Of a stretch of DNA of 64,000 nt, positions 1 to 64,000 are shown in pieces. Under the pieces are notes generated by a model. It saw only the letters and a program-made list of their open reading frames with translations. It was not told the DNA's origin and ran no database searches. Source of the stretch: Thermoanaerobaculia bacterium (GTDB taxonomy: Bacteria > Acidobacteriota > Thermoanaerobaculia > Multivoradales > Multivoraceae); the NCBI GenBank assembly GCA_963664405.1, contig OY761158.1, forward strand, positions 5,920,001 through 5,984,000, written 5' to 3'. The position numbers and the translations under genes were made by a program. Position 1 is the stretch's first letter. Each line of letters starts with the position of its first letter.

Positions 1-2270
1 AGACAGACCGAGAACTCGGCATCGTCGCAGGGCATGGGGCCGTCGTTGTCGTTGAGAGTGAGGGTCGCCTCACTGGGGCTGCCGAGAGAGGCGCCTCCAG
101 CGACATCGGCGAGAGACAGCGACACACTCTCGGCGGGCTCACTTTCGCCGTCGTCGAAGATCGGCACGTCGAAGAACTTATTGGCGGCATCCCCGTCACT
201 CCAGGCGAGGGTGCCGAAGGTGGCGGCGTAGTCGCTGCCGGCGGTAGCGGATCCGTCTGCGGTTGAGTAGTCGACGGAAACGCTGCCGTCGGAGCCTTCA
301 TCTCTAGAGACGGCCACGGTCGCCATGCCGTCGCCCTCTCCGACCGAGAAGGTCGTCGACACAAATTGCAGCTCGCCGGGGCCGGTGATGATCTCCTGCC
401 CGAAGACATAGGCCGAGCCGCTGAAGAGACCGTTGTCGTCGTCTCCGAAGGCCCCGACGACGACGTCGCTGCCTGAGACGGCGACTGAGAAACCGAAATG
501 GTCGTCTGCGGCGGCGTCGGATGCCAGGAGTTTGACGGCCTCGGTGAGGGTGCCGGCCCAGCCGCCGACGGGCTCGGTGAACAGATAGGCCGAGCCACTC
601 TGGTTGCCACTGTCGTCGTTGTTGGCTACGCCGACGGCGACGGTGCCGCCGGAGACGGCGACGGACATGCCGAATCGGTCATTCACGTCGCCGTCGGAGG
701 CCAGGAGTTTGGCGGCCTCGGTGGGAGCTCCGGCCCAACCGCCGACGGGCTTGGTGAACACGTAGGCCGAGCCGCTTTGCTTGCCGTTGTCGTCGTCGGA
801 GTCAGCGCTGCATACGACGGTGCCGCCGGATATGGCGACGGAGCTGCCGAAAAAGTCGGCTGCGGTGCCGTCGGAGGCCAGGAGCTTCGCAGCCTCGGTG
901 ACGGTGCCGGCCCAACCGCCGACGGGCTCGGTGAACACGTAGGCCGAGCCGGTGGAAGTGCCGCCGTCGTCGTCGAAGGGAACCCCGACGACGACGGCGC
1001 TGCCGGAGACGGCGACGGAGCTGCCGAAAAAGTCGGCTCCGCCACCGTCTGAAGCCAGGAGCTTGGCGGCCTCGGTGAGGGTGCCGGCCCAGCCGCCGAC
1101 GGGCTCGGTAAACACGTAGGCCGAGCCGCTTTGGCCACCGTTGTCGTCGTCGGAGTCAGAGCCGATGATGACGGTGCTGCCGGAGACGGCGACGGAGATG
1201 CCGAATCGGTCATTCACGTCGCCGTCGGCAGGCAGGAGCTTGGCGGCTTGGGTGAGGGTGCCGGCCCAGCCGCCGACCGGCTCGGTGAAGACGTATGCCG
1301 ACCCGCTTCCTGTGCCGTTGTCGTCATCGAAGGCAGACCCGACGACGACGGTGCTGCCAGAGACCGCAACCGAGCCGCCGAAGAAGTTACCTGCGGCGCC
1401 GTCGGCAGGCAGGAGCTTGGCGGCTTGGGTGAGGGTGCCGGCCCAGCCGCCGACCGGCTCGGTGAACACATAGGCCGACCCGCTTAGGTTGCCGTTGTCG
1501 TCGTCGGAATCAGCGCCGACGACGACGGTGTTGCCGGAGAAGGCGACGGACTCGCCGAAGCGGTCGTTTATGGCACCGTCGGCAGGCAGGAGTTTGGCGG
1601 TCTCGAAGGTGGGGTCGACGGTCACCGGCCATCGGACATCCGCAACCACCGTGCGGATTGTCAGGCGTTGCCCAGCCAGCTCGAGGCGCGCCGGCAACTC
1701 CCGGCCCGAAGCGTCGAAGGCGACGAGTCCGCGGTAGCGCAGCCCGGCCGCGGGAAAGCGCAGTGACCGCCTGTCCCCACCGAGAAGCGCCGATCCGACA
1801 ACCCGGAGCTCGATCACCAGGTCTCTAGCCGCCTCGCAACCGGCCCCCGGAGCTTCGACCGTGAAGCCCTGCTCGACACCCAGTGGCCCGGCGACATACC
1901 ACTCGGTGATCCCGTCCCAGGCGAGCTCGACCCGGTTGGCCAAAGCGCCCGAGCGGCGGGCGGTGGCGTCGGCAAGGGAGGACTCGCACCCCCAGCTGAG
2001 AAGACGCATCCCGACCGACCCGCCCGATCCCCTTACCTCGACACCGCCGCCTTGGAAAGACGCCACAAGCCCTTGAGCAGGGCTAGGGAGGAGGAAGCCC
2101 TCACCCTTGGCACGGGCGTGGTACCTCGTGTCCTCGGCGCCGAGTCCTGCCGAAACCAAGGGGCGCAGCCAACCGTGCTCGGCGAGGCTCGTCGCTTCTG
2201 CTGCTGGGACCAGGCCTGGAGTCAGGCACTGGAGAGTAATGACGATAGAAATCAGGTGCTCAAGCTTCAT
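1..2270 (-). CDS. Secreted FG-GAP repeat (7-blade beta-propeller) + Calx-beta protein with the shared Cys-bracketed C-terminal domain; 3' end runs off the window
   Basis: Not in the ORF track because there is no stop in the window. Manual translation from ATG 2270 (GGGAGG RBS upstream): MKLEHLISIVITLQCLTPGLVPAAEA signal, an N-terminal domain (EWYVAGPLGVEQGFTV...WPVTVDP), seven KLL-D-FG-SVA-SG-TVVVGA-GSAYVF repeats, Calx-beta, then DNDGPMPCDDAEFSVC at the window edge in the same frame. Confidence 0.9.
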   Translation of the reverse strand, partial: MKLEHLISIVITLQCLTPGLVPAAEATSLAEHGWLRPLVSAGLGAEDTRYHARAKGEGFLLPSPAQGLVASFQGGGVEVRGSGGSVGMRLLSWGCESSLADATARRSGALANRVELAWDGITEWYVAGPLGVEQGFTVEAPGAGCEAARDLVIELRVVGSALLGGDRRSLRFPAAGLRYRGLVAFDASGRELPARLELAGQRLTIRTVVADVRWPVTVDPTFETAKLLPADGAINDRFGESVAFSGNTVVVGADSDDDNGNLSGSAYVFTEPVGGWAGTLTQAAKLLPADGAAGNFFGGSVAVSGSTVVVGSAFDDDNGTGSGSAYVFTEPVGGWAGTLTQAAKLLPADGDVNDRFGISVAVSGSTVIIGSDSDDDNGGQSGSAYVFTEPVGGWAGTLTEAAKLLASDGGGADFFGSSVAVSGSAVVVGVPFDDDGGTSTGSAYVFTEPVGGWAGTVTEAAKLLASDGTAADFFGSSVAISGGTVVCSADSDDDNGKQSGSAYVFTKPVGGWAGAPTEAAKLLASDGDVNDRFGMSVAVSGGTVAVGVANNDDSGNQSGSAYLFTEPVGGWAGTLTEAVKLLASDAAADDHFGFSVAVSGSDVVVGAFGDDDNGLFSGSAYVFGQEIITGPGELQFVSTTFSVGEGDGMATVAVSRDEGSDGSVSVDYSTADGSATAGSDYAATFGTLAWSDGDAANKFFDVPIFDDGESEPAESVSLSLADVAGGASLGSPSEATLTLNDNDGPMPCDDAEFSVC
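395..1605 (-). repeat. Seven intragenic 177-bp (59-aa) FG-GAP repeats
   Basis: GSAY(V/L)F-encoding motifs recur near 409, 586, 763, 940, 1117, 1293 and 1470 (177-bp period). Confidence 0.9.
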
Positions 2271-2391
2271 TGAAGGCCTCCCGAGCTCAGTTCGCAATCA
2301 CCCGCCCGAAGTCGGACGAGCAGGTAGCCCCGCCCCGCGGCAGAGCCTTTCTCCGGGACCTCAAGCTGTTATCGCTGGCTTAATAAGCGCC

Positions 2392-2400
2392 ATGATAGCA
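2392..2400 (-). promoter_or_regulatory. Possible extended -10 promoter element (TGcTATCAT) upstream of the FG-GAP gene
   Basis: Minus strand reads TGCTATCAT about 120 nt upstream of ATG 2270, followed by a relatively AT-rich stretch. Motif match only. Confidence 0.3.
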
Positions 2401-2445
2401 GCCGTCGCTGGAGTCGCCCGGCTGGGAGATGGGCTCGACTGGCGG

Positions 2446-4016
2446 CTACAGATCGCAGGTCGGGAAGGCGCCAAGAGCCGCGGTCGTCGCCTGGATCGCG
2501 CCGGGAGGATTTGCCTGGCCGTCGGGCGATTCGGGTGCCGGAGTAAAGAACGGTTGATTCAGCTCGTTGATGAACTTGCGCACGGTGCCGGTCACCGTAT
2601 CGACGATGGTGATCTCGACCCGCACATTGGTCAGTCCTGCGATGAACACCCAAAAGTTGCGTAGCGGATGCCCGTCCGGCAGCGTGCAGGTGTCTTTCAT
2701 CTTGACCACGATCTCGACATTGCCGACTTCGAAGAACTCGAAGGAGGCGGCCGAGTCGGTGAGTTTGAAGGCCCGCGCGTCACCCATCGATCCGTCGTTG
2801 GTCTCGAAGCGGATGGTGACCAGAAAGCGATCCAGGAGACAGACCGAGAATTCGGCGTCGTCGCAGGGCATGGGGCCGTCGTTGTTGTTGATGGTGAGGG
2901 TCGCTGCACTCGGGTTGCCGAGGGAGGCGCCGCCACTCGCATCGGCGAGAGAGATCGACACGGTCTCTGCAAACTCGGGGGCGACGTCGTCGAAGATAGG
3001 AATGTCGAAGGACTTGTTACTGGCGTCGCCCTCACTCCAGTCGAGGGTGCCCGAGACAGCGGTGTAGTCGCTGCCGGCGACCGCCGAGCCGTCAGCGGTG
3101 TAGTAGTCGACCGAAACGCTGCCGTCGGAGCCGCCCTCTCTCGACGCGCTGAGGGTTGCCATCGCCTCGCCCTCTCCGACCGAGAAGGTACTCGAGGTGA
3201 ATTGCAGTCCACCCGCACTCGCGGTGTCGTTGTCGGTAATCCTGAGGGTGGCCTGGCTCGGGCTGGCGAGGACCGCGCCGCCGGTGGGAGCGGAGAGAGC
3301 GAGAGTCACGGTCTCGTTGTTCTCACTTTCAGTGTCGTCGAGGACCGCTACGGTGAAGCTTTTCGTGCCGGCCTCCTGGTCGGCCCACGAGATAGATCCG
3401 CTGGTGCCGGTGTAGTCCACTCCTGCCGTGGCCGAGCCGTTGGAAGTGGCGTAGCTCACCTGGACCATGCCGTCGCTGCCACTCACCCGCTCTACATCGA
3501 TGACCGCGTTGCCACCATTCTCCGGCTCGACGAAGACAGCTCCGGTGAAGCGGATCTCGCCGTTGTCCGCGGACGGGGGCGCCCCACCTTCGACGATCAC
3601 TGTTCCCGACATGCCGCCGCCGGCAAAGCCGTGCGCCTCGCAGTGGTACGGGTTGCTGCCGGCAGTGTCGAAAGCGAGAGTGAAGCTGGTCCAGCTGCTG
3701 CTGAGGTCGCCGTCGCCGCTCTGCCCGTCTCCGTCGCAGCCATCAGCGCAGCGAAACGAACCATCGTCCGCAGCTACATTGTGCTCAAGGTCGCTTTCGA
3801 GAGTCCAGGTAACGGTGTCGCCGACTTGAATTGTGAGCGTGGCCGGAAAGAATCTCGGATCTTGGCCTGCCCCGCCTCCCCCGTAGCCGTCGTCGTCGCC
3901 CCCGTCCGCCTCGCCCCCTAGGAGTACGACGCTATGGTTGGCCGCGGACACGGGCAGGGAGAGAGGACGCCCAGGACGAGCGACAAGGCGATCGGGAGGG
4001 TTCCTTTAGAGGTCAT
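2446..4016 (-). CDS. Plastocyanin-like cupredoxin + 2x Calx-beta + shared C-terminal domain; signal peptide disconnected by a frameshift at ~3958-3966
   Basis: Type-1 Cu ligands HNV...YHCEAHGFAGGGM and Calx-beta repeats (VSYATSNGSATAGVDY). ATG 4016 gives MTSKGTLPIALSLVLGVL, paralogous to MTSRIYPS... of the neighbour, but it is out of frame with ORF 2446-3951 at a CTCTCT tract. Confidence 0.85.
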
Positions 4017-4022
4017 CTGGTT

Positions 4023-5552
4023 TTACACGTCGCAGGTGGGGAAGGCGCCCAGAGCCTCAGTCGTTGCCTGGATCGCGCCCGGAGGATTCGCCTGGCCGTC
4101 AGGAGATTCAGGTGCCGGCGTAAAAAACGGCTGATTCAGCTGGTTGATGAACTTGCGAACGGTGCCGGTCACCGTATCGACGATGGTGATCTCGACCCGT
4201 ACATTGGTGAGGCCGGCGATGAAGACCCAGAAGTTACGCAAAGGATGCCCGTCGGGTAGTGTACAGGTATCCTTCATCTTGACCACGATCTCGACATTGC
4301 CTACTTCGAAGAACTCGAAGGAGGCGGCCGAATCGGTGAGCTTGAAGGCGCGCGCGTCACCCATCGATCCGTCGTTGGTCTCGAAGCGGATGGTGACCAG
4401 AAAGCGCGACAGCAGACACACCGAGAACTCGGTGTCGTCGCAGGGCATGGGGCCGTCGTTGTCGTTGATGGTGAGGGTCGTTACGCTCGGGTTGCCGAGG
4501 GAGGCGCCGCCACTCGCAGCGGCGAGGGAGATCGACAGGTTCTCCGCAAACTCGGGCTCGACATCGTCGAAGATGGGGACGTCGAAGGATTTGTCGGCGA
4601 CGTCGCCGTCACCCCAGTCGAGGGTGCCGGAGACCGCCGTGTAGTCGCTGCCGGCGAGCGCGGTGCCGTCGGCGGTGTCGTAGTCGACGGAGACGCTGCC
4701 GTCGGAGCCGCCCTCTCTCGACGCGCTGAGAGTCGCCATCCCTTCGCCTTCTCCAACCGAGAACTCGCTCGAGGTGAATTGCAGCTCCCCCGGGCTGGCG
4801 GAGTCGTTGTCGGTAATCCGAAGCGTTGCCTGACTCGGGTTGATGAGAACCGCCCCGCCGGTGGGGGAGGAGAGGGTTAGATTCACCGTCTCATTGCCCT
4901 CGTCCACGGCGTCGTCGAGGATCGTTACGGTGAAAGTCTTGGTGCCGGTCTCGCCGTCGGTCCAGGAGAGGTTGCCACTGGTGGCTGTGTAGTCCTGGCC
5001 GGCGGTGGCGGAGCCGTTCGAGGTGGCGTAGCTCACCTGGACCGCGCCGTCGCTACCATTCACCCGCTCGACCCGGACGACCTCGTTGCCGCCGTTCTCC
5101 GGTTCGACGAAGAGGTTGTTGGTGAAGCGGATGTCGCCGTTGTCGTCGGGTGTGGGCGTAGGCGTGGGCGTGGGCGTGGGCGCACCCCCCCCCTCGACGG
5201 TGACCGTCCCAGACATGCCGCCGCCGGCAAAGCCGTGTATCTGGCAGTGGTAGGGGTTGCTACCGGCGGTGTCGAAAGTGAGAGTGAAGCTGCTCCAAGA
5301 CGCCGTCGGGGCGCCATTGCCGCCCTGCCCGTCGCAGCCGTTCGCGCAGCGAAACGCACCGTCGTCCGCGTTTACGTTGTGTGTCCCGCTGAAGCGTGTC
5401 CAGGTAACAGTGTCGCCGGCCTGGATATTGAGATTCTCCGGGGAGAAGGAGAAGTTCCTGACTTCGACGTCGTGATCGGCAGCAGACGCGGGGAGGGAGA
5501 AGACTGCAAGGAGGCACAGCGAGGCGGCAGAGGGGTAGATTCTGGAGGTCAT
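4023..5552 (-). CDS. Secreted plastocyanin-like cupredoxin + PT linker + 2x Calx-beta + shared C-terminal domain
   Basis: Signal peptide ending ASA-A, HNV...YHCQIHGFAGGGM, a PTPTPTPTP linker, Calx-beta x2, and a C-terminal GPMPC...AFPTCDV almost identical to the paralog. Confidence 0.92.
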   Translation of the reverse strand: MTSRIYPSAASLCLLAVFSLPASAADHDVEVRNFSFSPENLNIQAGDTVTWTRFSGTHNVNADDGAFRCANGCDGQGGNGAPTASWSSFTLTFDTAGSNPYHCQIHGFAGGGMSGTVTVEGGGAPTPTPTPTPTPDDNGDIRFTNNLFVEPENGGNEVVRVERVNGSDGAVQVSYATSNGSATAGQDYTATSGNLSWTDGETGTKTFTVTILDDAVDEGNETVNLTLSSPTGGAVLINPSQATLRITDNDSASPGELQFTSSEFSVGEGEGMATLSASREGGSDGSVSVDYDTADGTALAGSDYTAVSGTLDWGDGDVADKSFDVPIFDDVEPEFAENLSISLAAASGGASLGNPSVTTLTINDNDGPMPCDDTEFSVCLLSRFLVTIRFETNDGSMGDARAFKLTDSAASFEFFEVGNVEIVVKMKDTCTLPDGHPLRNFWVFIAGLTNVRVEITIVDTVTGTVRKFINQLNQPFFTPAPESPDGQANPPGAIQATTEALGAFPTCDV

Positions 5553-5721
5553 CGCAGATCCTGTGATTGTAGCGGATGTACCAAGGATGAAAAGTCGACG
5601 CAGTCTTCCGTCTCTGGAGCTTGACGCACCTTTTGGAGAATACGGCCGCTGTGGCTCGTTGGTTTTGCGGAGGAAGGTATTAGAGGCCTCGCGCCAAGCT
5701 CAGGAGCCGCTACCCGAGATA

Positions 5722-5758
5722 GGTATGACAGTTTTTGCTGGGTATGACAGTTTTTGCT
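5722..5758. repeat. Tandem duplication GGTATGACAGTTTTTGCT x2 (19-bp period)
   Basis: Exact 18-nt copies at 5722-5739 and 5741-5758, at the 3' end of the monooxygenase pseudogene. Confidence 0.85.
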
Positions 5759-6817
5759 ATTCGGGAACAGCCGCGCTGGTGATGAAACCCATCATCATCT
5801 CGTCCGTGCTCTCGCGACCGAAGGTCACGGGGCGCCTCGAGTCGAAGCCGTAAAACCGCGGCTCGCTCCGGCGTATTCTCGAACCAGGCGGTGTATTCGA
5901 TGCGGGTGCCGGCGGGCACGAACTTGAGATCACGGAAGCGGTAGACGGTCTGCCAGCTGAAATCGTAGTCGGGCACTTCGAGAAGAACCTCGCTGGTGCC
6001 GTCCGGATAGAAGGCCTCGAACTGAGCCCCGCTGCCGCGCATATGCATATGCGGCATCAGGTTGATGATCTCGGAATCTTTAGTGAAGGTTCTCGACACC
6101 GGCCCAAGCTGATGGCGCTCGGCGCCTGGCGGGATCTCGAAGCGGTAGACGCTGAGCGGTCCGTAGCCATCCATATTGCCGCCCATCTGGCGAGTTGGAG
6201 GCTTGTCGGTGAGCTTGAAACCGATATTGGAACGGTCCCCCGGGCTTGCACTGGAAGGCGGTGATCCACATGTCTCTGTCGAGCATCTCTTCTGTGAGGT
6301 CCACCGAGAAGGCGGCGTAGAGGTCGACGACGTCGTCGCTCACCCAGTAGCGCTCCGGCATGGGTACGACGAGATCGGGCTTGCCGATCATCCAGCCGTC
6401 CTGGTTCTCGAATCACTTGGCGGGCGGCGCGTCACTGGCGGCGCCGGCGGGGGAGCCTGAGGAGGCCCAACGCACCAGCATCTCTATCTGGTCGTCGCTG
6501 AGACTACGCTCGTTGAGGAAGACTCCTCTGTGCTTCGGATGCGCGTCCCAGGGCGGCATCTCGCGGCTGGTCACCGCCTTGGCGATGGACTTCGCCCACG
6601 GGCGGACCTCCTCGTAGGTCCGCAGCGCCATCGGAGCGAGCAGCCCGCCGTAGCTGGTGCCGGCTTCTCGATGACACTCTTGACAGTTCTCTTGGAGGAT
6701 CGGAAGCACCTCTCGGTAAAAGGTCAGTGTCGCAGCGTCGTTGGCGCCGGAGGCTGCTGCCAAACCAAGGAAGAGTGTCGCAGCAAGGCTACCGAGGAAG
6801 GCGAGGTTCTTGCTCAT
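5757..6817 (-). pseudogene. Decayed cytochrome c + copper type II (PHM/DBH-like) monooxygenase-domain protein
   Basis: Signal peptide and CQECH heme motif, an in-frame TGA at 6413-6415 (PPAK*FENQDGWMIGKPD), a frameshift/deletion at ~6238 (CKPG|DRSNIG), the PHMHMRG motif, and a further frameshift near 5853 before FGRESTDEMMMGF...*. Confidence 0.85.
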
Positions 6818-6961
6818 TTGTCTGCAACAGGTGATTTGTGGATCGATCGCACGATTCTAGCCCATCGCAGGGCTTCGTCGAGCTCGTTTCGTATATCTTG
6901 GGCTTGCAGCCCGTCCGACCCCCCTGGGTTGGATGAGCCCTTCTCTCATCGGAGGCAGCGC

Positions 6962-7744
6962 TTGAGGTCGAAGAGCAGCATCTTGGTCGAGCAGAACGGC
7001 CCGGTCACAACCGTCGTGATCAACCGGCCAGAGGTGAAAAACGCACTGGATCGCGCCGCCAGTGTCGAGCTTGCGGAGGCTCTATTCGCCTTCGAGGAAG
7101 ACTCGAGCTCCCTCGCGGCGGTACTGACGGGCTCCGACGGGGCCTTTTGCGCCGGCGCCGACCTCAGCGAGCTGGCCACCGGTGAGATGTATGAGCCCTG
7201 GGCCGACAGCGCGAGGGGGCCGACCCGAATGATGCTTTCGAAGCCGATCCTTGCGGCAGTCGAGGGGCACGCCTGCGCCGGAGGTCTGGGCCTCGCTCTG
7301 AGCTGCGATCTCCGGGTGGTCGACGAGACCGCGGTTTTTGGTGTGTTCTCGAGACGCTGGGGAGTCCCTATGAGCGACGGGACGACCGTCCGCCTGCCGC
7401 GACTGGTGGGCCTGAGCCGCGCCCTGGATCTGCTGCTGACCGGCCGCGCGGTTGACGCGGAGGAGGCCCTGGCCATGGGGCTTGCGAATCGGCTGGCACC
7501 TCGGGGTCGAGCGCGGGAGGAAGCGGAGGCACTGGCCCACACCATTGCCGCCTTTCCTCAACCCGCCTTGATCTGCGATCGACGCAGTGCCTACGCCCAG
7601 TTCGATCTCGATATGCCGGGGGCTCTACATCAGGAGGCCGAAGGGAGCCGCCGAGTCCGGGAAGAGCATGCGGCTAGCGGAGCCGCTCGTTTCGCGGCGG
7701 GTGAGGGACGCCACGGAAAGGTGCCGGAAGACGACAGTGGCTGA
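6962..7744 (+). CDS. Enoyl-CoA hydratase/crotonase family protein
   Basis: INRPEVKNAL, FCAGADL and AVEGHACAGGLGLAL motifs. Start placed at the TTG after GGAGG. Confidence 0.9.
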   Translation: MRSKSSILVEQNGPVTTVVINRPEVKNALDRAASVELAEALFAFEEDSSSLAAVLTGSDGAFCAGADLSELATGEMYEPWADSARGPTRMMLSKPILAAVEGHACAGGLGLALSCDLRVVDETAVFGVFSRRWGVPMSDGTTVRLPRLVGLSRALDLLLTGRAVDAEEALAMGLANRLAPRGRAREEAEALAHTIAAFPQPALICDRRSAYAQFDLDMPGALHQEAEGSRRVREEHAASGAARFAAGEGRHGKVPEDDSG

Positions 7745-9002
7745 GCGCGACCGCGAGCTCGAGCGTTGGCGGGCTCTGGCGCGGGGCCTTGCACTCTTAT
7801 CGGGGTTGCTCGTAGTTGTTGTAACGGTTGTCTTGGTACGAGACTCGCGGAAAGTCCCGGCTCCGCCACCTCCTGTCGAAGAAGACGAGCCGAAGCTCGT
7901 CCTCGAGCCTGCCGCCTTCACCGATCTCTCTGGATGGGACGAGGATGATCTCGCGGGTTTCGGACTGGCCTTCGGAAGGTCGTGTGATGTCTTGGCTCGG
8001 CGCCCGGCGGAGACTCCTCTGAGCCGATCGGGCCTGGGCGGAACGGCGGGGGACTGGAGCCAGGTCTGTGATCGGGTCGCTGATGCGGGTGGCGATCCTG
8101 CTGCTTTGCGTGGCGTGCTCGCTCAGGAGCTCCGCCCCTGGTCGGTCCGCGACCGTGACTCCGCCGAGGGTCTCTTCACTGGTTACTACGAGCCCACTCT
8201 GCAGGGTAGCCGGCAGCGTAGCGAGCGCTACAAGGTTGCCCTTTACCGCCGTCCCGCTGAGCTACTCACAGTCGACCTCGGCTCGTTCCGCGACGATCTC
8301 CGTGGACGCAGAGTGGCTGGGAGAGTCGAGGGGACTCGTCTGGTGCCTTTCGCTGACCGCGCTGCCGTGGATGGCGGAGCCCTCGAGGGGCGCGGACTCG
8401 AGCTGGTCTGGGTCTCGGATCCCGTCGACGCTTTCTTCCTGCACATCCAAGGATCGGGAAGAGTCGAGCTCGAAGGCTCAGGCTTCTTGCGGGTTGGCTA
8501 TGCGGGGCAGAACGGCCATCCCTATTACGCCATCGGGCGGGAGCTGGTGGCTCGCGAGCAGCTCGCGCTCGAAGATGTCTCGATGCAGTCGATTCGAGCC
8601 TGGCTAGCGGATCATCCGGAGGAGGCGACGGAGGTGATGCAGCGTAACGCTTCCTTCGTCTTCTTTCGAGAGCTCGAGGGAGAGGGGCCGGTGGGGAGTC
8701 AGGGTGTGGCGCTGACTCCTGAAAGGTCGCTGGCGCTGGATCGTACTTTCTATCCCTTGGGTCTGCCGATCTGGTTGGATACGGCCCCCTCGACGGAGGA
8801 AGCCGAGGGCCCCGACCTGGCGGTCCAGAGACTGGTCGTCGCACAGGACAGCGGTGGCGCTATCCGCGGGCCGGTGCGGGGAGATCTGTTCTGGGGGCAC
8901 GGAGAATCGGCCGCCACCATCGCCGGACATATGCGACACTCGGGGAGGATGTGGATCCTGCTCCCGCGGCACCTCGAGCCCCCCGACGAGGTTCGAGGCT
9001 GA
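7737..9002 (+). CDS. mltA: Membrane-bound lytic murein transglycosylase A
   Basis: GLFTGYYEP, FFLHIQGSG, YAGQNGHPY and AQDSGGAIRG-RGDLFWG motifs; N-terminal TM helix. Confidence 0.93.
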   Translation: MAERDRELERWRALARGLALLSGLLVVVVTVVLVRDSRKVPAPPPPVEEDEPKLVLEPAAFTDLSGWDEDDLAGFGLAFGRSCDVLARRPAETPLSRSGLGGTAGDWSQVCDRVADAGGDPAALRGVLAQELRPWSVRDRDSAEGLFTGYYEPTLQGSRQRSERYKVALYRRPAELLTVDLGSFRDDLRGRRVAGRVEGTRLVPFADRAAVDGGALEGRGLELVWVSDPVDAFFLHIQGSGRVELEGSGFLRVGYAGQNGHPYYAIGRELVAREQLALEDVSMQSIRAWLADHPEEATEVMQRNASFVFFRELEGEGPVGSQGVALTPERSLALDRTFYPLGLPIWLDTAPSTEEAEGPDLAVQRLVVAQDSGGAIRGPVRGDLFWGHGESAATIAGHMRHSGRMWILLPRHLEPPDEVRG

Positions 9003-9005
9003 GAG

Positions 9006-9416
9006 CTACGCTCCGGGTGAGAGCTCCTCTGGGCGATCGCTCGCTTCCTTGGCGGCAAGGGTGTACCAATACGCCCAGAGGATCAGCAGCCCCTGGGCAG
9101 GGAAGCGCAGCCACAGGAAGCTGGTGGGGATCTCGGTGTAGAGGTGATTGTTGATCAGCATATGCACGTGCACCGGTAGGAAGACCAGGAGCATGAGGAT
9201 GATTCCCCAGGCGGCGAGGCGAGCGCTCCGCGGCGTGGCGGCCATGATCCCGAGGACGATCTCGGCGATGCCACTGAGGTAGACGAGTTGTTGGTGCATC
9301 GGAAGATACGGCGGCATTATTGATAGGTAGAACTCCGGATCGCGGAAATGGTTGACGCCAGCGACGACGTAGAACACTGCCATGCCGACGCGCAGGACCG
9401 CCTTCAGGATTTTCAT
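9006..9416 (-). CDS. DoxX-like membrane protein
   Basis: AGVNHF..P.FY..IMPPYLP...LVYLSGIAE pattern; 3-4 TM segments. Confidence 0.8.
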   Translation of the reverse strand: MKILKAVLRVGMAVFYVVAGVNHFRDPEFYLSIMPPYLPMHQQLVYLSGIAEIVLGIMAATPRSARLAAWGIILMLLVFLPVHVHMLINNHLYTEIPTSFLWLRFPAQGLLILWAYWYTLAAKEASDRPEELSPGA

Positions 9417-9533
9417 CGACTCGCCTCCCGGGGGTTCGAGTCGTCAGTATAGCTTCGCGGGTCGGCGCAGATCGAGGCCGAGGCCTGTCTTGACCGAGAG
9501 GCTGGCGTTCTCCACAATGAGAGCTCTGTGCAG

Positions 9534-11663
9534 ATGAGATCGACCCTTGCGTGGTTCCTTTTGCTGGCACTGGTGTCCTGTTCGGAGGAGCCGCCTGCTG
9601 GCGAGGTCGAGCCCTTTGATATAGAGGACCGCGTGCGCCGAGCCACCAGAACTGTCGATGACGTGCGCGTTACGTCGGCGGCGGACGCAGAGCCCGGCAA
9701 CTGGCTCGCCCACGGCCGGACCTACGACGAGCAACGTTTCTCTCCTCTCGATCAGATCGATGACAGTAATGTCGATGACCTGGGCTTGGCTTGGTACTAC
9801 GACACCGGTAACGATCGCGGCCACGAGGCGAGTCCGATCGTCATAGACGGCATCATGTTTCTGACCGCTTCTTGGAGCGTGGTTCATGCTCTCGACGCTC
9901 GCAGCGGCGAGGCGATCTGGACGTATGACCCCCAGGTGCGCGGCGAGGTCGCTCGTTGGGCTTGCTGTGATGTCGTCAACCGAGGTGTGGCGGTGTGGAA
10001 GGGGAAGGTCTACGTCGGGGCCCTCGATGGCCGCTTGATCGCACTGGAGGCCCACACCGGCGAGCCGGTATGGGAGGTGCAGACCACAGACCCCGAGAAG
10101 CCCTACACCATCACCGGCGCGCCACGTGTAGTGAAAGACAGGGTTGTCATCGGCAATGGCGGCGCCGAATTCGGCGTTCGAGGCTACGTCACTGCCTACG
10201 ACGCCGAGAGCGGTGAGCGGGCGTGGCGCTTCTACACAGTGCCGGGAGACCCGGCCGAGCCTTTCGAGCACAAAGAGCTCGAACGTGCCGCCATCACTTG
10301 GAGCGGTGAGTGGTGGAAGGTCGGAGGCGGCGGCACCGCCTGGGACTCGATGGCTTACGACTCCGACTTGGATCTGCTCTATGTCGGTACCGGCAATGGC
10401 TCACCTTGGACTCGAGTGCACCGCAGTCCCGGCGGCGGCGACAACCTATACCTCTCTTCGATCCTCGCTCTCGAGCCCGACACCGGCAAACTGGTCTGGC
10501 ACTTTCAGACCACCCCAGGAGACAACTGGGACTACACCGCGACCCAGCACATCATACTCGCGGATCTCGAAATCGAGGGCCAGGTCCGTCAGGTGCTGAT
10601 GCAGGCGCCGAAGAACGGATTTTTCTATGTTCTCGATCGCGCTACCGGCGAGCTACTCTCGGCCGAGAACTACGTCAAGACGACTTGGGCGAGCCACGTC
10701 GACCTAGTGACCGGTCGACCGGCCGAGCTGCCGGAAGGAACCTACGACGAGGAGGCGCGGGTGGTATTTCCCGGGCCCACCGGCGGCCACAACTGGCATC
10801 CGATGTCCTACAGCCCGGACACCGGCCTGGTTTACATCCCCGCACGCGAGCAGTCCCTCACCTATTTGGCGCTGGCTGAGTTCAGCTACGACCCGAGGAC
10901 GTGGAACCTCGGTCTCGACGTACCTTCCCTTCTCGATCTCGAGCCCGACCCGGCGGCGCCGGTACCGGTCGGCAAACTACTGGCCTGGGATCCGGTGGCG
11001 CAGAGAGAGGTGTGGAGCCTCGACCAGCCGGGTGCGGTCAACGGAGGCACGCTGGCGACGGCAGGGAATCTCGTGTTCCAGGGCACCTCGGATGGCCTCT
11101 TCGTGGCCCACCGAGCTGACACCGGCGAGAATCTCTGGGAGGTGAGCACTCATGTCGGCATCATCGCTCCGCCGGTGAGCTATGCCATTGATGGCGAGCA
11201 GTACGTCGCGGTGCTCGCCGGCTGGGGCGGAAATGTGATCACCAGCGGAGACTCCGGCGTTCCCGCGGCATCTATGTACCAGAACCCGGGTCGTCTCTTT
11301 GTCTTCGCGCTGGACGCCAAGGCCGCAATGCCCGAGGTGCCGCAGCGAGATCTCGAGATTCCGGAGCCACCGGTTCTCACCGCATCGGACGAGACCCTCG
11401 AGGAGGGGAAACTGCTTTTCAATAGCTACTGCGGCTGGTGCCATGGCTTCATGGCTGTCGGCAGCGGAGTGGTCCGCGATCTTCGTTATTCGAGCGCCGC
11501 GGTGCATGACAGTTGGCAGGAGATCGTGCGCGGCGGCAGCCACCGTGGTGGCGGCATGGCGAGCTATCGTGATCTCCTCTCTGCCGAAGAAGCGGAGGCC
11601 ATTCGCGCCTATGTGGCTCATCGCGCCGGCCAGGACCGGCAACTGACCGCAACAACAGATTGA
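9534..11663 (+). CDS. PQQ-dependent quinohemoprotein alcohol dehydrogenase (type II), probable lipoprotein
   Basis: LALVSC lipobox-like motif, vicinal CCDVVNRG, Trp-docking repeats, WDYTAT, and a C-terminal cytochrome c CGWCH. Confidence 0.93.
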
Positions 11664-11679
11664 GTCCGACTCGAGGGGG

Positions 11680-12624
11680 ATGATGACGACATACAAGAAA
11701 GGCGTGCATGATCTCGGCAACGGTTTGTGGGCCTACCTACAACCGGACGGAGGCTGGGGGTGGTCGAACGCGGGGTTGGTGGTCGATGGTGATCAGTCCC
11801 TTCTCGTCGACACCCTCTTCGATCTCGAATTGACTGGGGAGATGCTCGCGGCGATGCGCGACCTAACGCCGGCCGCGGCGTCGATCGACACTCTGGTGAA
11901 CACTCATTCCAATGGTGACCACACCTTCGGCAATGAGCTGGTCTCGGGGGCTCGTATCGTTGCTTCTCAGGCGTGCGCCGAAGAGATGGCCGCCGGCGGG
12001 CCCGACCGCCTGCTCCAGCTCCAGCAGCAGTCGTCCGAGATGGGAGAGGTCGGGGACTATCTGCAGCGGATCTTTGGACACTTCAATTTTGCCGGCGTAC
12101 ATCTGACGCCTCCGACCGAGACCTTCTCAAAAGAGGCCACTCTCGAAGTCGGGGACAAAGAGGTTAGGCTTATCGAGGTTGGCCCTGCCCATACGCGAGG
12201 GGACATTCTCGTACACTTGCCCGAGGAGCGGACGGTGTTTACCGGCGACATCCTGTTCATCGAGGGGCATCCGATCATTTGGGCCGGGCCGGTTGAGAAC
12301 TGGCTGCGTGCCTGCGATCGTATAGTCGAGATGGATGTCGACTCGATCGTGCCTGGGCATGGTCCTCTAACCGACAAGGACGGTGTGAGGGCTCTGCGTG
12401 GGTACTTCGAGTACATCGCCCGCGAGGCCCGCAAGCGCTACGATGCCGGGCTCTCGGCGAGTGAGGCTGCCAACGACATCGCCCTCGACGACTACAGCTC
12501 CTGGGGCGACGCCGAGCGCATCGTCATCAACGTGCACTCGCTTTATCGCGAGTTCTCCGGTGATCCGACTCCTACCAGCCAGGCCGTCCTCTTCGCCGAG
12601 ATGGCCAAATTGGCAAAGCCCTGA
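11680..12624 (+). CDS. MBL-fold metallo-hydrolase (cyclase-like)
   Basis: THSNGDH, AHTRGD, FTGDILF and PGHG motifs. Confidence 0.88.
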   Translation: MMTTYKKGVHDLGNGLWAYLQPDGGWGWSNAGLVVDGDQSLLVDTLFDLELTGEMLAAMRDLTPAAASIDTLVNTHSNGDHTFGNELVSGARIVASQACAEEMAAGGPDRLLQLQQQSSEMGEVGDYLQRIFGHFNFAGVHLTPPTETFSKEATLEVGDKEVRLIEVGPAHTRGDILVHLPEERTVFTGDILFIEGHPIIWAGPVENWLRACDRIVEMDVDSIVPGHGPLTDKDGVRALRGYFEYIAREARKRYDAGLSASEAANDIALDDYSSWGDAERIVINVHSLYREFSGDPTPTSQAVLFAEMAKLAKP

Positions 12625-12697
12625 TCTCGCGCCCACTCGGTCACCTCGGTGACTCCGAGCAGCGATCCTCCGCTTCGCTAGAATTTCAGTCGAGCTG

Positions 12698-14065
12698 ATG
12701 AAGAAACTCGTAGTCGTTGGTGGGGGGATCTCTGGTCTTGCGGCGGCACGCGCCGCTGCCGATGCGGCCGGTCCCGGAGCGTTGGACATCCAGGTGCTGG
12801 AAAAGGAGGGCAGGGTAGGCGGCAAGGCGAGAACCGTGTCGCGGGACGGCTGGGTAGTCGAGTGCGGGGTCAATGGATACCTCGCCCCTGATCCATCGCT
12901 CGAGCGACTGGTTCGGAGCGCGGGGCTCGAGACGTCGACAATCGCGGCCGACGCCGCCGCGGCCAAGCGTTTCGTGGTTCGGGGCGGTACCCTGCGCCAG
13001 GTCGCGGCTCATCCTCTGCGCTTTGCGAGGGCTGGAATCCTAGGGCCGGGGGGTCTCCTTCGTATCCTGGCCGAGCCATTCATCCCCGCAAGCAAAGATT
13101 CGGAGGCCGAGAGCGTCTGGCACTTCGCACGGCGCAGGTTGGGTCGACAAGCCGCCGATAGGCTGGTGTCGCCGATGGTCCTTGGCGTCTTTGCCGGCGA
13201 TGCCAAGCGCTTGTCGGTCGAAGCCGCCTTTCCGCGACTGGTCGAGCTGGAGCAGCGGCATGGCTCTCTGGCGCGAGGGATGATGGCCCTTCGCCGCAAG
13301 AGAGGTGGTGGAGGGCCGGCGGGTCCGGGTGGCGAGCTCACCTCCTTCGCCGCCGGGATGGCTACTCTGCCCGAGGCGCTTGCCCACGGCCCCTATGAGG
13401 TGCGCAAGCGAGCGGGTGTCGAAGCCCTTCACTCGAGAGAGGAGGGAGGCTTCCGCTTGAGCGTAGAGGGTGAGCAGATCGAGGCCGATGCCGTGATCCT
13501 GGCCTGCGAAGCTTGGGTGTCGGCGGGCCTGCTGGCTTCTGTCGCTCCGGTAGCTGCCGCCAGTCTGGGCGAGATCACCTACCCCCCGGTGGCGGTGGTG
13601 GCTCTGGGCTACGGGGAGCAAGCGGTCTCCCAGCTGCCGCGTGGCTTCGGCGTTCTCATTCCTCGTGGCGAGGGGTACCGAAGTCTGGGCTTCCTCTGGG
13701 ACAGTTTCATCTTTTCGGGTCGCAGCGCCGACGGCACTCTGCTGTTGAGAGCCATGCTTGGCGGCGCCGTGGATCCGGCGGTGGCAGGCGAGGACGAAGA
13801 AGGGCTACTCGCCATCGTCGAGAGCGAGGTTCAGCGCCTCTTTGGCATCTCGACGACGCCTCTCTTCAAGCATGTCCACCGCTGGGAGCGGGCGATACCG
13901 CAGTATGAGCTCGGGCACTTGGAGCTCGCGCGCATCGTCGAGCGCGAGCTGGCGGGTATCCCCGGCCTCTTTCTCGCAGGGAATGCGTTGCACGGTATTG
14001 CCTTTGCGAAGGCTGCCGCCGCGGGCCTAAAGGCGGGTGAGGCGGCGGCTCAGCTGCTGGCTTAG
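12698..14065 (+). CDS. hemY: HemY-type proto/coproporphyrinogen oxidase
   Basis: GGGISGLAAA FAD motif, ESV..FARRRLG, GVFAGDA..LS...AFP and RWERAIPQY. Confidence 0.9.
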   Translation: MKKLVVVGGGISGLAAARAAADAAGPGALDIQVLEKEGRVGGKARTVSRDGWVVECGVNGYLAPDPSLERLVRSAGLETSTIAADAAAAKRFVVRGGTLRQVAAHPLRFARAGILGPGGLLRILAEPFIPASKDSEAESVWHFARRRLGRQAADRLVSPMVLGVFAGDAKRLSVEAAFPRLVELEQRHGSLARGMMALRRKRGGGGPAGPGGELTSFAAGMATLPEALAHGPYEVRKRAGVEALHSREEGGFRLSVEGEQIEADAVILACEAWVSAGLLASVAPVAAASLGEITYPPVAVVALGYGEQAVSQLPRGFGVLIPRGEGYRSLGFLWDSFIFSGRSADGTLLLRAMLGGAVDPAVAGEDEEGLLAIVESEVQRLFGISTTPLFKHVHRWERAIPQYELGHLELARIVERELAGIPGLFLAGNALHGIAFAKAAAAGLKAGEAAAQLLA

Positions 14066-14484
14066 GAAGTAGCGCTCTCGTCTGTGGCGCGGATTACCTT
14101 CACCGCCTCCGTAGCCAGGGTGTTGACCAGGATTCCTTCGGTGTTGGCTTGCGGATCCGCAGGGTAGAGCCAGAAATGGGTCCGGTCAGGGGAGTATCCT
14201 TTGGAGAGGCCGATAATGGTCTCTCCGTCACGAAATCTGACGCTGAGCTTGGTATCCAGATCGCCGACTTCCTCGTCGTAGGACTCCTGATAGCTGGGAT
14301 CTCCCTGGTAGCTCTTGACGAAGAACACCCCCTTGAGCTCGGCAATCTCGACGGCGACACTTTCGTTGGTCACGAGCTCCTTGAGGTGGAAGGTCTCGCC
14401 GCCGGAGAAGGGATCCTCGCTGATCCCCTTGAGCAACCTACCGTCGAGGAAGTGGACGACGATCTTTGCGCTGATCTCGGTCAT
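14062..14484 (-). CDS. Conserved hypothetical protein (DUF6982-like)
   Basis: Duplicated VxFxDGxxLxG motif, LKGVFFVK and F.LYPADP..N; overlaps the upstream stop (ATGA). Confidence 0.65.
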   Translation of the reverse strand: MTEISAKIVVHFLDGRLLKGISEDPFSGGETFHLKELVTNESVAVEIAELKGVFFVKSYQGDPSYQESYDEEVGDLDTKLSVRFRDGETIIGLSKGYSPDRTHFWLYPADPQANTEGILVNTLATEAVKVIRATDESATS

Positions 14485-15878
14485 TCTCGGGTCGAGGCGG
14501 CCTCCAACACTCTACCTGGGTTGAGGATCCACTTGGGGTCTAAGGTCTGCTTCAATGAGCGCATCAATGAGATCTCGGCCTCAGTGCGGCTCAAAGGGAG
14601 ATAGGGACGCTTTTCGGTGCCGATGCCGTGCTCTGCCGACACCGATCCACCACACTCTTGGAGCGGACCGTAGACGAAACTCGACACCTTGCGATGGCTC
14701 TCCCCATCGCCACTGCCGACGCCGACGACGATATGCAGATTACCGTCGCCGAGATGCCCGAAGATGACGACCTTCGGCTCAGGCCAGTTTTCGGCCAATC
14801 CGCTGCGAACCTTTTCGAGGTAGGACGGCATGTCGGGGATCCCGAGACTGATGTCGTAGGTGAAAATGGGACCCAAGCGGCTCATCTGCTCCACATCGTC
14901 GCGCATCGCCCACAAACGGTCGCGCTCGCTGCGGGAAGTCGCAAGCACCGCGTCGGCGATGAGATCGTTCTCCATGCATTCTCCGAGAACACTCTCGAAG
15001 CGCTCGCTGTCGTTTTTCTGGTCCGAGCCCAGAGCCTCGACGAGCACATAGAAAGGATAGCCGTAGGTGAGAGGCGGGCGGTTGAGGGCCGGCTCGGTGG
15101 TTACCAGCTCGTAGAATTCCTTCCACATCACTTCGAATGCGCTGAGGTCGCCCCCGAGGCTGACTTCTACCGCCGCCAAGAGCGCGGTGAGCTTGTCGAA
15201 GTCGGTGACGCCGAGGAGCGCCGCGTTATGGCTACGGGGCTGGGGGCGGAGGCGCAACACGGCCCGCGTGACGATGCCGAGGGTGCCCTCTGAGCCGATG
15301 AAGAGGTGCTTGAGATCGTAGCCGGCGTTGTTCTTGATCATCTTGTTCATCGATGAGAGCACCGTGCCATCGGCGAGCACTGCCTCGATGCCGAGCACCA
15401 TGTCGCGGGTCATGCCGTAGCGAATGACTCTGTTGCCACCGGCGTTGGTGGAGATATTTCCACCGATGGTGCAGGAGCCTCGAGCGCCGAGATCGAGTGG
15501 GAAGAGCAGACCGTGCTCGTCGGCCGCCTCCTGGACCGCTTGAAGTGGGACTCCGGCCTCGACGGTCATGGTTCGGGTCGCCGGCTCGACGCTCTCGATC
15601 TTGGTCATCCGCTCGAGTGAAATGGCGATCTCGGTCGGCGCCGGAATCGTTCCTCGAACCAGGCCGGTAAGGCCGCCCTGCGGAACGACCGGCTGGCCGG
15701 CTTCGTTGCAGAGACGCAGAAGAGTCGACACTTCCTGCGTACTCGCCGGCCGCACGACGGCCATCGCTTCGCAGGGGCCCGAAACGAGCCACCCGAGTGC
15801 ACGGCTGCGAACATCTTCGCCTTGGAGGACTGCATCCGCTCCGAATTCTTCGATCATCTTGTTGACCAGCTCGCTCAT
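14481..15878 (-). CDS. FAD-linked oxidase (D-2-hydroxyacid/D-lactate dehydrogenase family)
   Basis: PQGGLTGL, IGGNISTNAGG, GYDLKHLFIGSEGTLG, GHLGDGNLH and SAEHGIG motifs. Confidence 0.92.
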   Translation of the reverse strand: MSELVNKMIEEFGADAVLQGEDVRSRALGWLVSGPCEAMAVVRPASTQEVSTLLRLCNEAGQPVVPQGGLTGLVRGTIPAPTEIAISLERMTKIESVEPATRTMTVEAGVPLQAVQEAADEHGLLFPLDLGARGSCTIGGNISTNAGGNRVIRYGMTRDMVLGIEAVLADGTVLSSMNKMIKNNAGYDLKHLFIGSEGTLGIVTRAVLRLRPQPRSHNAALLGVTDFDKLTALLAAVEVSLGGDLSAFEVMWKEFYELVTTEPALNRPPLTYGYPFYVLVEALGSDQKNDSERFESVLGECMENDLIADAVLATSRSERDRLWAMRDDVEQMSRLGPIFTYDISLGIPDMPSYLEKVRSGLAENWPEPKVVIFGHLGDGNLHIVVGVGSGDGESHRKVSSFVYGPLQECGGSVSAEHGIGTEKRPYLPLSRTEAEISLMRSLKQTLDPKWILNPGRVLEAASTRE

Positions 15879-15963
15879 CGTTCGTGCCTCCCTTGACGAG
15901 TTGGCATTGTAGCCGGATCATGCCCCCTTTCGTTGGACATGGAGGCGTGGAAGGAAAGAGACG

Positions 15964-16110
15964 ATGCAGACCAGGTGGGCGCCTCTGACGGTTGTCAGCC
16001 TGCTGAGCGGGCTCCTCGCTGTGGCCCCCTCGTGATGGCTCAGGGCGCGTCTGAAGCGAAAGAGCCGGCCCCGTTCCCGCCACAGCCGAGGCTGAGGAAG
16101 AGAGAGAGTG
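15964..16110 (+). pseudogene. Orphan signal-peptide remnant (frameshifted, truncated secreted-protein gene)
   Basis: Purine-rich RBS, then MQTRWAPLTVVSLLSGLLAVAP, a frameshift in a C-run, then VMAQGASEAKEP. No mature domain follows. Confidence 0.4.
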
Positions 16111-16134
16111 AGACGGGGGCAGCGCGCCGCGCCG

Positions 16135-17706
16135 TCATGGTTTGTGGAAGACGAGATCTCCTTCGCCTTCGCGGGCCTCGGTCGCCATCCGCCGCAGCTC
16201 ACGACGCAGCAGCTTGTTGCCGGCACTGAGGGGCAGCTGATCCACAAAGACGTAGCCACGCGGCCGTTTGAAGTTGGCGAGCGAGCTCTCCCTGCAGTGA
16301 TGATCGAGATCCGCTGCTGCAAGAGAATCGGTTGCGGGTACCACGCAGGCGACCGCGATCTGGCCCCAGTGAGAGTCCGGAATGCCTACCAGCGCCACAT
16401 CGTTCACGCTGTCGTGGGTGCGCAGGAGGGTCTCGACCTCTTCTGGCTGGACGTACTCACCACCCGACCGAAGCATGTCGTCGACGCGGCCGAGCAGACG
16501 GATGCTGCCGTCCTCCGATTGCACTGCGCCGTCTCCGGTCCGGTACCAGCCTTCGCGGATCTTGTCCGCCGTCTCCTCGGGGCGCGACAGGTAGCCGGAG
16601 AAAATCGGGTCCTGTGTGGCGTCTACCAATAGCTCACCTTCTTCGCCGGCGCTGACCTCTTTCGCGAAGTCATCGAGGTCGGCGATGCGAACTCGAGAGC
16701 CATAGGCCTGCCACAGCACTTCGGGCTGTCCAAGCGGCGAGTTGTTGCATAGAGCGCACATCGTTTCGGTGGTGCCGTAGATGTGCCCGAAAGTCGCCTT
16801 CGGCATATCCGCGGCGAGCCGCTCGAGGAGCGCGGGCGCGATTGGCGCCCCGCCCCAATAGACAGTTTCGACCGAGGCCAGCCGCTCGGCGTCGTAGCCG
16901 GGAGTGTGGACGAGTGCGTTGAAAACCGTGGGCAGGCTGAACAGGTAGTTGAGGCGATGGCTCTCGACCAGAGCCAGGGCCGCTTCCGGGTCGAATGCGC
17001 TCAGGGTGTAGAAGGTGCCGTTGAAGGCCAGGGTGGAGAGGAAGATGCCGTGGAAACCGATCGCGTGCGAGAGCGGCGAGACTCCTAGAGCCCGGATATG
17101 GGTGCCGGAGCGAAAGCCCATCATCGTCGACAGCCAGGCCACCCTTGGCTCATGGGCTCGATGCACGACCACGACTCCCTTCGGTAGCCCTGAGGTCCCC
17201 GAGGTGTAGAAGATGACCGACGCGGCTTCCGCCTCGGGATCGGGGTAGGGGGGCGCGCTTGCCGCGTCGCCGCGGCAGAGCGAGAGCGACTCGACTCCGG
17301 CTACACCGTCGCCGGCGGTCAGCAGAAGGCCGGTCGCCGGAAGGGCCTCTTGCACTCTTGTCGCGAGATCGGGGTCTGGAAGCACAAGCGCCCCGGAGAT
17401 CTCGCCCTGGCGCAAGAGGGCGCAGATCTCGTCCGCGGTGAGGCGAAAATTGAGCAGTGCCGGTACCGCGCCGAGGCGGTGCAAGGCGAGGATGGCAAGG
17501 CAGTGATCGAAGAGATTCGGCAGCGCGGTGGCGAATCGATCGCCGGGGCGGACGCCGCGTTCCGCCAAGCCGGCGGCGAGTGAGTCGATCTCGGTCAAGA
17601 GATCGCGATAGTTGAGGGCTCGATCGCTGCGGTCGTCGACGAGCGCTAAATGCTCAGGCGTTCGCTGCGCCGCCATCCATACCAGGTCATAGGCACTCTT
17701 GGTCAT
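16135..17706 (-). CDS. Aryl-CoA ligase, 4-chlorobenzoate-CoA ligase (FcbA)-like
   Basis: AILALHRLGAVPALLN.RL, IFYTSGTSGLPK, IYGTTE, GWYRTGD and ANFKRPR.Y, resembling from memory the 4-CBA-CoA ligase subfamily. Confidence 0.85.
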   Translation of the reverse strand: MTKSAYDLVWMAAQRTPEHLALVDDRSDRALNYRDLLTEIDSLAAGLAERGVRPGDRFATALPNLFDHCLAILALHRLGAVPALLNFRLTADEICALLRQGEISGALVLPDPDLATRVQEALPATGLLLTAGDGVAGVESLSLCRGDAASAPPYPDPEAEAASVIFYTSGTSGLPKGVVVVHRAHEPRVAWLSTMMGFRSGTHIRALGVSPLSHAIGFHGIFLSTLAFNGTFYTLSAFDPEAALALVESHRLNYLFSLPTVFNALVHTPGYDAERLASVETVYWGGAPIAPALLERLAADMPKATFGHIYGTTETMCALCNNSPLGQPEVLWQAYGSRVRIADLDDFAKEVSAGEEGELLVDATQDPIFSGYLSRPEETADKIREGWYRTGDGAVQSEDGSIRLLGRVDDMLRSGGEYVQPEEVETLLRTHDSVNDVALVGIPDSHWGQIAVACVVPATDSLAAADLDHHCRESSLANFKRPRGYVFVDQLPLSAGNKLLRRELRRMATEAREGEGDLVFHKP

Positions 17707-17787
17707 AGATCAACTGTAGTCGGCCTGGAGAGTCTCGACAAGACTGGTATCGGCGACAGGCTGCTATAGACTAGCGAGGAGGTCACA

Positions 17788-19632
17788 TTGATGATGCGAG
17801 GGCTCAAGCACGGCGCGGTGTTGGTGGCGTTGATGATGTCGCTCTTGGCAACGATCCCCATCCGGGCTCAGCAAGACGAAGATCTTCCGGTCTTTTACGA
17901 GGTCGAGGAGGTTCGCATCATCAATGTGGATGTGGTCGTGAGGGACCGCAAGGGCGAGCTGGTGCGGGGCCTGGGCCGTGACGATTTCCAGATCTTCGAG
18001 AACGGTGAGCCGGTCGACGTCTCCAACTTCTTTGCTGTCGAGGGAGGGAACGTCCTGATGCCTTCTCTCTCGGGCGAAGACGGGGCGGAGGCAGTCGAGC
18101 TGGTCTCCGCCGCCGAGTTCGCGCCGGTCAGCGTCATCTTCTACATCGACGACATCAATATCGGCCCGACCAATCGCAAGCGGGCGCTGAAGGAGCTGCG
18201 CACCTTTCTCGAGAATGAGTGGCGTTCCGGCATGCAGGGAATGATGGTGTCGACCGACAAGACCCTCGAGATGCAGCAGGCATTCACCTCGTCCGGCGCG
18301 GAGCTTCTTCGTGCCCTGGACGATCTCGAGGCGAAGAAGGTCAGTGGGTCTCGCTTCGAGCGCGAGCGCCTCCGACTGCTGCGGGAAATAGGAAGGTTGG
18401 ACGAGGAGGCTCACGACGGTCTGGCTCTCGCCTCCCTGGCGGGTACGGGGGCGGAATCGGCGGACGATGAGGCCGGAGGGGCCGGAGCCGTATTCGGGGC
18501 CGGTTCGGCGGACATCACCGTTGGGCTGGAGATGCTGGCAAGGTCTCTGCTGCGAGAGATCGAGACTTACTCGAGGTATCGCTACCAGCTCGCCTTGGGG
18601 ACCGTGGAGATGCTGCGGCTGTTTACCGATTCGGTGGCGGGGATTCCGGGTCGAAAGATCATCCTCTACGCCAGCGACGGCCTGCCTATGGCCGCGGGGG
18701 AGGTTGTCTACGAAGCCTACGGTCGCTTTGCCGAGGTGCTCCCCAATGGGCCATCGAACCTGGCGATGGCCGTTGAAGGGGGCCGCTTTGACGCTTCGGC
18801 CGAGATCGCCGAGTTGGCGGAGCACGCCGCTTCCGGCCGGGTGACCTTCTACCCGCTGGACTCTTCCCGTCGTGAGACATTGCAGCAGGGCTCGGCGGAG
18901 GTGAAGGGACGCGCGAGCGGCACTTTCGGCAAGTGGGACGAGGGTATTACCGCTGGCCAAACACGAAACGACCAGGATTCACTTCGGCTGATGGCAAGCG
19001 TGACCGGGGGTCGTGCGGCGCTCAATCCTTCGACTCTGGATGACGAGTTGAGCAAGATGATGTCGGACCTCGAGAACTACTACGCATTAGGCTACTCGGC
19101 CGAGGAGGAAGCGGGCGAGGGGGGGCGTGAGATCGAGGTCAAGATGAGAGACCGGAAGCTTCGCGTCACTCATCGCAAACGCGTCCACGACAAGAGTGCT
19201 GACGAGCGGATGGCGGAGAGGCTGCTTGCAGGGCTCTTTCTTGGCGAGGCCACGGATAATCCTCTGGGTGTGGCTCTCGAGGTGGAAGAGCAGGTAAGGC
19301 AGGACGACGGCACCTTCCTGGTTCCGGTGGTTGCCAAGATTCCCGTCGACAATCTGGTGCTCCTGCCGCAGGCTTCCATGCACGAAGCCAGGCTGAGCAT
19401 TCATATTGCGGTGCGGGACGAGCAGGGAAGCACTTCGCGGGTGGTCAAGCACCTCTGTCCGGTGAGCATTCCAAATTCGGAGCTGCTGGTCGCCCTCGGG
19501 CGCCAAGCCCACTGTGGTATTCGCCTGATCATGAATAAGGGGCAGCAGACGGTCGCGGTGGGAATTCGCGACGATCTCGCTCTACTCAACTCGAACGCGC
19601 AGCTGACAGTGGAGGTCGGCGGCGCCGGCTGA
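17788..19632 (+). CDS. Secreted acidobacterial VWA-domain protein
   Basis: Signal peptide; INVDVVVRDRKG..V.GL..DDF.IFENG, GRK.ILYASDG, MA.VTGGRA and YYALGY motifs. Confidence 0.88.
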   Translation: MMMRGLKHGAVLVALMMSLLATIPIRAQQDEDLPVFYEVEEVRIINVDVVVRDRKGELVRGLGRDDFQIFENGEPVDVSNFFAVEGGNVLMPSLSGEDGAEAVELVSAAEFAPVSVIFYIDDINIGPTNRKRALKELRTFLENEWRSGMQGMMVSTDKTLEMQQAFTSSGAELLRALDDLEAKKVSGSRFERERLRLLREIGRLDEEAHDGLALASLAGTGAESADDEAGGAGAVFGAGSADITVGLEMLARSLLREIETYSRYRYQLALGTVEMLRLFTDSVAGIPGRKIILYASDGLPMAAGEVVYEAYGRFAEVLPNGPSNLAMAVEGGRFDASAEIAELAEHAASGRVTFYPLDSSRRETLQQGSAEVKGRASGTFGKWDEGITAGQTRNDQDSLRLMASVTGGRAALNPSTLDDELSKMMSDLENYYALGYSAEEEAGEGGREIEVKMRDRKLRVTHRKRVHDKSADERMAERLLAGLFLGEATDNPLGVALEVEEQVRQDDGTFLVPVVAKIPVDNLVLLPQASMHEARLSIHIAVRDEQGSTSRVVKHLCPVSIPNSELLVALGRQAHCGIRLIMNKGQQTVAVGIRDDLALLNSNAQLTVEVGGAG

Positions 19633-19653
19633 GTCGGTGCCCTCTGAATCTTC

Positions 19654-21759
19654 GTGGCGAGTGCGATCGTAGCGGGAGGGTTGCGGTCGGGGCTGATCGT
19701 CGGGCTCGGCCTGGGTCTGGGCTTGGTCGTGGCAGAGCCCACCCTATTCGGGGTGGAGGAAGGCTCTCTCGCGGCGCCGGAGGGCGTGGTCCTGAATGCC
19801 TTCGACATCGGTGGCCTCGAGCCTCGCTCGGCGGCGCTTCTGCTCAGCGGCCAGGAGGGCGGGGAGATACCGATCCGAGTCCTCGCCTTTCCGCTCGGCG
19901 AAGCGGAGGGTGTGGTCGATACGGCTCTGGTAGTCGATGTCGCGGGTGGTGCGCTCCTCGGCGACCCCGAGGAGAAGCTGCTCAGGGTTGAGGTCTACGC
20001 CTATGCTCTCGGCGCCGCAGGGGGTGTACAGGACTTCTTCTGCCAGGCTTTCACTTTGGAGACCGAAGAAGTGGGGGAGCTCCTCGGTGCGGGCGGTGTC
20101 AAGTTCCTCGCCCACCTCTCTCTTCCCGTCGGTGACTATTCGCTGCGGGTTCTGGTCCACTTGCGAGAGCTCGACCGCTTCGGCCTGGCGAAGGTTCCGC
20201 TGAGCTTGACCGCACCCGCGTCCGAGACCCCGCCGGTGCTTGCGCCTCCGCTCCTACTCGAACGGGCCGAGCGCTGGGTCGTTGTTCAACAGGGTGACAA
20301 GGAGGGAAGAGCTTCGTCTTCTCTCCCCTGGCTCACAGAAGGGCGGGGGGTTGTTCCGGCAGCTCGTGGCGTGGTCGCAGGGGGAACGAATAGGTTTCTT
20401 GTCGGAGTGATCGCCGAGACACTGCCGACGGATTTGGCACTGGAAGCGAGCCGAGTGGGGGAGGAAGAAGCGTTACGGCTCGACTTCCACAGCGGCGAGG
20501 GCTCTCCTTCGGAGGAAGCCGGACTGATGCTTGTCGAGGCCGAGGTCTCATTCTCGGACCTGGCGGCCGGGGAGTACTCGCTAAGGTTGTTGGCCGGCGA
20601 CAGGGCTTCGGCACCGGCATCACTGGTAGTGCTGCCCGAGGCACCGGATGGCGAGCTGCCCCTTTGGACCCAGCTCGGGGCCGTTCTCTTCTCCGAGATG
20701 GAACCGATGGACATCGACATTCCCGCTGCTTCCTCCGCCAAGGGGTGGCGGAGCTCGCAGTTGTCCCAGGCTTACCTTGCCGCGGTCGAGCTCTTGGCCG
20801 AAGGGCAGGACGAGGCGGCCCAAAAGGCAATCATGGAGCTCGAGGTCGAGGGTCTAGGGAGCGGGTCGCAGAAGAACTTTCGACGGGTCTTCGACTCGGA
20901 GCTCGATGTGATCCGTCGCTTGAGCGCGTCCAATCCCCATAGTTTGGTTCCCTTGACTCTCCTTCACGACGAGCTCTATCAGCAATACCGAAGCGGTGGG
21001 CATCTGCAGTTGTCCAGCCACTCCCGTCAGTTTGCCCTGGCTCTGGGCGAGCGGCACGCTGAGCTCGTGCCTCGCGGCAGAGGGTCTGGATTCTTCGACG
21101 ATTATCTTCTGGACCGCGCCGGAAAAGTGCTGGAGAGCGGTAATTATCTCGAGGCCTACCGTCTACTCGATCGAGCGAAAGAGACGAACCCCGACCGTCA
21201 GGAGATCATTCTGGCTCTCGCCGCCATTCAAGAGGCGCTGAGCCACTATCAGGACGCCGTAGACCTGTTGCGTGTGGCCAACCGCCTCGATCGAAAGCCC
21301 GGCGAAGTACGTCTCCGACTGGCGATCAATATGGTGCGAGTCGGCGAGAGAGGCAACATCGTCAGCTTGTTCGAGAGCTGCCTCGAGCCGGAGGCACCGG
21401 AATGGGTCCGAACCGTTGCATTCCAGGAGCTGGCCCGTTTTTATCGCAGCCAAGGTCGGATCGATAAGGCGCTGGCTGTGCTCGAGCGGGCGACGGCGGA
21501 GCCCGACGCCTCCGAGCGTCTTTTTCTGCAGCTTTCGGCACTTCTCGATAGTGCGGGCCGACCGGAGGATGCTCGTAAGGCCTTAACGGGGCAGAGCTCT
21601 TCACCGGGCGGAGATCTGGATTCTGCGCGATTGCGCTACAGCGAATGGCCGCTGTGGGTTTTCGAGTCTGCGGCGACCGCGATGGCCCGACGCAGTAGCG
21701 AAGCGATGGCGGGCTTGCAGGAGGCCCTCGGCTCGCTGTCGGAGTCCGGAGGACGATGA
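19654..21759 (+). CDS. Hypothetical protein with C-terminal TPR-like helical repeats
   Basis: 701-aa ORF between two VWA genes, with a hydrophobic N-terminus and TPR-like helices at the C-terminus. Confidence 0.75.
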   Translation: MASAIVAGGLRSGLIVGLGLGLGLVVAEPTLFGVEEGSLAAPEGVVLNAFDIGGLEPRSAALLLSGQEGGEIPIRVLAFPLGEAEGVVDTALVVDVAGGALLGDPEEKLLRVEVYAYALGAAGGVQDFFCQAFTLETEEVGELLGAGGVKFLAHLSLPVGDYSLRVLVHLRELDRFGLAKVPLSLTAPASETPPVLAPPLLLERAERWVVVQQGDKEGRASSSLPWLTEGRGVVPAARGVVAGGTNRFLVGVIAETLPTDLALEASRVGEEEALRLDFHSGEGSPSEEAGLMLVEAEVSFSDLAAGEYSLRLLAGDRASAPASLVVLPEAPDGELPLWTQLGAVLFSEMEPMDIDIPAASSAKGWRSSQLSQAYLAAVELLAEGQDEAAQKAIMELEVEGLGSGSQKNFRRVFDSELDVIRRLSASNPHSLVPLTLLHDELYQQYRSGGHLQLSSHSRQFALALGERHAELVPRGRGSGFFDDYLLDRAGKVLESGNYLEAYRLLDRAKETNPDRQEIILALAAIQEALSHYQDAVDLLRVANRLDRKPGEVRLRLAINMVRVGERGNIVSLFESCLEPEAPEWVRTVAFQELARFYRSQGRIDKALAVLERATAEPDASERLFLQLSALLDSAGRPEDARKALTGQSSSPGGDLDSARLRYSEWPLWVFESAATAMARRSSEAMAGLQEALGSLSESGGR

Positions 21760-22955
21760 GGTTCCCTGAGAGCTTGACTTTGGCGCTGACTCTGGGCGTC
21801 GCGGTGGGACTGCCTGTGGAGGCTCAAGAGCCTCTCGTCTACATCGAGAGCCCGAGTTCGTTGGTGCCGGCGCTAGGGCAGGTCGAGGTCGAGGTGACGG
21901 TCAGCTCCCCGAGTCCGATCCAGAGAGTCGTGTTCTATATCGACAACATGGCCCTCGGTGAGGTGCTCGAGGCCCCTTTCAAGATGACCGTCGACGCCGG
22001 TCATGAGAACGTCGAGCACACCTTCAGAGCCGTGGCCTACGACACCTTCGGCCGCACCGGCACGGCGTCGGTCTCGACTCCGGTCTTCCGGGTCGACGAG
22101 GAAGTTTCCTATGCCCTGCAGCAGCTCTATGTCAGCGTCGGCGAGGAAGGCTCGCGGGTGCTCGATCTGGAAGTCGAGGATTTCACGATCCTCGATGAGG
22201 GACGACCGCAAGAGCTCGTGACCTTCGCCTTCGGAGACATCCCGTTCACGGCCGTAGTGCTGGTGGACTCGAGCACCAGCATGAAGGGCGCCAAGCTCGA
22301 TTCGGCGCTCGCCGGAGCCCGCGCCTTCTTCGAGCTCATGAGGCCTCTCGACGAGACTAGGTTGATCGTCTTTTCCGACCGTATCCGTCACGCCACTCCG
22401 TTCACCGGCTTCTCCGACATTCTGAGCTTCGGACTCGGGCAGATCGAAGCGGGCGGCGGAACCGCTGTTTTCGATCATCTCTATCTAGCCCTCAAGGAGC
22501 TCGAGGTACGGCAGGGAAGACGGGTGGTGGTGGTGCTCTCGGATGGGATCGATGCCCATAGCGTGCTGTCTCCGCGCGACGACATGATGGCGAAGGCGCG
22601 GCACAGTCAGGCCATCATCTACTGGCTACGTTTGCCTTTGGGAAGAGCGAGCAGCGATGGCTCCTTCTCGGCGCGCACGAGTGCTTGGCGCAGCGCTGAC
22701 GAATATCGAGAGAGCTATCAGCTGCTCGAGCAGACGGTCAAAGAGAGCGGCGGGAGGGTCGAGCCGATTCCCTCTCTCAGTGCCATCGAGCCGGCCTTTC
22801 GCAGCATCGTTGCCGAGCTGCGCGAGCAATACGCACTGGGTTACTACCCCGCCGAGGCGAAGTATGACGGCAGCTGGCGTCGGGTAAAGGTGCAGCTCTC
22901 GCGGCCGAGGGTGAAGTTGAGAACGAGAGACGGCTATCTCGATCTTCGCCGGTAG
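21756..22955 (+). CDS. Secreted Ig-like + VWA-domain protein
   Basis: Signal peptide, Ig-like segment, canonical MIDAS DSSTS, GGTAVFD, LSDG.D and QY.LGY. Confidence 0.88.
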   Translation: MRFPESLTLALTLGVAVGLPVEAQEPLVYIESPSSLVPALGQVEVEVTVSSPSPIQRVVFYIDNMALGEVLEAPFKMTVDAGHENVEHTFRAVAYDTFGRTGTASVSTPVFRVDEEVSYALQQLYVSVGEEGSRVLDLEVEDFTILDEGRPQELVTFAFGDIPFTAVVLVDSSTSMKGAKLDSALAGARAFFELMRPLDETRLIVFSDRIRHATPFTGFSDILSFGLGQIEAGGGTAVFDHLYLALKELEVRQGRRVVVVLSDGIDAHSVLSPRDDMMAKARHSQAIIYWLRLPLGRASSDGSFSARTSAWRSADEYRESYQLLEQTVKESGGRVEPIPSLSAIEPAFRSIVAELREQYALGYYPAEAKYDGSWRRVKVQLSRPRVKLRTRDGYLDLRR

Positions 22956-22961
22956 GCCTCT

Positions 22962-24479
22962 TTACGAGGACGCACGCGCCCCCGCGACCGCCTGCTCGAG
23001 GCCCCGTACCGACAACGTTCTGCCGGGGTTGCGCTCGTTCGCCCGTCGAAATGCTTTCGTCGCTTCTTCGCTGTGCCCGAGGCGGAGCAACTCCTCGCCG
23101 AGCAGCTCGAAAGTCGGCTTGAGCACTCGGGGTGGCCCGAAGGCGAAGGGTAGGGCGTCCTCGTCGCTTGCCGCTTGGCGGAGCATCTCCAGGCCCGCTT
23201 CTGTGCGCCCCTCCGCGATCGCCACCAGCCCGCGTAGCTCGGCAATATGAAGCTCGCCGTTGGGGGAGTCGGCCTCCAAGCCTCCGGCCAGCAGTAGGCG
23301 AGCGGGCTCTGCGTCTGACTGGCGCAGTGCAGCGAAGGCGTTGGCGAAGTCGTAGCTCAGAAGGGCGTCGTCGTCAGTCGGCGGGTCGAGGGTCCATCTC
23401 GAGGCGAGGTCCCAGTCTTCGGTGTCGAGCAGATGGCGCGCCCTCATCGACAGGAAGTACGACCGTTCTTCGTCGTCAGGCTCCTCGGCCATGCGGTTGT
23501 GGCAGGCGTCCATCAGAGCTTCGGCCTCGGCAGACTGCGCCAGCATCAGGTGCCCGTAGTGAAGCCAGGAGGAGTAATGCCCGCACAGGTTGGGGCGTCG
23601 GTCGCGAGCGGCAAGCTGGGTGTCCTGAGTGCCACTGGCTCGGATGTTGCCGCTTACAACGTCTTCCCACATTCCCATCGCGACGAAAATGTGGGTGGTC
23701 ATGTGCTGGGCGTGGGCGGCGTTGGGGGCGATATCGGCATAGGCGCGAGCCGCTGGGAGCCCCAAAGGCGCATGCACCGGGTCGTCGAAGGAGTGGATGA
23801 TGTAGTGCGCGGCCCCTGGGTGTTCGGGGTTCCGATCGAATACAGGCTGGGCCATGGCGGCGGCCTTCATATAGGTTGCGAAGTCGCGGCTGCCGTTGCG
23901 ACTGCCCAGAATCGCCAACGAGAAGAAGGAACGCGCCTCGTCATCCTCGGGGTAGGACGTGTGCAAGTGCTGCATGGCGTCCATATACGCCAGATCTTGC
24001 TGCTCTTTGCTGCCTTCGGCGTAGAGCGCCTCGACGGCATCGAGATACAGGCTTTCTCGCTCGCTGCCGGCCTTCTCGCGCCGCGCCTCGGTCGTGGGCG
24101 CAAGGCGCTCGAGTGCCGACCGCGCGGCCTCGATGTCTTTCTCGCGCCACAGCGGGTGGTTGTAACTCATCGCCTCTCCCCAATAGGCGAGGGCGAAGTC
24201 AGGGTCGGCACGCTGCGCCTCTACGAATGCCTCCGCTGAGGGCTCGAACTCGAAGCTGTGGAGGAGAAGCACCCCGCGCAGAAACGGTTCCCTGGCCGTG
24301 TCGTTGACCGAGCTGGAAAACGACAGACTGCCGAGCCCCTCGATGCGGCTGAGCTCGGAAGCGTTGGGTGTCGCGCTGTCAACCGTCCGACTGGCCGGCC
24401 GTTCGCATCCAGCGAGGCAGAGGCAGGCAAGCACCGTAGTGACTCCGAGGCACTTGAATAGATTGAAAACATGGATCAT
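22962..24479 (-). CDS. TPR-containing lipoprotein, conserved hypothetical
   Basis: LCLAGC lipobox; F.RG.LLLHSF, DPDFALAYWGEAM, HPGAAHYIIH.FD and AHAQHM..HIF. Confidence 0.8.
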   Translation of the reverse strand: MIHVFNLFKCLGVTTVLACLCLAGCERPASRTVDSATPNASELSRIEGLGSLSFSSSVNDTAREPFLRGVLLLHSFEFEPSAEAFVEAQRADPDFALAYWGEAMSYNHPLWREKDIEAARSALERLAPTTEARREKAGSERESLYLDAVEALYAEGSKEQQDLAYMDAMQHLHTSYPEDDEARSFFSLAILGSRNGSRDFATYMKAAAMAQPVFDRNPEHPGAAHYIIHSFDDPVHAPLGLPAARAYADIAPNAAHAQHMTTHIFVAMGMWEDVVSGNIRASGTQDTQLAARDRRPNLCGHYSSWLHYGHLMLAQSAEAEALMDACHNRMAEEPDDEERSYFLSMRARHLLDTEDWDLASRWTLDPPTDDDALLSYDFANAFAALRQSDAEPARLLLAGGLEADSPNGELHIAELRGLVAIAEGRTEAGLEMLRQAASDEDALPFAFGPPRVLKPTFELLGEELLRLGHSEEATKAFRRANERNPGRTLSVRGLEQAVAGARASS

Positions 24480-24501
24480 CGGTATCTCCCGGAAGATTGT
24501 C

Positions 24502-25128
24502 TTAGCCACCCCAACCGAGGCTCCGGGTCCTGGCCAGAATCACCTCGGCGGTGCCGTCGAATCCCAGTCGGCCGGTGTTGAGCACCATGTCGTAGTTCAC
24601 CGGGTCGTTCCAGTTTCTGCCGAAGTACTCGCGGTGGTAGCGAGCGCGATTGCGATCACGCTCGTCCAGGATCGCTCGCGCCTCCGAATTGCTCACATTC
24701 AGCTTCTCTTCCGCGACTTTGGCGCGAAAAGAGGGCGGAGCGACCAAACGTACGTGAAGAGTGTCCTCACTGCGGGCGAGCACAGCGGCGGAGGCGCGTC
24801 CGACGAAGACGCAACGGCCTTGAGCGGCCGACTCTTCGACGATGGTCCGAGTTATGCGTGCCAGGTGGGCCTCTCCGAAAACCTCGACCGCGTCTGCCGT
24901 CGGGAGGAAGAGCTCGGGCAGCTCGACTGCCGTGAGCCGAGCGAGTCGCTCGATGAAGCTCGGCGGTCGCTCCTCTCGCTCGGCGACTTCCTCGGGAGTC
25001 ACTCCCGCACGCTCGGCGACTCGTTCGACCAGCTCGTTATCAACGAGATGCCAATCGAGCGCCTGGGCGACACTTCGGGCGACCGGCGAGCCACCCGCCG
25101 CGAATAGCCGAGAGATCGTGATCAGCAT
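24502..25128 (-). CDS. Cytidylate kinase-like family protein
   Basis: ITISRLFAAGG, VFVGRAS, HVRLVAP, D..RARYH.EYF and YDMVLNT. Confidence 0.88.
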   Translation of the reverse strand: MLITISRLFAAGGSPVARSVAQALDWHLVDNELVERVAERAGVTPEEVAEREERPPSFIERLARLTAVELPELFLPTADAVEVFGEAHLARITRTIVEESAAQGRCVFVGRASAAVLARSEDTLHVRLVAPPSFRAKVAEEKLNVSNSEARAILDERDRNRARYHREYFGRNWNDPVNYDMVLNTGRLGFDGTAEVILARTRSLGWGG

Positions 25129-25154
25129 GAGCGTCTTCTCCTCGAGGCCATCGT

Positions 25155-26471
25155 CTACTCTCTCATAGCCTCGCCGAGACGCTCGTTCATCTGCCGCAGA
25201 CTGGGACTGAAGGTGTAAAAAGCGACCGCCGCCAATACTGCGAGCACGGCGGCTCCAGCCACGGCACTAGGGGCGCCAACGATTTGGGCGACGGCACTTA
25301 CCGGTAGGGTGCCGAGTAACGGGAGAGAGAAAGACATCATGAGGAAGCTCGATACTCGACCTCGCAGCTCGTCGGGAATCAGCACCTGTATGGCGGTGTT
25401 ATTTAGCGCGCTATAGAGAATAGCGAAGACGTTAGCGATCAGTATCAGTGGCAGAGCTAGCCAGTACCACGGGCTGATGGCGAAGAGGACGAGGAAGAGA
25501 CTGAGGGCACAGACGGCGAACATCATCATTCCGAGGCGGCGGGTCGACTCGGATCGCCAGGCCACCAGTACGGCTCCAATAAGGCCACCCACTCCCGCTG
25601 CCGCGCTCATGATGCCGAGGCCCTCCGGCCCGACCTTCCAGATCTTTTCGGTGAAAACGACGAGAAGATTTTGAAAGGGCATGACCAGGAACATGGGAAC
25701 CAGGCCAAAGAACAGGAGAACGAGAACGAGACGATCTTCGAGTATGTAACGCAGGCCCTCGCGCATATTCTTGATCAGGCTCTCGTCGGCGGCATTGCCA
25801 GGAGGCGGAGCCGAGTGGACCCCGGACATCCCAACGAGCGCGAGGACGTAGAGAGAGACATTGATGCTGTAGGCCACTTTCAGCCCAACGGCGCCGATCA
25901 GGAAGCCGGCTACCGCGGGTCCGAGCACGCGAGTCGTATTGACTGCGGCCATATTGAGCGCCATTGCGTTGCTTAGACGTCCTCTGCCGACGACATTGGC
26001 GATGATCGCCTGTCTGGCCGGCATCATGATCGGAAAGGCGGAGCCCATGACGGTCGCCATCACCAGCAGGTGCCAGAAACGCAGCGTGTCGGTGAGGAGA
26101 AGGACGAGGATGATCGTCTCGCCAACGACGACCATGGCTTGGCCGGTGGCGACCAGAGTGCGTCGATCGATCCGGTCGGCGATCGCTCCCCCCAAGGGCG
26201 CGACGAGAAGCATGGGAATGGCGACCGCTGCGCTGACCAGGCCTAGTTTCAGCTCACTGCCGGTGAGCTGGAAGACGAGCCAGGCTCGGAGCACGGTCTG
26301 GCCGCCGAGGCCGAGAAAGAAGGTCGTGTTGCTGGCGAACACCCGTCGATACTGCGAGACCTCCAGCGAGCTGAAGACACGAGGAGTCGGTCGCCGGGGG
26401 GTCGTCGGAGCTGGTGTCGGTGGGGAATCGTTGGGTGAGGTGCTCAGATTAGACCTGCTCTGAGAGCACAA
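25155..26471 (-). CDS. MFS transporter
   Basis: GGAIADRIDRR motif A and about 12 TM segments; start codon uncertain. Confidence 0.9.
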   Translation of the reverse strand: MCSQSRSNLSTSPNDSPPTPAPTTPRRPTPRVFSSLEVSQYRRVFASNTTFFLGLGGQTVLRAWLVFQLTGSELKLGLVSAAVAIPMLLVAPLGGAIADRIDRRTLVATGQAMVVVGETIILVLLLTDTLRFWHLLVMATVMGSAFPIMMPARQAIIANVVGRGRLSNAMALNMAAVNTTRVLGPAVAGFLIGAVGLKVAYSINVSLYVLALVGMSGVHSAPPPGNAADESLIKNMREGLRYILEDRLVLVLLFFGLVPMFLVMPFQNLLVVFTEKIWKVGPEGLGIMSAAAGVGGLIGAVLVAWRSESTRRLGMMMFAVCALSLFLVLFAISPWYWLALPLILIANVFAILYSALNNTAIQVLIPDELRGRVSSFLMMSFSLPLLGTLPVSAVAQIVGAPSAVAGAAVLAVLAAVAFYTFSPSLRQMNERLGEAMRE

Positions 26472-26586
26472 AACGTTAAGACATGGGTGCTGGAAGCCGT
26501 TGGCGCGAACTGCTCCCCTTCGAGCATACAGGTCATCGGTCCCGATCGCGGCCGGGCGTGGAGCGGGGTGATCCGCCCCTAACCGG

Positions 26587-27216
26587 CTACCAGCGATCCC
26601 AATGAACAGTCTCCTCTGGAGGCAGTCGGGTCACCGGCCCGAAGTTGCCGAGCGGCCAGCCAACCGGAATCAGGCAGTAGGCCTCTACATTGTCCGCGAG
26701 CCCGAGGACCTCGCGAGCAGAGTCTCGGTCGGCCAGGCCCAGAGTGGTCGGCGTGGCGCCAAGGCCGAGGGCTCGGGCCGCGAGAAGAAGGTTCTGGACC
26801 CCTGGCCAAACCGAGCCCCCGGCTCGTCCAGCCCCCTCCTTGCCAACCGCGTCGGCGAATTCGAAGCAGGCGATGATCAGGACCGGGATCTCCTGGAGGT
26901 GCTCGGCCTGCCACAGCACCGCCTGCAGCATGCGCTCGCGCTTGCCCTGAGACTGGTGTTGCAGTACGGCGGGCCGTCCCGAAGAGGAACCGATGTAGAC
27001 CTCTACCGCCTTCTTGTTGAGCTCTGCGAGCCGGTTGCGCTGCTCTTGATCTTGCACGACGATCCATCGGGCGCCCTGCATGTTGGAGCCCGAAGGAGCA
27101 TGATTCCCGGCGTCAATCAGCCTGAGGATGTGCTCCGTCGGCACCGGGTCGGGCTTCAGGCGTCGCATCGCGCGGCAGTTGTTGATGACCTCGAAAACGT
27201 TCATCTCAGTTGTCAT
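26587..27216 (-). CDS. Nitroreductase family protein
   Basis: RAMRRLKPDPVP, APSGSNMQ and QNLLLAARALGLG. Confidence 0.9.
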   Translation of the reverse strand: MTTEMNVFEVINNCRAMRRLKPDPVPTEHILRLIDAGNHAPSGSNMQGARWIVVQDQEQRNRLAELNKKAVEVYIGSSSGRPAVLQHQSQGKRERMLQAVLWQAEHLQEIPVLIIACFEFADAVGKEGAGRAGGSVWPGVQNLLLAARALGLGATPTTLGLADRDSAREVLGLADNVEAYCLIPVGWPLGNFGPVTRLPPEETVHWDRW

Positions 27217-27376
27217 GCGCGCTACTGTAGACGCTGGGTCTCGGACCGGCAAGCCTGGCTCGGCTCATCGAGACCGTCCGAAATCTCGGCGCGAGCTCGC
27301 GTGTTGGAACAAAGAAGGCGGTTCTTTTTTGAGCCGCTGGAAGTGCCCTGATATCTTGTCTGTAGAGGTGATGAAT

Positions 27377-27742
27377 ATGCGAATTCGAGTTGTTCCCGCG
27401 CTCGGTCTGGTCCTGGCCTTGTACCTGGCTGTGGCCGCGTTCGCTCATATCCTGGTCGAGAAGACGGAACCCGCCGACGGATCGGCGCTGACGGCCACCC
27501 CCCGAACACTGAGGGTGTGGTTCAACCGCGGCCCCGACGTTGACAATAGCGAGCTGAAACTGATCGGCCCCGAAGGAGAGCTGACTCTAGAGGGGCTGCA
27601 TACGATGGGCGAGAACGATCTCATGGTGCGAGTCGTCGGACGGGTGCCTGACGGTGACTACGTCGCGAAGTGGAAATCGCAAGGTGACGACGGCCATTCC
27701 CGCGAGGGAGAGTGGACCTTCAGTCTGAAGCGGGGTGGGTGA
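27377..27742 (+). CDS. copC: Copper-binding protein CopC family
   Basis: Signal peptide ending AFA-H (mature N-terminal His), P.DG, and the C-terminal DDGH...G.W.F motif. Confidence 0.8.
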   Translation: MRIRVVPALGLVLALYLAVAAFAHILVEKTEPADGSALTATPRTLRVWFNRGPDVDNSELKLIGPEGELTLEGLHTMGENDLMVRVVGRVPDGDYVAKWKSQGDDGHSREGEWTFSLKRGG

Positions 27743-27762
27743 GTCCCCGAAGAGCTGTGAGC

Positions 27763-28764
27763 TCAAGTGAGTAGGTCGAGTGCCCTTCCGAGTAGGGGCT
27801 CGATCGACAGAGCAGTTGTCTCCCAGTCGGGATCTATGCGTTTGCCGCGGCGGTGGAGGGCCAGGTTGAAGCCGCTGATGATGGCAAATTTGTACGCTGC
27901 GAGGGCGCGAAACCAAGCCAGACCTTCGACCCGCATGCCCCAGGTTTCCTGGTAGAGCTCTAGAAGCTCCTCGACCTGCGGCATCATTCCGCTCGGGGCG
28001 CGTTCCGCGGTCCACGCCATCGGGTCATTGAACGTGGCGATCCATCCGACGTCGTTGAGCGTCGCGCCCACTCCCACCAGTTCCCAGTCGATAACCGCGA
28101 GCAGCTCTCCGGCGGGTGAGTAGAAGAGGTTCGACCATTGGAAGTCACCGTGAAAGATGCCGATCCGCGGATCCCGCGGGATCCGCTCGAGGAGAAGCTT
28201 CCGAACTGCAGGCACCTGCTCGAGGCGTTGCGGCTCCGCAGCTTTCTCGACGAAACGATCCCAGCGCACCACATCGTCCTCGAAGGGGATCGGGGTTCCC
28301 AGGTAGGGAGCAGAGTGCCAGTCGAGGCGATGGATTCCTGCGAGAGCTTTCATCGCCTGCCTGGCCATCTCGACGCGCTTCTGTGGTTGCAGCCGGTGGA
28401 TCCAGGCGTCATCGGCAAATCCGACTACAGCGCCCTCGAGCTGAGGGACTATGAAGTAGGGGCAGCCGAACCACTGGAGGTCGTCTCCCGACCACCGCAC
28501 CGAACAGTGCGGAACGGAAGTGGCTTCCAGGACCGAGAGCACTTCCACCTGGCGCAGGACATCCGCAGTTCCCGCCCAGCGAACATTGGGCGGCGGCAGG
28601 CGCAGATACCAGCGCTCGATCGTTTCGCCGCTGGTGACGGTGAACCCGTAAGAGAAGCCTGCGTGCCCCGGCATGTTGAAGACCTCAGAGACTTCGGCTG
28701 CGGGGTCCTCATACATGGCCCGACTGAAGCTCAGCAGTCTCGGTTCGAGCTCGACGATCTCCAT
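27763..28764 (-). CDS. Phosphotransferase (APH/ACAD10-like) family protein
   Basis: YLRLPP, HGDFQWSN and VIDWEL motifs. Confidence 0.88.
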   Translation of the reverse strand: MEIVELEPRLLSFSRAMYEDPAAEVSEVFNMPGHAGFSYGFTVTSGETIERWYLRLPPPNVRWAGTADVLRQVEVLSVLEATSVPHCSVRWSGDDLQWFGCPYFIVPQLEGAVVGFADDAWIHRLQPQKRVEMARQAMKALAGIHRLDWHSAPYLGTPIPFEDDVVRWDRFVEKAAEPQRLEQVPAVRKLLLERIPRDPRIGIFHGDFQWSNLFYSPAGELLAVIDWELVGVGATLNDVGWIATFNDPMAWTAERAPSGMMPQVEELLELYQETWGMRVEGLAWFRALAAYKFAIISGFNLALHRRGKRIDPDWETTALSIEPLLGRALDLLT

Positions 28765-28930
28765 TCTTCCTCCCTCCAAGAACTCGGGACGGAATCATAG
28801 CCTTCGTCTTGACGGCGCGCTCAGCGGTCATCGGCGGGGAAGGTCTGCGGTACTCTCTCGGTCGGGCTGCTTGGCAGCGGCATCTGTTTTTCGCCTGGCG
28901 GCCCGGTCAACCTATCGGAGGGCAGGAACG

Positions 28931-30016
28931 ATGGTGGAAGAGATGGCCGACCCAACGCTGGACAGCGACGAGGTCAACGCATTCGCGTTCCAGGTGTGGA
29001 ACTACAAACAGGGCGAGATGGTCTCGCTGATGATCCATCTCGGCGACCGCCTCGGCATTTATCAGGCTCTCGACGGTGCTGGCCCCCTCTCCTCGATCGA
29101 GCTAGCTGAGCGCAGCGGCCTGAGCGAACGTTGGCTGCGGGAGTGGCTCAAAGGCCAGGCCGCTGCCAAATTACTCGAGTACCGGGGCGACGAACGCTTC
29201 GAGCTCTCCGCGGTCGGGGCCGCAGTCCTCGCCGATGAGAGCGAGAGCCTCGCCTTTGCCGCCGGGGCCTTCGGCGGTGGCTTTGCTCCGCAGGTAGTGG
29301 AGGGCCTCGCCGACGCCTTTCGTACCGGCATCGGTCTCAACTATGACGCGCAGGGAGCGGCCGCCGCCCACCGCACCGAGCGGATGCTCGGCCCCTGGGC
29401 GCGGCTGGCGTTGGTACCCAAGATCCTTCCGGCCTTGGAGGGCGTGGTCAACAAACTCGAGGCAGGAGCCAAGGTGCTCGACGTCGGTTGCGGAGCCGGT
29501 GTAGCGGTGTTTGCGATGGCAAAGGAGTACCCGGGGAGTCGTTTCGAGGGCTACGATCTCTCCCACCACGCGATCGAGCGAGCTCGCGAAAAGGCGGCAG
29601 AGGAGGGGGTGGAGAACGTCGCTTTCTTCGAGAGTAGAGGCGAAGAAGTGCCGGCCGATGCCGGTTACGATCTGGTGATCACTTTCGATTGTCTGCACGA
29701 CATGACGCGGCCTGATCGAGTGATGCAGGCGATTCGGGCGGGTGTCGTCGAAGACGGCACCTGGCTGATCAAGGAGATCAAATCCCATCCGGATTACGAG
29801 AAGAATCTGCGCAACCCGATGCTGGCGATGATGTACGGGTTCTCGGTGTCGTCGTGTATGTCGTCCGCTCTCTCCGAGGAGGGAGGCTTGGGCCTTGGAA
29901 CTCTGGGTCTGAATCCGCAGCTGGCCCGGGAGATGACTGCTAAGGCGGGCTTCTCTCGCTTTGTCGAGCACGATTTCGGAGATCCGGCAAACCTTTACTA
30001 CGAAGTTCGGCCCTAG
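28931..30016 (+). CDS. Class I SAM-dependent methyltransferase with N-terminal wHTH (Rv2258c-like)
   Basis: GDRLGIY.AL, ER.LREWL, LDVGCGAG and FDCLHDM. Confidence 0.88.
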   Translation: MVEEMADPTLDSDEVNAFAFQVWNYKQGEMVSLMIHLGDRLGIYQALDGAGPLSSIELAERSGLSERWLREWLKGQAAAKLLEYRGDERFELSAVGAAVLADESESLAFAAGAFGGGFAPQVVEGLADAFRTGIGLNYDAQGAAAAHRTERMLGPWARLALVPKILPALEGVVNKLEAGAKVLDVGCGAGVAVFAMAKEYPGSRFEGYDLSHHAIERAREKAAEEGVENVAFFESRGEEVPADAGYDLVITFDCLHDMTRPDRVMQAIRAGVVEDGTWLIKEIKSHPDYEKNLRNPMLAMMYGFSVSSCMSSALSEEGGLGLGTLGLNPQLAREMTAKAGFSRFVEHDFGDPANLYYEVRP

Positions 30017-30030
30017 TCGCGTGTTAGTCT

Positions 30031-30762
30031 TTGCCACCGCTCTTGGAGCGGCGCTGCGAGGTGGATGTGTGCGCGAATAGACCGTCTCTGTGGGCCGTCG
30101 TGCCCGTCAAAGAGCTGTGGCGCTCGAAGCAGCGCTTGAACGATGTGCTCTTTGCTGATGAGCGGGAGCGGCTGGTTCGAACGATGCTTCATGACGTGCT
30201 CGATGCCCTGATGTCGGCCGGAGTGTTGGTGGATGTGCTGGTTGTGACCCGCGATGCCACCTTGGGGGAGTTCGCCAGAGCGCGCGGCGCCGAGATTCTC
30301 GCCGAAGAGGAGGGGGGCGATCTCAATGCGGCGCTCGCCCACGCGGCGGATCATCTGAGCGAGATGGGGGCCCCTGGAATGCTGGTGGTGCCAGGCGATG
30401 TCCCGGCCCTTACCACCGACGAGGTCAGAGAACTGGCACAGGCCCACGGCCCATCGCCGGCGGTCACACTGGTCGCAGATCGTCACGGCCAGGGAACCAA
30501 CGCTCTGGCTGCTTCCCCTCCAGACATCTGCCCCTTTCTTTTCGGCGAGGGTAGTTTCGATAAACACCTTGCCGCTGCTGCCGAGGTCGGTGCGGAGTTG
30601 CAGGTGCTCGATCTCCCAGGTTTGCGTCACGACGTCGATACCGAGACCGATCTCGACGACCTCGCCTATATGGCTCCCGGCTTAGAGACCGGCGAGCTCC
30701 TTCGCAGTCTCGGCCGCGTCGTAGTGCCGCGTGGGTTGGCCTCGCCGGAGGAACGACTTTGA
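30031..30762 (+). CDS. cofC: 2-phospho-L-lactate/PEP guanylyltransferase (F420 biosynthesis)
   Basis: WAVVPVK...SKQRL, ML.DVL, LN.AL, GDVP, D..G.GTNAL, FGEGSF..H and DVDT..DL; adjacent to fbiC. Start uncertain. Confidence 0.9.
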   Translation: MPPLLERRCEVDVCANRPSLWAVVPVKELWRSKQRLNDVLFADERERLVRTMLHDVLDALMSAGVLVDVLVVTRDATLGEFARARGAEILAEEEGGDLNAALAHAADHLSEMGAPGMLVVPGDVPALTTDEVRELAQAHGPSPAVTLVADRHGQGTNALAASPPDICPFLFGEGSFDKHLAAAAEVGAELQVLDLPGLRHDVDTETDLDDLAYMAPGLETGELLRSLGRVVVPRGLASPEERL

Positions 30763-33218
30763 TGAGCGAGCAGCGGGGGTTCGTCGAAGCGCTGGTAGAG
30801 AGGCGCCCGGACCGTGAGGAGGCCCTGGCCCTGGCCGAGGTCGAGGATCTGGCGGCACTTCGTTCCGCCGCCGGACGCTTACGCGACAGCGGCTTCGGCA
30901 ACGTCGTCACTTTCTCGAAGAAGGTGTTTCTGCCGCTCACCCACCTTTGTCGCGATATCTGTCACTACTGCGTTTTTGCCAAGCCGCCGACCCCGGGTGA
31001 GGCCGTCTACATGTCTCGCGAGCAAGTGCTGGAGCAGGCGCGAACGGCGGCGAGTGCGGGCTGTAAGGAAGCCCTCTTCACCTTGGGCGACAAGCCCGAG
31101 CGGCGCTACAAAGCGGCGCGCGAAGGGCTCGCCGAGCTCGGACACGAAACAACCCTGTCCTATCTTCGCCAAGTCGCTGAGCTGGTCTTCGAGGAGACCG
31201 GCCTGCTGCCGCACCTCAACCCCGGCCTGATGAACGCGGCCGATCTGGCGGCGCTGCGACCGGTATCGGCATCCATGGGCATCATGCTGGAGAGTGCCTC
31301 CGATCGCCTGCTCGAGAAGGGCCAGGCGCACTACGGTTCTCCCGACAAGGTGCCGGGCCGCCGTCTCGAGACCCTTCGCCTCGCCGGATTGGCGCGCATT
31401 CCCTTCACTTCCGGAATCCTCATCGGTATCGGGGAAACGCGGCGGGAGAGGGTGGAGGCCCTGTTGGCGCTGCGCGAGCTGCACCGGCGCCATGGCCACC
31501 TCCAGGAGATCATCGTTCAGAATTTCCGCGCCAAGCCGGAGACTCGGATGGCGAGTGCCCCGGAGCCCAGCTTCGAGGATCTGCTGTGGACGGTCGCGGT
31601 CGCGCGGCTCGTCTTCGGTCCGGAGATGAGTATTCAGGCGCCGCCCAACCTGAGCCCCGGACTCCTCACCGACATCGTTGCCGCCGGGATCAACGATTGG
31701 GGTGGGGTCTCTCCCGTAACTCCCGACTTCGTCAATCCCGAGGCGCCTTGGCCCCACTTGGAGAAGTTGGCCGAGGAGACCAGGGCTGCAGGCAAGTTCT
31801 TGCAGGAGCGGCTTACTGTCTATCCCAGCTATGCCATCGATCGAGAGACCTGGCTCGACAAGCGTCTGTGGCCCCGGGTGCTGTCGATGATGGATAGCGA
31901 GGGGCTGGCGAGAGTGGGGGAGTGGTCGCCGGGTGCCGTAATGGATCCTCCTGTTGAAGATGTTGCTCGAGCCACCGGTGCAGGCCCGTCACCTCGGATC
32001 AGCGCACCCCTGGCCGATCTGATCGCCAAGTCGAAGGGCGGCGAAGAGCTCTCTCAGGCCGAAGTCGCAAGGCTCTTCACTGCGAGGGGTGACGACTTTG
32101 CCGCGGTGTGCCGAGCCGCGGACGATCTGCGTCGAGAGGTCAATGGTGACACCGTCACTTACGCCGTCAATCGGAATATCAATTACACCAACGTCTGCTA
32201 CTTCCGCTGCCAGTTCTGTGCTTTCTCCAAGGGCAAACTGTCGGAGAACCTGCGCGGTAAGCCCTACGACCTCGGTCTAGAGGAAGTGCAGCGCCGCGTC
32301 GCCGAGTCCTGGGACCGAGGCGCCACCGAGGTGTGTATGCAGGGGGGCATCCATCCCGACTACACCGGGCAGACCTACTTGGACCTGTGCCGTGCGGTGA
32401 AAGAGGCGGCACCCGAGATCCACATCCATGCCTTCTCCCCGTTGGAGGTTTGGCAGGGGGCGGCGACCCTCGGCGTTAGTCTCGAGGACTTTCTGCGTCA
32501 GCTCAAGGATGCCGGCCTTGGCACGCTGCCCGGCACCGCGGCGGAGATTCTCGACGACGAGATCCGAGCGATCATCTGCCCCGACAAGATCACTGCCGAC
32601 CAATGGTTGGAGGTGATGGAAACGGCTCACGGTGTCGGCTTCCGCACCACCTCGACGGTCATGTACGGTCATGTCGAAGGGCCGGTCAACCTAGCGCGGC
32701 ACTTGCTACGGTTGCGCGAATTGCAGAGTCGGACGGGCGGGTTCACCGAATTCGTACCGCTGCCCTTTGTGCACATGGAGGCGCCGATCTATCTCAAGGG
32801 TGGAGCTCGCATGGGGCCGACTTTTCGCGAAGCGGTGCTGATGCATGCGGTTGCCCGACTTGCCCTTCACCCGTTGTTCCACAACATTCAGGTGTCGTGG
32901 GTGAAGATGGGGCCGGAGGGGGTCAAGGCGGCTCTGCACGCCGGCTGCAACGATCTCGGTGGGACGCTGATGAACGAGTCCATTACTCGCGCTGCCGGAG
33001 CCGAGTGGGGGCAGGAGATGCCTCCCGCCGAGATGGAGGCGCTCATTCGCAGCTGTGGCCGCCAGCCGCGGCAGCGGAGCACGACCTACGGCCACCCGTC
33101 CGAGGAGCGTATCGAAGCTTCGATGGCGGCAGCCCCCTTGGAAGCCATCGTCAACACACCTGCCCACCGTTACGAGCGAGAAGAGCCCGTGACACTGCTG
33201 CGCCCGGGAGTCGAATGA
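30759..33218 (+). CDS. fbiC: Bifunctional FO synthase (CofG-CofH fusion)
   Basis: Two radical-SAM motifs (CRDICHYC, CYFRCQFC); IQAPPNL, GINDWGG.SP and NDLGGTLMNESI. Confidence 0.95.
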   Translation: MMSEQRGFVEALVERRPDREEALALAEVEDLAALRSAAGRLRDSGFGNVVTFSKKVFLPLTHLCRDICHYCVFAKPPTPGEAVYMSREQVLEQARTAASAGCKEALFTLGDKPERRYKAAREGLAELGHETTLSYLRQVAELVFEETGLLPHLNPGLMNAADLAALRPVSASMGIMLESASDRLLEKGQAHYGSPDKVPGRRLETLRLAGLARIPFTSGILIGIGETRRERVEALLALRELHRRHGHLQEIIVQNFRAKPETRMASAPEPSFEDLLWTVAVARLVFGPEMSIQAPPNLSPGLLTDIVAAGINDWGGVSPVTPDFVNPEAPWPHLEKLAEETRAAGKFLQERLTVYPSYAIDRETWLDKRLWPRVLSMMDSEGLARVGEWSPGAVMDPPVEDVARATGAGPSPRISAPLADLIAKSKGGEELSQAEVARLFTARGDDFAAVCRAADDLRREVNGDTVTYAVNRNINYTNVCYFRCQFCAFSKGKLSENLRGKPYDLGLEEVQRRVAESWDRGATEVCMQGGIHPDYTGQTYLDLCRAVKEAAPEIHIHAFSPLEVWQGAATLGVSLEDFLRQLKDAGLGTLPGTAAEILDDEIRAIICPDKITADQWLEVMETAHGVGFRTTSTVMYGHVEGPVNLARHLLRLRELQSRTGGFTEFVPLPFVHMEAPIYLKGGARMGPTFREAVLMHAVARLALHPLFHNIQVSWVKMGPEGVKAALHAGCNDLGGTLMNESITRAAGAEWGQEMPPAEMEALIRSCGRQPRQRSTTYGHPSEERIEASMAAAPLEAIVNTPAHRYEREEPVTLLRPGVE

Positions 33219-33949
33219 TCGATCTCTACTATTGGCCGACCCCGAACGGATGGAAGATCTCCATCGCTCTCGAGGAGATGGAGCTTCCCTACAAAGTCAT
33301 CCCGGTGAATATCGGCATCGGCGAGCAATTCACGCCCGAGTTTCTCGAGGTCAGCCCCAACAATCGGATGCCGGCGATCGTCGATCACGAGCCTCTGGGT
33401 GGTGGCGAGCCGATGGCGATCTTCGAATCCGGCGCGATTCTGCTCTATCTGGCCGAGAAGACCGGAAAGTTCATGCCACAGGAGCCGCGAGGTCGCTATG
33501 ACGTGACCCAGTGGGTGATGTGGCAGATGGCGAACCTTGGCCCGATGCTGGGGCAGCATGGCCACTTCAAGCTCTACGCTCCCGAGAAGATCCCCTACGC
33601 GATCGAGCGCTATCGCGACGAGGTGAACCGGATTTTTACGGTACTGGACGAACGGCTGGAGGGTCGCGACTACATCTGTGGTGAGTACACCATCGCCGAC
33701 ATGATCACCTGGCCGTGGACGATCACCTGGAAAGCCCAGGACATCGACCTGCCCGGGAAGTACCCGCACGTTCGCGCCTGGTACAACCGTTGTAAGGAGC
33801 GGCCCGGTCTACGTCGCGGCTACGAGGTGGGTCGTGATATCCGCACAATCTCCAAGAAGGCTCCGGACGAGAAGACTCGCGCGATTCTGTTCAGCAACAA
33901 GCGACCTCCTCGGGTCAGGGCTCAAAAAGAATCTGACGGAGCTGCTTGA
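33215..33949 (+). CDS. Glutathione S-transferase (YfcG/Ure2-like)
   Basis: MIDLYYWPTPNGWK, SPNNRMPAI and FESGAILLYLAEK; ATGA overlap with the fbiC stop. Confidence 0.9.
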   Translation: MIDLYYWPTPNGWKISIALEEMELPYKVIPVNIGIGEQFTPEFLEVSPNNRMPAIVDHEPLGGGEPMAIFESGAILLYLAEKTGKFMPQEPRGRYDVTQWVMWQMANLGPMLGQHGHFKLYAPEKIPYAIERYRDEVNRIFTVLDERLEGRDYICGEYTIADMITWPWTITWKAQDIDLPGKYPHVRAWYNRCKERPGLRRGYEVGRDIRTISKKAPDEKTRAILFSNKRPPRVRAQKESDGAA

Positions 33950-34328
33950 GGTCGTCGCTGAGCTCGAGCTCTCCGGCCGGTACCTTGTTACCGCTGAGAA
34001 TGTAAGCGACGAGATCGGCGGTCTGCCGCCGCGAAAGTGTGCCTGGCGCCTCTTGCGGCATCTCGAGCTGGATCAGCTCGAAGAGCTCGCCTAGCGATCG
34101 CTTCGCCCACCGGCTTCGGAAGGTATGATCGGCGAGCAGGGTCGACATCTCGGGGACGAAGGCCGAAAGCTCTCCGTGGCAGGACACGCACTGCTCTTTG
34201 TAGAGCACTTCGCCGCGCGCTGCCTGCTCCGCCGTGTAGGGGCCGCCCTGGGTCGCTGGCGGTCCCTCCCCGAGGGCAGCGACTCCAACCGTCACCAGGA
34301 CCGCCGTCGCGACGGTGAGTGCTCGCAT
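33915..34328 (-). CDS. Periplasmic monoheme cytochrome c
   Basis: Signal peptide, YT.EQA.RG..LY, CVSCHG and distal MP..APG.L. Confidence 0.88.
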   Translation of the reverse strand: MRALTVATAVLVTVGVAALGEGPPATQGGPYTAEQAARGEVLYKEQCVSCHGELSAFVPEMSTLLADHTFRSRWAKRSLGELFELIQLEMPQEAPGTLSRRQTADLVAYILSGNKVPAGELELSDDLKQLRQILFEP

Positions 34329-35354
34329 CTAACGGCCGATGATCAGCGTCGCGTTGCGCTTCGGGACTATGCCTCCGGTGTCGATCTTGGTGACCACCTT
34401 CACCGCTCCGATGTCGAGTACGGCGACGCTGCTGTCCCCGGCCAGCGAGATGTAGGCGAAGCGGCTGTCCGGCGTTATGGTGATCCAGTTGGGTGAGTCG
34501 CCGACTCTGACACCGCCCACCAGTTCGAGGTCCGGCAGCGTGTAGACATAGACGCTGCTGTTCAGACTACTGTTCGCCACGAGATGGCGGAGGTCGGGGG
34601 TGACGCCGATGCCGTGGGCGGTATTGCCGGTATGCCCGGGAGTCTGCTGATCGGCCGGCAGCTCGGGATACTCGATTCGGGTGACCTCCTTGCGGGTCTC
34701 GAAGTCGAGCACACCGAAGCCGTTGAAGCCGGAGAGTTGGGCGTAGATCCGCCGGGTGGATCCATCGGCGTTGGTGTCGAAAGCCATCGGTCGGATGCCG
34801 CGGTCCCAATACGTCGTCCACACCGGCATGTCGGTTGCGGTGTCGACGACGGTAATATTCCGTGCGCCGATCATGCCGGCGACGGCGTACTTGCCGTCGG
34901 GAGTGACATAGGTGTTGTGCACGCCACCATGCACCGAGATCGTCGCGGAGATCTCGTTCGAGCTGGTGTCGAGGACCTGGAGCGCGCCGGGGGCCTCGGC
35001 GATGGCCACATAGACCTTGCGTCCGTCTGGGGTGATGGCGATGTTATTGGGACGCCCGCTGAGGGGAACCTTGTGGATTACCGCGAGCTTCGACACGTCG
35101 ACGACATCGATGGTGTTGTCGGACTCGTTGGCTACGTAGAGTCGGCGTCCGTCGGGCGACGGTGCGGCCCCGTGCGCTCGCTCGACTCCGGGGATCTCGC
35201 CGACGACGGTGTTGGTCACCGGGTCGATGATGTGGATGTTGTCGCCCATGCTATTGGTTTGGACGATGCGGACGGTGTCCGCCGCCGCCGTTGGGAGCGG
35301 CAAGAGGAGGATCACAGCCGTCAGACTGCATGTCAGCTTTGTTCTCTTGGCCAT
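34329..35354 (-). CDS. Secreted YVTN/YncE-type beta-propeller protein
   Basis: Signal peptide and repeated (I/V)TPDG(R/K)..YV blades. Confidence 0.85.
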   Translation of the reverse strand: MAKRTKLTCSLTAVILLLPLPTAAADTVRIVQTNSMGDNIHIIDPVTNTVVGEIPGVERAHGAAPSPDGRRLYVANESDNTIDVVDVSKLAVIHKVPLSGRPNNIAITPDGRKVYVAIAEAPGALQVLDTSSNEISATISVHGGVHNTYVTPDGKYAVAGMIGARNITVVDTATDMPVWTTYWDRGIRPMAFDTNADGSTRRIYAQLSGFNGFGVLDFETRKEVTRIEYPELPADQQTPGHTGNTAHGIGVTPDLRHLVANSSLNSSVYVYTLPDLELVGGVRVGDSPNWITITPDSRFAYISLAGDSSVAVLDIGAVKVVTKIDTGGIVPKRNATLIIGR

Positions 35355-35378
35355 CGTCAAGCTCCTATTGCGCCAGGC

Positions 35379-36410
35379 TCAGTGTGCGATCAGTGGCTCG
35401 CAACCGGTGTCGGATAGCACCTCGGTGACTTTACGGCGATCGTCGCCGCTGAGTGCTTCGTACTGTTCCCGAATCCACTGTAGGCACTTGCCCTGGTAGG
35501 GGAAAGGTTGCTGCACCCAGGGTCGGTCGTCGATGGTGGTCTCGACTTTTTCGGCACCAGAGACCAGTGCCTTGGCGTTGGCGAGCAGGAATGGGGTGTA
35601 GACGCGCCCGACCTCGGCAAATAGATCTCCCAGCCGGTCTCGCAGCGAATCGCGGTCGAGCCAGCCGTCTTCGGTGGGATCGAGGCCGCTCAGGTCGTCC
35701 GTGACGTCTACCCAGGCGAAGACCCGAGGCGCCTGCGAGAGGGCGAGCTCCATCGGGGTCGGATCGAACTTGGCGAGCTGGGTGAGCTGCGCATAGGCGG
35801 CGAAATCGGAGGCGCCGGGGCGCTGTCCCATGACAAAGGGCTGCGATTCCAAGAGCACCCGAAAGATACCCAGGTAGCGCTCGTAGCTTGCCTCGATCAC
35901 CGGGGCTGTCGTGTCGTTCGAGCCGACCACGTAGAGACGTGAGATCTGGCGATCCTGGATGCGCTTCTTCGCCAGCTGTATCTCGTCCTCGGGAGTCGAG
36001 ACGCCGCGCCATCGTGGAAGGATCTCGCCCGACTTCTCGATGTCGGGCTCGTAGTACCAGCGATAGTGAAACATCGCCTTGGTCAGCCACTCGTCGCCGT
36101 AGTCTTCGAGCAGGTAGTCGATGAAGGCGACCACCGGATCGGTGGGGAGGGCCGAGCGTCCCTCAAATGCGGCCTCGAAGCGGCGGATGAGGGGGGTCGA
36201 GTCGACCACCGCCTCGAGCGCGCCGTCGTCGTTGGGGAGGTAAAAGGTCGGTAGCAGGCGGACTTTGGGTTGAGGAAGGTCGGTCAGCGTTTCCGGCATC
36301 GACAGCAGGAAGCGGTAGGGGATCTGTCGATAGCGGAGATAGGCGAGCATCTTGCGGGTATAGGGCGAACCCGGTGCGCCGCTGAAGGTCAGGGGTGTGG
36401 GCAGTGTCAT
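35379..36410 (-). CDS. GST-like protein (GST N-terminal domain)
   Basis: GAPGSPYTRKM, DSTPLI, EDYGDEWL.K.MFHYRW and F.MG.RP..SDFA.Y.QL. Confidence 0.82.
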   Translation of the reverse strand: MTLPTPLTFSGAPGSPYTRKMLAYLRYRQIPYRFLLSMPETLTDLPQPKVRLLPTFYLPNDDGALEAVVDSTPLIRRFEAAFEGRSALPTDPVVAFIDYLLEDYGDEWLTKAMFHYRWYYEPDIEKSGEILPRWRGVSTPEDEIQLAKKRIQDRQISRLYVVGSNDTTAPVIEASYERYLGIFRVLLESQPFVMGQRPGASDFAAYAQLTQLAKFDPTPMELALSQAPRVFAWVDVTDDLSGLDPTEDGWLDRDSLRDRLGDLFAEVGRVYTPFLLANAKALVSGAEKVETTIDDRPWVQQPFPYQGKCLQWIREQYEALSGDDRRKVTEVLSDTGCEPLIAH

Positions 36411-36418
36411 CGCTGCCC

Positions 36419-37459
36419 CTAGAGTACGGCTTCGGCAACCACGTGCAGCGCCTCGAGCTGGCCGGTGCCCAGTAGCATCGAACCGACGTGATTCTTCTTG
36501 CCGGCCGCGATCCACGTTTGCAGGCGGTCGCGGATGCGATCGGCCGGGCCGACCAGGGCGAGGTCGTCGACCAGCTCATCGGGTACCGCCGCTGCCGCCT
36601 CGGCGCGCTCGCCGGCAAGAAAGTGGTTCTGGATCTTGACCGCCGCCTCTTCGTAGCCCAGACGCTTGGCGTAGTCATTGTAGAAATTCTTGTCGCGAGC
36701 CCCCATGCCCCCGATATAGAGGGCGAGATTGGTCTTGACCGGTAGGCGGCACTTCTCGACATCGTCGCCCATGACCACAGTCACGAAAGGAGCGATCTCG
36801 AAGTCGTCGAGACTCTTCTCTTCCTCGGCCTTGGCGAAGCCTTCGTTGAGGGGTTCTTCGAAGAGATCGAAGCGCTCAGGGTTCATCCACACCGGAAAAA
36901 CTCCCTGGGCGACCTCGGCGCTGCAGGCGATTCCTTTGGGTGAGATCGAGGCGGTGAAGATCGGGATCGAAGTGTCGGCGGCGAGTATGCTCTTGAGCGG
37001 CCTGCCCAGGCCGGTGCCGTCGTCGCCCTGATAGGGGAGCTGGTAGTGGTAGCCCTGGTGGGTGACCCGTTCTTCGCGAGCCATGATCTTGCGGATGATC
37101 GAAATGTACTCTTTAGTACGAGTCAGAGGGCGGCCGTAGGCCTGCCCGTGCCACCCTTCGACGACCTGGGGGCCGGAGGGTCCGAGGCCGAGAATGAAAC
37201 GCCCACCGGAGAGTTGGTTGAGGGTCATGGCGGTCATCGCGGTGCAGGCCGGGGTGCGAGCCTGCATCTGCATGATCGAGGTGCCGACCTTGATCTTTTT
37301 GGTACCCGCGAGCATGTAAGTTGCCGGTGTGATCGCGTCGGCGCCCCACGCTTCGGTGGTCCATAGAGAGTCGAAACCGAGCTCTTCCGCTCGTTTGATG
37401 ACATCCCACGGAAGATTGATGGTCTTCCCACGGTAGTTGACGACGATACCCAGTTTCAT
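36419..37459 (-). CDS. LLM-class F420-dependent oxidoreductase
   Basis: WTTEAWGAD, RTPA.TAMTA.TL..LSGGRF.LGLG.SGPQVVEGWHG and LALYIGGMGARDKNFY; fbiC/cofC nearby. Confidence 0.9.
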   Translation of the reverse strand: MKLGIVVNYRGKTINLPWDVIKRAEELGFDSLWTTEAWGADAITPATYMLAGTKKIKVGTSIMQMQARTPACTAMTAMTLNQLSGGRFILGLGPSGPQVVEGWHGQAYGRPLTRTKEYISIIRKIMAREERVTHQGYHYQLPYQGDDGTGLGRPLKSILAADTSIPIFTASISPKGIACSAEVAQGVFPVWMNPERFDLFEEPLNEGFAKAEEEKSLDDFEIAPFVTVVMGDDVEKCRLPVKTNLALYIGGMGARDKNFYNDYAKRLGYEEAAVKIQNHFLAGERAEAAAAVPDELVDDLALVGPADRIRDRLQTWIAAGKKNHVGSMLLGTGQLEALHVVAEAVL

Positions 37460-37599
37460 GACCCATTCCTCCGAGCTGAAGTTAAAGCGGTGTCCAAGAG
37501 GTGGAGTCTATCCCTCCTTTTACCGCGAGGGCGCCTAGATATCTCCAATAGCTCACGTTCGTGACGCATGAATCAAGTTCTTCTCGAAGCGAACTCCGT

Positions 37600-37729
37600 G
37601 CCGGCCGTTCAGGGTGCCCCAGATCGCCGCAGCGCAGGAGCGAGGCGACGCAGCCGTACTCCGCGTACGGCGGAGGAGCCGAACGACGAGCACGCGGTGA
37701 GGTGGGGTGCCCTGGACGGCCGGCCCTAG
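37600..37729. mobile_element. Small foldback (MITE-like) element
   Basis: GCCGGCCGTTCAGGGTGCCCCA (37600-37621) pairs with TGGGGTGCCCTGGACGGCCGGC (37703-37724) allowing G-U pairs. Inner hairpin GCCGTAC-TCCGC-GTACGGC; ends at a CTAG. Confidence 0.6.
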
Positions 37730-38035
37730 GCTTCTGTCAGCTCCTCGTTGGGCTCGACCCGCAGGCCACGGCGGACGGGCCCGACGACAGCGAGCAGGCG
37801 ACAACGATCATCAACGCGGCGGCAGCGGGGAGGACGCCCGGCACTTTCCAGCCGCCCATTTCTTCGACAGGGAGATAGTGCTCCAGGAAGGTCGCCAGGT
37901 CTCTCCAGCCTCGAGGGTCGCCTCACGGAGTTGAGTAAGCCCTCCCAGCTCCACGCGAGCTCGCCGGCCGGCTTCTTCCTTTGGCATGCCCCGGCGAATC
38001 AGATCGTCTTCCGCCATTGCCAGGTGAGCTTGGGA
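37726..38035 (-). pseudogene. Remnant of an acidobacterial duplicated orphan ABC permease (ADOP): N-terminal prefix joined to the extreme C-terminus
   Basis: QAHLAMAEDDLIRRGMPKEEAGRRARVELGGLTQLRE (permease-prefix-like) is followed within ~30 nt by ...LPAAAALMIVV/LLAVVGPVRRGLRVEPNEELTEA* (typical permease end), with frameshifts. Confidence 0.7.
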
Positions 38036-38066
38036 TGTCGAGAGGAGGGAGGGTACTCTCGCGAGC

Positions 38067-38978
38067 GTGATCGAGGCAGAGATCCATAGCCCGGACCACC
38101 CCGATAATCGGCCCTTCGTGGAATTCGCGCGCCGGGAGGCGGGAGCTGAGGTTCGGATCGACAACGTCTCGCGCGACTTCGGCCGCCCTTCGATTGTTTG
38201 GCGCCTGACCGCGCTCGATGGCTCTCGCGCGTGGCTCAAGCATCATGAAGGGCGCTATCTCTATGTCCGAGAGCTTCTCGGCCTCGAGCAATTCGTTCCG
38301 GCGCTCGGAGACCAGAGTTGGTGGTCTTCGCCTTCCCTGCTCGCAAAGAGCGATGAGATCGAAGCCATCTTGATGACGGAGGTCGAGGGCAAGCTCGTCG
38401 ATTCGACAGCGCTCTCGGCCGAAGAGCGCGCAGTGGCATTCATGTTGGCCGGCCGCTTCATCCGCAGCTTGCACGATGTCGGTCTCCCCGCCCCTGACGG
38501 GGTCGGCGTTGAGGACTATCTCCGCGAACGCTTGGACCACTATCAGGCTCAAGGCAAGGGCTTGGTTGACGAAGAAGTCTTCGAGTGGGGACGAGAGTTG
38601 ATTGAGCGGGCATGTTCTGTCACCGGCGCCAAACGGGTGCCGTGTCACATGGACTTTTCGCCGCGAAACTGGCTGCTTCAGCACAACGACGACGGCGCCC
38701 GCATAGGGATCATCGACTGGGAGAGAGCCCGCTGGGATCTTTGGCTGCAGGACGTCCAACGGATGGCCTACGACCACTGGCACCACGAGCCCCATCTCCG
38801 CGATGCCTACTTCGAGGGCTACGGTCGCGAGCCGACCGAAGGTGAGGAAGCGCAGCTCCAGGCGATCTGCCTGGTATCGGCCATCGCCAGCATTCGCTGG
38901 GCGGTCGAACACAGGGACACCCCCTTTGTGGAGCTGAGTCGCAAGCAGATCGAGAGAATCAGGAGAGCGACGACCTGA
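38067..38978 (+). CDS. Aminoglycoside phosphotransferase/kinase-like protein
   Basis: PCHMDFSPRNWL, GIIDWE and YFEGYGR. Confidence 0.85.
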   Translation: MIEAEIHSPDHPDNRPFVEFARREAGAEVRIDNVSRDFGRPSIVWRLTALDGSRAWLKHHEGRYLYVRELLGLEQFVPALGDQSWWSSPSLLAKSDEIEAILMTEVEGKLVDSTALSAEERAVAFMLAGRFIRSLHDVGLPAPDGVGVEDYLRERLDHYQAQGKGLVDEEVFEWGRELIERACSVTGAKRVPCHMDFSPRNWLLQHNDDGARIGIIDWERARWDLWLQDVQRMAYDHWHHEPHLRDAYFEGYGREPTEGEEAQLQAICLVSAIASIRWAVEHRDTPFVELSRKQIERIRRATT

Positions 38979-39083
38979 GTCGGATCGGCGCTCAGGTGCC
39001 CGAGGACGCTTGAAGAGGAGATCGTGAGCGAGCTCCGTCGGACCGCTCCCAGACGCTCCCACAAGGGGAGTAGGGGCTAGGGT

Positions 39084-39135
39084 TGAATTTCCTTAGATAA
39101 AAATATATATTTGAGTATACAAAATATCAATAGAG
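39084..39135. promoter_or_regulatory. AT-rich intergenic patch with palindrome AAATATATATTT; possible promoter/operator
   Basis: TGAATTTCCTTAGATAAAAATATATATTTGAGTATACAAAATATCAATAG is by far the most AT-rich stretch in this high-GC window, upstream of the 39179-41876 gene run. Confidence 0.5.
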
Positions 39136-39178
39136 ACGATTCCATCTTGGCATCGATCGAGAGAGCTAGAGTGCGGTC

Positions 39179-39586
39179 GTGAGCACGGTTGGGGTCGTGA
39201 GCATCGGGTTGGGTGCCCTTAGTATCTGGGGCCGGAGCTACTTGCTGGTGGCGCCGGAGCGGACCCTACGCTGGTTCAGAGGGGTGATCAGCTCGAACGG
39301 CCGACTGCGGGCGCTAGGCGCGGTCATGCTGATGCTCGGGGCGACGTTGATCTGGGCGGGGGCCTCGGAGGAGAGCGGGCTGGCGAGTGTTCTGTCGGTG
39401 GTGGGATGGGCCTTTGTGGTGATGTCCACCCTGGGGCTAATCCTCTTCCCAGCGGCCTACCGAGCCGTTGCCAACGCCTTCTTGCCCTCCGAGCCGAGCG
39501 GAAGCCTGACCGCGTGGCGCATCAGAGGACTGATCGGCGTGATCCTCGGCGTGCTCCTGATCTACTTCGGCGCTCTTTCGCTGTGA
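39179..39586 (+). CDS. Small membrane protein (about 4 TM), hypothetical
   Basis: Hydrophobic 135-aa ORF with plausible codon usage. Confidence 0.7.
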   Translation: MSTVGVVSIGLGALSIWGRSYLLVAPERTLRWFRGVISSNGRLRALGAVMLMLGATLIWAGASEESGLASVLSVVGWAFVVMSTLGLILFPAAYRAVANAFLPSEPSGSLTAWRIRGLIGVILGVLLIYFGALSL

Positions 39587-39686
39587 CCGCAGCGTAGCGT
39601 CGGTTTAGGGAGGGCACACGCCGGGTAAGGCCGGCGATGGTACCCTCGTGCGCCCAAGCACTAGGCCCGGTGAAGGAGCGAACCCC

Positions 39687-40502
39687 TTGAGTTACGAGCA
39701 GATCACATGTGAGTCGCGTGAGGACATCCTCCTCATCACTCTCAATCGGCCCGACAAACTGAACGCCTACACATCGCAGATGCGCCTCGAGCTGGAAGAT
39801 GCTATCGAGCGGGCGAATCAGGATCGCGAGATCGGCGCCATTGTGGTGACCGGCGCCGGTCGGGGGTTCTGTGCCGGCGCGGACATCAAGCAGAGCTTTC
39901 AGAAGCGCTTGAACGAGGCCGAAGGGGACGGGGAGGCGGCGAAAGAAGCCAGACGGCCGGGGGACTGGGTGGAGCTGTGTCGCCGGTCGAAGCCGCTGGT
40001 CGCCGCCGTCAACGGTGTTGCGGTCGGAGTAGGTCTGACCCTGATTCTCCCCTTCGACATCATCGTCGCCTCTGAGGCCGCGCGCTTCGGCATGTTCTTC
40101 GTTCGGATGGGCGTAGTGCCCGAGCTCGGCAGCTCCCACTTCGCGATCCAGAGACTGGGTTTCGCCAAAGCAAGCGAGATGTGCCTCACCGGCAGGCTGT
40201 ACGAGGCTTCGGAAATCGCCGATACAGGGCTGGTGAACTGCGTCGTGGCGCCCGACGACCTGTTGCCGCAAGCGATGGCGCTGGCGCGCGAGATCGCCGC
40301 CAATCCGCCCTCCTCTCTTCGCCTGATCAAGGAGCTCCTGAGTGTCAATGGCAGCTGTGAGGATCTGACAGCAGTGCAAGCGCGCGAGGTGGCAGCTCTC
40401 GAGAAGGCCTACGCCTCGGCCGAGCACAAGGAGGCCGTCACTGCGTTTCTAGAAAAGCGCAAGCCGGACTTCAAGAGCGCTGCTGCGCCTGCGGAGAGGT
40501 AA
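39687..40502 (+). CDS. Enoyl-CoA hydratase/isomerase family protein
   Basis: LNRPDKLNA, FCAGAD, AAVNGVAVGVG and AFLEKRKP. Confidence 0.92.
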   Translation: MSYEQITCESREDILLITLNRPDKLNAYTSQMRLELEDAIERANQDREIGAIVVTGAGRGFCAGADIKQSFQKRLNEAEGDGEAAKEARRPGDWVELCRRSKPLVAAVNGVAVGVGLTLILPFDIIVASEAARFGMFFVRMGVVPELGSSHFAIQRLGFAKASEMCLTGRLYEASEIADTGLVNCVVAPDDLLPQAMALAREIAANPPSSLRLIKELLSVNGSCEDLTAVQAREVAALEKAYASAEHKEAVTAFLEKRKPDFKSAAAPAER

Positions 40503-40507
40503 GGAAG

Positions 40508-41248
40508 ATGCCAGAGAAACCGATCACTGTCGTTGTCGGTGCCGGCGACTACATCGGCGCCGCCATCGCGCGTCGTTTCGCGGCAGGTGGCTATCCGGTT
40601 GTGGTAGGTCGCCGAAACGGTGACAAGTTGACGCCCTTGGCAGAGGAGATTCGAGCCGCGGGAGGGGAGTGCCATCCCTTCGCGATGGACGCGCGTAAAG
40701 AGGAGTCGGTCGCCGAGTTCTTTGCCGAGGCCGAGAAGATCGGCCCGATCGAGGTGTGTGTCTTCAATGTCGGCGGCAATGTCTACTTCCCGATACTGGA
40801 AACCACCGAGCGAGTGTTCCGCAAAGTCTGGGAGATGTGTTGTTACGCGGGATTTCTCTCCGGCAGAGAGGCGGCTCGCTACATGGTGCCGCGCGAGAGA
40901 GGCTCGATCTTCTTCACCGGCGCTACCGCAAGTATGCGAGGTGGCGCTGGCTTCGGGGCCTTCGCCGCCGGGAAGTCAGGCCTGAGAGCCTTGGCCCAGA
41001 GCATGGCCCGAGAGCTGGGGCCGAAGAACATCCATGTCGCTCATCTGGTGATCGACGCCGGCGTCGACACGGCCTTTGTGCGGGAGCGCATTCGAGGGCG
41101 TCTCGGTGATGCCGGGCTCGAGAACCTGGAGCCGGACACTCTGATGAATCCGGCGTCGATCGGTGAGGCCTACTGGGAGCTGCATCGCCAATCGCGAGAC
41201 GCCTGGACCTTCGAACAGGACCTGCGCCCTTATGGAGAGAAGTGGTGA
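40508..41248 (+). CDS. Short-chain dehydrogenase/reductase
   Basis: VVGAGDYIGAAIA, FTGATAS.RG, F...K and HVAHLVIDA.VDT. Confidence 0.9.
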   Translation: MPEKPITVVVGAGDYIGAAIARRFAAGGYPVVVGRRNGDKLTPLAEEIRAAGGECHPFAMDARKEESVAEFFAEAEKIGPIEVCVFNVGGNVYFPILETTERVFRKVWEMCCYAGFLSGREAARYMVPRERGSIFFTGATASMRGGAGFGAFAAGKSGLRALAQSMARELGPKNIHVAHLVIDAGVDTAFVRERIRGRLGDAGLENLEPDTLMNPASIGEAYWELHRQSRDAWTFEQDLRPYGEKW

Positions 41249-41255
41249 GTCGGCT

Positions 41256-41876
41256 ATGAGCGCGCCAAGAGTCGAGTTCTGCTTCGATTTCGGAAGTCCC
41301 AACGCCTACCTCAGCCATCTGGTGATTCCGGCGATCGAGAAGAGAACCGGTGTTCCCTTCGAATATGTTCCGGTGCTCTTGGGCGGAGTGTTCAAACTCA
41401 CCAATAATGTCTCGCCGGCGGTGTCTCTCCAGGGGATCAAGAACAAAGGCGCCTACCAGCAGCTCGAGACCGAGCGCTTTGTGGCGAAACACAAGATCAC
41501 GGACTATCGAAGGAACCCGTACTTTCCGGTCAATACGCTGCAAATCATGCGCGGCGCGATCGTGGCGCAGCTGGCCGGGTTCTTCGACAGCTACGTCGAC
41601 GCGGTATACGGGCATATGTTGTGCCAGCCGAAAAAGATGGACGATCCTGAAGTGATCGGCGAGGCGCTTCGGGAGTCGGGTCTCGACGCCGACTCGATCA
41701 TGGCCGGTATTCAGGATGCCGACGTCAAAGCGCAGTTGATCAGCAATACCGCAGACGCCGTCGAACGGGGGGTTTTTGGCTCGCCGAGCTTCTTTGTGGG
41801 CGACGAGCTCTTTTTCGGCAAGGACCGGCTACGCGACGTCGAAGAGGAGATCGAGAGCCGCAAGGAGTCGAGCTAG
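41256..41876 (+). CDS. 2-hydroxychromene-2-carboxylate isomerase / DsbA-like (kappa GST)
   Basis: FDFGSPNAYL, FPVNTL and RGVFGSPSFFVGDELFFGKDRL. Confidence 0.9.
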   Translation: MSAPRVEFCFDFGSPNAYLSHLVIPAIEKRTGVPFEYVPVLLGGVFKLTNNVSPAVSLQGIKNKGAYQQLETERFVAKHKITDYRRNPYFPVNTLQIMRGAIVAQLAGFFDSYVDAVYGHMLCQPKKMDDPEVIGEALRESGLDADSIMAGIQDADVKAQLISNTADAVERGVFGSPSFFVGDELFFGKDRLRDVEEEIESRKESS

Positions 41877-41878
41877 GC

Positions 41879-42502
41879 TCCGGAAATGATGGCTATCATT
41901 TCCTGCGCCTAGATTACATGGCGCCGAGGACGGCGCATCCGGACTACGGAAATGATGGGTATCATTTCCTCCAGATGCGGAACGTGGCGCCGAGGACGGC
42001 GCATCCTACGGAAATGATGGGTATCATCTCCTCCAGATGCGGAACATGGCGCCGAGGACGGCGCATCCTACGGAAATGATGGGTATCATCTCCTCCAGAT
42101 GCGGAACATGGCGCCGAGGACGGCGCATCCTACGGAAATGATAGGTATCATTTCCTCCAGATGCGGAACATGGCGCCGAGGACGGCGCATCCTACGGAAA
42201 TGATGGGTATCATCTCCTCCAGATGCGGAACATGGCGCCGAGGACGGCGCATCCTACGGAAATGATGGGTATCATCTCCTCCAGATGCGGAACATGGCGC
42301 CGAGGACGGCGCATCCTACGGAAATGATAGGTATCATCTCCTCCAGATGCGGAACATGGCGCCGAGGACGGCGCATCCTACGGAAATGATAGGTATAATC
42401 TCCTCCAGATGCGGAACATGGCGCCGAGGACGGCGCATCCTACGGAAATGATGGGTATCATTTCCTCCAGATGCGGAACATGGCGCCGAGGACGGCGCAT
42501 CC
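41879..42502 (+). repeat. Tandem array of ten 62-bp two-hairpin REP/BIME-like units
   Basis: Unit TACGGAAATGATGGGTATCAT(C/T)TCCTCCAGATGCGGAACATGGCGCCGAGGACGGCGCATCC; copies start at 41879, 41945, 42007, 42069, 42131, 42193, 42255, 42317, 42379 and 42441. Confidence 0.95.
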
Positions 42503-42603
42503 GGGAGTCTGCGGCGCAGACTCCCTAGGGTAGAAGGATTCGAGAACAGGCGGTCGCCCTCCGGCGGAGGAGCGAGAACGTCAATTGTAGAGAGGAGTCG
42601 ACC

Positions 42604-43902
42604 ATGGCGTGGGATTTCGAGACCGAGCCCGAGTTTGAAGAGAAGCTGGAGTGGATGCGCGAGTTCGTGCGCGACGAGATCATCCCGCTCGAAGAGCTCA
42701 ATGTGTCCGAAGAGCAGATGGCCGAGATCACCAAGCCGATGAAGGCAGAGGTGCGGCGCCGCAGACTGTGGGCGGCTCATCTTCCCCCGGAGCTCGGAGG
42801 CGGAGGCTTCGGCCAGGTGAAACTCGGCTTGATGCACGAGATTCTCGGCCAGACCGGTCGCGCGCCGTCGATCTTCGGCAACAACGCCCCCGACTCCGGC
42901 AACGCCGAGCTGCTCGCTCTGGGCGGGACGGCCGAACAGAAAAAGAAGTGGATGGAGCCACTGCTGGCGGGAGAAATGCGCAGCGCGTACTCGATGACCG
43001 AGCCCGACACCGCGGGCTCTGACCCCAAGCTGCTCAAGACGCGAGCTACTCGTGATGGCGACGATTGGGTGATCGAAGGGCATAAGTGGTTCACATCGAA
43101 CGGATCCAGAGCCGACTTCCTGATCACGATGGCAGTGACCGACACCGAAGTGCATCCCTACTCCGGGTCTTCGATGTTCATCGTTCCCACCGACTCCCCC
43201 GGTCTCAACATCATCCGCGACGTGCCTGTCATGTCCGAGCCCGATCACAAGACCGGCGAGCCTGGCGGCCATGCCGAGATCATCTACGACAAATGTCGTA
43301 TCCCCTTCGAGAACGTGGTCGGCGGCGAGGCGGGTATCGGCGAGGGCTTCGTTCTCGCCCAGAAGCGGCTGGGTCCGGGGCGGATCCACCATGCTATGCG
43401 CTGGCTCGGGGTATCGAAGCGAGCATTCGACATGCTCTGCGAGCGCGCAGTGTCTCGCTTTTCTCATGGTTCGTTACTCTCCGAAAAGCAGATGGTGCAG
43501 GATTGGATCGCCACCAGCCACGCGGAGATGGAGGCGGCCAGACTGCTGACCCTCCACGCGGCGTGGAGGATGGACCAGGTGGGCGCGTCGAACGCCCGCA
43601 ACGAGATTGCGATCATCAAGTTCTACGGCGCCAAGGTGCTCTACAACGTTATCGACAGAGCGATTCAGGTTCACGGTGCGCTCGGTTTCTCGACCGACAT
43701 GCCGCTGGAGCTCATGTATCGCCGGGCGCGCGCAGCTCGACTGGTCGACGGCGCCGACGAGGTTCACAAGATGACCGTCGCGCGCCGAATACTCAAGAAC
43801 TATGCCGCGGTCGAGGTGCCCTCCGAGCACCGGCCGACACGCCGGAGGATGGTCGAAGAGCGCTTCGCCGACTTCCTCGACGCGGAGGCGGTAAACAGCT
43901 AG
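42604..43902 (+). CDS. Acyl-CoA dehydrogenase (FadE1/FadE2-like)
   Basis: APDSGNAE, YSMTEP..AGSDP, GHKWFTS, AQKRLGPGRIHH and RLVDGADEVH; GAGGAG RBS. Confidence 0.93.
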   Translation: MAWDFETEPEFEEKLEWMREFVRDEIIPLEELNVSEEQMAEITKPMKAEVRRRRLWAAHLPPELGGGGFGQVKLGLMHEILGQTGRAPSIFGNNAPDSGNAELLALGGTAEQKKKWMEPLLAGEMRSAYSMTEPDTAGSDPKLLKTRATRDGDDWVIEGHKWFTSNGSRADFLITMAVTDTEVHPYSGSSMFIVPTDSPGLNIIRDVPVMSEPDHKTGEPGGHAEIIYDKCRIPFENVVGGEAGIGEGFVLAQKRLGPGRIHHAMRWLGVSKRAFDMLCERAVSRFSHGSLLSEKQMVQDWIATSHAEMEAARLLTLHAAWRMDQVGASNARNEIAIIKFYGAKVLYNVIDRAIQVHGALGFSTDMPLELMYRRARAARLVDGADEVHKMTVARRILKNYAAVEVPSEHRPTRRRMVEERFADFLDAEAVNS

Positions 43903-43904
43903 CC

Positions 43905-44160
43905 TCCGGAGGTGATGGGTATCACCTCCTCCGGCTAGATAACATGGCGCCGAGGACGGCGCATCCGGACTCCGGAGGTGATGGGTATCACTTTCTCCGG
44001 CTAGATAACATGGCGCCGAGGACGGCGCATCCGGACTCCGGAGGTGATGGGTATCACTTTCTCCGGCTATTTAGCATGGCGCCGAGGACGGCGCATTCTA
44101 CGGAAATGATGGGTATCATTTCCTCCAGATGCGGAACATGGCGCCGAGGGCGGCGCATCC
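43905..44160 (+). repeat. Second array of the two-hairpin repeat (4 units, 62-66 bp period)
   Basis: Units start at 43905, 43971, 44037 and 44099; stem variant GGAGGTGAT-GGGT-ATCACCTCC. Confidence 0.95.
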
Positions 44161-44190
44161 GGAGCTCGTCAACGCAGGCTCCTCGCCGAT

Positions 44191-45228
44191 TCAGCGGAGG
44201 GCTTCGAGGTCGTGCCGGACCATCATGGCCACCAGGTCTTCGAAGCTCGTCTTCGGCTTCCACCCGAGCTCTTCGCGGGCCCGGGTCGCGTCTCCGATAA
44301 GAACGTCGACTTCTGAGGGGCGAAAGAAGGCGGGGTCGACATCGACGAGGACGCGACCGTTCTCGTCGATGCCTTTCTCGCTCAAGCCCTCTCCCTCCCA
44401 CTGCAAGGAGAGTCCGACGTGGGCGAAGGCGCGCTCGCAGAAATCGCGAACCGAATAGGACTCCCCGGTCGCGATCACGTAGTCGTCAGCCTTTTCCGCT
44501 TGCAGGATGAGCCACATAGCCTCCACATAGTCACCCGCGAATCCCCAGTCTCGACGAGCGTCGAGATTGCCGAGGTGGAGCGGAGCCTCGTGACCTCGAG
44601 CGATGCGGGCGACGGCCTTGGTGATCTTCCGAGTAACGAAATTCTCTCCTCGCCGTGGCGATTCGTGATTGAAGAGAATTCCGTTGACTGCGAATGTGCC
44701 GTAGGCCTCCCGGTAGTTGCGGGTCATGTGAAAGGCGTACGTCTTGGCGACGGCGTAGGGGCTGCGAGGATAGAAGGGAGTGGTCTCGCGTTGAGGTGTT
44801 TCGAGCACCTTGCCGTACATCTCGGAGGAGGCGGCCTGATAGAAGCGACTGTCGAGCCGGTGCTCACGAATGCCTTCGAGCAGCCGAACCACACCGAGGC
44901 CAGAGGCGTTCCCGGTCTCCTCGGGAGTGTCGAAGGAGATCTTGACGTCAGACTGAGCGGCGAGGTTGTAGATCTCGTCGGGTTCGACCTCTCCGAGAAG
45001 GCGGTGAAGAGAGGACGAGTCTCCGAGGTCACCCCATGCCAAATTGAGCCGACCCTGATTGGCTTCATCGCGGAGTAGATGATCGATTCGCGGAGTGTTA
45101 TGAATGGATGAGCGGCGGATCACTCCCCACACTCGGTAGCCTTTGGCGAGGAGGAGCTCGGCCAGGTAAGAGCCGTCTTGGCCGGTGATTCCGGTGATGA
45201 GGGCTTTGCGCTCAGATGTCTCGCTCAT
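44191..45228 (-). CDS. gmd: GDP-mannose 4,6-dehydratase
   Basis: [59 protein letters not shown] and [11 protein letters not shown]. Confidence 0.96.
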
Positions 45229-45368
45229 GCTTCCCCGAGGTCTCTCCGTTTTGGCCACGCAGCCTGCGGCTCGACGCGGCAGTTTAGCCGACGGAGTGGC
45301 GTAGTGCGAGCCGCATGAGTCCTCCCGACAGCGGAGCGGAGGTGACTGCGATACTCTGGCGAGCCGCT

Positions 45369-46787
45369 GTGAGAACACGAAAGACCAAGATCGTCGCCAC
45401 GATTGGACCGGCCTCCGACAGCGCCGAGGGGTTGGAGGCGCTGATTCGAGCCGGCATGAATGTGGCCAGGCTCAATATGTCTCACGGAAGCATCGAGGAG
45501 CATGAAGAGGTGCTGGATCGCATCCGAGAGGCTTCGAAGTCGGCCGGGGTCGAAGTCGCGGTAATGGTGGATCTTCGGGGTTTGGAGATCCGTACGGGCC
45601 GGCTGGAAGGGGCGGCAGCTGTTCTCGTTCCCGGGCAGACCTTCATTCTCACTCTCGATGGGCGGGTCGGCGACAGTCGGGGAGTGTCGATCACGCATGA
45701 TCGTCTTTCCGAGGAGATCGCTCTTGGCGACACGATCTTTCTCGATGACGGCAAGATCGAGCTCGAGGTGACGGGCGTTCGGCGCGAGGAGATCGAGTGC
45801 CGGGTGGAGTGTGGCGGCACTCTGCGCGAGAGCAAGGGAGTCAACATCCCGGGTCGGGATCTCTCTTTGAGTCAACAGGGTGTCGAAGACCGAGAAGATC
45901 TAGGCTTCGCTGCTAGCAGCAGCGCGGATTACGTGGCGGCTTCGTTTGTGAGATCGGCCGCGGACGTGGAGGAGATCCGGGCGTTCCTCGATAGCCATGG
46001 CGCCGACCCGCCGATCATCGCCAAGATCGAGACCGAGGCTGGGGTGAAGAATCTCGCTGAGATCATTGCCGCCGCCGACGGTACGATGGTCGCTCGCGGG
46101 GACCTCGGCGTCGAATTGCCGATGGCGGAAGTGCCGGTACTCCAGAAACAGATCATCCGCGCGACCGTGAGTAGTGGAAAACCGGTCATTACTGCGACTC
46201 AGATGCTCGATTCGATGGAGCGCAACCCGCGGCCGACGCGGGCCGAGGTAAGCGATGTAGCGAACGCGATTTTCGACGGTTCCTCGGCGCTGATGCTCTC
46301 CGGAGAGACCGCTGTCGGGCGCTATCCGATCGAGGCGGTGAAGACCATGGACCTTTTGGCGCGGGCAGCGGAAGAACAACTTCGCGAGTACGGCGAGTTG
46401 CAGAAGATTCTCAGCCACCCTGCCGACAAGGTCACCGAGGCGGTCGCCCAAGCGGCGATCGCGATGACCGATCATCTCAAGGCTGCCGCAGTCATTTGTC
46501 TTACCGAGAGCGGGCGCACTGCAAGGCGAATCTCGAAGTACCGGCCCGAGTGCCCGATTCTCGCCGTCGCGACCACCGAGAGCGTGGTCAGGCGGCTGGC
46601 AATGAATTGGGGCGTGGTTCCCTTCTTCTACGAAGGGAAAGCGCTGGACTCAGAGCGGTTGCGCTTCGCCATCGACCGCGCGAGATCGGAAGGATACGTC
46701 AAGGAAGGGGATGTCGTCGTTGCGACCGGGAGCGCGCAGCAAGAGGGCGCTTCCACCGACATGATCCGTGTCGTCACTGTCGGATAA
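45369..46787 (+). CDS. pyk: Pyruvate kinase
   Basis: [45 protein letters not shown] and MLSGETA.G.YP. Confidence 0.96.
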
Positions 46788-48363
46788 CACCGGGAGAACG
46801 GTCGGGGCGATAGCCACCCTGGGCGCTGCCGTCGTACTCATGGTCTCAGCCGGTCTCCTCGGCTGTTCGAAGGGGCCCCGTCCGTCGATCATCATCGTGA
46901 CGGTCGACACTCTACGCGCCGACCACCTCGGTGCCTACGGCCATGAGGCGGCTCGCACTCCGGTGATCGACGATCTTGCCCGGCGGGGTAGGGTGTTCAC
47001 GACGGCGCTGACTCCCTCTCCTCGCACGACTCCTGCGCTTGCAACGTTGCTCACCGGGTTGCGTCCGTGGACTCACGGCTCACGAGAAGTGGGCCAGAAG
47101 ATGCGAGCCGTGAGCGGCCTGGCCTCCACTTTGAAACAAGCCGGGTACGCCACCTTCGCGGTGAGTGTGAACGGCGCGGCCGGCCCTGAACAGAACCTCG
47201 ACCTCGGGTTCGATCGCTTCTTGGATCACTTGCAGGTAGAGAACCACACCGCCGCGGGTGTGACCGACGCCACCCTTGACCTTCTCGACGAAGCTGAGCC
47301 GACGGCGCCTCTCCTACTCTGGGTTCATTACATCGACCCACACTTTCCCTACGCCCCGCCGGCTTCGTGGACCGATCAGCCGGCGGCTCCCCTCTGTCGG
47401 AGTCTCTACCGGCGGATCGACGGCGACCTTCGAGAGACGGCCCTCCTTCGCGGTGATCTCGAGGGTCGCGCTAGCGCTGGTCTGGAAGAGTGCACCACGC
47501 TCTACGATGCCGAGATCGCATTCACCGACTTCCACCTCGGTCGCCTTTTCGAAGGGCTGGAGACCCGAGGGTGGCTCGCGGGCTCTTTTGTGCTCTTTAC
47601 TTCCGATCACGGTGAGAACCTCGGTGAGGATGGCCTCTTTTTCGAGCATGGCCCGAGTGTGCACGATGCCTCGTTGCGGGTTCCCCTCATCTTGGTCGGT
47701 CCGGGGGTAGAACCGGCGAGGGACCGAGGTATAGCGAGGCTGGAGGACATAACACCGACCTTGTTGGATCTAGTGGAGTTGGATCCGCCCGAGGGGGTGA
47801 GCTTCGACGGCGTGAGCCTTGTACCGCGTCTCGGCGCGGCTGGTTCGGAAGCGTCTGCGACAATCGCGATTGCCGAGGCCGGGAACGCTCTCCTGCCGGA
47901 GAGCTTCGCCTATATCTATTCAGGTCAGAATCGAAAGCTCCACTGCATCAATACCGCCTCCTACTCACTCTGCTCGGACGGCGATGGAGAGGTGAGGCTC
48001 TACGACCACGAGGTCGACCCCTATCTTCAGAGTGATCTGAGTAGCGAGCTGCCAGAAGTGGTCGAGGACCTTCTCGCAGCTCGAGATCGTTGGCCGCCGC
48101 TCAAGGTCCGAGAGCGCGCTGCGCACATCGGTAGGTACAAGCTGGTCGAGCGTCCTCGCTTCGAAGGTGGGTTCTCCGCAGCTCTTTACGACCTTTCCTC
48201 CGCGGCTGGAGAGTCTGAAGATATGAGCGCGCGTTTCCCCGAATTGGTGAAGCGTTTGCGCCGGGAGCTCTCACAGGAGCTCGATCGGACCGAGAGCTCG
48301 GAGCCGGGAGAGCTTTCCTCCCGCACGCTCGAAGCTCTGCGGGCCCTCGGCTACATGAACTAG
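46768..48363 (+). CDS. Sulfatase-like hydrolase/transferase (Thr at the nucleophile position), probable lipoprotein
   Basis: LLGC lipobox-like motif; VDTLRADHLG.YG, RTTPALATLLTG, HYIDPHFPY, TSDHGE and C-terminal LRALGY. Confidence 0.88.
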   Translation: MSSLSDNTGRTVGAIATLGAAVVLMVSAGLLGCSKGPRPSIIIVTVDTLRADHLGAYGHEAARTPVIDDLARRGRVFTTALTPSPRTTPALATLLTGLRPWTHGSREVGQKMRAVSGLASTLKQAGYATFAVSVNGAAGPEQNLDLGFDRFLDHLQVENHTAAGVTDATLDLLDEAEPTAPLLLWVHYIDPHFPYAPPASWTDQPAAPLCRSLYRRIDGDLRETALLRGDLEGRASAGLEECTTLYDAEIAFTDFHLGRLFEGLETRGWLAGSFVLFTSDHGENLGEDGLFFEHGPSVHDASLRVPLILVGPGVEPARDRGIARLEDITPTLLDLVELDPPEGVSFDGVSLVPRLGAAGSEASATIAIAEAGNALLPESFAYIYSGQNRKLHCINTASYSLCSDGDGEVRLYDHEVDPYLQSDLSSELPEVVEDLLAARDRWPPLKVRERAAHIGRYKLVERPRFEGGFSAALYDLSSAAGESEDMSARFPELVKRLRRELSQELDRTESSEPGELSSRTLEALRALGYMN

Positions 48364-49067
48364 CCGCTCAATTTGAATCGGTAGAGCCGAGCGAGGTGTC
48401 GGAGATAGTCCCATCGCTCTCGGTACGAGAGCTTGCTTTCGCCGCGAAGGCGTTGGCCGAAGTGGATCGGTATCTCGACCACATTCCGACAACCGCATTT
48501 GACGATCAGCTCGAGCGCGATCTTGAACCCCAGTGGGTCGAGTGCGGCGGCCCGTGAGTAGGTACTTCGACGGAGGGCGAAGAAACCGGCCATGGGATCG
48601 TTGATGCGGGTCAGGGGGCGCGCCAGGAGGGTAGCCACCTTCGAATTGACCAGGCGGTCGAGCCCCCACCCGGCCTCCGTGCTCCCTCCTTCCACATAGC
48701 GGCTGCCGAGGGCGAAGTCGACACCTTCCTCGTCGAGTGCCGCCACGAGCTCACCGAGCTTCTCGGGGGGGTGAGAGAGGTCCGCGTCCATGACCGCGAG
48801 TACTTCGCCCTGAGATCTTTCCATCGCATGAACGACAGCACCGGCCAGCCCTCGCGCACCTCGTCGCACCAGCAGGCGCACCGGGAAACGAGTCGTGAGC
48901 TCGGCACAGACGCTCTCTGTGTCGTCGGGGCTGTCATCGTCGACGATAACGATCTCTCCCTCGCGAGCCGCGGATTCGAGAGCCTGCACGATACGAGGAA
49001 CTAGCACCGGGAGGTTCTCGGCCTCGAGGTAGGTGGGCACGATGACGGTGATCTCGGGTGCACTCAT
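48360..49067 (-). CDS. Polyprenol monophosphomannose synthase-like GT2 glycosyltransferase
   Basis: IVPTY.E.ENL, VDDDSPD.T, VMDADLSHPPE, GSRYV.GG, DPM.GFF and GFKI.LE. Confidence 0.9.
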   Translation of the reverse strand: MSAPEITVIVPTYLEAENLPVLVPRIVQALESAAREGEIVIVDDDSPDDTESVCAELTTRFPVRLLVRRGARGLAGAVVHAMERSQGEVLAVMDADLSHPPEKLGELVAALDEEGVDFALGSRYVEGGSTEAGWGLDRLVNSKVATLLARPLTRINDPMAGFFALRRSTYSRAAALDPLGFKIALELIVKCGCRNVVEIPIHFGQRLRGESKLSYRERWDYLRHLARLYRFKLSG

Positions 49068-49226
49068 GGCGAGCTCAGCCTGCGATGTGACGATTCTATG
49101 GCCCTTCTTGCGATGGCGGCGAAAGAAGGCCGAGGAGCGACGAGAGAAAGCCGAGGTATAGTCGCGCCGCTCTCTGCAGATGCCTCGCCGGGCGCGGGAG
49201 CGTGCCCCTCTTTTTCGATCATGAGC

Positions 49227-49834
49227 ATGGCGGAATCCATCGATACTGGGACAGTGCTGCCGAGACGTCTGGGTAGCGTTTGCGGTAAGCGTCCAGGAGC
49301 TACGCTCGTATGCATCGGCGGCCTCCACGGCAACGAGCCGGCAGGGGTGATCGCGCTGCAGCGCTTTTTTGCTTCGGTGGAGGTGGGCAGCGAGCTCAGA
49401 GGGAGGGTGATCGGCCTGGCCGGCAATCTGCGGGCGCTGGCGGCCGGGCAGCGACGGTGGCGAAGGGTGAGCTTGTGGGCCGTTCCAAAGCGGCAGAGGT
49501 CCATGCACCCATGTCTGGGCTTCTCTTGATGCCCCTCTACCAGGCCCAGGGAGAAGAAGGCTTCTATGTCGTGACCAAGGTTTCTTCCCGCTGGTTGGCG
49601 GTCTCCGAGCTGGCTCGTCGCCTAGGTGTGGCGCGAGTGCTATGTCTCTTTTCCGGCGTCGATGCGGCTCCTGGCGAAGGCGGCCGACTGAGAGTCGATC
49701 TGCGAATTGCCAGCGCTCTGACGCTGCGGCTGTGCCATATCCTCGGTTATCGACAGCAGGGCGCGACACCTGTCGTGGTCATGACGCCGCGTGCGCCTAG
49801 ACGACCTCGGCCTCGCCACGAGCCAGAGCACTAA
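49227..49834 (+). pseudogene. Succinylglutamate desuccinylase/aspartoacylase-family gene with internal deletion and frameshift
   Basis: N-part GGLHGNEPAG...GLAGNLRAL (M14-like HxxE) joins out of frame at ~49450 to the C-terminal V.KGE.VG...LLMPLYQ.QGEEGF; the central catalytic region is missing. Confidence 0.75.
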
Positions 49835-49858
49835 GAGAGAACAGGGGAGAGATCTGTC

Positions 49859-50584
49859 ATGAGTAGAGAAATCGAGACCGTGGACATGCTCGAGGGCATT
49901 GCGACAGCGAGAAGTATCCGCAGGTATCACTTCGATCCGATTCCGGAGGAAGATCTCGCTCGGATCCTCTACGCGGCAACCAGAGCTCCGTCAGGCACTA
50001 ACCGGCAGCCCTTCCGTTTCGTCGTTCTGCGAGACGGCGAACAAGGGACTGCGGCGAAGGCCCTGCTCGGAGAGGCGTTCCGCCGTGGCTGGGCGAAGAA
50101 GTCCGGGAGCGAAGGATGGCGAAAACCCGGCGACGACAAGCGCAAGTCTCGCAGAGTCCGCTCTATGGAGACGATGCAGTTCTATGTCGACAATTTCGAG
50201 CGCATTCCCGTCGTCGTGCTGGCGTGTTTGTTGCGCTACCGGGCTCCCCACCATGGCGAGGGATCTTCGGTCTATCCCGCTTGCCAGAATATTCTTCTCG
50301 CTGCCAGGGCACTCGGCTACGGAGCCTCCTTTGCAGGCTGGCATCGGGGCGTCGAGAAGGAGCTGAAGAAGCTTCTCGGCATGCCGGAGGAAGCTGTCGT
50401 CTCCCTCACCATCACCATGGGGAAGCCGCGAGGAAAACACGGCCCGCTGCGGCGCTTCCCGGTCAAAGAGCTCGTCTTCGAGGAAGGCTGGGGAAACCCT
50501 GCGAGCTGGATCGACGACCCCGAGGGAGCTCGCCTCTCCCGCTCTCGGATGCAATCTGCCGATGGACCTCGCCTCCGGAAGTGA
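49859..50584 (+). CDS. Nitroreductase family protein
   Basis: RSIRRY..DPIP, APSGTNRQP and QNILLAARALGYG; the stop codon lies inside a repeat unit. Confidence 0.9.
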   Translation: MSREIETVDMLEGIATARSIRRYHFDPIPEEDLARILYAATRAPSGTNRQPFRFVVLRDGEQGTAAKALLGEAFRRGWAKKSGSEGWRKPGDDKRKSRRVRSMETMQFYVDNFERIPVVVLACLLRYRAPHHGEGSSVYPACQNILLAARALGYGASFAGWHRGVEKELKKLLGMPEEAVVSLTITMGKPRGKHGPLRRFPVKELVFEEGWGNPASWIDDPEGARLSRSRMQSADGPRLRK

Positions 50585-50637
50585 TTGCTATCACTTCCTG
50601 CGGCTCGTTGCTGTTCGGCGCCGAGGACGGCGCACTC
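50574..50637 (+). repeat. Single two-hairpin repeat unit
   Basis: GGAAGTGAT-TGCT-ATCACTTCC ... GGCGCCGAGGACGGCGCA. Confidence 0.88.
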
Positions 50638-50726
50638 GGGCCTTGCTTCCTATTCCCTCCGGGAAACGGCTCAGGACGAATGCTCGGACTCACTCCAAGC
50701 CGCACCAGAGGATGAGGCTCGCTGCA

Positions 50727-50897
50727 GCCTAGTGTCCCGTGCGGGAAGTTCGTTGCCATTCGAGCGCCGATGCATCCCGCTGGGCGGCGTTGCTCCTCGT
50801 CGACAGAGTCCCAGCTATGCCTGCCTCGGAGCGCCTTGCCCAGCGGGCGCCTCGACGCTCTCGGTGGTCAACGAACTTCCCACACGGGACACTAGGC
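50727..50897. mobile_element. ~170-bp MITE-like foldback element flanked by CTAG
   Basis: 29-bp inverted repeats with 1 mismatch (GCCTAGTGTCCCGTG[C/T]GGGAAGTTCGTTG at 50727-50755 / 50869-50897), an internal CCGCTGGGC/GCCCAGCGG stem, no ORF, and CTAG at both ends. Confidence 0.8.
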
Positions 50898-50946
50898 GTA
50901 AGAGCGATACCGATCGCTCAGATTACTTTATGTCTCCGGAGGATCC

Positions 50947-51077
50947 GGGTGCGCCGTCCTCGGCGCCATGTTGAGAGATTTGTAGGAAGTGATACCCATC
51001 ACTTCCGGAGGATCCGGATGCGCCGTCCTCGGCGCCATGTGATGTAGCTTCCGGAAGTGATACCCATCACTTCCGTA
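50947..51077 (-). repeat. Two minus-strand two-hairpin repeat units
   Basis: Minus strand reads TACGGAAGTGATGGGTATCACTTCC-GGAAGCTACATCA-CATGGCGCCGAGGACGGCGCATCC, then a second unit with linker TACAAATCTCTCAA. Confidence 0.92.
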
Positions 51078-51079
51078 AG

Positions 51080-51961
51080 CTACTGGAGGCTACTGTGGAC
51101 GGTCTCGATCCAGACTTCGGTGGTGATGAAGCCCGAGCCCCAGCCGTCCCACTCGTCAGAGAGACCGGCCTTCTTTATCTCGTCGAGGGACTTGCCGCTG
51201 TCGATGCCCTTCTGCACGGTTCCTACCGACTCTTTCAGCATTCGATGGGTAGTTGCGAGGGTGTCCAGGTCGGCCAGCGCGCCGTGTCCGGGGATGAGCG
51301 TGAGTCCTTTCACGTTCTTGAATTCGCGGAGAACCATTTCCACATTGCGGGTCATACCCTGGACCGTGCCACCCGATCCGAGGTCGACAAAGGGGAAACG
51401 CGAGTTGAAGAAATGGTCGCCCATGTGGAGGACCTTCGAGTCCTTGAAATAGATGATGCTGTCGCCATCGGTGTGTCCGTTGGCCACATGGGTCATCTCG
51501 ATCTCTTCACCGTTGAAGTAGATACTGAGTCCTTCATCGAAGGTGATCACAGGTAGGGCTGCCGGGGGCGCGGGCGGTGTGACCCTTCCGTTACGGTTGG
51601 TCTGCTCTTTCGACAGCCGTGCGCGAACATTGTTGTGAGCGACGATCAGGGCTTCGAGGCCGAAGACCGAGTTCCCGCCGGTGTGGTCTCCGTGGAAGTG
51701 GGTATTGAGTACGTACTCGAGCTTCCCGCGGTCGATACTCTGCAGCGCTGCCTTGATCTTGTCCGCCAAGGATGCGAACTGGTCGTCGACAATGAGAACG
51801 CCGTCCTCGCCGGCGGAAACGCCGATGTTGCCGCCCTGTCCCATCAACATGTGGACGTTGCCGGCAACATGAGTCGAGGTGATCTCGACGTCGTCGAAAT
51901 TCTGCGCCGCAAGGGGCATAGATACGGCAAGAGCAATAGCTGCGATCCGCACTGTTCGCAT
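51080..51961 (-). CDS. Secreted MBL-fold metallo-hydrolase (cyclase-like)
   Basis: Signal peptide, GGNIGVS.GEDG, THFHGDHTGGN, GHTDGD and PGHG; AAAGGAG RBS. Confidence 0.92.
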   Translation of the reverse strand: MRTVRIAAIALAVSMPLAAQNFDDVEITSTHVAGNVHMLMGQGGNIGVSAGEDGVLIVDDQFASLADKIKAALQSIDRGKLEYVLNTHFHGDHTGGNSVFGLEALIVAHNNVRARLSKEQTNRNGRVTPPAPPAALPVITFDEGLSIYFNGEEIEMTHVANGHTDGDSIIYFKDSKVLHMGDHFFNSRFPFVDLGSGGTVQGMTRNVEMVLREFKNVKGLTLIPGHGALADLDTLATTHRMLKESVGTVQKGIDSGKSLDEIKKAGLSDEWDGWGSGFITTEVWIETVHSSLQ

Positions 51962-52119
51962 AATCATCTCCTTTAGCGCGACCTTGAATCTCATCTGCGT
52001 CGCACCCGAGGCACTAGGTTAACCAAAAAGGGCCTTCTTGTGCAGCTGGAGAGGTCGGGCGAGTGCCGTCCTCTGCGAGTTTTTGCGTCTCCTCGGTTGA
52101 AGGGATATTCTCTGGCGCT

Positions 52120-53379
52120 ATGAAGACCGCCAACCCGCGCCCCATCGTCAGTCTCATCCGATCCCACTCAGGCTTCGCGGTAGGGGCTGTATCCCTGCTC
52201 GTCTTTCTCCTCGCCTCGGTACCGCTTCACGCCCAAGAGTCCACCCTGGCGGGCACGGTGATGAATGAGGGTGGGAAGGCTCTGAAGGAAGCCGAGATCA
52301 CTCTCGCCAATGACGAAGATTCCGCGATCGTTCTCACTACAGTCAGCGACAAGAAGGGCGCATTCAAGCTCAAGATCGCCGCTCCCGGAACCTACACGCT
52401 GACCATCGCGAGGAAGGGCTACGGCCCCTACACCACCAGCTTGGAGGTCGAGCCTTCGATGGACTACACCACCGAAGGCATCAAGCTCTACGACGAGAAG
52501 GTGTGGCAGGAGAAACGTGCGGTCGATGCCTACAACGAAGGCGTCGAGGCCCTTAGCGCGGGGGATATGGACGAGGCCGAGGAAAGATTCAAGGAAGCGT
52601 TGACGTTGAACCCCGAGCTGGTCCAGGTCCATGCTGGCCTAGCGGCGTCCTACGCCCACCAGGAGCGTTGGGAGGATGCCGCTGCTTCACTCGATATATT
52701 CCTCGCTGCTCTTCCAGACCACGCCCCGATCTATTCGTTGGCCTTTGATGCGTATCGCAAGACCGGTCAGGACGAGAAGGCCGCAGAGGTCCTCAGCAAG
52801 GTAACGGACGAGAACGAGCTCGCCCAGATGGCGGTGCCCATTTACAACGAGGCGGTGACAATGAGCAAGGCGGGTGACCCGGAGGGGGCGTTTGCCGGCT
52901 TCCAGAAGGCCTCGGAGATCGCTCCCCATCTCCCGGAGCCCTACCGCGGCATGGCCGCGATCAGGTTCAATGAGGAGAACTTCGCTGAGGCTCTGGTGCA
53001 TGCCGAAGAGTTGCTGAAGAGAGACCCCGAGTCTCTCGAGGGCCTACGCATGCAGTTCTATGCGACTCGAGCAGTGGATGGTGAAGGCTTCGCCGACGCG
53101 CTGGCCGCCTACCTGGGCGCGGCGCCGGCTGCCGAAGAAGACATCGTTCGCCAAGCCGCGGATGAGTTCGAAGCGGGGCATAGCGATATTGCCCGCAAGA
53201 CTTTTGAAGCGATCTTGGATTTCAATCCCGAGGCTGCGGAGGCGCATTTCAGGCTGGGGATGGTCCTGGCCTCGGACGGCGACAGCGCCGGGGCGAAGGC
53301 CCACTTGCAGCAGTTTCTGGACATGGCTCCAGACCACAAGGAAGCCTCGACAGCCCGCGCAATGCTCGAAGGGCTCTAG
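52120..53379 (+). CDS. Secreted carboxypeptidase-regulatory-like domain + TPR protein
   Basis: Signal peptide, G.V...G..L..A.I / G.F....PG.Y.L....GY beta-sandwich, then TPR helices (YNEGV, AHFRLG). Confidence 0.85.
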   Translation: MKTANPRPIVSLIRSHSGFAVGAVSLLVFLLASVPLHAQESTLAGTVMNEGGKALKEAEITLANDEDSAIVLTTVSDKKGAFKLKIAAPGTYTLTIARKGYGPYTTSLEVEPSMDYTTEGIKLYDEKVWQEKRAVDAYNEGVEALSAGDMDEAEERFKEALTLNPELVQVHAGLAASYAHQERWEDAAASLDIFLAALPDHAPIYSLAFDAYRKTGQDEKAAEVLSKVTDENELAQMAVPIYNEAVTMSKAGDPEGAFAGFQKASEIAPHLPEPYRGMAAIRFNEENFAEALVHAEELLKRDPESLEGLRMQFYATRAVDGEGFADALAAYLGAAPAAEEDIVRQAADEFEAGHSDIARKTFEAILDFNPEAAEAHFRLGMVLASDGDSAGAKAHLQQFLDMAPDHKEASTARAMLEGL

Positions 53380-54737
53380 ATCGCGGCGACAGCCGGGGTC
53401 AGCAGAGAGTCGAGGCCGTTCAAGGTCTCGGTCACAGAAGCTCTGAGGAGCAGCTCCTCGGCGGCTTCCGAACCGATCACCGGCGTCGCGAGTGACAGGA
53501 ACTTCTGCTCCAGACGCTTGCGCTGGAGGCGAAGATCCGGCGCGGCCTCGCCGACATCGACACAGGCGGAGTACTCACTTCCGTCGAGGGTGCTGAGCAC
53601 GATCGGGGTCGCGGTAGGAGAGGTTCCGGGTTGAGGACAGACTCGAACTCGGTCGCGCATCGCAACCAGCTCGTGACTGCGCATGCGCTCGTCGGAGTAG
53701 GAAGAAAGGTCTGCCGTATCGTCGCCGAGCAGCGCCATGGCTGTGGTGGCGCGCAGAGAGAACTTTCCCTCCAAGCCGGTGTCCGGGCTCTCGATATTGC
53801 ACACATCGAGTGAGGAAGGAGGAACCTCGATCGCAACTTCAGCAATGTTCTCGGGGTGGATCTTGGCGCCGCGGCGGATCTCGCCGGCCCCCTCGATCGC
53901 CGAGTGGGTGAGGTAGCAGGCGGCGTGGTACTTGAAGAGAGTGTCGCGGATGCAGAAGCGATCGGCGAGTCCCTCGATCCTAGCCGGGCTCGGATCACCT
54001 CCGTGGCAGGTGTGAGCGAAGCCCTGGCGAGCCTCGACAATGTTGCGGTTCGCGGTGAATCCCCCGGCGGCGAGCCTCGCAGCCAGTAGGCCGTCGTGAG
54101 CGGCCTTACCGGCGTGGAAAGGCTTGGCCATAGTGCCGAATCCTGATTTGAGGCCCGCTCCCTGAGTGCCGGCAAGGCCGAGGGCGCAAAGCCAGCGCTC
54201 TTCGTCGAGACCGAGTAGGTGGGCGCCCGCGGCGGCGGCGCCGAAGGTTCCGAGAGTACCGGTGGCGTGGAAGCCTGCGAGGTAGTGGGCGGGGTTCATG
54301 ATCGCTCCCAGCCGACACTCGAGCTCGATGCCCGCAACGACCGCAGCCAGGAATGCGCGCCCAGAGGCACCGGAGGCCTCCGCCTCCGCGAGAGCCGCGG
54401 GGATCACCGGGGCCGAAGGGTGCCCGCTCATCGTGGTGTGGGTATCGTCGAAATCGAGGGCGTGAGAAGTGGCGCCGTTCACCAGCGCAGCCAGCAGGGC
54501 CGAAGTGCGGCGAGGCGCGGCGAGGAGCAGCGTCGACTCTCCGTCGACTTCTGTCTTCGGCAGGAGCTGGCGCCGCAGAATCTCGGCCAGTGGCTCGGTC
54601 GAGCCCGCCAAGGTGACGCCGAGCCAGTCGAGGAGGCAGTGCTTCGCGACTTCTACGATGTCGTCGGGAAGGTCGTCGAAGACGATCGCTCTGGCATGGC
54701 TGGCGAGGAGGCGTGTAGTCGAGACCGTTTCGTTCAT
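53376..54737 (-). CDS. MmgE/PrpD family protein
   Basis: LLDWLG..LAG, NG..SHALDFDDTH, GFHATGT.G, KPFHAG and KYHAAC...H. Confidence 0.92.
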   Translation of the reverse strand: MNETVSTTRLLASHARAIVFDDLPDDIVEVAKHCLLDWLGVTLAGSTEPLAEILRRQLLPKTEVDGESTLLLAAPRRTSALLAALVNGATSHALDFDDTHTTMSGHPSAPVIPAALAEAEASGASGRAFLAAVVAGIELECRLGAIMNPAHYLAGFHATGTLGTFGAAAAGAHLLGLDEERWLCALGLAGTQGAGLKSGFGTMAKPFHAGKAAHDGLLAARLAAGGFTANRNIVEARQGFAHTCHGGDPSPARIEGLADRFCIRDTLFKYHAACYLTHSAIEGAGEIRRGAKIHPENIAEVAIEVPPSSLDVCNIESPDTGLEGKFSLRATTAMALLGDDTADLSSYSDERMRSHELVAMRDRVRVCPQPGTSPTATPIVLSTLDGSEYSACVDVGEAAPDLRLQRKRLEQKFLSLATPVIGSEAAEELLLRASVTETLNGLDSLLTPAVAAI

Positions 54738-54861
54738 CCGACCCTCCCAGGTTGGCGCCCTCGACTCTAGCAGTTGCCCGAGACGGGTCCATGTCGAGGC
54801 GCGGTGGCCTCCACATGGCGAGATATGCTGCGCCTGCAGCGATGGTCATGAAGGAAGGCGG

Positions 54862-56010
54862 ATGAGCGAAGAACGATGGGCCACTTCGTTGGTGTGCTCG
54901 GCAACTGGCGTCGAGGAGACCCTCGATGAGCCGACCTTTCTCTCACCGGCAGGGAAGCCGTGGCTTGTTCGCTACGATCTCGATGAGGCAAAAGGTGCCT
55001 TCCTCAGAGAGCGTCTTCACGACAGGCCCTGGACCCTGTGGCGATATTCGGAATTACTGCCATTGGCGGCGCCGCAGGATCGCATCGATCTCGGAGAGGG
55101 AGGGACTCCGCTGATTCGTCTTCGCCGCACCGGGCCGGCGGGTGTGGAGACGTTGGTCAAGGAGGAAGGGGGAAACCCGAGTGGGTCTTTCAAAGATCGT
55201 GGGCTGTCGCTGGCGGTGAATCGGGCGAGAGAGCTCGGTGCCCCCGGGGTCCAGCTGCCCAGTGCCGGCAATGCCGCTCTGGCGCTCTCGACTTTCGCCG
55301 CGGCTGCGGGGTTGCCTGCGCGCGTAGCCCTGCCGGAAGATACGCCTCGCACGATCTTCGAGCGTTGCCGCCTGTTGGGCGCCGAGGTGATCTCATCGCC
55401 CGGCACGTTGGTCGAGGCAGGGGCGCTCCTGGCCGAGCGTGAAGACGGATTCTGGACCCTCTCCACTCTCAAGGAGCCCTACCGCGTCGAGGGCAAGAAG
55501 ACGATGGGGCTGGAGCTCGCCGAGCAGCTGAATTGGAAGCTCCCCGACTGGATCTTCTATCCGACCGGAGGCGGCACGGGCATCGTCGGGATGCATAAGG
55601 CCTTCGACGAGCTGGAGGAGCTGGGATTGATCTCCGGGCGACGTCCTCGCTTTGCGGTAGTTCAAATGTCGGGTTGCGCCCCCTTGGTGCGCGCCTTCGA
55701 AAACGGTGCCGAGGAAGCGGCGCCTTGGTCCGAGCCCAGAACTCGAGTGTGGGGTCTGCGAGTGCCGCAGGCAATCGGCGATTTCCTCATTCTGCGCGCA
55801 CTTCGCGAGACACGCGGGGCCGCAGTGGCGGTGGAGGAGAGCGAGATTGACGCCATGACCGCCCGCCTCGGCCGAGAAGAGGGGCTCAGAGTGGGGCCGG
55901 AGGGTGCGGCCTGTTTCCTCGCTCTCGAGCGTCTGGCGGCAGCGGGTCGCATCGAGCCCGGCCAGCGGGTCGTGGTGTTCCAGACCGGGCATCCCGACAA
56001 CTATCGATGA
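54862..56010 (+). CDS. thrC: Threonine synthase-like PLP enzyme
   Basis: LWRY.ELLP, LGEGGTPL, NPSGSFKDRG, SAGNAA, EPYRVEGKKTMG.E and YPTGGGTG. Confidence 0.82.
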   Translation: MSEERWATSLVCSATGVEETLDEPTFLSPAGKPWLVRYDLDEAKGAFLRERLHDRPWTLWRYSELLPLAAPQDRIDLGEGGTPLIRLRRTGPAGVETLVKEEGGNPSGSFKDRGLSLAVNRARELGAPGVQLPSAGNAALALSTFAAAAGLPARVALPEDTPRTIFERCRLLGAEVISSPGTLVEAGALLAEREDGFWTLSTLKEPYRVEGKKTMGLELAEQLNWKLPDWIFYPTGGGTGIVGMHKAFDELEELGLISGRRPRFAVVQMSGCAPLVRAFENGAEEAAPWSEPRTRVWGLRVPQAIGDFLILRALRETRGAAVAVEESEIDAMTARLGREEGLRVGPEGAACFLALERLAAAGRIEPGQRVVVFQTGHPDNYR

Positions 56011-57911
56011 GGTGGTGGAGTCTGCCGGCCCTGGCCGTTCTTCTCGGCTGCGGCCTCGGTCCCTCGCTGCCGGAGCGGCCGAGCTTCGTGGTGGTGGTCG
56101 TCGACGACCTCGGTTGGGCCGACTTGCCAAGCTACGGTCACGAGCTTCACCGCACGCCAAACATCGACAGGCTCGCGAGGGAAGGCGTCCGCTTCACCAA
56201 CGCTTACTCGGCATCCCCGGTGTGCTCGCCCACGCGTGCCAGCCTACTTACCGGGCGACATCCGGCGCGTCTCCATCTCACCCATGCACTGCCGGCCCTG
56301 GGACGACGCATTCTCGCCCGAGAGGCGGGTCCCTCGGGAGTGGTCTCTCGGCCCCTGGTCGAGCCGCGGAGCGCGAACTTCCTCGCCGCAGACGAAGTTA
56401 CGATGGCGGAGCGCCTGAGGGACGCCGGCTACCGTACGGCCTTTTTCGGCAAGTGGCATCTCGGCGCCGGTGATGCCGGGCCCCTGGCTCAGGGGTTCGA
56501 GATTGCTCTCGGCGGGGAGGAGGAGGGGGGGGCGACGAGCTACTTCGATCCCTATGGCCTCTCCCTTCTGCCGGACCGGGTGGAGGGTGAGTACCTCACC
56601 GATCGCATCACCGATGAGGCGGTTGACTTTCTCGAAGAGAAGGGGAGCGAGCCCTTCCTGCTCTACGTGTCGCACTTCGCCGTGCATAGGCCACTGCAGG
56701 CCAAGCCGGAGATGCTTCCCCAGAGCTCATCCCAGAAGGGCGGCAGACCTCCTCTCGCGACGATCTACGCCGCGATGCTGGAGAGCGTCGACGATAGTGT
56801 CGGTCGCGTCCTCTCGAAGCTCGAGGAGCTAGGAGTGCGCGAGAAGACCCTGGTGATCGTGACCTCCGACAACGGCGGGCTCACTCGTAGAGTCGACGAT
56901 GGCATGCCGGTGACAGACAACGGGGCCTTGCGCGGAGGGAAGGCAATGATCTACGAGGGCGGACTTCGGGTCCCCCTGGTCGCGGCTTGGCCCGGTGTCC
57001 TCGCGGAGGGAACCCAGATCGAGCTGCCGGTCTCGAGCGTGGATCTGTGGCCGACGTTGGCTGACGCTGCCGGGCTCGAGCTCGGTGAGGAAGAAGTCGA
57101 CGGCGTGAGTTTTCTCCCTTCTCTCCTCGGCCGCAGGGGGGCAGAAGAGCGCGACCTCTTCTTTTACTACCCCCACTACATTCCGGGCCATCGTCCCAAT
57201 CCCGCCGAGAACAGCTTCTGGAATACGCCGAGCGCGGCGATGCGGTCCGGGGATTGGAAAATGATCCGCTACTTCGGCCGACCTTCCGAGCTCTACGATC
57301 TTGCCGTGGATCCGGGCGAGAGCAGGAATCTTGCGAAGGAGGATCCCGGCCAAGTGGCTTCGATGGAGAAGCGTCTCGACCGTTGGCTCGAAGATGTCGG
57401 TGCGCATCAGCCTCGTTGGAACCACGACTATGATGCAGAGGCGTTCCAGCAAGGCCTCGAGGAGTCGACGCGACAATTGGGTGCCAGCCGAGAATGGGTG
57501 CCGAACGGGGGGTGTCTCAAGCGTGTGGAGGGAGGCTCGCTGCGCCTGTCTTGCGACACCCACCCCTTTCTCGTCGGGCCAGAGATGGTGCTCCCTGGGC
57601 CGCTTCGAGTCAGCCTTCGCCTACGTACGGTCGGCGCCAGGGGACGCGGAAACCTCTGGTTCCGGGCGGCGGGGAAGGGCCGCTTCTCGGGCCAAGGCGT
57701 TTCCCTCAAACTCGACCACGACGGAGAGTGGCATGAGCATGAGCTCGTCGTGCCTTCTACGGCAACGATCTACCAGCTGCGCCTCGACTTTGGACGGCGT
57801 AGCGGGGGCGAGGCAGAGATCGATTGGATTCGCGTCGAGCGCGAAGATAGCGATTCCTCGAGACCCGCCCTGATGTGGGCCTTTGACGACGCGCCGAGTC
57901 CCGCCGCCTGA
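56007..57911 (+). CDS. Cys-type (FGly) sulfatase, probable lipoprotein, with an extra C-terminal beta-sandwich
   Basis: LLGC lipobox; DDLG, CSPTRASLLTG, GKWHLG, SDNGG and RGGK..IYEGG.RVP. Confidence 0.92.
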   Translation: MRWWSLPALAVLLGCGLGPSLPERPSFVVVVVDDLGWADLPSYGHELHRTPNIDRLAREGVRFTNAYSASPVCSPTRASLLTGRHPARLHLTHALPALGRRILAREAGPSGVVSRPLVEPRSANFLAADEVTMAERLRDAGYRTAFFGKWHLGAGDAGPLAQGFEIALGGEEEGGATSYFDPYGLSLLPDRVEGEYLTDRITDEAVDFLEEKGSEPFLLYVSHFAVHRPLQAKPEMLPQSSSQKGGRPPLATIYAAMLESVDDSVGRVLSKLEELGVREKTLVIVTSDNGGLTRRVDDGMPVTDNGALRGGKAMIYEGGLRVPLVAAWPGVLAEGTQIELPVSSVDLWPTLADAAGLELGEEEVDGVSFLPSLLGRRGAEERDLFFYYPHYIPGHRPNPAENSFWNTPSAAMRSGDWKMIRYFGRPSELYDLAVDPGESRNLAKEDPGQVASMEKRLDRWLEDVGAHQPRWNHDYDAEAFQQGLEESTRQLGASREWVPNGGCLKRVEGGSLRLSCDTHPFLVGPEMVLPGPLRVSLRLRTVGARGRGNLWFRAAGKGRFSGQGVSLKLDHDGEWHEHELVVPSTATIYQLRLDFGRRSGGEAEIDWIRVEREDSDSSRPALMWAFDDAPSPAA

Positions 57912-57934
57912 CGCCAAAGTACGCGTCCCCTCGT

Positions 57935-59788
57935 CTACGCTTTCACCGTGCGCTGTTCAGCGAGATTGAAGGTCTGGTGCCAGTGCGAGTCGCCACCGTC
58001 TCCCTTACGATCGACCACGACCTCCACCAGGTAGGGCTCTCCCGCGCGAGTGGCATCGATGCCACGCCTGAGCTCTTTGCGGAGGTCGGCGCTGTGCTCG
58101 ACGCGAGATCCGTTGACACCCTGGCTCTTCGCCAACATCGGGAAGTCGATGTTCGGATTGCCGAGGTCCATGCCTGTGAAGCGGTTCTCTTCGGCCATCT
58201 TGCCCTTGTAGCGAGCGTAGGCGAGGCGCACTGTCTGGTAGTTGTGATTGTTGCAGACGACAGTGAGCACGGGGACGTGGTAGCGCGCCTGGGTCCAGAA
58301 TCCCGAGGCGCTGTACATCGTCGCGCCGTCGCCAATGCTACATACCACCTGGCGGTCCGGGGCAGCGAGCTTGGCCCCGGTGGCAGCGCCGATGCCCCAA
58401 CCGAGGCCCGCTCCAGAGGTACCGACCCATAGCTTCTCGTTGTCCCGGAAGCCGGTCGAGAGAAATTGAGACGAGCCACTGAGGTTCTCGCTTACGACGA
58501 CGGCGTTCTTGTCGAGCTCCTGCTCGAGAGCCCAGCCCAACTCGTCGGGGTGGATCGGCAACAGGCCCTTGTTCGCCGGATCGAGCTCGCGAACCCGGGC
58601 CGCCGGCGGGCGTCCGGCGGCAATCTTCGCCAGCCGATCGCGAGTTGCCATCGACTCGAGAGTGTCGACGAGGGCTCGTAGCGTCAGCTTGACGTTGGCC
58701 ACGATCGCCGCGTCGAAGGGTCGGTCATTCCCCATGGCGTCGGCGTTGAGGCCGATCCACATCACCTTGGTGCCCGCGGCATCGGCCGCCGCGGCCCTGG
58801 TTCCTCCGACGTCGGAGACGCCGACTCTGAGTACCAGGTCTTTGCCGCCGGTGGCGTAGCCGCCGGCGTAGAGAGGGTGCTGGCGAGGAAAGTTGTGGAA
58901 AGGCTTAGCAGCGTCGCCGATTGGAATATTGAGGAGCTCAGCCAGCTCCAAGAGCTCCTGCTGCCCGCCGTTCTTCGAGACTCCGTCGCCGGCGTGAATC
59001 ATCGGGTTGGAGGCGGCGAGGAGGGCCTCGGCGATTCTCTCGACGTCATGCTGGCGTGGTGGGATGAGATTGGGAATCAAGAAGGTGTTGCGGTCGTAGA
59101 CGCTGGCGGTGACGTTCTTGGTCTCCAGGGCGTGGTTGGCGAGGGCGAGGTAGACAGGGCCGCCAGGGGCGGTCGTCGACACCTTGAACGCGCGTCGGAG
59201 CATGGTCGGAATCGACTCTGCGTCTCGCGTCTCCCAAGAAATCTTGGTGAACTGGCGGTTCACGTCTTTCTGGTCGAAACCGGGGCGAGGCGCGAGCACC
59301 AGGTTGTCGTCTCCTCGCTCGTTATCGATCAGGCCGGCGGTGACGACCAGCGCAGAGCCGTCTCTACTCGAGTTGTAGAGCTGTCCCGCCGACTGCGCGG
59401 TCCCCGCGATGACGTGCACGTTGACGAAGGCGGGGTCCCCCGAAACCTTGTGGTAGCCGTCCGCCATCGAGATGACGATCCCCTCGTGCAGACCCATGAT
59501 GAGCTGCATGCCGGGTTGGTCGAGAAAAGAGTCGAAGAAGCCGACTTCGAAAGAACCGGGATTGGTGAACAGATAACGCACTCCTGCCGCCTTCATCTGC
59601 TCCACCATGAGGTCGCCGCCGGTGCCGGTCACGTCTCTCCCCGGGGTCGATCCAGAGGCGTCGGTGGCCTCCGCGGCGTGCACGACATTCTGGATTCCGG
59701 CGCTGCTGACACCGAGTGCTGCGAGAGCTTGCACGAAGCCCCGTCGAGACAGATTGTTCTCGAGAAATTGATGGACGAGGACTTTCAT
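57935..59788 (-). CDS. Thiamine-pyrophosphate-binding enzyme (benzoylformate decarboxylase-like) with Tat-like N-terminus
   Basis: NPGSFE, GLHEG..ISMADGY and GDGA.MY...N TPP motif; N-terminal LSRRGFVQALAALGV. Confidence 0.9.
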   Translation of the reverse strand: MKVLVHQFLENNLSRRGFVQALAALGVSSAGIQNVVHAAEATDASGSTPGRDVTGTGGDLMVEQMKAAGVRYLFTNPGSFEVGFFDSFLDQPGMQLIMGLHEGIVISMADGYHKVSGDPAFVNVHVIAGTAQSAGQLYNSSRDGSALVVTAGLIDNERGDDNLVLAPRPGFDQKDVNRQFTKISWETRDAESIPTMLRRAFKVSTTAPGGPVYLALANHALETKNVTASVYDRNTFLIPNLIPPRQHDVERIAEALLAASNPMIHAGDGVSKNGGQQELLELAELLNIPIGDAAKPFHNFPRQHPLYAGGYATGGKDLVLRVGVSDVGGTRAAAADAAGTKVMWIGLNADAMGNDRPFDAAIVANVKLTLRALVDTLESMATRDRLAKIAAGRPPAARVRELDPANKGLLPIHPDELGWALEQELDKNAVVVSENLSGSSQFLSTGFRDNEKLWVGTSGAGLGWGIGAATGAKLAAPDRQVVCSIGDGATMYSASGFWTQARYHVPVLTVVCNNHNYQTVRLAYARYKGKMAEENRFTGMDLGNPNIDFPMLAKSQGVNGSRVEHSADLRKELRRGIDATRAGEPYLVEVVVDRKGDGGDSHWHQTFNLAEQRTVKA

Positions 59789-59866
59789 GGCCTACCTCCG
59801 AGTTTGTGAGCTATCTGGGTATTGAGAGTGTAGCAGTCCACTCCTGAGCCCTTGGGCTGCCCTGAG

Positions 59867-60715
59867 CTACCGCGGCAGGCGTAGAGATACACCAACACCG
59901 ACGAACCAGTCGTCGGCGGCATCGGAGAGCCCGAAGCCGCCGAAGAAGTCGAGCTGCAGGTTGGGCCGGATCAACCAGGTCGTGCCTCCATCGAAGGAGT
60001 GGGCGGGCGGTCCCGATGCGCTCAGAGCGACATCGCCGAAGAGCTCGACGAAGGCTCCCCACTGCTCGGAGAGAGAGAAGCCGGCGGCGACGGTATAGAA
60101 GCCGTTCGACAGTGTGTCTGTATCGCCGCCCTCAGTGGTCGAGCTCCAGGCGGCCCCGATGTTGTAGCCCAGGCTGACGCGCTCCGACAGAGTGTGGGCG
60201 AAGGCTAGGCGGAAAGAGGGATCAAAACGGTCCGAGGTGAATTCGTCGTCACCGGAAGGGACCGTTGTTCCTACCAGGATCGCCATCTCAGGGACTCGAC
60301 CGGACTCCTCTCGTAGCTGCAGCTTGGCTCCGATGTCTGCATCGCCGACGCCGGAGGCGTTGACGCTGCTGCCCTGGAAGCTCACTTGGTGGTCGATGTA
60401 GCCGACCCAGCCGAGGCGCAGCTCGAGTCGCTCGGCGAGGCCGATGCGGACGAGAGTGCCGGGGCCCGCGAAGACCTGCGTCTCGAGGCCCTCGCTGTCT
60501 TCCTCGGCAAAGCCTACACCGGTCTCGATTTGGACCCACCCGCGCGGTACCGTGGCGGTGGACTCGGTCTGATCGGGCCGATCGGTGATGAGCTCCGGGT
60601 CCTGCGCCGCTGCCGGCGAGAGCAGAGCGAGCGTGAGGCCGATAGCGGTAGCGGTGTGCAGGCAAGCAAGATGGCCATGGCTCCTGGCATTGCGTTGACC
60701 TAGTGTTTTCGACAT
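59867..60715 (-). CDS. Outer-membrane beta-barrel 'transporter' (MetA-pathway/phenol degradation family)
   Basis: Signal peptide, ITDRPDQTES..VP.G..Q.E.G, G.GD..IG.K, alternating beta-strands and NLQLD. Confidence 0.85.
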   Translation of the reverse strand: MSKTLGQRNARSHGHLACLHTATAIGLTLALLSPAAAQDPELITDRPDQTESTATVPRGWVQIETGVGFAEEDSEGLETQVFAGPGTLVRIGLAERLELRLGWVGYIDHQVSFQGSSVNASGVGDADIGAKLQLREESGRVPEMAILVGTTVPSGDDEFTSDRFDPSFRLAFAHTLSERVSLGYNIGAAWSSTTEGGDTDTLSNGFYTVAAGFSLSEQWGAFVELFGDVALSASGPPAHSFDGGTTWLIRPNLQLDFFGGFGLSDAADDWFVGVGVSLRLPR

Positions 60716-60824
60716 AACGAAAAAGATATCACGACTCTACGAAATGGACGATTTGACCATGGCCGCCTCCTGCGGTGTCGATCGCCGACTCGACCCCAAC
60801 GACCACTCGCTACGCCGAAGTGAG

Positions 60825-62237
60825 TTACAAGTAGCCCGTGGCGCGAAGACGATCCTGGGCTTCGAGGCTTCGGCGCAAGCTCTCGTCGGCGTCGTCACCT
60901 TCGAGCTCTTCGGTCCAGGCTTGGAGCTCCCGGACCAGTTCGCGCTGCTGTCGATTCATCTCGCTGCTCGGGATCTCTTCCGCGGGGTCCGATTCGAGGT
61001 CGTAGACCAGGATCTCGCGGGTGTCGAGTCGGTATTGGGCCTTGTGCTGCTCCCGTACGGCGCTGCGCCAGAGGCCCTGAATGCTGAAGGCGGCTCCTCG
61101 GTGGGGTGGCCCAGGCGACAGAAGAGAGCTGAGCGCCCCGAAGAATCCCTTGTCGATGAAGGGGCGTAGGGATCGGCCCTTGAGTCCATCCGGTGGTGCG
61201 ATTCCGAGGTAGTCGAGCACAGTCGGGGCAATGTCGAGGTTCTGGACCGCCTGGGCCACTGCACCGCTCGCGTCTCCCGCTCTGATAATTAGAGGAGTGT
61301 GGACGGTCGTGTCGAAGGTGTTCTCGCAGTGTTTCATCGCTCCGTGCTCGAGGAATTCCTCGCCGTGATCGGACGCGATGATCACCAAAGTGCGGTCGAG
61401 AAGACCGCGCTCCTCGACATCGGCCAGCAGGGTGCCGAGCTCACGGTCGAGATAGGCGATCTCGTCGTCGTAGAGGTCGGAAAGGTGTCGGAGCTCGGCA
61501 CGGTCCGGGGGTGTTGCGCCATCCCGGAGCGACTTCGTCCATGCAGTAGGGTCGCCTCGTTGGACCACCTCGGGAAGCGAGGGCGCTGGGCGGGCAAAGA
61601 GACGGGGCGCGTTAGCCGGTGGCTGATAGGGGCCATGCGGATCCATGTAGTGGGCGTAGGCGAAGAAGGGCTCCTCGAGTTCACCGAGAGCGGCCAGAAG
61701 CTGCCGGTTCACACAGCTCGCATCTTGCCAGAGGCATCGCTCATTGAAGTTGTCAAAACCGCGATCGAAGCCGCCTGAGCGGTTGTAGCGGGTGGGGGTC
61801 TGGCGAACGATGGGGCTGGCAGATGCGGCAAAGGTGGTCAAGCCGTGATCTCGAAGTATCTCGGCGAGGGTTGGAAGGCGATCCGGTATGCCCAGCTCCC
61901 CGGTCTCCTGTTCGAGGAAGAGCTGCGGATAGCGGGAGGTGAAGAGCGAGTTGATCGACGGAAAGGTGCAGGAAGCCTGTGCGCGTGCGTTGGCGAAGCG
62001 GGTACCCGCCGCGGCGAAGGCGTCGAGATTCGGGGTCGTGCCGCGGCCGTAGCCATAGCTACCCAGACGATCGGCTCGTAGCGTGTCGACGACGATTAGA
62101 ATGACATTTCGCGGCCCCGCCAGCATGAGGCGGAGGGTCGAGGCCACGATCAGAGCGACCACGACCGCGGCCAGCAGAGGGCCGGCCGCCGGTAATAGCG
62201 AGCGAGAGGAGACTCGCGGTGTCTCGCGAGCTGGCAA
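60825..62237 (-). CDS. Sulfatase-like hydrolase/transferase (Thr-type)
   Basis: VDTLRADRLG.YG, CTFPSINSLFT, HYMDPHGPY, SDHGEEF and C-terminal LRATGYL; start uncertain. Confidence 0.88.
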   Translation of the reverse strand: MPARETPRVSSRSLLPAAGPLLAAVVVALIVASTLRLMLAGPRNVILIVVDTLRADRLGSYGYGRGTTPNLDAFAAAGTRFANARAQASCTFPSINSLFTSRYPQLFLEQETGELGIPDRLPTLAEILRDHGLTTFAASASPIVRQTPTRYNRSGGFDRGFDNFNERCLWQDASCVNRQLLAALGELEEPFFAYAHYMDPHGPYQPPANAPRLFARPAPSLPEVVQRGDPTAWTKSLRDGATPPDRAELRHLSDLYDDEIAYLDRELGTLLADVEERGLLDRTLVIIASDHGEEFLEHGAMKHCENTFDTTVHTPLIIRAGDASGAVAQAVQNLDIAPTVLDYLGIAPPDGLKGRSLRPFIDKGFFGALSSLLSPGPPHRGAAFSIQGLWRSAVREQHKAQYRLDTREILVYDLESDPAEEIPSSEMNRQQRELVRELQAWTEELEGDDADESLRRSLEAQDRLRATGYL

Positions 62238-62388
62238 TCGCTTTCGATCCGTAGTAAACAACTGAGGTGGAATGATCGCTCCGCCGCGGTCCTTGCGGCG
62301 AAACGGTCTCGGTCGCACTGGCGTCTCAAGTATAGCCGCGGCCGATCCATATCCCTCACCTGCCTCAAACTCAGGGCTTCCCCTTACC

Positions 62389-64000
62389 TTGCGCCGTCCA
62401 AACCTTCTCCTTCTGCTCTTCGCCCTTTGGGTGTCAGATGTCGCCGCCTGGGGGCAGGAAGCTCCCTCTCGGCCGAGCATTCGCGCTCTGCGGATCTCGG
62501 AGCCCATCGTCCTGGATGGCGATCTGAGCGACGCTGCCTGGACAGCAGCCGAAGTCGGCGGAGACTTCGTGATGCGAGAGCCTTTCGATGGTGTCGCGGC
62601 CAGCGAGCAAACTGACTTTCGGGTGGTGTTCACGCCCTCGACGCTCTACTTCGGCGTGCAGGTCTTCGACTCGGAGCCCGACAAGATCATCGCCAAGGAG
62701 ATGGGTCGGGACAGCAGCCTTTTTCAGGACGACGGCATCGGAATCTTGATCGATACCTTCAACGACGATCGCAATGCCTACCTCTTCGAGACCAATATGA
62801 ACGGTGCCCGTAACGATGGGCTCATCACCGACGAGGGTCGTGACAACAACTTCAACTGGGACGGCGTTTGGCACGTGGCGGCGAAGCCCACCTCGACCGG
62901 ATGGATCGCGGAGATCGCGATCCCCTTCTCCACGCTTCGCTTCAACCGAAAGGTGGACACCTGGGGGCTCAACATTCGGCGCCGCGTCAAGCGTAAGGGC
63001 GAGGAGAGCTCCTGGGCACCGATCGCCAGACAGTTCTCTTTCTTCCGTGTTTCTGTGGCCGGAGACCTGGTCGGTCTCAGCGGCTTGAAGGCGCCTTCGC
63101 GGCAGCTGGACATCAAGCCCTTCGTGGTGACTTCCGCGAACGAAGACCACTCCTCGGGTACGAAGATCAATGAGGACGAAGTGGACGTGGGCCTCGATAT
63201 CAAATGGGGGGTCACCAAGGGCCTTGCTCTGGATCTGACGCTGAACACCGACTTCGCCGAGACTGAAGTCGACGACCAGCGCGTCAACCTCACGCGGTTT
63301 TCTTTGTTCTTTCCGGAGAAGCGAGAGTTCTTCCTCGAGAACGCCGGCATCTTCGAGTTCGGTCTCGTTGAGCGCGGTTTCGGAACTCCACTGATCAAGA
63401 TCTTCCACTCTCGTCGCATCGGCCTTTCGGGGGGAGAAGAGGTGCCGATCCTGGGCGGGGCTCGCCTCACCGGAAGAGTGGGCAGGTGGAACCTTGGAGT
63501 TCTCGATGTCGTCACCGACGAAGAGACCTTCGACGACGGTGATGTCGCCGCTGGCGCGAACTTCGCGGTGGTTCGCCTCAAGCGCAACGTCGGGGAGCGC
63601 TCGAGCGTCGGCTTCATCTTCACCGATCGGAACGATGAAGGCCCCCTTTTCAACCGGGTGTACGGTGTCGACGCCGACTTCAAAGTCACACAGAAGATCG
63701 AAACCAGCGCCTTTCTCGTGGCCAACGAGGACGTGGATTTCGCCGGCAGCGAGTGGGCGGGCGGCGCCGCCTTCGGCTTTCGCGGCCGCGAGCTTCGCTT
63801 CGCTCTCGATCTTCTCGAAGCCAGCGAGCTCTTCAATCCACGCATGGGGTTCTTGCGCAGAACGGATTTCCAGCAGGTGAATCCCTCGATGAAATGGCGG
63901 CCACGAATCGACAAGCACGGTATTCGGAATCTGAGAACAAGCGTGGAGATGGACTACTTCTCCCGATCCAGCGACGGTGTTATGGAGACGAGAGAGCTCC
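62389..64000 (+). CDS. CBM9-like + DUF5916 outer-membrane protein (partial, runs off the window)
   Basis: Manual translation: signal peptide, LDGDLSDAAW, DTFND.RNAYLF, GW.AEIAIPF.TLRF, NTDFAETEVD...VNLTRFSLFFPEKREFFLE and FHSRRIG. Confidence 0.88.
   Translation, partial: MRRPNLLLLLFALWVSDVAAWGQEAPSRPSIRALRISEPIVLDGDLSDAAWTAAEVGGDFVMREPFDGVAASEQTDFRVVFTPSTLYFGVQVFDSEPDKIIAKEMGRDSSLFQDDGIGILIDTFNDDRNAYLFETNMNGARNDGLITDEGRDNNFNWDGVWHVAAKPTSTGWIAEIAIPFSTLRFNRKVDTWGLNIRRRVKRKGEESSWAPIARQFSFFRVSVAGDLVGLSGLKAPSRQLDIKPFVVTSANEDHSSGTKINEDEVDVGLDIKWGVTKGLALDLTLNTDFAETEVDDQRVNLTRFSLFFPEKREFFLENAGIFEFGLVERGFGTPLIKIFHSRRIGLSGGEEVPILGGARLTGRVGRWNLGVLDVVTDEETFDDGDVAAGANFAVVRLKRNVGERSSVGFIFTDRNDEGPLFNRVYGVDADFKVTQKIETSAFLVANEDVDFAGSEWAGGAAFGFRGRELRFALDLLEASELFNPRMGFLRRTDFQQVNPSMKWRPRIDKHGIRNLRTSVEMDYFSRSSDGVMETREL

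Follow-up and report, generated by a model that had tools for sequence, protein, structure and literature searches.

A widespread terminal beta domain on exported proteins of Thermoanaerobaculia is a candidate surface retention module

What does one and the same tail do on proteins that otherwise have little in common? The window analyzed here, a stretch of 64,000 nucleotides from the genome of a Thermoanaerobaculia bacterium, opens with three adjacent genes whose products combine different passengers with Calx-beta domains and a common C-terminal module (Table 1). The original prediction regarded this module as part of an uncharacterized sorting or anchoring system, and the question is which of these roles, if either, the evidence favors.

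RESULTS AND DISCUSSION

The module at the locus

Both complete module copies lie where they had been placed (143 codons plus stop, 432 nt each), and the third, which the window cuts short, is whole in the genome, where gene 3 extends past the window start and encodes 886 aa. The passengers were likewise as described, with a cupredoxin and two Calx-beta domains in two genes and seven FG-GAP_2 repeats with Calx-beta in the other. Copies 1 and 2 show 96.5% protein and 89.6% DNA identity, copy 3 is 95.1% identical, and the three tails together are 95 to 97% identical. Synonymous and nonsynonymous codon differences for the three copy pairs stood at 36:5, 40:7, and 27:5. The greater conservation of the tail relative to the passenger was borne out by the DNA identity of genes 1 and 2 per 90-nt bin, which was 0.82 to 0.96 in the module versus 0.52 to 0.84 in the leader and cupredoxin.

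Table 1. Features of the three module-bearing genes in the window
Feature	Position	Strand	Description
Gene 1	4023..5552	-	509 aa: signal-like leader, cupredoxin (aa 28-120), Pro/Thr linker, two Calx-beta, terminal module
Gene 2	2446..4016	-	Cupredoxin, two Calx-beta, module; open frame 2446-3951 without leader
Gene 3	1..2270	-	Signal-like leader, N-terminal region without a name, 7 FG-GAP_2 repeats, Calx-beta, module
Module copy 1	4023..4454	-	143 aa + stop, all-beta, predicted disulfides C5-C13 and C64-C141
Module copy 2	2446..2877	-	143 aa + stop
Module copy 3, first 14 codons	1..41	-	Remainder at G000:C1:5919610-5920000
19-residue Pro-rich insert, copy 1	4068..4124	-	Module aa 111-129; subfamily-specific
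19-residue insert, copy 2	2491..2547	-	

Distribution and database searches

The module is not limited to three recent duplicates, since this genome holds 45 copies in 34 reading frames and matches were found in 67 of the 121 genomes of the class. Copy number across the class is graded, with at least 15 copies in 35 genomes, 1 to 11 in 32, and none in 54, and several Thermoanaerobaculia families encode at least 30 module-bearing exported proteins per genome. Passengers include proteases, LRR and PKD proteins, propellers, and cupredoxins; many are hydrolases and few are glycan active. At least five well-supported module subfamilies occur side by side in this genome.

No characterized Pfam family was matched. 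Searches of Pfam and NCBIfam with the module returned a single chance-level hit (DNA polymerase IV; E = 0.055), and those of NCBIfam with eight canonical copies and of PHROGs with three gave chance-level matches only. PDB sequences yielded nothing at E <= 10, and the ESM Atlas yielded unnamed Acidobacteriota clusters at 0.79 to 0.80, below the usable range, with no named match. The best fold match of the single model had a Z score of 5.6 (7vma; rmsd 2.6, 79 residues aligned), and Foldseek found none for it at E <= 0.001 in PDB or BFVD. For the tandem model the best match had a Z score of 6.3 (5xq3; rmsd 3.7, 108 aligned); two Foldseek matches of this model at E < 0.001 were discarded (TM 0.23, rmsd about 20). 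Scores in these fold comparisons were thus middling. Entries for the T9SS CTD, SLH, and dockerin were absent among the fold matches listed, from which neither a difference in fold nor a new fold follows. No paper describing the domain was found in a search of the openly accessible literature, and a term search of PMC8528874 gave nothing relevant to it. The view of a widespread, lineage-wide, terminal module on unrelated exported Thermoanaerobaculia proteins, missing from family catalogues, is thus upheld. At 50% identity the family falls into 10,570 clusters; it is unnamed in the libraries that were searched and lacks a clear relative of solved structure. It offers a sequence marker for the surface or extracellular proteins of an Acidobacteriota class that is widespread and for the most part uncultured.

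Fold and conserved residues

The module is modeled as an all-beta domain with two disulfides, in keeping with the four Cys and beta-rich character noted earlier. The two strongest covariation pairs among 465 copies are C64-C141 and C5-C13, and all four Cys are present in 379 of these. E55, K59, and W76 are invariant across 150 copies and would sit on the sheet face that points away from the hydrophobic core, a placement derived from covariation of the 465 sequences rather than from coordinates. The invariance of N53, E55, and K59 raised the possibility of an intramolecular Lys-Asn isopeptide bond, but N53 and K59 lie along one strand. An AlphaFold2 model of a tandem pair (251 aa; pTM 0.88, pLDDT 92) suggests that the two domains have a fixed mutual orientation, although such models may overpredict the packing of linked domains. 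Complex prediction for two window copies, made without control runs, gave a score of 0.13 (mark, 0.42).

Position, pairing, and lone copies

The module was C terminal in 81 of 87 sampled proteins (93%), the other six carrying it elsewhere, and in 32 of the 34 frames of this genome; the last Cys stands one residue before the protein end in 72 of the 81. Within a set biased to multicopy proteins, 20 of 150 were not C terminal, 12 of them with a pair directly behind the leader. Two proteins (P0157 and P0022) carry one copy at each terminus, and proteins of 143 to 160 aa made up of leader and module occur in four genomes. With N-terminal, both-end, tandem, and lone copies, the proposal of an invariant signal at the extreme C terminus is not supported.

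Two copies were present in 30 of the 87 proteins. Copies within a protein are 65% alike, versus about 51% between copies of different proteins. In one subfamily the first and second copies form separate clades, whereas in most pairs they are of no distinct sequence type. As originally stated, the module has no transmembrane helix: a scan of 239 carriers turned up no internal transmembrane segment, three hits being leaders behind overlong ORF starts. One of the 239 has a lipobox-like leader, and SLH or another catalogued anchor on the same protein was found in 0 of 74 carriers (E <= 1e-5).

Comparison with known terminal elements

Like the module, the T9SS CTD (Por_Secre_tail PF18962; FlgD_ig-type PF13860) folds as an all-beta domain and terminates numerous unrelated proteins that are exported by Sec. 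The two share a slot on FG-GAP passengers: among the 119 proteins most closely related to the gene 3 passenger, none carries the module, while 12 end in a T9SS CTD according to Pfam and, by eye, 19 in dockerin-like tails and others in short, lineage-specific ones. However, the CTD has no profile likeness to the module (hhalign against 12 CTDs, 0.2 to 0.3% probability; control, 99.6%). It spans about 75 aa (PF18962 model length), whereas the module has about 115 to 143 aa with two predicted disulfides and also occurs N terminally, in tandem, and alone.

SLH domains act noncovalently, at either protein end and in repeats, on many unrelated exported proteins, and their fold consists of helical repeats. 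The module resembles them in its occurrence at either end, repeated, on unrelated exported proteins but has a beta fold and no match to PF00395. SLH, which is expanded in other families of the class, was found in none of the 19 genomes of the window's family, this one included (control matched), and was present in the module-poor families f11 (7 of 14 genomes) and f12 (8 of 14). In family f7, SLH occurs in 8 and the module in 11 of 14 genomes, so the two are not simple alternatives, and genomes of close kin are not independent of one another.

Dockerin (PF00404) and cohesin (PF00963) are likewise small terminal modules on diverse secreted proteins, and dockerin-like tails hold the same FG-GAP passenger slot in other lineages. 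The module is all-beta, however, rather than built on the duplicated calcium-binding loop-helix motif of dockerin, and has no profile similarity to them; cohesins do not appear to follow its distribution in the class. The PEP-CTERM, IPTL-CTERM, and MYXO-CTERM signals are, according to two reports (PMC1569441; 10.1101/2023.06.07.544157), also many-copy C-terminal elements with lineage-specific expansion. Tripartite CTERM signals are there given as a short motif, a transmembrane helix, and a basic cluster (10.1101/2023.06.07.544157), and MYXO-CTERM as having an invariant Cys (PMC1569441; 10.1101/2023.06.07.544157), whereas the module is a globular domain without transmembrane helix or basic tail. 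It is therefore, as first judged, neither a T9SS CTD nor a PEP-CTERM-type signal, lacking a profile match to the one and the tripartite structure of the other.

Search for dedicated machinery

A sorting machinery of its own had been envisaged, yet no neighbor gene or candidate machine tracked with the module. Clustering of neighbors at 37 and then 117 module loci gave orthologous synteny and generic families only, and no recurring sorting protease was found at the examined loci. The sole exosortase of this genome is XrtH; with three IPTL-like tails elsewhere in the genome, it constitutes a system separate from the module. The PorV family was not found in this genome (97% complete), while the control matched in B. 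thetaiotaomicron; SprA_N and Por_Secre_tail had no match here, but their controls were silent too.

The genome does encode a T2SS-like operon with a cohesin-tailed secretin. The T2SSK model was dropped as a machinery marker because of its lack of specificity (it matched nine control genomes, including Gram-positives). A pilQ-linked lipoprotein was set aside as a partner, being class-wide (102 of 121 genomes) yet found in 0 of 17 genomes of the module-richest genus. The cohesin family occurs in 32 of 121 class genomes, module-free ones included, and was found in none of the 14 genomes from family f7, with many scores near the cutoff. The secretin cohesin was likewise set aside as a partner: it follows the taxonomic order rather than the module, it is present in G119 and G326, which have no module, and the query used did not detect it in the module-rich family f7. 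Outer membrane candidates form a crude list of 22.

Proposed function and alternatives

On balance, the module appears to be a shared noncovalent binding or retention handle, often paired, rather than a cleaved export tag. Its flexible position, its lone and paired copies, and the tandem packing argue for this, as do the covarying disulfides, the protein end that follows the last Cys, and the invariance of E55, K59, and W76. The carriers lack a transmembrane segment or catalogued anchor, the relatives of the gene 3 passenger end in other tails, and SLH was not found in the window's family but is present in module-poor f11 and f12, all of which point the same way. Of the earlier proposal, the anchoring half fits better than the sorting half.

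As judged from sequence, the passengers start with signal-like leaders and lack membrane segments. Once exported by Sec, the domain would fold in the periplasm, where the C64-C141 bond would fix the C terminus onto the domain, so that the end would not be a free, cleavable tag. The folded proteins would then use a general pathway through the outer membrane, for which the T2SS-like system is a plausible candidate. A patch of N53, E55, K59, W76, and F78, normally with W47 and the terminal D-T-x-A-F strand, would bind a common target, which may be a glycan of the cell surface or the matrix or else a surface protein of high abundance. By packing against one another, tandem copies may add avidity or complete the site, and Calx-beta, PKD, and fn3 domains would be stalks that keep the passenger off the attachment point. 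In the window copies this patch is altered (W47 to E, terminal D lost), and the 19-residue insert is kept in relatives from other genomes. These copies make up a subfamily of their own, marked by the conserved insert, which is a new observation, and their ligand or partner has probably changed. The module's ligand would show how these diderms hold exoenzymes without T9SS or SLH, and as the domain is small and stable looking, its structure and ligand are directly testable in a laboratory host.

A sorting signal would account equally well for the strong C-terminal bias (93%) and for the occupation of a slot that T9SS CTDs also use. The module could be a folded secretion signal for outer membrane transport that works as T9SS CTDs or conformational T2SS signals do and is read by an undescribed translocon or the T2SS-like machine, which we consider rather unlikely. 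Passengers of typically extracellular kinds (proteases, LRR, PKD, and propellers) and the operon with the cohesin-tailed secretin are consistent with it, and as PorV was not found while its control matched, it would need another export route. N-terminal pairs and both-end, tandem, and stand-alone copies speak against such a signal, as do the graded copy number, neighbors that recur by orthologous synteny only, and the distribution of the secretin cohesin.

A more speculative proposal, which we hold to be unlikely, makes the domain the address unit of an undescribed Thermoanaerobaculia extracellular assembly or export system, a paired beta domain with several specificity classes per genome, of which the window insert class would be one. 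Dozens of secreted enzymes and adhesins would then be sorted to distinct receptors or coupled like with like in mixed surface complexes.

It is less probable still that the module serves to couple proteins to one another, as a counterpart of dockerin-cohesin assembly that needs no scaffold. Copies would pair like with like inside a subfamily, proteins with one copy, the three here among them, would form mixed extracellular complexes, and lone copies would cap or regulate the pairs. The packing of the tandem model, the coexisting subfamilies, the position-specific clades in one of them, and the near-identical modules of adjacent genes, under purifying selection beside differing passengers, would fit. 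The greater likeness of within-protein pairs would fit as well but is also expected from tandem duplication; moreover, first and second copies mostly lack a distinct sequence type, and the carriers have no membrane anchor by which complexes could be held.

Least of all do we expect an accessory substrate-binding or stabilizing domain (CBM- or PPC-like) that directs enzymes, once released, to a polymer or particle in the surroundings rather than to the producing cell: an aromatic and Glu/Lys/Asn patch is the type of site used by carbohydrate-binding modules, and flexible position, tandem copies, and many hydrolase passengers agree with it, but cupredoxin, LRR, and propeller passengers share no substrate and few are glycan active.

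A frameshift in gene 2

Signal peptides were assessed by eye and by hydrophobicity, without a dedicated predictor. The Sec signal ascribed to all three genes was recovered as a signal-like leader in genes 1 and 3; gene 2 has no in-frame signal peptide, its signal-like leader from the ATG at 4016 being in a different frame. The frame of this middle gene breaks at about 3955 to 3970, directly after the signal peptide, which is a new observation. Contigs of four out of four runs (two studies; one run may be the source sample) span the break with no gap or differing letter, so an assembly error is unlikely.

Three window genes and their tails

As originally predicted, three neighboring genes share a tail of about 143 aa; it spans 143 residues and is 95 to 97% identical at the protein level in all three. 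Codon differences were mostly synonymous in each pairwise comparison (36 synonymous to 5 nonsynonymous, 40 to 7, and 27 to 5), so selection acts on the tail's protein sequence. The proposed Sec signal on all three proteins has to be amended for gene 2, whose signal-like leader (ATG at 4016) is read in a different frame from the rest of that gene. As its relative P0005 carries a leader of this kind in frame, and contigs from all four runs compared span the break without a gap and with identical letters, gene 2 of this strain is probably either broken or without a leader. On the minus strand at 5710-6817, overlapping frames (6413-6817, 6080-6391, and 5710-6186) look like one exported gene split by frameshifts; it has a CxxCH motif, and its end presumably resembles a copper-monooxygenase.

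Features of the window and the host genome (G000, contig C1)
Feature	Coordinates	Strand	Basis
Gene 1: cupredoxin, two Calx-beta domains, 143-residue tail	4023-5552	-	Pfam domains
Gene 2: open frame with cupredoxin, two Calx-beta domains, 143-residue tail	2446-3951	-	Pfam domains
Gene 3: seven FG-GAP_2 repeats, Calx-beta domain, tail; extends past window start	1-2270	-	Pfam domains
Gene 2 frameshift directly past the signal-like leader, by a short CT/C run	3955-4016	-	
T2SS-like operon; secretin with N-terminal TPRs and C-terminal cohesin domain	L123:4139-13389 (G000:C1:3544139-3553389)		

The three tails group, with support of 98/97, in a 22-row clade that also holds a further host copy (G000:C1:4892680-4893108) and relatives from other samples. 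Calx-beta domains precede every module of this subfamily. In all 15 full-length relatives W47 is replaced by E, and the terminal D is lost; their 19-residue Pro-rich insert has a mean identity of 82%, versus 53% and 72% in the two preceding domain parts. The low model confidence of the insert probably stems from its rarity in the alignment, where just 2 of 37 rows had it. The host genome holds at least four further supported subfamilies.

Distribution of the module family

The tail had been proposed to occur on many Thermoanaerobaculia proteins. Indeed, an iterated profile detected 45 module copies in 34 stop-to-stop frames of the host genome, 11 of them with two matches each, and the class survey found the module in 67 of 121 genomes (35 with at least 15 matches, scoring being capped at 36; 32 with 1 to 11; 54 with none). 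The phylum survey found it in 34 of 301 genomes; the genome tallies include one unpublished genome, G024, which is not the sole support of any claim. Nor is the module confined to three recent duplicates, as its profile matched 10,570 clusters at 50% identity. Among the best 79 named loci, titles referred to Thermoanaerobaculia, Acidobacteriota, or kin, barring two contigs of one bin (Deltaproteobacteria) and one "uncultured bacterium."

No characterized Pfam match or other named family was found for the module in Pfam, NCBIfam, PDB sequences, or PHROGs, and precomputed Pfam lists of 25 carriers assigned no family to it. Likewise, a search of openly accessible article texts returned no published description. 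Host passengers (Pfam, 29 frames) were unrelated, including trypsin-like and metalloproteases, hydrolases, laminin G, PA, PKD, and fn3 domains, propellers, and a cytochrome c peroxidase-like protein.

One conserved gene that carries the module, is about 450 aa long, and lacks a Pfam family recurs at 10 loci (L041, L042, L043, L044, L047, L056, L058, L075, L092, and L106); it lies divergent from a recurring gene pair, and several loci also hold a gene that, by eye, is TonB-dependent-receptor-like. One IMG/VR contig (166 kb) encodes an exported module-bearing protein (L117:4113-5459) and may be cellular rather than viral DNA.

Module structure and position

A single module was predicted by AlphaFold2 to be all-beta, with nine strands (pLDDT 84.5 overall, >90 for 94 residues; residues 112-133 unresolved), and the fold is possibly new. 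Covariation across 465 copies ranked C64-C141 and C5-C13 as the top pairs, and 379 copies had all four cysteines. The predicted C64-C141 bond would tether the final residues onto the domain; 72 of 81 C-terminal carriers terminate one residue past the last Cys.

The module was C-terminal in 81 of 87 complete carriers from 79 loci (two open-ended carriers excluded) and thus not mostly internal; 57 had one copy and 30 had two. In the host, 32 of 34 frames terminate at most 22 residues past the last match, and the remaining two are frame-broken. Four host genes (L010:14744-17263, L011:6171-8762, L017:6721-7782, and L016:6881-7180) are frame-broken within a module copy, through a real break or assembly error. 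The tail's proposed invariant, extreme C-terminal placement held for most carriers and failed for others: both ends of P0157 and P0022 bear a copy, and leader plus module is the whole protein in G196, G186, G286, and L115. Among the top 150 representatives, a set skewed toward multicopy proteins, 20 lacked a C-terminal copy, 12 of which had a pair directly after the leader.

A hydrophobic N-terminal stretch was present in 182 of 239 carriers, and many of the remainder appear to be fragments or to have mis-set starts. In agreement with the original prediction of a tail without a transmembrane helix, none of the 239 had a true internal membrane segment; one had a lipobox-like leader. SLH or other catalogued anchors were absent from all 74 carriers scanned.

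Relation to known systems and candidate function

SLH domains and dockerins resemble the module in architecture, but it fails both sequence tests. As had been claimed, it matches neither T9SS CTDs, which share its terminal position but not its sequence, nor PEP-CTERM signals, by the tripartite test for CTERM signals. The latter comparison draws on the consulted part of PMC1569441, and that with Cys-containing sorting signals on the consulted part of 10.1101/2023.06.07.544157, which does not mention Acidobacteria; the part of PMC8528874 consulted held nothing relevant to the module.

The module is absent from all 119 proteins most closely related to the gene 3 passenger. Their tails included 12 T9SS CTDs, one FlgD_ig, and one dockerin by Pfam and 19 dockerin-like tails by eye; others, also by eye, have short tails that resemble IPTL-CTERM, MYXO-CTERM, or two unnamed motifs. 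The module thus occupies the slot where each lineage sets its own envelope-targeting element, which supports a targeting or retention role and fits sorting and binding alike. We lean toward a non-covalent handle by which exported proteins would be retained or gathered at a shared target in the envelope or matrix, and paired modules would add avidity. A folded secretion signal seems unlikely by comparison, coupling of modules like with like into complexes is more doubtful still, and binding of an external substrate is the least probable reading.

PorV was not found in the host genome (control positive), nor did a profile of 12 T9SS CTDs match; searches for SprA and the CTD family were negative, with controls likewise silent. 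The host encodes a type IV pilus operon as well as a T2SS-like one (F, E, the secretin, and pseudopilins); from gene content, the two may offer a general exit for folded proteins. The secretin's cohesin domain recurs in 28 of 29 genomes of the order, G000 not counted; a literature search found no paper on a secretin joined to cohesin. The host also encodes a cohesin-like domain within a small lipoprotein-like protein (G000:C1:65686-66456, minus strand; L125) and a lone dockerin match (G000:C1:6278563-6278712, plus strand). A separate small sorting system consists of its single exosortase, XrtH (L121), and three proteins whose transmembrane tails are IPTL-like (G000:C1:3026174, 5363302, and 2438890). 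The pilQ region (L122:3793-13813) is broken by transposase-like genes, and after this region come three genes that look like lipoproteins (unnamed, TIG, and Big_1/PKD); the unnamed one occurs in 102 of 121 class genomes and 0 of 17 of genus g2.

Neighbor comparison across loci revealed no gene recurring beside module genes beyond orthologous synteny, and the distribution of three candidate partner genes does not track the module; a dedicated machine may lie outside the neighbors and candidates compared. SLH was not found in any of the 19 genomes of the window's family, but module-poor families commonly have it. In family f7 (e.g., G286, G349, and G357), SLH (>50 matches) and the module (34-35) are both greatly expanded.

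The tandem pair model (251 residues, pTM 0.88, pLDDT 92.2) is read as two copies in a predicted fixed mutual arrangement. Copies are 65% identical within a protein versus about 51% between proteins; first and second copies form no distinct types overall, the exception being a subfamily whose linker is 2 residues long.

Among 150 copies, E55, K59, and W76 are invariant, and N53, F48, F49, F78, T83, D93, N104, and the terminal D, A, and F nearly so. Because even positions of strand 54-62 couple with strands 18-25 and 86-93, E55, K59, W76, and F78 (plus W47 in canonical copies) are left on the opposite face by the terminal strand, as judged from couplings, and may form a conserved binding patch.
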